DNA from: Candidatus Heimdallarchaeota archaeon B3_Heim
GTDB lineage: Archaea; Asgardarchaeota; Heimdallarchaeia; Hodarchaeales; Hodarchaeaceae
NCBI GenBank assembly: GCA_003144275.1
Contig: NJBF01000071.1
Location: 1-12,241, forward strand
Direction of reading: 5' to 3'
DNA: 12,241 nt
The notes beneath the pieces are model-generated. The model did not search any database. It was not told the origin of the DNA and worked only from the letters and a program-made list of their open reading frames with translations. Positions within the stretch are counted from its first letter, which is position 1; each line of letters opens with the position of its first letter. A program made the position numbers and the translations under genes. This document shows positions 1 through 12,241 of this stretch, one piece after another.

Positions 1-1
1 T

Positions 2-112
2 GTTGATTGGCTAGATTATGATCAGAAATACGGCAGTACTCTTCCAAATCTTCTAACTGCCCTCATAAAAGTAGTTCCTTCAATGGAGGTGACGCGTTGT
101 AAAAGCTATTAA
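2..112 (+). CDS. Probable 3' end of a gene starting upstream of the window (partial, ...VDWLDYDQKYGSTLPNLLTALIKVVPSMEVTRCKSY*)
   Basis: Frame open from base 2 to TAA at 110-112. Too short to assign a function. Confidence 0.4.
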   Translation, partial: VDWLDYDQKYGSTLPNLLTALIKVVPSMEVTRCKSY

Positions 113-191
113 AAAAAAAGTGGAAAAGAAGGGGGAGTAAAAGACAATAATCTCTACAAATTGTAAATAATCTCTCCGTAACCTTCTAGAT

Positions 192-647
192 TTATCTGAA
201 GTGATATTCCATCGGGAGAAAAGAACGAATAAACATTAAAAACGCTTCTTTTAATGGTTTAAGATCAAAGATCAACTCTTTTGTTATCAAAGCTTCACCT
301 AGATCGCCATTAGAATTATGACTAAGTACCAATGCCGTCTGAATGGGGGAGGATTCCATGAAATCACCTGCACCGATCAACACGAAATCATGCTGATTTT
401 GACCACCCCTATAGGATACTTCAATGGTCAAGAGGTCGCCATCAAGCTCAACATGTAGAAAGTTGAAGCCATCTCCTGATGGCGCAATATAGGCTGACCT
501 ATCAATATCAATTGGCTGTATTACCCGATAATCATCTGCTAAAGAGAGGGGATTTAGCTGATTCGCTACTATTAATCCTACACCAAGAATAGTTGGTAAT
601 CCAACTACTAACAAGATTCCAATTCGTATTTTCGTGGAAATATTCAA
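192..647 (-). CDS. Hypothetical protein with a single N-terminal membrane anchor and a small beta-rich extracellular domain
   Basis: 151 aa ORF with TTG start. Hydrophobic N-terminus (IGILLVVGLPTILGVGLIVA). TATA-like TTTATTTA at 678-685 on the minus strand. Confidence 0.8.
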   Translation of the reverse strand: MNISTKIRIGILLVVGLPTILGVGLIVANQLNPLSLADDYRVIQPIDIDRSAYIAPSGDGFNFLHVELDGDLLTIEVSYRGGQNQHDFVLIGAGDFMESSPIQTALVLSHNSNGDLGEALITKELIFDLKPLKEAFLMFIRSFLPMEYHFR

Positions 648-677
648 TTATTTCACCAAGTAGCTATCAAATCTCCT

Positions 678-685
678 TAAATAAA
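678..685 (-). promoter_or_regulatory. Putative archaeal TATA box for 192..647
   Basis: Minus strand TTTATTTA, about 31 nt upstream of the TTG start. Confidence 0.45.
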
Positions 686-862
686 ATACCATGCAATCGA
701 ACAGGCTGGTCTAATTAATGAAACATATGTTCGAATTTGTAGACTCTAGGAGAAATCAAATTGGCTTAGTGCATTGATCTTGGATAACCCCAAAGATGAA
801 TGTAAAATGAGTGAAAACGACATCCAAACTCTCATCGGGAAAAGAAGTTGTTTTGACAAGCA

Positions 863-971
863 GAACACACACTATTTGACTCCTGACGGTTTTTTTTCTA
901 AAAAAAACGAGAGGACTGAAAATTTCCACATTAATCTAGGGTTAATAGCCCGTGGACGAAGAGTGGTAGCT
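863..971 (+). repeat. Modular intergenic element copy 1 (boxes B-C-D, box A absent)
   Basis: GAACACACACTATTTGACTCCTGACGG (863-889), ACGAGAGGACTGAAAATTTCCACATT (907-932), TAGCCCGTGGACGAAGAGTGGTAGCT (946-971). Confidence 0.93.
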
Positions 972-1691
972 CTACCCTATTTTCCTCAATTCTAAATAAA
1001 GAATATCACCCTTCATCCATTCATTGACTATGTTAAAGTTAGACTTCTGTGCTAAGTCTTTAAAATAGTCAATACTCTGCATCTGCCATAAAACACCATA
1101 TCCTGCTTCCACATCCTCAGTTGGTAATTCTACATTCAACTGTATCAGGAAGGCTTTATAATCTGCAAACTTCCTTGGAATATTGACGTCCCAGATTAAA
1201 AATTTCCCATTACTTTCTAAAACTCTATAAACCTCTTCAAATATTTTCAAATGGTCATGAAGTGGAATATACATTAGAGAAAAGAAAGCTGTGCATACAC
1301 TGAATGATTTTGGTAAAAAAATAAGCTTCGTTGCGTCCATGACAATTTTTAGTGCCTTATTTTCAGTCTCCAGTAATTCTTTTTCACTTTTATCAATCGC
1401 AACAACTTGATTGCCGTTTAATTTACCTATTATACCTTCTCCTCCTCCTCCGATATCGAGAATATACCCTTCTGTTTCTATTGGGATTAATTGGAGAGAT
1501 TGCTTTTTTGGACTATAACTAAACTGTTGTACAAATTCCATGATCTGGGTAAGTAAATTTTCATTTCCTTTTGCTTTAGCCAGATCTATAGCTTTTCTTA
1601 CTTTTTCAACGGCATCATCAAGCTTATCTTCCATGAGATCCAATTCTGCATCCTTAAGAAGCCTTTTAATTGTATTTTCTTCAACATTCAT
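972..1691 (-). CDS. Class I SAM-dependent methyltransferase with an N-terminal helical extension
   Basis: Motif I ILDIGGGGEG, acidic residue at the end of beta2 (VVAIDKS), VMDATKL, FSVCTAFFSLMYI, VYRVLESNGKFLIWD. Confidence 0.9.
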   Translation of the reverse strand: MNVEENTIKRLLKDAELDLMEDKLDDAVEKVRKAIDLAKAKGNENLLTQIMEFVQQFSYSPKKQSLQLIPIETEGYILDIGGGGEGIIGKLNGNQVVAIDKSEKELLETENKALKIVMDATKLIFLPKSFSVCTAFFSLMYIPLHDHLKIFEEVYRVLESNGKFLIWDVNIPRKFADYKAFLIQLNVELPTEDVEAGYGVLWQMQSIDYFKDLAQKSNFNIVNEWMKGDILYLELRKIG

Positions 1692-1852
1692 ATGAGACCC
1701 AGTAATCTTTCATTTTTTCATAAGGTTCAAAACAAATTTTTCATCAGATAAGTGGTTATTATACACGTGTAAATAGAAAAAGCTTTGCTTTGGTAAGGAT
1801 AGAATGTTTTTCTATAAAAAGACGTAATATTCGATGACTGGATAATTAGAAG

Positions 1853-1982
1853 GACCACCAGACATAAGATCAGAAGACTCACGAACACACTCTATTTGAC
1901 TCCTGAAGGCTTTTTCTGGATAAAAACGAGAGGACTGACATTTCCATATTTTACAGTACCCACGTTTCATGATTGCACCTAT
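1853..1982 (+). repeat. Modular intergenic element copy 2 (A-B-C plus degenerate D)
   Basis: GACCACCAGACATAAGATCAGAAGACTCACGAACACACTCTATTTGACTCCTGAAGGC from 1853, box C at 1926-1950, degenerate D AGTACCCACGTTTCATGATTGCACCTAT at 1955-1982. Confidence 0.93.
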
Positions 1983-2085
1983 CCTATTGAGTGAGCTTAA
2001 GTAGGGATCGACTTCACATAAACCCACGAAATAATTGACAATTTAAAAACTAAAGAATTGCTATTTCTTTACCATATGAAGGGAT

Positions 2086-3486
2086 TTAATCAGAGGATTG
2101 ACTTTGGGGCCTAAAAAACCACTCAATAATACACATTGCAATAGATGAGACTTCAAAGAAATTAAAGTAATCTTCCGTTTGAATTCTAAACTTTTTACGG
2201 ACATACCTAGAATCTTGTGAATAAATCGAAGCAACTAATGTGTTTTGCTGATCATAAACACCTATTTCTGAAAAGCTAATTTTGGAAATAAGGAAAGATT
2301 CTTGGGCTGTTTTAATAAGACCACACGCTTTTGGATATTGAAACATGTTTACGCTGAATAATTTGAATCGAACATTGGTTTCTTGAACTCCTGACGAAGA
2401 AGGGATTATTTTCCATCTAGTAAAAAAGAAATTACCTTTGATCTGACCCATATGACGTCCGTCTGAAGCTGTAATAACCATCCTACGTGGAAACCAGACA
2501 TAAGTAATTATCAATACAACCCCCAATGAAAAAATAAGAACATAAGGAGTAGTAAATATTCCAAAAGTGCCCAAGGGCACAATAAAAATCATTATGAGTA
2601 AGAGATATATCAAGAGTCGGTTCATTGCTGTTCTTGTGCCTGTTAGCTGTTCCTTCAGGGATTGGATTACATATTCGACCTTCATAGTCCCCGATTTTTG
2701 GACAAAATAAGCGTTTTGATCCCGTTCTTTCATTACCTCCTCTTCTTTGGCCAGCTCTTCTTCAAGGAATTCAATATTGATTCCTTGTTTTTCCATTTTC
2801 TGACGTACTTTTTGATTTTGGAGGCTCTCCTTCAAAAAATCCCGGCGTTCTTCAGGAAAATGTCGAAAGGCACGAAGAAAATGGTTTGTTCTATCAACAG
2901 GTGGTTTTAAAGCTTTTTTTCTTTCTTTTGAAGGTGAAGTAAACGCCCATACTAGAAAGATGAGATTTAAAAGAAAGGTTATCACGATCCCAAGAAAAAA
3001 GTAAGGTAAGATTACAAAAAATAGTGGGAGAACAACAATTCCTAGCATCATATTTGGAACTCGATAGCCTTCAGGAAACGGATCTGGAGGGTCTAAGCGA
3101 ATATTTAGCCCTCCCCGCACCAACGAAAGTATGAGTAACAGAGTAATATACACAAGTAGAATGAAATCTTCCTCAGATCGTGTAAAAGGACCCAGATTAT
3201 TAGCATTCACAACTTGTACAAATTGAATTAGTAGAAATACGGATATGAGTATGTAGGTTCCATCAACTAGCCAACTAATTAATGTTTTAGTTACTTTTGC
3301 GTCATCTGGATGCATTCCATAATCAGCTGAAGGAGTAGAAGAAGTGTGACCAGGTGAATCCAGTATTTCCGCCTTAAAATCTTGGTCAGGGAATGACTTG
3401 CCAATTTTCGACGAAAGGTAAGTACTACAGTTTTCACAGTAGGTTGGAGGCTTTTTATATTCCTTTCCACATAAGGGGCATTTCAT
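2086..3486 (-). CDS. Zinc-ribbon plus multi-pass membrane protein with a possible C-terminal LURP-one/scramblase (tubby-C-like) domain
   Basis: N-terminal CPLC-x11-CENC, several hydrophobic helices and a charged linker. The C-terminal beta-rich repeat pattern (ITASDGRHMGQIKG; VYDQQNTLVASI) ends in a hydrophobic helix. The domain call is inference. Confidence 0.8.
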   Translation of the reverse strand: MKCPLCGKEYKKPPTYCENCSTYLSSKIGKSFPDQDFKAEILDSPGHTSSTPSADYGMHPDDAKVTKTLISWLVDGTYILISVFLLIQFVQVVNANNLGPFTRSEEDFILLVYITLLLILSLVRGGLNIRLDPPDPFPEGYRVPNMMLGIVVLPLFFVILPYFFLGIVITFLLNLIFLVWAFTSPSKERKKALKPPVDRTNHFLRAFRHFPEERRDFLKESLQNQKVRQKMEKQGINIEFLEEELAKEEEVMKERDQNAYFVQKSGTMKVEYVIQSLKEQLTGTRTAMNRLLIYLLLIMIFIVPLGTFGIFTTPYVLIFSLGVVLIITYVWFPRRMVITASDGRHMGQIKGNFFFTRWKIIPSSSGVQETNVRFKLFSVNMFQYPKACGLIKTAQESFLISKISFSEIGVYDQQNTLVASIYSQDSRYVRKKFRIQTEDYFNFFEVSSIAMCIIEWFFRPQSQSSD

Positions 3487-3662
3487 TTGTGTTCCAGAAA
3501 AACAGGACTTCGAGCTTAAAATGTTTAACTATAACGATTGCGTTACTCTCAAAACAATCTTCGAAATTAAATATGTGAAATTGTTCTAAAAACCTAAGAA
3601 ATCTACTACTACAAACTAATTTCAAAAATGATAATAATGGGAGATATACATTGGGAATAAGT

Positions 3663-3811
3663 GACACCAGACAGAAGACCAGAAGTATTTCTACATTAAT
3701 CAACACACACTCATTATGACTCCTTAAGGCTATTACTTGGAAGTAAACGAGAGGACTGAACATTTCCATACTAATTCTTAAATAGTGGCCCGTGTGCGAT
3801 GAGTGGCAGCT
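3663..3811 (+). repeat. Modular intergenic element copy 3 (complete A-B-C-D)
   Basis: GACACCAGACAGAAGACCAGAA from 3663, CAACACACACTCATTATGACTCCTTAAGGC (3701-3730), box C at 3747-3772, GGCCCGTGTGCGATGAGTGGCAGCT ending 3811. Confidence 0.95.
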
Positions 3812-4003
3812 ATGAATCTATGGTTATGTTAAAGTGAAAAGTGGAGAGATTCGATCACCACTGGTATAAATATCGGAAAAAGAGAAGATATCTATTTCAG
3901 GTCAAATTTTGCCTTCTTAACATTAGATAAAAATTAAATGGTTCTCAAACTTCACAAAGAGAGTGAACAATACTTCATTAAGAAGAAATTTTGAATTCAT
4001 CAA

Positions 4004-4011
4004 TTATATAT
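4004..4011 (+). promoter_or_regulatory. Putative archaeal TATA box for 4044..4571
   Basis: TTATATAT about 33 nt upstream of the TTG start. GAGGGAA lies just before the start. Confidence 0.5.
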
Positions 4012-4043
4012 AATCTACTAATCCGCAACTTACGAGGGAACAA

Positions 4044-4571
4044 TTGACCGATATTAATCAAACGAATAAGTATATAATTAGAGTCTCTCTATTATGCCAT
4101 CCTGAGGACCTACTGTTCCCGTTAATCCGTGCATTGATTCAAAAATATAAAGGGCAAACTACAAATCAAACATTTGAAGACTTAACTCTCACTGCTTCGA
4201 CAATAAAGATCCGCATTGCTAATAGAATTGTAAAAGTGATTTTAGTCCAACCTATTGGTCGTGGATTCTTTAAAAAAAGGTTCGGTCACCACTTTCGTTC
4301 TAGTGGAGCCATTATTGCATTTTCAAAAGATAACAATGATTCGTTTGAAGCATCAAGGGCCTATTACCAGCGTTTCAAGGATATCAATACTGCTGATGTT
4401 CCAATTGCATTTGTTGGGATTCAAGAGTCACCTGATGACCTTGTTACTAATGAAGCAATCCAGCTGGAGGTGGGTACATCTGAATTCTATTATTTCATTC
4501 AGCATAATGATTTCGAAGTATTAGGGAAAATCCTCCTCTCCTTAGGAACAAAAATCTTCACACCAGCTTAG
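4044..4571 (+). CDS. Ras/Rab-fold protein with degenerate nucleotide-binding motifs (putative pseudo-GTPase)
   Basis: Rab-like spacing and segments (TIKIRIANRIVKVILV, HFRSSGAIIAFSKDNNDSFE, VPIAFVG). No GxxxxGK[ST], DxxG or NKxD motif. Confidence 0.7.
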   Translation: MTDINQTNKYIIRVSLLCHPEDLLFPLIRALIQKYKGQTTNQTFEDLTLTASTIKIRIANRIVKVILVQPIGRGFFKKRFGHHFRSSGAIIAFSKDNNDSFEASRAYYQRFKDINTADVPIAFVGIQESPDDLVTNEAIQLEVGTSEFYYFIQHNDFEVLGKILLSLGTKIFTPA

Positions 4572-4646
4572 CAGTTGTTATTCACAGCTACATATGAGTA
4601 TGGAAATAGAGAATTAGTAAGAATTGAGAAAAATAAAAGTGAGAAA

Positions 4647-4757
4647 GACCATCAGACATAAGATCAGAAAGACGCAACACACACCCTTTTAGACTCCTTA
4701 AGGCTTTTTTTCTAGAATACACGAGGGGACTGACACTTTCTACAATTCTTCCAAGAA
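4647..4757 (+). repeat. Modular intergenic element copy 4 (A-B-C, D absent)
   Basis: GACCATCAGACATAAGATCAGAA from 4647, CAACACACACCCTTTTAGACTCCTTAAGGC, ACGAGGGGACTGACACTTTCTACAAT (4721-4746), then hairpin TTCTT-CC-AAGAA (4746-4757). Confidence 0.93.
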
Positions 4758-4766
4758 ATGGAAATT

Positions 4767-5327
4767 TTATATCTGATCAAGATAGATATTTCCTAGACGA
4801 TCAAGAACTTCTGAAACATTAATTCCTGTCTTTGCTGAAACGGGGAAATACTGAACAGAAAAACCAAATTCTAAGGTTCTCTTACTTAAGGTGTCACAAA
4901 ATTCAAGAGCTTGAGAGTCACTTACGAAATTAGGGGAATCTGCAGAGCCAACTGAAACACGAAGGTCAATTTTGTTACCAACAAGAATGATCGGTATAAC
5001 ACCCTTCCCATTGTGTTTAAAAATTGCCTCAATCCAAAATTCACAAGCTGCAAAAGATTCAGGATCAGTAACATCAAACATGACTATTGCACCCAGAGCA
5101 CCATAATAAAAAACCGAACGAATAGTACCTTCTTTTGCTAAGGGAACTAAATCCCAGAGCTGAAATTTGATACTTAGATTACGGATCATCCTATATGTTA
5201 AACAAAAATCAGCACCTATAGTCGCTGCATAGTGTGGAGAAAAACTCTTAGGACAAAAATATTGTAAATAGGAAGTTTTTCCAACTCCAGGATTACCAAC
5301 TAAGACGATTTTCATGAGATAAGACAT
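4767..5327 (-). CDS. Rab-like small GTPase
   Basis: G1 GNPGVGKT, G2 ATIGADF, atypical G3 WDLVP (DxxG glycine lost), G4 NKID, G5 SAK. Confidence 0.92.
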   Translation of the reverse strand: MSYLMKIVLVGNPGVGKTSYLQYFCPKSFSPHYAATIGADFCLTYRMIRNLSIKFQLWDLVPLAKEGTIRSVFYYGALGAIVMFDVTDPESFAACEFWIEAIFKHNGKGVIPIILVGNKIDLRVSVGSADSPNFVSDSQALEFCDTLSKRTLEFGFSVQYFPVSAKTGINVSEVLDRLGNIYLDQI

Positions 5328-5356
5328 AGAAATGCCCCATGGAGGAAGATCGATGA

Positions 5357-5364
5357 ATATAAAA
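5357..5364 (-). promoter_or_regulatory. Putative archaeal TATA box for 4767..5327
   Basis: Minus strand TTTTATAT, 30 nt upstream of ATG. Confidence 0.5.
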
Positions 5365-5445
5365 CTTAAACTACTTCATATGAGTTTGGAAATGGAGAAA
5401 GTTTTGAAAAAGAAAAACAATGAAAATCTAATGAGATCCTAGAAG

Positions 5446-5594
5446 GACCACTAGACCTAAGATCAGAATTTTCTTTAAAAACAACACAGATACGCTATTA
5501 GACTCCTTAAGGCTTTTCTTTAAGAGAATACGAGAGGCCTGAGAATTTCCACACTAATTTTTACTTAGTAGCCATTGTGCGATTAGTGGCAGCT
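5446..5594 (+). repeat. Modular intergenic element copy 5 (complete A-B-C-D)
   Basis: GACCACTAGACCTAAGATCAGAA from 5446, CAACACAGATACGCTATTAGACTCCTTAAGGC, ACGAGAGGCCTGAGAATTTCCACACT (5530-5555), GTAGCCATTGTGCGATTAGTGGCAGCT ending 5594. Confidence 0.93.
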
Positions 5595-5655
5595 GGCAGA
5601 GCATGTCAGTAGGCAACAAGAAATGGAGGACTTAGTCAGTAACTAAGAAAAATCG

Positions 5656-6183
5656 TCATTCACCCTCACTTGGTGGAAAAAAAGTCCAATTCCTGGAGGT
5701 TATGACTTCTAAGAAAACAAAAAATCGGAAAATAATCGCATATTTAGACACAGATGCCAGTCTGAAAGAAAGAATAGTAGCGAGGGAAGGAGAAAAGAAA
5801 AAGGAATAGATAACAATAGCCAAAAAGGAAGCAAGAAAATTTAATAGCAACACGGAAAAAATAAAGGGAGGAATAAAATACCAGAGCAGCCCAGGAGGAA
5901 GAGACCAAGTAGAATAAGGGGTTTCAGTTATAATCGGAAAATTGAAGAAATTTAAATGAATATCAATCGTCCAGCAGAGATCAGGAATAGTGCTTGCAAA
6001 ATTTAAGGGAAAGGAAAAAGAACGGGTGAGATCAGAATTCAGAAGGGACAAGGAAGAAATCGTAAATACAACAAAAAGAATCAAAACGGGAAGACGATAA
6101 GACGGACGGGCAGGAAAAAGGGAAGCAGTATGGAGACTACCGAAATGCCAGATGAGGAGTGTAAAAAGGATGCATAGCAACAA
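5656..6183 (-). CDS. Hypothetical multi-pass membrane protein, paralog of 6433..6852
   Basis: 175 aa, TTG start, very hydrophobic. Shares IWHxG, SxLNxDLT, SFP and FFxFxIxTE in order with the neighbouring ORF. Confidence 0.65.
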   Translation of the reverse strand: MLLCILFTLLIWHFGSLHTASLFPARPSYRLPVLILFVVFTISSLSLLNSDLTRSFSFPLNFASTIPDLCWTIDIHLNFFNFPIITETPYSTWSLPPGLLWYFIPPFIFSVLLLNFLASFLAIVIYSFFFSPSLATILSFRLASVSKYAIIFRFFVFLEVITSRNWTFFPPSEGE

Positions 6184-6248
6184 GATCTAATTCTCATCCT
6201 AAAAAATGATAAACAACACTAGTCAATCCCTCATTGCGATGATCAAAA

Positions 6249-6377
6249 GACCAGCAGACATAAGACCAGAAGACTCACGAACACACACTCATTTGGACTC
6301 CTTAAGCTAACTAACGAGAGGACTGAAAATTTCCACATTGTTTAGTAAATATTAGACCGTGTGCGATGAGTGGTATT
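6249..6377 (+). repeat. Modular intergenic element copy 6 (complete A-B-C-D, B-C linker hairpin deleted)
   Basis: GACCAGCAGACATAAGACCAGAAGACTCACGAACACACACTCATTTGGACTCCTTAAGC from 6249, box C exact at 6314-6339, AGACCGTGTGCGATGAGTGGTAT ending near 6376. Confidence 0.95.
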
Positions 6378-6432
6378 GAATAGCAATTGCTAACATGTCA
6401 ACCGAAGCCTCCACGTGTACACTACTGCTCTA

Positions 6433-6852
6433 TCAACGGGAGGTTCTAAAGACAAAGGAGCAGAAACTAATGACTACAAATGTAAAAAAGAAATTAAGAA
6501 AGAGAACCAATAAAGTAATTGACGGAGAATAAAGAAGGAGAAGCTCAGGCCAACCAAGGATAGAGCGACCCAGAACCTCAGTAAAGATCGTAAAATCAAA
6601 AAACTCGAGACGGACATACCATAAAGGAAGGACGGGATCAATTTCACTAGTGATATGAAATGGAAAAGACAAAAAATGGGTGAGATCAAGGTTTAAGACA
6701 GACAACAGGGAGAGAACAAGGATTACCGAAAAAACCAGCAAGTGAAGGAGAAAACGAAAGCGAGAAAAAACTGACGCATACTTCGTCGTCCCAAGATGCC
6801 AGATAAGGACACCAAGAAGGATACTAAGAAGGAAATCGATTCCTCCAGCCAA
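6433..6852 (-). CDS. Hypothetical multi-pass membrane protein, paralog of 5656..6183
   Basis: 139 aa, ATG start, hydrophobic. Colinear similarity to 5656..6183. Confidence 0.7.
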   Translation of the reverse strand: MAGGIDFLLSILLGVLIWHLGTTKYASVFSRFRFLLHLLVFSVILVLSLLSVLNLDLTHFLSFPFHITSEIDPVLPLWYVRLEFFDFTIFTEVLGRSILGWPELLLLYSPSITLLVLFLNFFFTFVVISFCSFVFRTSR

Positions 6853-6892
6853 TCATAGTGAATGTCAACAGAATAGTTCCCTCAAGATAAAA

Positions 6893-7006
6893 GACCTTCA
6901 GACATAAGATCAGAAATATTTCTCATTAAATCAACACCCACTATAGTGACTGACTCCAGAGGGCATTTTCTTAAAAAAAAAAGATGGGATTACTAATATC
7001 CAAATT
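6893..7006 (+). repeat. Modular intergenic element copy 7 (A-B plus diverged C)
   Basis: GACCTTCAGACATAAGATCAGAA from 6893, CAACACCCACTATAGTGACTGACTCCAGAGGGC, AAGATGGGATTACTAATATCCAAATT (6981-7006) aligns without gaps to box C at 17 of 26 positions. Confidence 0.85.
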
Positions 7007-7063
7007 GCTCTGAAATATTAGTCTTTGTCGTAATCAATAATGAAAAATTGACTTCATCAATTT

Positions 7064-7468
7064 TTATGTCATATCATGAACATAGGGAATAGCTAGATTA
7101 ACAGCGAAAGCAACTAGAAGAAAAATGAATTGAATTCCCCCAACATCGGGGCCAGTCAATGCATTCGGGATCAGCATATATGCACCATAGAGAAAGGCTA
7201 GTACTGCCGCAACTAATGCTTTAAATTTTTGATCCGCATTCGTAGGCGGAGTATTGGAACCATATTTCTCAACTGCACCAACTCCCACCATTAATAAAAC
7301 TCCTATCCCTACTATGAAAAATTCAATCGTACCAGGATCTTCAGTAGACGAAGTAAGATTGAAATAAAGCTCAACAAGGGCCAGAATAGCTATAGAAGAT
7401 GCAGGAATTGCTTCTTTTATACTTCGTAAGTAATCTGTCATACTTTCAACTTTAGGCATTAAAAACAC
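7064..7468 (-). CDS. Small hypothetical membrane protein (about 4 TM helices)
   Basis: 134 aa with four hydrophobic segments. TATA-like TTTATATA at 7496-7503. The start could be GTG 7468 or a slightly downstream ATG. Confidence 0.75.
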   Translation of the reverse strand: MFLMPKVESMTDYLRSIKEAIPASSIAILALVELYFNLTSSTEDPGTIEFFIVGIGVLLMVGVGAVEKYGSNTPPTNADQKFKALVAAVLAFLYGAYMLIPNALTGPDVGGIQFIFLLVAFAVNLAIPYVHDMT

Positions 7469-7495
7469 CTCAGCCGTTAAAGTGAGTTATTATCC

Positions 7496-7503
7496 TATAT
7501 AAA
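7496..7503 (-). promoter_or_regulatory. Putative archaeal TATA box for 7064..7468
   Basis: Minus strand TTTATATA, 28 nt upstream of the start. Confidence 0.5.
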
Positions 7504-7609
7504 GTCTATCAGATAGAAAACCATTAATAGGAGGATTTCCTGCTAGTTCTAGTTGTTATTTAACGTAGCAATTAATTTTTGCCAATAACTTATCTATGAG
7601 AAGGATGGG

Positions 7610-9430
7610 ATGAAAACGGCACAAACACAAAATTCAAGTTTAAAAAATAGAAAATGGCCAACTGAACATTTGGAGGAAGTTATTTCATCACTACCACAAA
7701 CAGTTCCACAAAAGATTATGAAGAATTTGTCACCTAACTGGCAGGATATTACCCAAACAGATTCTCAAGCAGTTGAGCTAGCTAGTGACAATCTTCCAGG
7801 AATCTATGCCCTCGGACAGGATTTACGAAGGGAAAAAAGAAGTAAAGCAAAAGGTGGGTTAGTATACAGGGTATTAACAAATGATAGAACTCTTGAGAAC
7901 AGCAATAAAGCAGTTATACAATATCTCATGATCTGGAGCAGACAACGAATAGCACTAACATTCGCAAACTATTTTCTTCCAATACTGATTCTAGTAGGAT
8001 TAACATTCTATATTAATACTGATATTCTATTCTATAAGGATCCATTTAGCCTTTTAGAACCAATTGATTCCACACGAATACTAGGAATCATCTATGGTAC
8101 CTTCACAGAAATGTGGTTAATCTTCTTATCATGTCTGTGGTTCATTCTGGTTGGCGTATGGAATGTTGTTAAGTGGATTAGAAATGGAGCAGCATCAATG
8201 AGAGTCCTTTTTGGAGTTTATGGGTCTTTATACTTAATTAGTGCATTCATTGAATATCGATTGCACCTCTCTCCATTATTTTCCTTTAATTTAGGAGAAA
8301 TATTAAATAATCCCAACTATACTGTTTTAGTAATTAAGATAACTTGGACTCCGATACTCGCAATAGCATTTTCAATTGGATTTTATATGCTAGTCAGAAA
8401 GCTTCCAAGTCTGAAAAAGATAATTGGAGGCCATAAAATGGATTATGCCCCGATATTTATCTATCTGAAGAGGTCAACACCTTCTGAGAAATGGCAGAAA
8501 GAGGTCTTATTTGATAAGTTCCATTATTGCGTGAAGGAGTTAATCGTACCAGAAGACGATTATAAGTTAGTAATGGAAGGAAGATGGCATTCTTTTGAGT
8601 TATATCGGAGAAAAAAATGGATTATTAACAGAATACTTTGGCTCGGGAGTCTTTGTGGCTTCATAATCTTACTCCTCGTTTCGATATATGGTATTCTAAA
8701 TGGAATTGACATATTGGAAATCTTGGAACCACTCCAACTAACAAATCAACTTGAATTATTTATACAAAGGTTGATTTATCCGTTATTACTTATTGGAACA
8801 GGGTATTGGTCGAGTACTAGGTATTCGACGAATCTTATTGGGAAAAAAACTAGAACAAAGAAACAATTGAAGAAGGAAAAATATTATCTATCTTCTGAAA
8901 AACTAAAGCAGCTCTGGAACTTGAAATCAAAAGAAGCACACTTTACTATAAAGGATAAACTGCAATACCCAGAAACATATCGAAATGAGAAGAATGGACT
9001 GACTTGGTTATCATTCTATGATGATGAAGTAGAGAAAGAGAAGGGAGCAAATATAATCTGCGAATTAGGCTTGATAACGAAATTCAAGATGAGATTCTAC
9101 AAAAGAGGAGTAGCCAATGATTTGGTGAAGAGTGGAAAAAAAATGATTAAGCAGAATAGACCAGAGGAAGCCCTATATAGATATGAAAAAGCTATAGAAT
9201 TAAAACCTGATTTAACACAGGCATGGATAAACAAAGCAGATCTTTTCAAGGATATTGACAGAGTTGAAGAAGCACAGGAGGCAATTGACTTTGCAATTCA
9301 AACTCAACCAAGGAATGCCCAAGCAATGTTTGTTCAAGGAGCAATTTTTGAGAAGAAAGAGGAGAAAGATAAGGCAAAAGAGGCTTTTGAAAAAGCAGAA
9401 AAGCTAGGTTATAGGAGATCAGAGGATTAG
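7610..9430 (+). CDS. Multi-pass membrane protein with C-terminal tetratricopeptide repeats
   Basis: 606 aa with about 6 hydrophobic helices. C-terminal TPR pattern: EEALYRYEKAIELKPDLTQAWINKA, AIQTQPRNAQAMFVQG, AKEAFEKA. Confidence 0.88.
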   Translation: MKTAQTQNSSLKNRKWPTEHLEEVISSLPQTVPQKIMKNLSPNWQDITQTDSQAVELASDNLPGIYALGQDLRREKRSKAKGGLVYRVLTNDRTLENSNKAVIQYLMIWSRQRIALTFANYFLPILILVGLTFYINTDILFYKDPFSLLEPIDSTRILGIIYGTFTEMWLIFLSCLWFILVGVWNVVKWIRNGAASMRVLFGVYGSLYLISAFIEYRLHLSPLFSFNLGEILNNPNYTVLVIKITWTPILAIAFSIGFYMLVRKLPSLKKIIGGHKMDYAPIFIYLKRSTPSEKWQKEVLFDKFHYCVKELIVPEDDYKLVMEGRWHSFELYRRKKWIINRILWLGSLCGFIILLLVSIYGILNGIDILEILEPLQLTNQLELFIQRLIYPLLLIGTGYWSSTRYSTNLIGKKTRTKKQLKKEKYYLSSEKLKQLWNLKSKEAHFTIKDKLQYPETYRNEKNGLTWLSFYDDEVEKEKGANIICELGLITKFKMRFYKRGVANDLVKSGKKMIKQNRPEEALYRYEKAIELKPDLTQAWINKADLFKDIDRVEEAQEAIDFAIQTQPRNAQAMFVQGAIFEKKEEKDKAKEAFEKAEKLGYRRSED

Positions 9431-9511
9431 AAGAGAACACGAAAGTATGTGGTTAAAATCAAGAAAGGAAGTTTTCCTGTGAGCTTTGAAATAATGGAAC
9501 AATTTGGAAGA

Positions 9512-9602
9512 AAAACAGGAATAATTGATCAACGATTCCTTCTCGGCTCATTTTTTCCTTCCTGTTTTGGTTTCTTTTTCCTATCAATCATCCTTTTTTT
9601 TT
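9512..9602. terminator. Possible terminator region between convergent genes
   Basis: Inverted repeat AAAACAGGAA (9512-9521) / TTCCTGTTTT (9559-9568) followed by pyrimidine- and T-rich tracts ending in a T run at 9594-9602. Confidence 0.35.
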
Positions 9603-9636
9603 ATTAAAACACGAGAGGACTGAAAATTTCCACATT
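9599..9636 (+). repeat. Modular intergenic element copy 8 (box C only, with the preceding T/A hairpin)
   Basis: ACGAGAGGACTGAAAATTTCCACATT (9611-9636) is identical to copies 1 and 6. It is preceded by TTTT-ATT-AAAA (9599-9609). Confidence 0.9.
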
Positions 9637-9954
9637 CTTAGGAAATCCATGAATAAACAAAACCATAAGTCTCACAGAATGGGATTATTTTGAGCAAAAA
9701 AAGGGTAATATTATTCGAGGGAGTACTAAAAACATCTAGACGTGAAAAAAAGTATGAACATGACTCGAGATAATAGAAGAAATGACAATTATGATTACAA
9801 GGGGTTATATCTGACAGATCTGGATTATCAAACGAATTCACATATGAAAGAAGAACATCACGAAGGAAAAGGAGAATGTTAAGCTCCTCTACTGGATTAC
9901 AGATATGTAACAGGATGTAAGTAAAAATATCAACAGCATCGATATTATAGAGAT

Positions 9955-10848
9955 TTACCTTAAGGGAATCAATGCTTCTTCTAAATTTTCTAGCGCAAGC
10001 GATGGCCGACCCATTAATTTGTAGATCATTCCTTTAATCAAAAGACATCTAATAATCCCATTCTCTGCCCATAAATGATACTGAGCATCGCTGAAAATGT
10101 TCAAACTCTGATAAATATTCTCTAACGCCTGCTCAAATTCCCCTTTTAACGCATAAATATGGGAAATTAATACTAAAGAGTCTGCGAGGATACTTTTATT
10201 CTTAAGCTCCTTGATTAAATTCAAACTACTTTTAAAAAATTCGAGGGCAAGGTTTAAATCACCAGTTGAGGTGTAAATATTCCCAATAACTTGTAATTGA
10301 AGTGAACTTTCTGTAAGCAAAAGCGAATCATTTTGGAGAATTTTTAATCCCCTTTTTTGAAAGTCTAAGGCATGCTTTAATTCTCCCATTCTATAGTACA
10401 TTTCTCCCAAAACGTGAAAAACTGAAAAAAACTCAAAGTTGGGCTTTTCGTGCGCTTCTACATAATTTTCAATATAATCTAGCGCGAATGTGACTTCTTC
10501 TTCCCATTTGTGCATATTCCTTACTCTCCCTGGTCCAAAAATGCTTCGGATAAAGGAAATCAAATCAACTGCAATAGTATATGTATCAGGAGTCTCTTGA
10601 AAAAGGTCAGAATATACTTTCAAACTTAATGAGGATTGGATTTGGAGTGGGATTTCTTTTTTCTTGCTTTCCCTAAGAGCGTGTTTCTCAAAGGTTAATG
10701 CTTGTTTTACGTTTCCAGTCTGTTCAAGGATTTTACTCTCCAGAATCATACCATCGAATTTATTCTCAGGAGGTAAGTTTTCTATAGCCTGTAAAGCCTG
10801 ATCAAACATTTTGAACATTAAAAGTTCTTGAATTTCTTTTAGTTCCAT
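9955..10848 (-). CDS. Tetratricopeptide-repeat protein
   Basis: 297 aa with repeated TPR motifs: LGEMYYRMGELKHALDFQKRGL, IGNIYTSTGDLNLALEFFKSSL, ISHIYALKGEFEQALENIYQSL, KGMIYKLMGRPSLALENLEEAL. Confidence 0.9.
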   Translation of the reverse strand: MELKEIQELLMFKMFDQALQAIENLPPENKFDGMILESKILEQTGNVKQALTFEKHALRESKKKEIPLQIQSSLSLKVYSDLFQETPDTYTIAVDLISFIRSIFGPGRVRNMHKWEEEVTFALDYIENYVEAHEKPNFEFFSVFHVLGEMYYRMGELKHALDFQKRGLKILQNDSLLLTESSLQLQVIGNIYTSTGDLNLALEFFKSSLNLIKELKNKSILADSLVLISHIYALKGEFEQALENIYQSLNIFSDAQYHLWAENGIIRCLLIKGMIYKLMGRPSLALENLEEALIPLR

Positions 10849-10876
10849 CTCGGTAAATAATCAGAAACAATATCCC

Positions 10877-10884
10877 TTATAAAA
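10877..10884 (-). promoter_or_regulatory. Putative archaeal TATA box for 9955..10848
   Basis: Minus strand TTTTATAA, 29 nt upstream of ATG. Confidence 0.5.
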
Positions 10885-11096
10885 CTTTATAGTATTTCAA
10901 ACTGATATCTTAGGAGAATTTGGATTGAAAAAGAGAGGGAGAGGTGAGAACACAGCAGATAGGAGAATAAGGAAGCGCTCTACCCGAAGGATTAGCTAAT
11001 CTGTGGCCCATCGGAAATATCCGGAGAGTTTCTCTAGATAACTCTTTATGAATTCTCAACCAGTACATCTGGACATGAAAAAGGGGAGTTAATATA

Positions 11097-11609
11097 ATGA
11101 TAGAAAACGATGACAAATACTTAATGAAAATATGTTGTATTGGAAGTGTATCTGACCTTAAAACGGAATTCATTCGTCGATTTGCGATGGATAAGTATGA
11201 TGTAAATTACTTACCAACATTAGGTGTCGACGTAACGACGAAGAAAATCGACATAGATAATGAACAGGTAAAACTCATTCTCGTAGATACAGCAGGGCAT
11301 GAAGTTTTTAGCAAAAAACGCCCTTCCTATTACAGGGGAGCATCTGCATTTATAATTTTCTTTGATAAAGGAGATCAGCAGTCTTTCAAGGCAATACTAC
11401 AGTGGAAAAAGGAATTTCATGAACATGTGCTTGACCCTACACCACATGCGATTGTTGGTTTTCAAGCTGAAACTGAAGAGGTTTCTACGGAAGAAGCAAA
11501 ACGATTAGTTGAGCAATTAAAGTCTACCTACTTTGAATGCAACCCAACACACGGACAGGAATTATTAAAAATTCTTCAATTCTTAGGAAGAAAGGTAATA
11601 GCAGGATAA
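11097..11609 (+). CDS. Rab-like small GTPase with degenerate G1/G4/G5
   Basis: G2 PTLGVD and G3 DTAGHE retained, plus Rab-like segments (KKIDIDNEQVKLILVD, YYRGASAFII). G1 reads GSVSDLKT and G4 reads VGFQ. Confidence 0.88.
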   Translation: MIENDDKYLMKICCIGSVSDLKTEFIRRFAMDKYDVNYLPTLGVDVTTKKIDIDNEQVKLILVDTAGHEVFSKKRPSYYRGASAFIIFFDKGDQQSFKAILQWKKEFHEHVLDPTPHAIVGFQAETEEVSTEEAKRLVEQLKSTYFECNPTHGQELLKILQFLGRKVIAG

Positions 11610-11631
11610 GGAAGCAATCACAAAGAAAAAA

Positions 11632-11697
11632 GACCACCAGACAGAAGACCAGAAGACAAACAACACACACTCATTTGGACTCCTGAAGGCTTTTTCC
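11632..11697 (+). repeat. Modular intergenic element copy 9 (A-B, possible box C remnant AGAGGA at 11718-11723)
   Basis: GACCACCAGACAGAAGACCAGAAGACAAACAACACACACTCATTTGGACTCCTGAAGGCTTTTTCC. Confidence 0.92.
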
Positions 11698-11758
11698 TAA
11701 CAAAATCAAGAAAACCTAGAGGAAAATATATTAGGAAGAAGGATCTTTCTAGGAAGCT

Positions 11759-12241
11759 ATGAATAATGAGGTTTTGAGAGCATTATCTGTAGTCTTAATC
11801 TTATCTTTTTTCGTTGGTTGTGGAGTATTTCCAACTCCAGTTGGAATGGGGAATAAATCTACTTTAAATTCAAGTCGATACAATGCTATTCCTGAAGATT
11901 TAGCAGAAAAGACTCAAGCAAATTACTATTTTCATAACGATTACACTGATTTCGTTATAGAATTGAAAACGCTAAATGAGTCCTATCCTGCTATAACCGA
12001 TGTTTATTCGTTAAACGCGAAGTACACTCATTCCAATACCGTAGGGGGAAAAGAAGTTTGGTGTATTAGAATCACAAATGAAAGCACTGGCTTACATAAA
12101 CCAGAAGTGCTTTTTATTGGGGGACATCATGGGAATGAGCGTGTGGGAGTAGAAAATGCCTTTTGGTATGCACAATGGTTGGTAACTAACTATGGGAAAG
12201 ATACCCGTGTAACTTCTCTTGTAGATAATCGGGAAATATAC
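11759..12241 (+). CDS. Secreted M14-family zinc carboxypeptidase (carboxypeptidase T-like), 5' part, runs off the window
   Basis: Not in the ORF track. ATG 11759 opens a frame to the window end: MNNEVLRALSVVLILSFFVGC (signal peptide, possible lipobox) ... GKEVWCIRIT ... KPEVLFIGGHHGNE (M14 HxxE zinc motif) ... LVDNREIY. Confidence 0.88.
   Translation, partial: MNNEVLRALSVVLILSFFVGCGVFPTPVGMGNKSTLNSSRYNAIPEDLAEKTQANYYFHNDYTDFVIELKTLNESYPAITDVYSLNAKYTHSNTVGGKEVWCIRITNESTGLHKPEVLFIGGHHGNERVGVENAFWYAQWLVTNYGKDTRVTSLVDNREIY

Follow-up and report, generated by a model that had tools for sequence, protein, structure and literature searches.

Copies of a 23S rRNA gene tail delimit a cassette-array-like region in a Hodarchaeales archaeon

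Why does one intergenic element recur in gap after gap of an archaeal contig, always in the same orientation and between unrelated accessory genes? The question arises from a stretch of 12,241 nt in the genome of Candidatus Heimdallarchaeota archaeon B3_Heim (contig NJBF01000071.1), referred to here as the window. The original prediction described nine co-oriented copies of a four-box element, one per gap. This was confirmed using nhmmer with a profile derived from the window's own copies, which located nine plus-strand copies, one in each intergenic gap, starting within about 20 nt of the predicted positions; a maximally sensitive scan of both strands found no tenth copy in the window. Motif matches reproduced the identity of box C over 26 nt in copies 1, 6 and 8 (at 907, 6314 and 9611), and the intervals hold what had been described, namely a single ORF in six cases and a divergent pair in two. 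The four boxes are present, but the element extends further than they do and several copies lack some of them. Beyond box D there is a variable hairpin, followed by a conserved ACATGTCG...CCTCCAC stretch. The copies, as found by nhmmer, are given below. All match the profile on the plus strand, and "minus" indicates the sense in which the 23S tail described below reads.

811/860-972, minus: copy 1, profile 13-168, E 2.5e-35; by motif matches, box D (23S 3' end) at 950-970, C at 907-932 and B at 878-895; box A degenerate
1842-1981, minus: copy 2, boxes A, B and C kept; 23S-derived box D degenerate
3647-3831, minus: copy 3, full length, boxes A-D and hairpins, profile 6-190, E 2e-44; box D an exact motif match at 3790-3810
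4634-4761, minus: copy 4, boxes A, B and C only, without the 23S-derived part, profile 8-144
5434-5608, minus: copy 5, full length, profile 9-190
6237-6403, minus: copy 6, full length, profile 9-193; box C the same as in copies 1 and 8
6879-7071, minus: copy 7, full length, decayed, profile 7-190, E 3e-24
9595-9642, minus: copy 8, T-run and box C only, profile 88-134
11618-11705, minus: copy 9, boxes A and B only, profile 7-102

Read on the minus strand, a copy begins with ~20-75 nt from the 23S rRNA 3' end and continues into a 3' trailer of ~130 nt, in the order 23S end, short hairpin, box C, a putative T-run hairpin terminator, and boxes B and A. A few copies on other contigs keep a longer 23S part, of ~265-330 nt. 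Infernal aligned RF02540 (LSU rRNA) to C9:1-342 at model positions 2708-2987 of 2987 (165 bits), and to C65:12431-12734 and 3498-3825 at model positions 2721-2973 (169 and 139 bits), so that these copies score 139-169 bits against a gathering cut-off of 50. The window alone gave no Rfam match at E <= 1, because the 23S-derived part of its copies is too short; its copies were tied to 23S via alignment with those on C9 and C65. Box D coincides with the 23S 3' end, and the 23S stretches of C9 and C65 continue directly into element copies. By its sequence, the delimiter is a 23S rRNA gene's 3' end and 3' trailer in reverse complement. Neither of the earlier suggestions, that the four-box element is undescribed or that it is a domesticated MITE, is supported. 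A match to a known IS end, MITE or Rfam family had been named as evidence against a new system, and such a match exists in part: the adjoining copies match RF02540, because the delimiter is the 23S 3' end plus trailer.

In archaea, the leader and trailer of pre-rRNA pair into a helix, the processing stem, which contains a bulge-helix-bulge site. Boxes C, B and A represent the 3' strand of this stem: the native trailer of a relative, G007, has the same boxes, which are complementary to the 16S-23S spacer/leader. Unlike a normal processing stem, the 3' strand is present here in 20-40 extra copies without a matching leader. Two other interpretations were considered and rejected. The resemblance of box C (ACGAGAGGAC) to the sarcin-ricin loop is a coincidence; box C belongs to the trailer, and to the other strand, and it is the long 23S fragments that hold the real loop. 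A minus-strand GGAGG-N9-ATG, which could suggest a small ORF at the 23S end, belongs to the 23S 3' terminal helix region.

RNAalifold found no consensus structure for 61 full copies, because the variable hairpins are out of register. Folded individually, the copies have three short local hairpins and no single long one. Hairpins H1 and H2 occur as several alleles, with changes matched on both arms, and the T-run hairpin, found in many copies, reads as a putative terminator on either strand. The copies have diverged from each other, to 65-90% identity; boxes B and C are >90% conserved over the 61 copies while the spacers vary. Since pure relic decay would not conserve boxes B and C, the pattern suggests that each copy may be under selection, for instance as a candidate protein-binding site.

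The genes between the copies are listed here, with predicted functions.

972-1691, minus: SAM-dependent methyltransferase (Pfam Methyltransf_11, E 1.6e-11)
2086-3486, minus: 466-aa protein without a Pfam match; its C-terminal half may be LOR/scramblase/Tubby-like, a weak lead from Atlas structure matches (TM 0.6-0.77, by target)
4044-4571, plus: divergent Ras-like protein (Pfam Ras, E 0.003, below the cut-off)
4767-5327, minus: Ras/Roc-type small GTPase (Pfam Ras, E 4e-30)
5656-6183, minus: hydrophobic ORF of unknown function, paralogue of the 6433-6852 cassette (repeat families D8 and D11, translation)
6433-6852, minus: hydrophobic ORF, 77% identical as protein to a cassette on G020:C5
7064-9430, divergent pair: small membrane protein at 7064-7468, minus; 606-aa protein with C-terminal TPR repeats at 7610-9430, plus
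9955-11609, divergent pair: TPR protein at 9955-10848, minus (Pfam TPR_12, E 2e-18); small GTPase-like protein at 11097-11609, plus, 39-60% identical to cassette proteins of G003, G018, G020 and G000:C9

We then consider how the copies are distributed. In this genome nhmmer found 23 copies, confined to four short contigs totalling ~37 kb of 3.95 Mb. Clustering and co-orientation had been proposed as a check, and both were found: all 23 copies are clustered, and strands are never mixed within a contig. The window is best read as one piece of a long array, of at least 37 kb in this assembly. Across five congeneric genomes we mapped 124 copies at 31 loci (stretches of 27 contigs), and orientation is uniform within each contig for 124/124 copies, for which the chance under random orientation is ~2^-93. 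Units have a median spacing of 1.8 kb, and 57 of the 93 intervals in the five genomes hold a single gene. Cargo orientation is unbiased (81 ORFs with the 23S direction vs 61 against, p = 0.11). Many copies are halves, of which ~20 begin at box C and ~19 stop just past it. Two closed Hodarchaeales genomes of another family contain no arrays.

The native context is visible in G007, where contig C8 ends within a true 23S gene (RF02540 model 2545-2987) and at least 20 co-oriented tail copies follow that gene over 47 kb. Adjacency to 23S is shown in G007 only, and the assembly of the present genome contains no 23S gene; for G003 and G013 a conserved distal flank implies that the array is next to 23S as well. 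The majority of bins have no rRNA genes. Along the G007 array, the copies show no gradient of identity to the native tail with distance from 23S, and hence no age gradient, which does not fit simple stepwise accretion at the gene. The full 23S gene on G001:C57, 74% identical to the fragments and with an unrelated trailer, was left out as a native reference because its binning is uncertain.

Between genomes there are 50 orthologous cargo pairs, whose neighbours are mostly not shared. The order of cassettes differs even between G000 and G013, whose cargo is ~95% identical, and the 4044-4571 cassette of the window also occurs in G020 (95% amino acid identity) and G003 (91%) beside different neighbours. 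All of the genomes are metagenome bins, in which repeats and strain mixtures could inflate both these differences in cassette order and the mosaicism of the tails. The expectation that gene order between elements differs among relatives is upheld, as is the description of the layout as cassette-array-like: co-oriented, clustered copies delimit mostly single-gene units whose neighbours differ in relatives. Tails between orthologous cargo are 73.5% identical vs 94.8% for the cargo itself, and in a segment-wise comparison, which replaced strict megablast block ends that broke inside cargo, tails beside orthologous cargo barely exceed background. Synteny breaks at box C, the A/B spacer, the element edge and box D. 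In the cassette common to the window and G020, the first base of box C marks a sharp onset of homology; from box C onward, copy 3 is orthologous to G020:C33 from 6852, with 91% identity.

Whether a recombinase, HUH or RT gene lies at a cluster end had been a further proposed check, and none was present at those array ends that could be seen. There is no tyrosine (PF00589) or serine (PF00239) recombinase in the array contigs of the five genomes, no IntI-type tyrosine recombinase in the arrays, and no integrase among the 20 ORFs of the 47-kb G007 array, gene-proximal units included. The whole G003 bin has one tyrosine recombinase and no serine recombinase. Xer-like and other PF00589 genes do occur in the present genome, outside the array contigs. 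A single TnpB was found, as an ordinary insertion inside one cassette. Pairs of the attC-like type RYYYAAC...GTTRRRY number 0 in the window vs 2.9 expected in shuffles; this count and the folding agree with the earlier statement that the delimiter has neither attC R''/R' boxes nor a single long hairpin.

We propose that the region is a cassette array anchored on an rRNA tail, which was built and reshuffled through recombination between tail copies, and we put the probability of this reading at roughly 0.55. A DNA molecule that bears a tail and one or two accessory genes would undergo Campbell-type recombination with a tail already in place; the unit would thereby enter the array, and the tail would be duplicated with its polarity kept. 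Later recombination between tails would delete, move and swap cassettes and scramble the tails, with exchange points in the conserved boxes, most often near box C. We infer, and favour, homology-guided exchange by host recombination rather than a dedicated site-specific enzyme. Against the reading as a whole, no intermediate of insertion or excision was seen, the G007 array has no age gradient, and boxes B and C are better conserved than decaying relics would be.

The alternative of strict integron-like capture, in which the rRNA tail, its core being box C, would serve a putative trans-encoded site-specific recombinase as attI and attC alike, and cassettes would leave and re-enter as circles, is possible but in our view unlikely. 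It is consistent with units of single-gene size, with the sharp start of the window/G020 homology, with boxes that stay conserved while spacers drift freely (suggesting a candidate binding site), and with box C being the most conserved box and the one common to both classes of half copy (A-B-C only and C-D only). However, breakpoints between close relatives are not at a single position, cargo orientation is unbiased, and the tails beside orthologous cargo are not conserved with it as attC sites would be; the recombinase survey of the array contigs and the G003 bin also argues against it. A related and somewhat more doubtful suggestion is that Hodarchaeales have a dedicated gene-capture system new to science, in which the 23S tail with its processing-stem trailer is the recombination site and a candidate trans enzyme, or rRNA-processing/repair machinery, moves single-gene cassettes.

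The remaining explanations are less probable again. Copies might be kept as putative terminator or RNA-processing modules from the rRNA operon, insulating accessory genes from rRNA-promoter read-through or defining 3' ends, in an array grown by duplication. The T-run hairpin, terminator-like on both strands, the matched changes in H1 and H2, and the conserved boxes would suit such a role, but strict clustering at a single locus, turnover of cassettes between close relatives and the half copies are left unexplained, and the copies have no leader partner with which to form a processing stem; we regard this as improbable. It is very improbable that the copies are a new non-autonomous MITE-like element or a family of ncRNA genes unrelated to known sequences, as the window taken alone, which gives no Rfam match, might suggest: copies run on into 23S domain VI on other contigs and match the native trailer in G007, the rest of the genome has zero copies and hence no genome-wide dispersal, and neither a repeat scan nor the aligned copies reveal terminal inverted repeats. 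We give equally little credence to an assembly or binning artefact joining rRNA reads to unrelated contigs. The array contigs are indeed short and numerous, and most bins lack rRNA genes, but the same layout occurs in assemblies that are independent and differ in record prefix and k-mer label, and in contigs of 54, 113, 147 and 525 kb, and the divergence of the copies is not that of collapsed repeats.

The rRNA-tail array that we favour resembles two known systems. tRNA and tmRNA genes collect integrative elements in tandem at their 3' ends, along with derivatives that lack the integrase (CIMEs, satellites); a related case is found in the tycheposon islands of Prochlorococcus. As there, direct, co-oriented copies of a stable-RNA 3' end part blocks of accessory genes, the repeats being 3'-end copies of 23S that share its orientation; the array begins at an intact gene (here in G007), and content varies between close relatives. 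Unlike tRNA accretion, the target is the 23S tail plus processing-stem trailer, and a unit is usually one gene of 0.7-3 kb; no unit carries an integrase, even beside the gene in the 47 kb of G007, and in place of clean attL/attR pairs there are mosaic tails.

The second comparison is with integrons and CALINs, which have been described in archaea, most of the archaeal examples having no integrase on the contig (Ghaly et al. 2022, PMC9668308). The arrays share with them long runs of short cassettes with one polarised site, the occurrence of the same cassette in different contexts, and accessory cargo (TA pairs, methyltransferases, unknowns). They differ in having no attC R''/R' boxes, no single long hairpin and no IntI, and in their unbiased cargo orientation; their site is copied from the end of a host rRNA gene and does not evolve together with the cassette. 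A literature search for archaeal arrays of rRNA tails, or for integration targeted at 23S in archaea, turned up no relevant work.

For annotation, the proposed reading carries a warning: in such genomes, what is labelled as "23S fragments" or as conserved intergenic "elements" would mark the boundaries of cassettes and would not be new RNAs. If this reading is true, the end of the rRNA operon is a major polarised hotspot for gene insertion in Hodarchaeales, carrying tens of kb of strain-variable genes such as small GTPases, TPR proteins, methyltransferases and toxin-antitoxin pairs. This would explain the failed assembly of array regions and rRNA genes in metagenome bins, and would pose a mechanistic question, namely which activity recombines rRNA tails. 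If a dedicated capture system were instead to exist, it would be an analogue of the integron with a separate evolutionary origin, in the archaea most closely related to eukaryotes. The proposed array would provide a concrete locus at which gene flow could be studied in this lineage, the nearest to eukaryotes among the archaea.

Copies of the intergenic delimiter were located by repeat finding and by nhmmer, using a profile made from the window's own copies. The two methods agreed on nine copies on the + strand, one per intergenic gap, with starts within about 20 nt of those in the original prediction, and a maximally sensitive profile scan found no further copies in the window on either strand. 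The layout of the genes was also as described earlier, with one ORF in six intervals and a divergent pair in two, and a motif search recovered the same 26-nt box C at 907, 6314 and 9611. The element extends past box D, through a variable hairpin and then a conserved ACATGTCG...CCTCCAC stretch. Some copies are incomplete:

Window copies lacking parts of the element
Copies 2 and 4, + strand: box D missing
Copy 8, + strand: incomplete, T-run and box C only
Copy 9, + strand: incomplete, boxes A and B only

The copies are clustered and co-oriented: the whole genome (a bin of 3.95 Mb in 103 contigs, 36% G+C) has just 23, confined to four contigs and in a single orientation within each.

Copies per contig in the source genome
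C79 (the window, a complete contig of 12,241 nt): 9 copies
C65: 7 copies
C9: 4 copies
C50: 3 copies, all in the first 2.7 kb

The genome contains the universal sarcin-ricin sequence of 23S rRNA, GTACGAGAGGA, at four places, in every case on the opposite strand to an element copy and immediately beside it. Infernal searches with RF02540, the Rfam model of archaeal LSU rRNA, gave the following matches:

Matches to RF02540 in the source genome
C9:1-342: model positions 2708-2987 of 2987, 165 bits
C65:12431-12734: model positions 2721-2973, 169 bits
C65:3498-3825: model positions 2721-2973, 139 bits

The delimiter is thus not the undescribed element that it had been suggested to be, but the tail of a 23S gene plus its trailer. 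The outer edge of box D is the mature 23S 3' end (C9:342), and the element therefore reads, on the minus strand of the window, as the last 20-75 nt or so of 23S, H2 (a short hairpin between boxes D and C), box C, H1 (a T-run/A-run hairpin between boxes C and B), box B and box A. The 23S-derived part consists of the ACATGTCG stretch, the variable hairpin and box D, and all element sequence after box D is 3' trailer, approximately 130 nt long. Box C was also considered as a sarcin-ricin loop, a resemblance that we judge to be coincidental.

A few copies on other contigs retain a long 23S portion of about 265-330 nt, including the sarcin-ricin loop. In the source genome (G000) and the related genomes G013, G007 and G010, these long fragments begin within about 10 nt of one position, near model position 2721, which may reflect either one ancient event or a preferred end; we favour neither. 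Among the long fragments (in the source genome, locus L002, C65 3498-3825 and 12431-12734, and locus L003, C9 1-342), the helix around GCTGAATGC...GCACGAAAC varies. Over domain VI, the sole complete 23S gene found in the genus sample (locus L042, G001:C57 307-3242) shares 74% identity with the fragments, and its trailer is unrelated; either its binning is wrong or the fragments derive from another 23S lineage.

The RF02540 search found no assembled 23S gene in the source bin. A true 23S gene is present in the congeneric G007 (contig C8, model positions 2545-2987, truncated by the contig end); boxes C, B and A are recognisable in its native trailer, and at least 20 more co-oriented tail copies follow across the next 47 kb, at spacings of 0.6-9 kb. 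In G007 the array begins at the 23S gene, and the arrays retain the polarity of that gene. A processing stem formed by leader and trailer is a classical feature of archaeal rRNA, and the 23S-proximal part of the 16S-23S spacer (G007:C9) is complementary to the trailer over boxes C, B and A (duplex energy -78 kcal/mol). This complementarity identifies the three boxes as the 3' strand of the processing stem, which also explains why the reverse complement resembles a structured 'element'. In the G007 gene, 820 nt (locus L055, C8 13937-14756) cover the 3' 443 model positions, implying a putative insertion of about 370 nt (intron or expansion) in domain V/VI.

Profile mapping covered five genomes of the genus, all of them metagenome bins in which the array is fragmented, and placed 124 copies in 31 loci, each a stretch of one of 27 contigs; strands are never mixed within a contig. 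G010 has 12 copies within 30 kb on a 525-kb contig. In a set of 185,579 species representatives, an exact box C pattern is confined to these bins. Of 21 genomes in the genus, 13 carry the longer 23S fragment, frequently in several copies; in other genera of the class it is found once, matching expectation for the gene itself. In two closed genomes from another family, the 20 kb downstream of the 23S gene contain no tail repeat. The distal end of the array borders an ordinary chromosomal neighbourhood, part-syntenic between G000:C50 and G003:C196. Beyond the last scored copy in G000, past an FAD-linked oxidase gene, lies at least one further decayed relic (locus L001, C50 approximately 4670-4760), whose counterpart in G013 is well kept; the relic indicates that this apparent flank is itself old cassette territory.

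Copies are spaced at a median of 1.8 kb (range 0.18-7.3 kb), and of the 93 intervals, 57 contain a single ORF (counting those of at least 100 aa) and 22 contain two. The cargo is accessory (Ras/Roc GTPases, TPR and Kelch proteins, methyltransferases, an AbiE toxin-antitoxin pair, beta-helix surface proteins and many unknowns) and unbiased in orientation, with 81 ORFs along the 23S direction versus 61 opposite (p = 0.11). At a threshold of at least 70% amino acid identity, 50 ORF pairs are orthologous between genomes, most with unshared neighbours. The window cassette at 3746-4754 recurs in G020:C33 at 91% DNA identity, flanked by different cassettes, and the homology begins exactly at box C; in G003 its gene lies just outside the last tail copy. 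Shared cassettes are ordered differently in G000 and G013, whose cargo is about 95% identical. Cassette content and order turn over between close relatives.

In two adjacent window cassettes (5656-6183 and 6433-6852, minus strand) the ORFs are paralogous and very hydrophobic, start with TTG and belong to no Pfam family; the two cassettes resemble a single one that was tandemly duplicated along with its tail. A counterpart of one of them in G020:C5 is 77% identical. The 466-aa protein at 2086-3486 (minus strand) has no Pfam match, and an Atlas model of its C-terminal half gives a weak lead to a LOR/scramblase/Tubby-like fold.

New units would be taken up through Campbell-type recombination at a resident tail, duplicating the tail and keeping its direction, and later recombination between tails would shuffle and delete them. 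We favour homology-guided exchange of this kind (probability roughly 0.55) because breakpoints are spread over the conserved boxes and the searches revealed no recombinase. Two classes of half copies, about 20 whose start lies at H1 or box C and some 19 that stop just past box C, have box C in common; the ends of G000/G013 synteny blocks fall at box C (two or three cases), the A/B spacer, the element edge and box D. Between the same orthologous cargo, tails are 73.5% identical versus 94.8% for the cargo, and at one site the G013 copy is pristine and the G000 copy decayed, though the flanks are 96-98% identical. In a segment-wise comparison, tails beside orthologous cargo are only a little more similar than random pairs, with a modest cargo-proximal excess that lies in boxes C and D on one side and in box A plus the spacer on the opposite side. 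The tails are mosaic, with no single fixed crossover point.

The alternative, a dedicated site-specific enzyme with box C as its target, would account for why the boxes are so strongly conserved (over 90% for B and C in 61 copies) and for the one case in which homology begins sharply at box C, but the scatter of breakpoints makes it less likely, as does the recombinase search. Across the five genomes, no array contig carries a tyrosine (PF00589) or serine (PF00239) recombinase, nor is there any recombinase among 20 ORFs scanned in the G007 array or in the distal-end flanks in G000 and G003. The whole G003 bin has no serine recombinase and one tyrosine recombinase, which looks like a shared housekeeping (Xer-type) gene since it is among near-identical top-scoring matches found in all five bins. 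TnpB genes are frequent genome-wide, and a full-length one (426 aa, Cas12f1-like_TNB match) within a cassette (locus L040, G018:C121 915-2168) looks like an ordinary insertion. If the copies were purely terminator and processing modules, the hairpins and T-run would be accounted for (H1 and H2 are weak, but they recur in several alleles with matched changes in both arms), but the turnover would be left unexplained, and we consider this unlikely.

The arrays share their layout with integrons and CALINs; the window has no attC-like R''/R' pairs, in line with the original prediction, and published archaeal integrons have canonical attC sites and IntI, with rRNA unmentioned in that paper (PMC9668308). 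Full-text literature searches gave no account of rRNA tails as the basis of cassette arrays. The 23S-tail cassette array is real and unusual, and it follows the logic known from tandem accretion at tRNA/tmRNA genes and from arrays that lack an integrase.

Follow-up and report, generated by a model that had tools for sequence, protein, structure and literature searches.

Covarying hairpins in orphan copies of the 23S rRNA 3' end and trailer that separate gene cassettes in a Heimdallarchaeon

The window analysed here is the whole of a 12,241-nt stretch, positions 1-12,241 of contig NJBF01000071.1 (GCA_003144275.1) from Candidatus Heimdallarchaeota archaeon B3_Heim, the source genome, referred to below as G000. 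It holds nine copies of a repeat element, each lying between swappable gene cassettes. The copies are all on the minus strand and are built from conserved blocks A, B, C and D that are joined by variable linkers. The cassette array occupies positions 192-12,241 and contains 12 ORFs of unrelated functions, eight of them on the minus (rRNA-sense) strand, with one or two ORFs in each inter-repeat interval. Encoded products include a methyltransferase, a zinc-ribbon membrane protein, three Ras-like GTPases, TPR proteins, small hydrophobic proteins and an M14-like peptidase.

Copy 1 (830-973; nhmmer, and 100.8 bits with the covariance model) consists of a degenerate A, B, the B-C hairpin (889-908), C, the C-D hairpin (930-946) and D, and the stop codon of a minus-strand ORF (972-1691) abuts its block D. 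Copies 3 (3657-3814) and 5 (5440-5595), both recovered by nhmmer and the covariance model, carry blocks A to D with all three linkers: copy 3 has a long A-B linker (3681-3692), a B-C hairpin (3733-3746) and a C-D hairpin (3770-3786), and copy 5 has the corresponding features at 5465-5474, 5514-5528 and 5553-5569. Copy 6 (6245-6454) runs from A to D and through about 75 nt more of the 23S 3' domain, with a C-D hairpin at 6339-6351. Its B-C hairpin is missing (6296-6316), a loss that the earlier note had described and that we confirm, and a 3-nt bulge form stands there instead, as in true trailers. The other copies are partial or decayed. Copy 2 (1848-1951, nhmmer) is trailer only, with A, B, the B-C hairpin (1911-1926) and C, and its homology is lost at the boundary between C and the C-D linker. 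Copy 4 (4642-4757, nhmmer) has A, B, a B-C palindrome (4710-4717), C and the C-D hairpin (4746-4757), and is without D. Copy 7 (6890-7028; nhmmer E 2.5e-9, covariance model 25 bits) is degenerate, retaining A, the A-B linker (6912-6923), B and decayed C and D. Copy 8 (9595-9639; nhmmer, covariance model) is a fragment of only the B-C hairpin (9599-9609), block C and the start of the C-D hairpin, and so ends at both linkers, and copy 9 (11,629-11,699, nhmmer) comprises A, B and the B-C hairpin, with homology lost beyond.

One cassette of the window can be followed elsewhere. The interval 3773-4746, from the C-D hairpin of copy 3, its left boundary, to the C block of copy 4, its right boundary, is also found on contig C33 of genome G020 at 91% identity, among other neighbours. 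It carries a plus-strand ORF (4044-4571) for a degenerate Ras-like protein. Within copy 4, identity with G020 is lost at the boundary between C and the C-D hairpin.

The repeat element is an orphan, minus-strand copy of the 3' end of the 23S rRNA gene together with its whole 3' trailer. Alignment with the ends of real 23S genes identifies block D as the final ~20 nt of the 23S on the minus strand, and blocks C, B and A together form the 3' trailer; among the orphan copies, the 23S part extends over the last 20 to ~330 nt of the gene. Positions 2721-2973 of the Rfam model RF02540 (LSU_rRNA_archaea) directly adjoin the repeat, on the opposite strand, on contig C65 (twice) and in G007, G010, G013, G001, G002 and G012. 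The real 23S ends of G007 and G004 align with the repeat: on contig C8 of G007, LSU positions 2545-2987 (running off the contig) are followed by C', B' and A', and on contig C44 of G004, LSU positions 1019-2987 are followed by the trailer. The G000 assembly lacks the 3' part of the 23S and the real trailer of the source genome. A genus-wide search with 23S sequence from upstream of the boundary of the long copies gave a match in G007 only and did not recover the real trailer of the G000 subclade. A search of Rfam 15 against both strands of the window at permissive thresholds gave no covariance-model match at E <= 1. Two other identities were considered and set aside: block C (ACGAGAGGAC) as a sarcin-ricin loop, which is on the wrong strand, the real loop lying upstream in long copies, and a group II intron (from a GTGCG start and a domain-V-like D block), which was dropped on the rRNA match.

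The element is widespread in the genus, with more than 100 co-oriented copies standing between unrelated gene cassettes and with copies in 15 of the 21 other genomes searched. In the source genome the array extends over at least ~44 kb across four contigs, and in G007 it begins immediately behind the real 23S gene. Our search of the full-text literature found no description of 23S-tail cassette arrays.

In archaea, the 23S leader and trailer pair in a helix with a bulge-helix-bulge motif, a substrate of the tRNA splicing endonuclease. Blocks A, B and C make up the trailer (3') strand of this pre-rRNA processing stem, which is why they are conserved and why they have no fold on their own. In the source genome's own leaders, the sequence before the 23S is complementary to C and B and that before the 16S is complementary to A, with an 18-nt identity to the A block upstream of the 16S on contig C88. 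The leader-trailer duplex of G007 cofolds at -87 kcal/mol. The G000 23S leader cofolds with window copies 1, 3, 5 and 6 at -39 to -52 kcal/mol, and in these cofolds the leader is taken up by the cores and each of the two linkers forms a hairpin of its own. All three linkers lie where the trailer strand is free of the leader: the C-D hairpin at the mature 23S 3' end, the B-C hairpin at the 3-nt bulge of the bulge-helix-bulge-like motif and the A-B linker between the inner and outer stems. Minimum-energy prediction of the motif gives a 3-nt trailer bulge, a 4-bp helix and a 4x2 internal loop, where the canonical form has a 3-nt bulge, 4 bp and a second 3-nt bulge. A long-range pairing of B with D was also tried; judged by eye it is only partly compensated, and block B1 pairs with the 23S leader instead.

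The earlier note had read the linkers as hairpins whose arms change in concert, on the basis of 14 stems (six B-C, five C-D and three A-B), all of which are present at the coordinates given above. The B-C and C-D hairpins are well above the frequency expected by chance. For unique linkers drawn from 108 copies, best-stem scores average 4.71 for 53 B-C linkers, compared with 3.04 in shuffles (sd 0.10), and 5.03 for 47 C-D linkers, compared with 3.26 (sd 0.125). Linker covariation likewise holds up, strongly, in a larger alignment of 105 copies from nine genomes of the genus, made with the covariance model and fitted to the structure. There, 82% of cells are paired (67.8% in shuffles), 172 cells have changed on both sides (62.5 in shuffles), and the covariation score of 0.284 (0.108 in shuffles) was reached by 0 of 500 shuffles, a count over 105 related copies that is not a probability. 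Controls with slid partners scored no higher than 0.087, and double changes occur in 11 of the 12 stem pairs. The B-C and C-D linkers are genuine hairpins, with stems of 5-7 bp, loops of 3-5 nt and compensatory change. The A-B stems are there too, but they have only 4 bp, occur in ~13 long variants and admit alternative pairings, and their case is weak.

The proposal that these hairpins belong to a folded element of the plus strand fared differently. It drew on three G-T wobbles, which are real in the window, but the strand argument fails across copies because G-T and A-C cells are equally common on the model alignment (40 versus 47). Unique best stems had given 14 G-T and 6 A-C, and we treat the wobble test as giving no signal. 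Standard pairs make up 82.0% of cells on the plus strand and 82.6% on the minus strand of the 105-copy alignment, and the whole element, folded alone on either strand, has no excess stability over shuffles (z -1.3 to +1.7); neither result supports a plus-strand element. RNAalifold returned no structure for 28 long copies because the extracted stretches are not all homologous. Read in reverse complement, the conserved core is the 3' end and trailer of the 23S. As for what a core with exchangeable stems might signify, a structured ncRNA finds no support here, and a recombination substrate, either single-stranded DNA, as also suggested at the time, or a cruciform, remains the leading reading. Covariation by itself identifies neither a strand nor a free-standing RNA.

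Several observations connect the hairpins with recombination. By Mantel tests, in which r values are small and the copies related, sequence variation is linked between B1 and B2 (r 0.32, p 0.001), between the B-C hairpin and C (r 0.27, p 0.005), between the C-D hairpin and D (r 0.17-0.18, p 0.02-0.04) and between D1 and D2 (r 0.29, p 0.009), and linkage between C and the C-D hairpin is absent (r -0.11, p 0.93). Sequence linkage is broken at the base of the C-D hairpin. Five junctions between the near-identical arrays of G000, G013 and G020 lie at hairpin edges, three of them at the boundary between C and the C-D hairpin, and about 18 of 21 copies that end early stop, by eye, at a linker edge. 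G000 and G020 carry one and the same cassette in different surroundings, and arrays are rearranged between G000 and G013 at 94-96% identity. The two certain 23S-attached trailers (G007 and G004), both from a subclade whose orphans also lack the B-C hairpin, have neither hairpin, and all seven G007 orphan copies have the C-D hairpin. We found no recombinase genes of the tyrosine, serine or Y1 families on the array contigs. Matches to PF00589 in G000, G003, G007, G013, G018 and G020 are all off the array contigs of these fragmented assemblies, and PF01797 (Y1/HUH, IS200/IS605-type) has no match in G000, G007, G013 or G020 and one off-array match in G018.

Based on these data, we tentatively propose, at a little under an even chance, that the hairpins belong to the cassette side of an att-like recombination repeat and not to a working rRNA trailer. 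Each repeat would be chimeric, with a module from the trailer (B, B-C hairpin, C) joined to one from the 23S end (C-D hairpin, D), and reassortment between them would take place at the base of the C-D hairpin. The cassettes are most likely to be circular or exchanged units. Their hairpin-bearing 23S-end/trailer junction could recombine either with any orphan junction or with the junction, free of hairpins, that follows the real 23S gene. There the hairpin would extrude, as a cruciform or as single-stranded DNA, to mark the crossover or to help it. A recombinase would act in trans, and a conserved Xer-like tyrosine recombinase, found in every genome (on contig C27 in G000), is a candidate; it is also possible that homologous recombination through the short conserved cores takes its place. 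Several points count against the att-like reading. The array contigs have no recombinase gene, the wobbles lack the strand asymmetry that an attC-like single-strand substrate might show, homologous recombination within the conserved cores would also put apparent breakpoints at core/hairpin borders, and in one orthologous pair the C-D stem has uncompensated single changes, as under neutral drift.

We consider it unlikely that the hairpins are instead inherited from working pre-rRNA, as variable spacer hairpins under selection in functional 23S trailers, as minus-strand RNA. The processing stem would then accept insertions at its bulges and junctions alone, where they must fold away, and the orphans would be displaced former trailers without a role of their own. 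The placement of the hairpins exactly at unpaired points of the leader-trailer duplex agrees with this, as do the AT-rich hairpin extensions that orphan 23S tails carry at the tips of rRNA helices, the C-D hairpin of a G009 copy beside an assembly gap that is possibly a real trailer, and mismatches that resemble neutral decay, transition-type being about as frequent as transversion-type. However, the hairpins are absent from both certain real trailers and one is present in each of the seven G007 orphans, the minus strand has no G-U excess, and a hairpin replacing the 3-nt bulge should spoil the canonical bulge-helix-bulge cut, judging from the known requirements of archaeal splicing endonucleases.

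Equally improbable, in our judgement, is that the hairpins are a functionless mutational by-product, in which AT-rich palindromes turn over in unconstrained linkers via template switching, slippage or hairpin-end repair. Both arms would change at once, mimicking covariation, and breakpoints would cluster at the hairpins for no other reason than the fragility of palindromes or the lack of shared homology outside the flanking cores. The recurrence of TTTCT/AGAAA-type arms in B-C, C-D and A-B linkers and in the insertions of orphan 23S tails is consistent with such turnover, as are the absence of strand asymmetry and the greater divergence of hairpins than of their flanks in cassettes that are 91-95% identical. 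Against it, loops of 3-5 nt are maintained and loop-less perfect palindromes are rarer than in shuffles, five of the six C-D stem pairs show several pair types across many copies and genomes, and ~90% of orphans carry hairpins at the same two positions across two subclades.

Oligo-T is a signal for transcription termination in archaea, and a T-run, loop and A-run would offer it in both directions, insulating the cassettes and leaving arm complementarity as a side effect. Many B-C linkers do have T5-8 / A5-8 runs (T5 or longer on the plus strand in 28 of 57 and on the minus strand in 21 of 57), and cassette genes of both strands end near repeats. We nevertheless find this account highly doubtful, as both strands have runs in only 16 of 57 B-C and 1 of 48 C-D linkers, and the runs are broken by matched C-G and A-T pairs that covary, for which a terminator has no use. 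Least credible of all is a structured ncRNA of the plus strand, ribozyme-like or guide-like, with a conserved core and exchangeable stems: the three plus-strand wobbles and the 14-to-6 G-T count among unique linkers, a strand-symmetric best-stem count, speak for it, but A-C is no less common than G-T (47 versus 40) in the larger alignment, the core is accounted for as antisense of the 23S end and trailer, there is neither an autonomous fold nor an Rfam match, and copies end at many points, which would not be tolerated in a functional RNA gene.

If the att-like reading is carried further, it leads to a proposal that we hold to be possible though rather doubtful, namely that this genus has a cassette system resembling integrons, with the rRNA operon as its anchor. 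The folded, hairpin-bearing 23S-end/trailer mimic on circular one-gene cassettes would correspond to attC and the hairpin-less junction of the real 23S to attI, with a host recombinase acting in trans and the crossover falling at the base of the C-D hairpin, that is, at the mature 23S 3' end. This would represent a second, independent invention of the integron principle, the recombination of a variable folded cassette site with a plain entry site on the chromosome, and its raw material would be an rRNA processing stem in place of attC and attI. Asgard archaea are the archaeal lineage closest to eukaryotes, and the cargo in the window includes Ras-like GTPases and TPR proteins. Given their extent over four contigs (at least ~44 kb) in the source genome and their presence in 15 of the 21 other genomes searched, the arrays contribute heavily to variation in gene content and to breaks in assemblies near rRNA operons. 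Should the hairpins prove passive, the puzzle of a conserved core with covarying stems is still explained.

The element shares features with several known systems and differs from each. With the archaeal processing stem the window copies share blocks A, B and C, its trailer strand, and a B-C linker at the 3-nt bulge beside the 4-bp helix; unlike that stem, they have no nearby leader partner and no 23S body, most have a hairpin replacing the bulge, and the predicted second bulge is a 4x2 internal loop and not a clean 3-nt bulge. Tandem accretion at the 3' ends of stable-RNA genes (tRNA/tmRNA islands, integrase-less CIME-type arrays) is similar in that the co-oriented direct repeats reproduce the 3' part of the RNA gene being targeted, the intact gene stands at the head of the array (as shown in G007) and unrelated cargo lies between the repeats. 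Here, however, the 23S end and trailer are targeted in place of a tRNA, each unit is a single-gene cassette of 0.6-2.5 kb with no integrase, and the repeats, of 100-480 nt, are modular with variable hairpins. Integron cassette arrays and CALINs, which recombine attC with attI, have been reported in Asgard archaea too (PMC9668308). They differ from the present arrays in that no intI was found beside the latter in these fragmented assemblies, in that the cores pair with the rRNA leader and are not mutually complementary, in that there are no R''/L''-L'/R' boxes that pair across the site, in that two or three small hairpins take the place of one long imperfect attC hairpin, in that there is no strand bias, and in that genes lie on both strands. 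The two nevertheless have in common small, mostly one-gene cassettes that are shared among genomes in differing order, co-oriented repeats that bound them, short conserved cores around a variable hairpin whose pairing is conserved, and a chromosomal entry site without a hairpin that faces a cassette site with one.

The window, which is the whole of the 12.2-kb contig C79 in a 3.9-Mb genome of 36% GC, carries nine copies of a repeat of ~110-210 nt, all in the same orientation (copies 1-9: 830-973, 1848-1951, 3657-3814, 4642-4757, 5440-5595, 6245-6454, 6890-7028, 9595-9639 and 11629-11699), with one or two unrelated ORFs in each interval. The cargo comprises a methyltransferase, a zinc-ribbon membrane protein, three Ras-like GTPases, TPR proteins, small hydrophobic proteins and an M14-like peptidase, and eight of the 12 ORFs lie on the minus strand. 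Genome-wide there are ~25 copies, spread over C79, C65, C9 and the first 9.4 kb of C50 and uniformly oriented within each of these four contigs. The Ras/Rab-like small GTPase genes, one of which is degenerate, occupy three separate cassettes (4767-5327, minus; 11097-11609, plus; 4044-4571, plus), so that eukaryote-like signature genes sit in a variable, exchangeable array. The neighboring cassettes at 5656-6183 and 6433-6852 have a purine-rich plus strand (45% A, 23% G); on the minus strand they code for small hydrophobic proteins that are paralogs of each other and have no Pfam match. The ORF at 6433-6852 is probably a real gene, because it is intact in the relative G020 (contig C5; 86% nucleotide identity, no indels) and its changes by codon position (21/10/26) are fewest at the second.

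We conclude that the conserved core of the repeat is the trailer strand of the pre-rRNA processing stem, based on LSU matches, the trailers of real 23S genes, leader complementarity and cofolding. Matches to the Rfam archaeal LSU model (positions 2721-2973) directly adjoin the repeat but lie on the other strand; C65 has two such cases, and six relatives show the match as well. In the congener G007, contig C8 ends within the real 23S gene; downstream of that gene come blocks D', C', B' and A', and after these an array of orphan copies. G004 has the same trailer behind its 23S gene. Alignment identifies block D as the last ~20 nt of 23S and places the common start of long copies ~330 nt short of the 23S end, just upstream of the sarcin-ricin loop. 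Long orphans of at least five genomes (L068:14265, L032:12734/3825, L066:8330, L096:569 and others) share this start, which may mark a second fixed point of recombination or go back to a single ancestral capture. The orphan 23S tails of C65 (3498-3825 and 12431-12734) bear extra AT-rich hairpin extensions (TTTCT...AGAAA type) at rRNA helix tips, absent from the real 23S of G007 and G004. On one contig of G001 (C57:307-3242) lies a complete 23S gene with a 3' end and trailer unrelated to those of the genus; the contig is possibly a contaminant of that bin.

The rRNA operon of this genome (G000) lies on the minus strand of C88 (1-3500), with 16S at 1616-3089, a spacer of ~460 nt and the 5' part of 23S running off the contig start; this 23S part was not among the matches of an LSU family search of the genome. 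Blocks C and B have their complement in the stretch preceding 23S, and a stretch preceding 16S has an 18-nt identity to block A on the plus strand. With A-block sequence in the leader upstream of 16S, the 16S-23S transcript as a whole is probably enclosed by an outer helix. Cofolding of the 23S leader of G000 with copies of the window gave -39 to -52 kcal/mol (-87 kcal/mol for the G007 leader and trailer), with the cores predicted to pair with the leader and the B-C and C-D linkers to form local hairpins. Copy 6 is predicted to have a 3-nt bulge where other copies have the B-C hairpin. The linkers interrupt the processing stem at the mature 23S 3' end (C-D), at a bulge beside a 4-bp helix, resembling a bulge-helix-bulge motif (B-C), and at the step between inner and outer stems (A-B). 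The earlier note had assigned the core to a folded plus-strand element. That assignment is not supported: the core as read there is the antisense of the trailer strand, the element on its own is no more stably folded than its shuffles, whichever strand is taken, and Rfam returned no family in the window.

The core observation of that note, real and covarying linker hairpins, stands for B-C and C-D; the A-B stem is weak and ambiguous (4 bp in ~13 long variants). All the stems it listed are present at the coordinates given, and copy 6 indeed lacks the B-C hairpin. Among 108 copies, collected from this genome and from eight congeners, the best ungapped stem scored 4.71 in unique B-C linkers (3.04 in composition-matched shuffles) and 5.03 in unique C-D linkers (3.26); none of the shuffle sets approached the real linkers. 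A covariance model with only the B-C and C-D stems as structure found and aligned 105 copies. In that alignment, which is fitted to the structure and made of related copies, 82% of cells were paired (67.8% in shuffles), 172 had changed on both sides (62.5) and the covariation score was 0.284 (0.108), a value reached by 0 of 500 shuffles; sliding partners by 1-3 columns gave at most 0.087. The C-D stem is the stronger, with 86.6% of cells paired and several pair types at five of six pairs. Most loops have 3-5 nt; palindromes without a loop are less frequent in linkers than in shuffles.

Neither of the two trailers certainly attached to real 23S genes (G007 and G004) has either hairpin, both having short linkers instead; the main gap in this comparison is the real trailer of the subclade of G000, G003, G013, G018 and G020, which is not assembled. 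The C-D hairpin is present in all seven G007 orphans, and ~90% of orphans in the five-genome subclade carry both hairpins, a few long "true-like" ones having neither. In G009, whose "single-contig" genome is a scaffold with 100-N gaps (C1:322000-340000), a gap opens immediately behind a repeat copy, at the expected place of the 23S gene; the copy beside the gap, which may be an attached or an orphan one, has the C-D hairpin. Some orphans of the G007/G009/G012 subclade have no B-C hairpin and bear an extra one in block C, at an internal loop of the processing stem (L067:7674-7775, L068:3550-3649, L069:7862-7975, L087:3044-3146).

Cassettes are shared among genomes, with junctions at edges of the B-C and C-D hairpins. 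The module at 3773-4746 recurs in G020 (C33) at 91% identity with different neighbors; identity starts around the C block/C-D hairpin of copy 3 and ends at the C/C-D hairpin boundary of copy 4. Another cassette (6424-6828) is also found in G020, on contig C5. Pieces of C9, C50 and C65 match the G013 array on C70 at 94-96% identity but in a different arrangement; three junctions of that array, read base by base, fall at B/B-C hairpin, B-C hairpin/C and C/C-D hairpin. Judged by eye, ~18 of 21 truncated copies stop at a linker edge. Across 62 complete copies, the similarities of neighboring segments are correlated in two groups, one of B1, B2, B-C hairpin and C and the other of C-D hairpin, D1 and D2, with no correlation between C and the C-D hairpin (r -0.11, p 0.93). 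Variable sites lie in mid-C yet are linked to the left side, which puts the apparent exchange zone at the last few nucleotides of C or the hairpin base. The repeats therefore have the look of chimeras, each combining a trailer module with a 23S-end module, which also accounts for the hairpin-less linker kept by a real 23S gene and for the hairpin brought by every cassette behind it.

We propose, with a little less than even confidence, that the hairpins are part of a recombination site. A cassette would carry a hairpin-bearing mimic of the 23S end/trailer junction, which would recombine either with an orphan junction or with the plain one behind 23S, the hairpin serving recognition or strand exchange. 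Genes for tyrosine, serine and Y1 recombinases were looked for and are absent from all array contigs; the single conserved Xer-like tyrosine recombinase that each genome encodes outside the arrays is a candidate only. Homologous recombination through the conserved cores may also operate, and would likewise be expected to leave apparent junctions at hairpin borders. That the hairpins were inherited from a working pre-rRNA seems unlikely to us, and we hold it equally improbable that they are a mutational by-product. Oligo-T terminators are a poor candidate, as runs in both directions occur in just 16 of 57 B-C and 1 of 48 C-D linkers. A plus-strand RNA is the least credible reading: the plus strand had been assigned from G-T wobbles, and over 105 copies the modelled pairs hold 40 G-T against 47 A-C cells, standard pairs making up 82.0% read on plus and 82.6% on minus. 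A strand-symmetric best-stem count over unique linkers gave 14 G-T and 6 A-C, and since the two counts disagree, we take it that the wobbles hold no usable strand signal.

Full-text literature searches yielded no description of 23S-tail cassette arrays. Integron/CALIN arrays with canonical attC sites are reported in Asgard archaea (PMC9668308). Such arrays and tandem accretion at the 3' ends of stable-RNA genes are the closest known kinds. The arrays described here differ from tandem accretion in target, in cassette size, in that no integrase was found and in their hairpins, and from integron/CALIN arrays in being without two defining integron features, intI and attC architecture. New in the present analysis are the covariation of the hairpins, where these sit in the processing stem, the lack of a strand preference and the break in linkage.

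Follow-up and report, generated by a model that had tools for sequence, protein, structure and literature searches.

Orphan copies of the 23S rRNA 3′ end and its trailer as probable cassette junctions in an Asgard archaeal genus

What is the repeat that occupies the intergenic gaps of this archaeal contig, one copy to a gap, and does it act as RNA or as DNA? The window analysed here is an entire contig (C79; 12,241 nt) from a metagenome-assembled archaeal genome of 3.9 Mb (G000), whose 16S and 23S sequences are matched by archaeal Rfam models. The first-pass annotation had read the repeat, which is ~150–200 nt long and includes all the motifs it named, as a compact pseudoknotted RNA of the + strand, with a self-cleaving ribozyme, a guide-RNA scaffold or a recombinase substrate as candidate roles. 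An nhmmer search placed nine copies in the window, each on the + strand; the genome as a whole has 23, confined to contigs C9, C50, C65 and C79 and oriented the same way within each. A 22-nt pattern describing its central segment, box C, matched the genome 19 times, against none for a reversed control, and the repeat occurs far above chance expectation. Box C itself is near-invariant, and the 9-nt spacing between its two arms (GAGAGGA at 3749–3755 and TCCATAC at 3765–3771 in copy 3) is kept in almost all of ~90 copies. ARAGORN found no tRNA in the window, and genetic code 25, tried as an alternative, gave no better gene map. The parts of copy 3 and the other sites of the window are as follows, primes marking boxes read in the rRNA sense.

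3659–3685, − strand: box A of copy 3, kept in most copies; as A′ in the rRNA sense, the predicted distal trailer strand of a pre-23S processing helix
3702–3730, − strand: box B of copy 3, including CACTCAT at 3708–3714; as B′ in the rRNA sense, predicted to pair with the leader
3733–3746, − strand: hp1, a short hairpin (TTACT / AGTAA in copy 3), variable in sequence with pairing retained
3747–3771, no strand assigned: box C, with imperfect inverted arms GAGAGGA / TCCAYAC and a 9-nt spacer whose central 3–4 nt vary; proposed crossover core
3770–3786, − strand: hp2, a second short hairpin (ACTA..TAGT in copy 3), variable in sequence with pairing retained
3787–3811, − strand: box D, corresponding on the opposite strand to the final ~22 nt of the 23S rRNA gene and aligning with the 3′ ends of LSU_rRNA_archaea matches
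838–972, − strand: copy 1, box C at 907–928 (nhmmer E 2e-30)
1848–1988, − strand: copy 2, left half and box C retained, box D gone (nhmmer)
4642–4780, − strand: copy 4, left half and a worn box C (4721–4742) retained, box D gone (nhmmer)
5441–5640, − strand: copy 5, whose box C is at 5530–5551 and which includes the 23S end over ~45 nt
6245–6460, − strand: copy 6, whose box C is at 6314–6335 and which includes the 23S end over ~110 nt; aligned to the 23S ends on C9 and C65 and, by blastn, to the native 23S gene of G012
6889–7038, − strand: copy 7, degenerate (nhmmer E 2e-26)
9595–9644, no strand assigned: solo box C (box at 9611–9632, 18 of 18 specified pattern bases) with hairpin-like flanks and without boxes A, B or D
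11627–11765, − strand: copy 9, boxes A and B retained, box C gone

Matches to the archaeal large-subunit rRNA model (RF02540, LSU_rRNA_archaea; 139–170 bits) abut repeat copies on the opposite strand at C65:12431–12734, C65:3498–3825 and C9:1–342, and box D and two more boxes lying 3′ of it, read on the reverse strand, make up the final 15–75 nt of these matches. Window copies 3, 5 and 6 align in the rRNA sense to the 23S ends on C9 and C65 over ~22, ~45 and ~110 nt, respectively. Since the copies align to the 23S ends up to box D, the part from hp2 through box A corresponds to what follows the gene. In a congener, homologous boxes C′, B′ and A′ come after the native 23S gene (G012:C44, model positions 1423–2973), and they also follow orphan tails in G002, G011, G014 and G018. 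These alignments identify the repeat as an orphan copy, read antisense, of the last ~22–110 nt of the 23S rRNA gene (box D onward) together with its 3′ trailer (boxes C, B and A). Tail-only 23S matches occurred in this genus only in a class-wide survey of 83 genomes from 18 genera, a limited test in which only two candidates per genome were scored.

A 5′ piece of 23S with its leader lies on another contig of the same genome, C88, behind the 16S gene. C88:1–1640 (− strand) carries 16S, a spacer of ~480 nt and then, at the edge of the contig, the 5′ part of 23S, which escaped the Rfam LSU search of the genome and was recognised by reading the sequence directly. In archaea, the leader–trailer helix of pre-rRNA is cut by the tRNA-splicing endonuclease at a bulge–helix–bulge motif, yielding circular pre-rRNAs. 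When the C88 leader was co-folded with the C9 trailer, A′ paired with leader positions 14–32, B′ with 121–157 and the 3′ half of C′ with 158–171, leaving hp1 as a side hairpin; the leader and an orphan trailer of G018 gave the same arrangement for A′, B′ and half of C′, and in other species a box homologous to A′ faces a complementary leader stretch. Because the boxes pair with the 23S leader in the rRNA sense, they are the trailer strand of the pre-23S processing helix, and their place in that helix accounts both for their conservation and for the resemblance of the + strand to a structured "leader". The repeats therefore resemble the archaeal processing helix in that A′, B′ and C′ pair, as its trailer strand, with the 23S leader of the same genome; they differ from it in being orphaned, with neither a leader nor a 23S body of their own. 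No bulge–helix–bulge motif was definable in the co-folds (C88/C9 and G018): a 3-nt leader bulge stands beside a GGAC:GUCC helix, and the matching 3-nt trailer bulge could not be placed.

The long orphan tails (C65 12431–12734 and 3498–3825, C9 1–342, L013 9958–10264) share a sharp 5′ limit ~300–325 nt before the 23S end, at Rfam position ~2721. As the C9 copy falls within this shared limit, it is probably an orphan too, and the true 23S 3′ end of G000 would then be absent from the assembly; a place of the array next to the 23S gene is accordingly presumed for G000. The long tails include the sarcin–ricin loop helix, and their common start looks like a second fixed boundary of a mobile unit. 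A full-length 23S gene considered as a native reference (G014:C57; L011 307–3242) was set aside, its end, leader and trailer having no relation to the 23S fragments and orphan tails found in that bin; a 35-nt segment occurs twice in the trailer, and the contig may be a contaminant. We also observed that the + strand of every box C (window 3747–3756) contains ACGAGAGGA(C), the core of the 23S sarcin–ricin loop, and that in the long orphan tails (L007 = C65, L005 = C9) the loop itself lies ~250 nt from box C on the other strand. Within one transcript, trailer C′ would thus be complementary to the sarcin–ricin loop over 9–10 nt, a match that may be due to chance, since other species of the genus show it less strongly.

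Conserved boxes alternate with variable, compensating stretches, as the first-pass annotation had correctly noted; the covarying stems are not those it named but two short hairpins, hp1 between boxes B and C and hp2 between boxes C and D. Both are AT-rich, 5–6 bp long and highly variable in sequence. Across 67 distinct versions of hp1, the mean unbroken Watson–Crick run is 4.6, against 2.7 after shuffling, and across 65 versions of hp2 it is 4.5 against 2.1. Taken jointly in a 20-copy alignment, the two hairpins are 80% paired with 19 double changes, and 0 of 500 shuffles reach either value; hp2 holds compensatory CG/UA pairs. The two hairpins covary, keeping their pairing while their sequence changes. 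RNAalifold recovered almost no structure from MAFFT alignments.

The box C pattern is carried by five of the 22 genomes of the genus, with 7–36 sites in each, co-oriented within every contig; 110 repeat copies were gathered. Successive box C sites are a median of 1.8 kb apart, and what lies between them is mutually unrelated: a methyltransferase, Ras-family GTPases, TPR proteins, peptidases, an Hcp-like protein and proteins without a Pfam match. The layout is that of an array of cassettes, in which 72 genes are read in the rRNA sense and 51 antisense (59:41), and no recombinase was found among the cassette genes. One cassette in the window illustrates how these units travel:

3803–4645, + strand: cassette body holding the gene 4044–4571 (weak Ras-like match), present in three other genomes beside other neighbours

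This body is 91–92% identical to sequences at G004:C33, G005:C196 and G006:C274; its flanks in G004 are unrelated, and the neighbouring genes of the window have no blastn match at the G004, G005 or G006 loci.

Where within the repeat do such exchanges occur? The ends of megablast blocks were too blurred by the self-similarity of the repeat, and a stricter scoring was used instead. Only one of 60 high-identity blocks shared between genomes then crosses box C (mean identity 95%), and this block is a two-cassette stretch retained in synteny. Blocks on the A side (upstream) stop at or before box C, and those on the D side (downstream) begin at least 40 nt past its start. In ~27 pairs of elements, the flank on one side of box C is near-identical and that on the other unrelated; a rare 26-nt hp1 is common to three elements with three different right halves, and an identical hp2 to three elements with three different left halves. 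The switch falls between ACGAGAGGACTG and TTTCCAC, and the 3–4 nt at its centre track neither side. For the 35 nt on each side of box C, the correlation of similarity across the box is r = 0.075; neighbouring windows within one side give 0.41 and 0.18. The flanks to the left and right of box C are inherited independently. Both halves are retained at 58 of 103 box C sites, the left half only at 25 and the right half only at 10, and the remaining 10, the intact box at window 9611–9632 among them, stand alone. Given that shared blocks stop at box C and that solo boxes survive, the most probable role of box C is to serve as crossover core for cassettes exchanged in an integron-like manner. The third role proposed in the first-pass annotation, that of a recombinase substrate, fits this evidence, the flanks being exchanged at box C.

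Two observations do not fit a purely site-specific exchange: elements are mosaic within each half too, and for most shared cassette bodies the ends coincide with the outer limits of the repeats, away from box C. Gene conversion among repeats, or recombination over short homologies, is therefore at work as well and may account for some of the pattern. For the exchange at box C itself, we infer a site-specific mechanism rather than one driven by short homology. The centre of box C differs between exchange partners, and a classical two-strand tyrosine recombinase would not tolerate differing crossover centres. Among public sequencing runs, none of RNA was listed as holding the window, and three DNA datasets share 5–8% of sampled words, as short contigs; the loose ends, at 3740 and 3768, bracket box C and carry little weight, the contigs being other copies of the repeat. 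No excised circle or empty site was seen. Box C sites at L017 6840–6853 and L026 ~9280–9294 (G004 and G006) are preceded by the same non-repeat sequence ...TCGGAAATCCTTTTAACG..., which looks like a shared junction with foreign DNA.

A search for tyrosine recombinases (PF00589) found none on the array contigs of the five carrier genomes, and no integrase adjoins any of the ~100 sites in the array loci retrieved (~250 kb). The only tyrosine recombinase common to all five carriers is one Xer-like gene, located away from the arrays. The genome of the window also holds a single IntI-like sequence, at C77:8755–9382 (TIGR02249, 186 bits over model positions 88–265, against 44 bits for XerC). Its N-terminus is missing, and ~480 residues of a large, unrelated protein run into it in frame. 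There is a frameshift close to its end, an IS21-like element comes next, and C77 carries no repeat copies. A classical integron was consequently rejected as a candidate, the match being a fragment within an unrelated gene of ~1000 aa whose homologues in G016, G017 and G005 are without the IntI part.

We consider it probable that the orphan 23S-end and trailer copies are junctions between mobile gene cassettes, gathered in an island behind the 23S gene and exchanging by recombination at box C. Cassettes would be excised and inserted by recombination at this box, with its arms GAGAGGA / TCCACAC set 9 nt apart and flanked by two short hairpins. The native trailer would take the part that attI plays in integrons and each cassette's own copy that of attC, and the recombinase would act in trans. 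What look here like free-standing "23S 3′ domains" or structured repeats would then be junction sites, neither split rRNA genes nor new ribozymes.

An unlikely alternative is that the copies are passive scars without present function. Plasmids or viruses bearing integrases would have integrated repeatedly at an att site formed by the 23S end and trailer and then lost those integrases, with later shuffling of RadA type or through short homologies. The sharp 5′ limit of the long orphan tails, which resembles a fixed attP identity block, speaks for such a history, as do the mosaic halves, the degeneracy of many copies and the lack of a recombinase nearby. Set against this, the modules are small (median 1.8 kb), and not one of the ~100 sites adjoins an integrase. 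Box C is near-invariant even where it stands alone and the remainder has decayed, and the break in linkage is far sharper there than at box B, which is of similar length. The hairpins of cassette-borne halves stay paired through ~65 sequence versions, which argues for selection on the orphan copies themselves.

We hold it somewhat more doubtful still that the copies serve as RNA in the rRNA sense. Transcribed by read-through from the rRNA promoter or within cassette mRNAs, trailer modules would act as processing, termination or stability signals, for instance through pairing with the leader or through cutting by the rRNA-maturation machinery. All boxes are complementary to the pre-23S leader, and 59% of cassette genes share the direction of the rRNA. 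Where hp1 or hp2 has a single non-Watson–Crick position (65–67 distinct hairpins), G–U occurs on the rRNA-sense strand 28 times and on the other 14 times, and there is a weak indication that the rRNA-sense strand is the one that folds. The remaining 41% of genes run in the opposite direction, however, the distance from repeat to start codon varies from 38 to 190 nt and no bulge–helix–bulge motif is definable; a function in RNA would also leave unexplained the independent inheritance, at the level of DNA, of the two sides of box C.

A compact pseudoknotted RNA of ~150 nt from the + strand, be it a self-cleaving ribozyme or an omega-RNA or bridge-RNA guide scaffold, is very improbable: it has no Rfam match, no covariation and no excess folding energy, and the + strand is the antisense of rRNA sequence. 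The motifs that suggested it do exist, CACTCAT at 3708–3714 being complementary to ATGAGTG at 3799–3805 and likewise 6286–6292 to 6366–6372, and the minimum-energy folds of both copy 3 and copy 6 include the resulting 7-bp stem between boxes B and D; no other copy has all 7 bp. On the + strand, the "CGCTA" class of box B could pair with TTAGTG in box D through G–T wobble. Over 44 distinct copies from five genomes, the B–D pairing averages 3.3 of 7 Watson–Crick pairs, against 3.1 for permuted partners (p 0.11). Across the 20 copies of the window's genome, pairing reaches 53% in the B–D helix and 70% in the box D helix, and the whole proposed structure lies within the range of shuffles; the proposed pairs show no covariation beyond shuffles or permuted partners. 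The box D hairpin fails as well, its outer pair forming in 29 of 51 copies and GCC standing opposite GGG 11 times. The G–C to G–T change that had been read as the outer pair of box C is a C/T alternation at 3771 that covaries with its partner in the neighbouring hairpin (CG 6, UA 6); the position thus belongs to that hairpin and has no role in a box C stem, and the rare changes in the box C arms are without compensation. The + strand of 3701–3811 has a folding-energy z-score of 0.04 and the − strand one of 0.91, ordinary values relative to shuffled sequence, and an Rfam search of the window returned zero matches at E ≤ 1. Guide-scaffold genes were sought with a TnpB-type zinc ribbon and DEDD_Tnp_IS110: 19 TnpB-like zinc-ribbon matches occur in the genome, none of them on C9, C65, C79 or the start of C50, and no DEDD_Tnp_IS110 match was found.

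If the repeats are cassette junctions, how do they relate to known systems? Asgard archaea have been reported to carry sedentary chromosomal integron arrays and attC clusters without an integrase (CALINs; Ghaly et al. 2022, PMC9668308). The arrays described here resemble these in their long runs of co-oriented sites with one to a few unrelated accessory genes between them, in their short conserved boxes and stems that vary in sequence with pairing retained, in the recurrence of the same cassette beside different neighbours in related genomes, and in the frequent lack of a nearby integrase gene. In integron arrays, co-oriented sites alternate with cassettes that are mostly promoterless and share one orientation; here, sites are co-oriented in every contig, and the genes between them are divided 72 to 51. 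An attC site combines an inverse core RYYYAAC with a core GTTRRRY, recombines at G|TT and folds as a whole into one imperfect hairpin, in which R and L boxes pair, with extrahelical bases. In contrast, neither RYYYAAC nor GTTRRRY appears at either end of the repeat consensus, whether drawn from 20 copies or from all. There is no site-wide imperfect palindrome, the conserved stems being two local hairpins of 5–6 bp, and the exchange point lies mid-site, in box C between these hairpins, rather than at the base of a single long hairpin. Unlike the sites of integrons and CALINs, it is a copy of an rRNA gene end and trailer, and no intI with attI stands beside the array, the sole IntI-like sequence being the C77 fragment.

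Genomic islands integrate in the 3′ ends of tRNA and tmRNA genes, tandem arrays included (Williams 2002, PMC100330). Here too the direct repeats are displaced 3′ parts of a gene for stable RNA, tandem accretion would result from successive insertions at a single such gene, and the fixed 5′ limit of the orphan tails resembles an att identity block. The differences lie in the target, which is the 23S rRNA end and trailer with a putative crossover behind the mature RNA, and in the units, which measure 0.2–8 kb, carry no integrase and number dozens per genome. With the dif and pdif modules of Xer recombination, the repeats share a short core of two inverted arms and a spacer, gene modules bounded by sites, and an Xer-like gene as the only recombinase common to the carriers; they depart from them in having 7-nt arms 9 nt apart rather than an 11-6-11 arrangement, a variable spacer centre and sites that are all co-oriented. 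The layout is thus like that of integrons or CALINs and of tRNA-gene islands, yet the defining features of both fail, namely attC cores, a site-wide hairpin and intI for the former, and for the latter an integrase at one end of each unit, beside the att repeat. A limited full-text literature search found no description of rRNA-anchored cassette arrays.

A broader proposal, which we advance only tentatively, is that this Asgard genus may possess a gene-capture system of its own, in which the 23S trailer serves as docking site, each cassette carries a mimic of the 23S end, and exchange takes place at a 25-nt box through an enzyme other than an integron integrase. As box C marks the end of the trailer stretch that pairs with the leader, the rRNA-maturation machinery might make the cut or be the source from which it was copied. 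If the cassette-junction reading holds, the lineage would own a second, integron-like route to gather and reshuffle accessory genes, Ras-family GTPases included, in a system anchored at the rRNA operon and built of rRNA-processing sequence.

Three further observations concern the genes of the arrays. Ras-family small GTPases are counted among the eukaryote-like features of these archaea, and their genes recur here at window 4767–5327 (−), 11097–11609 (+) and, as the weak match noted above, 4044–4571 (+), and at C9 3913–4428 (−), with Pfam Ras E-values of 1e-24 to 1e-30; as they sit in separate cassettes, they belong to the reshuffled accessory pool. An Hcp-like gene (Pfam T6SS_HCP, E 9e-28) lies inside the archaeal array on C9 (L005) at 4931–5545 (+). 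Finally, the + strand of window 5500–7000 shows a strong AT skew of 0.33–0.43 (A over T) across three small − strand genes without a Pfam match.
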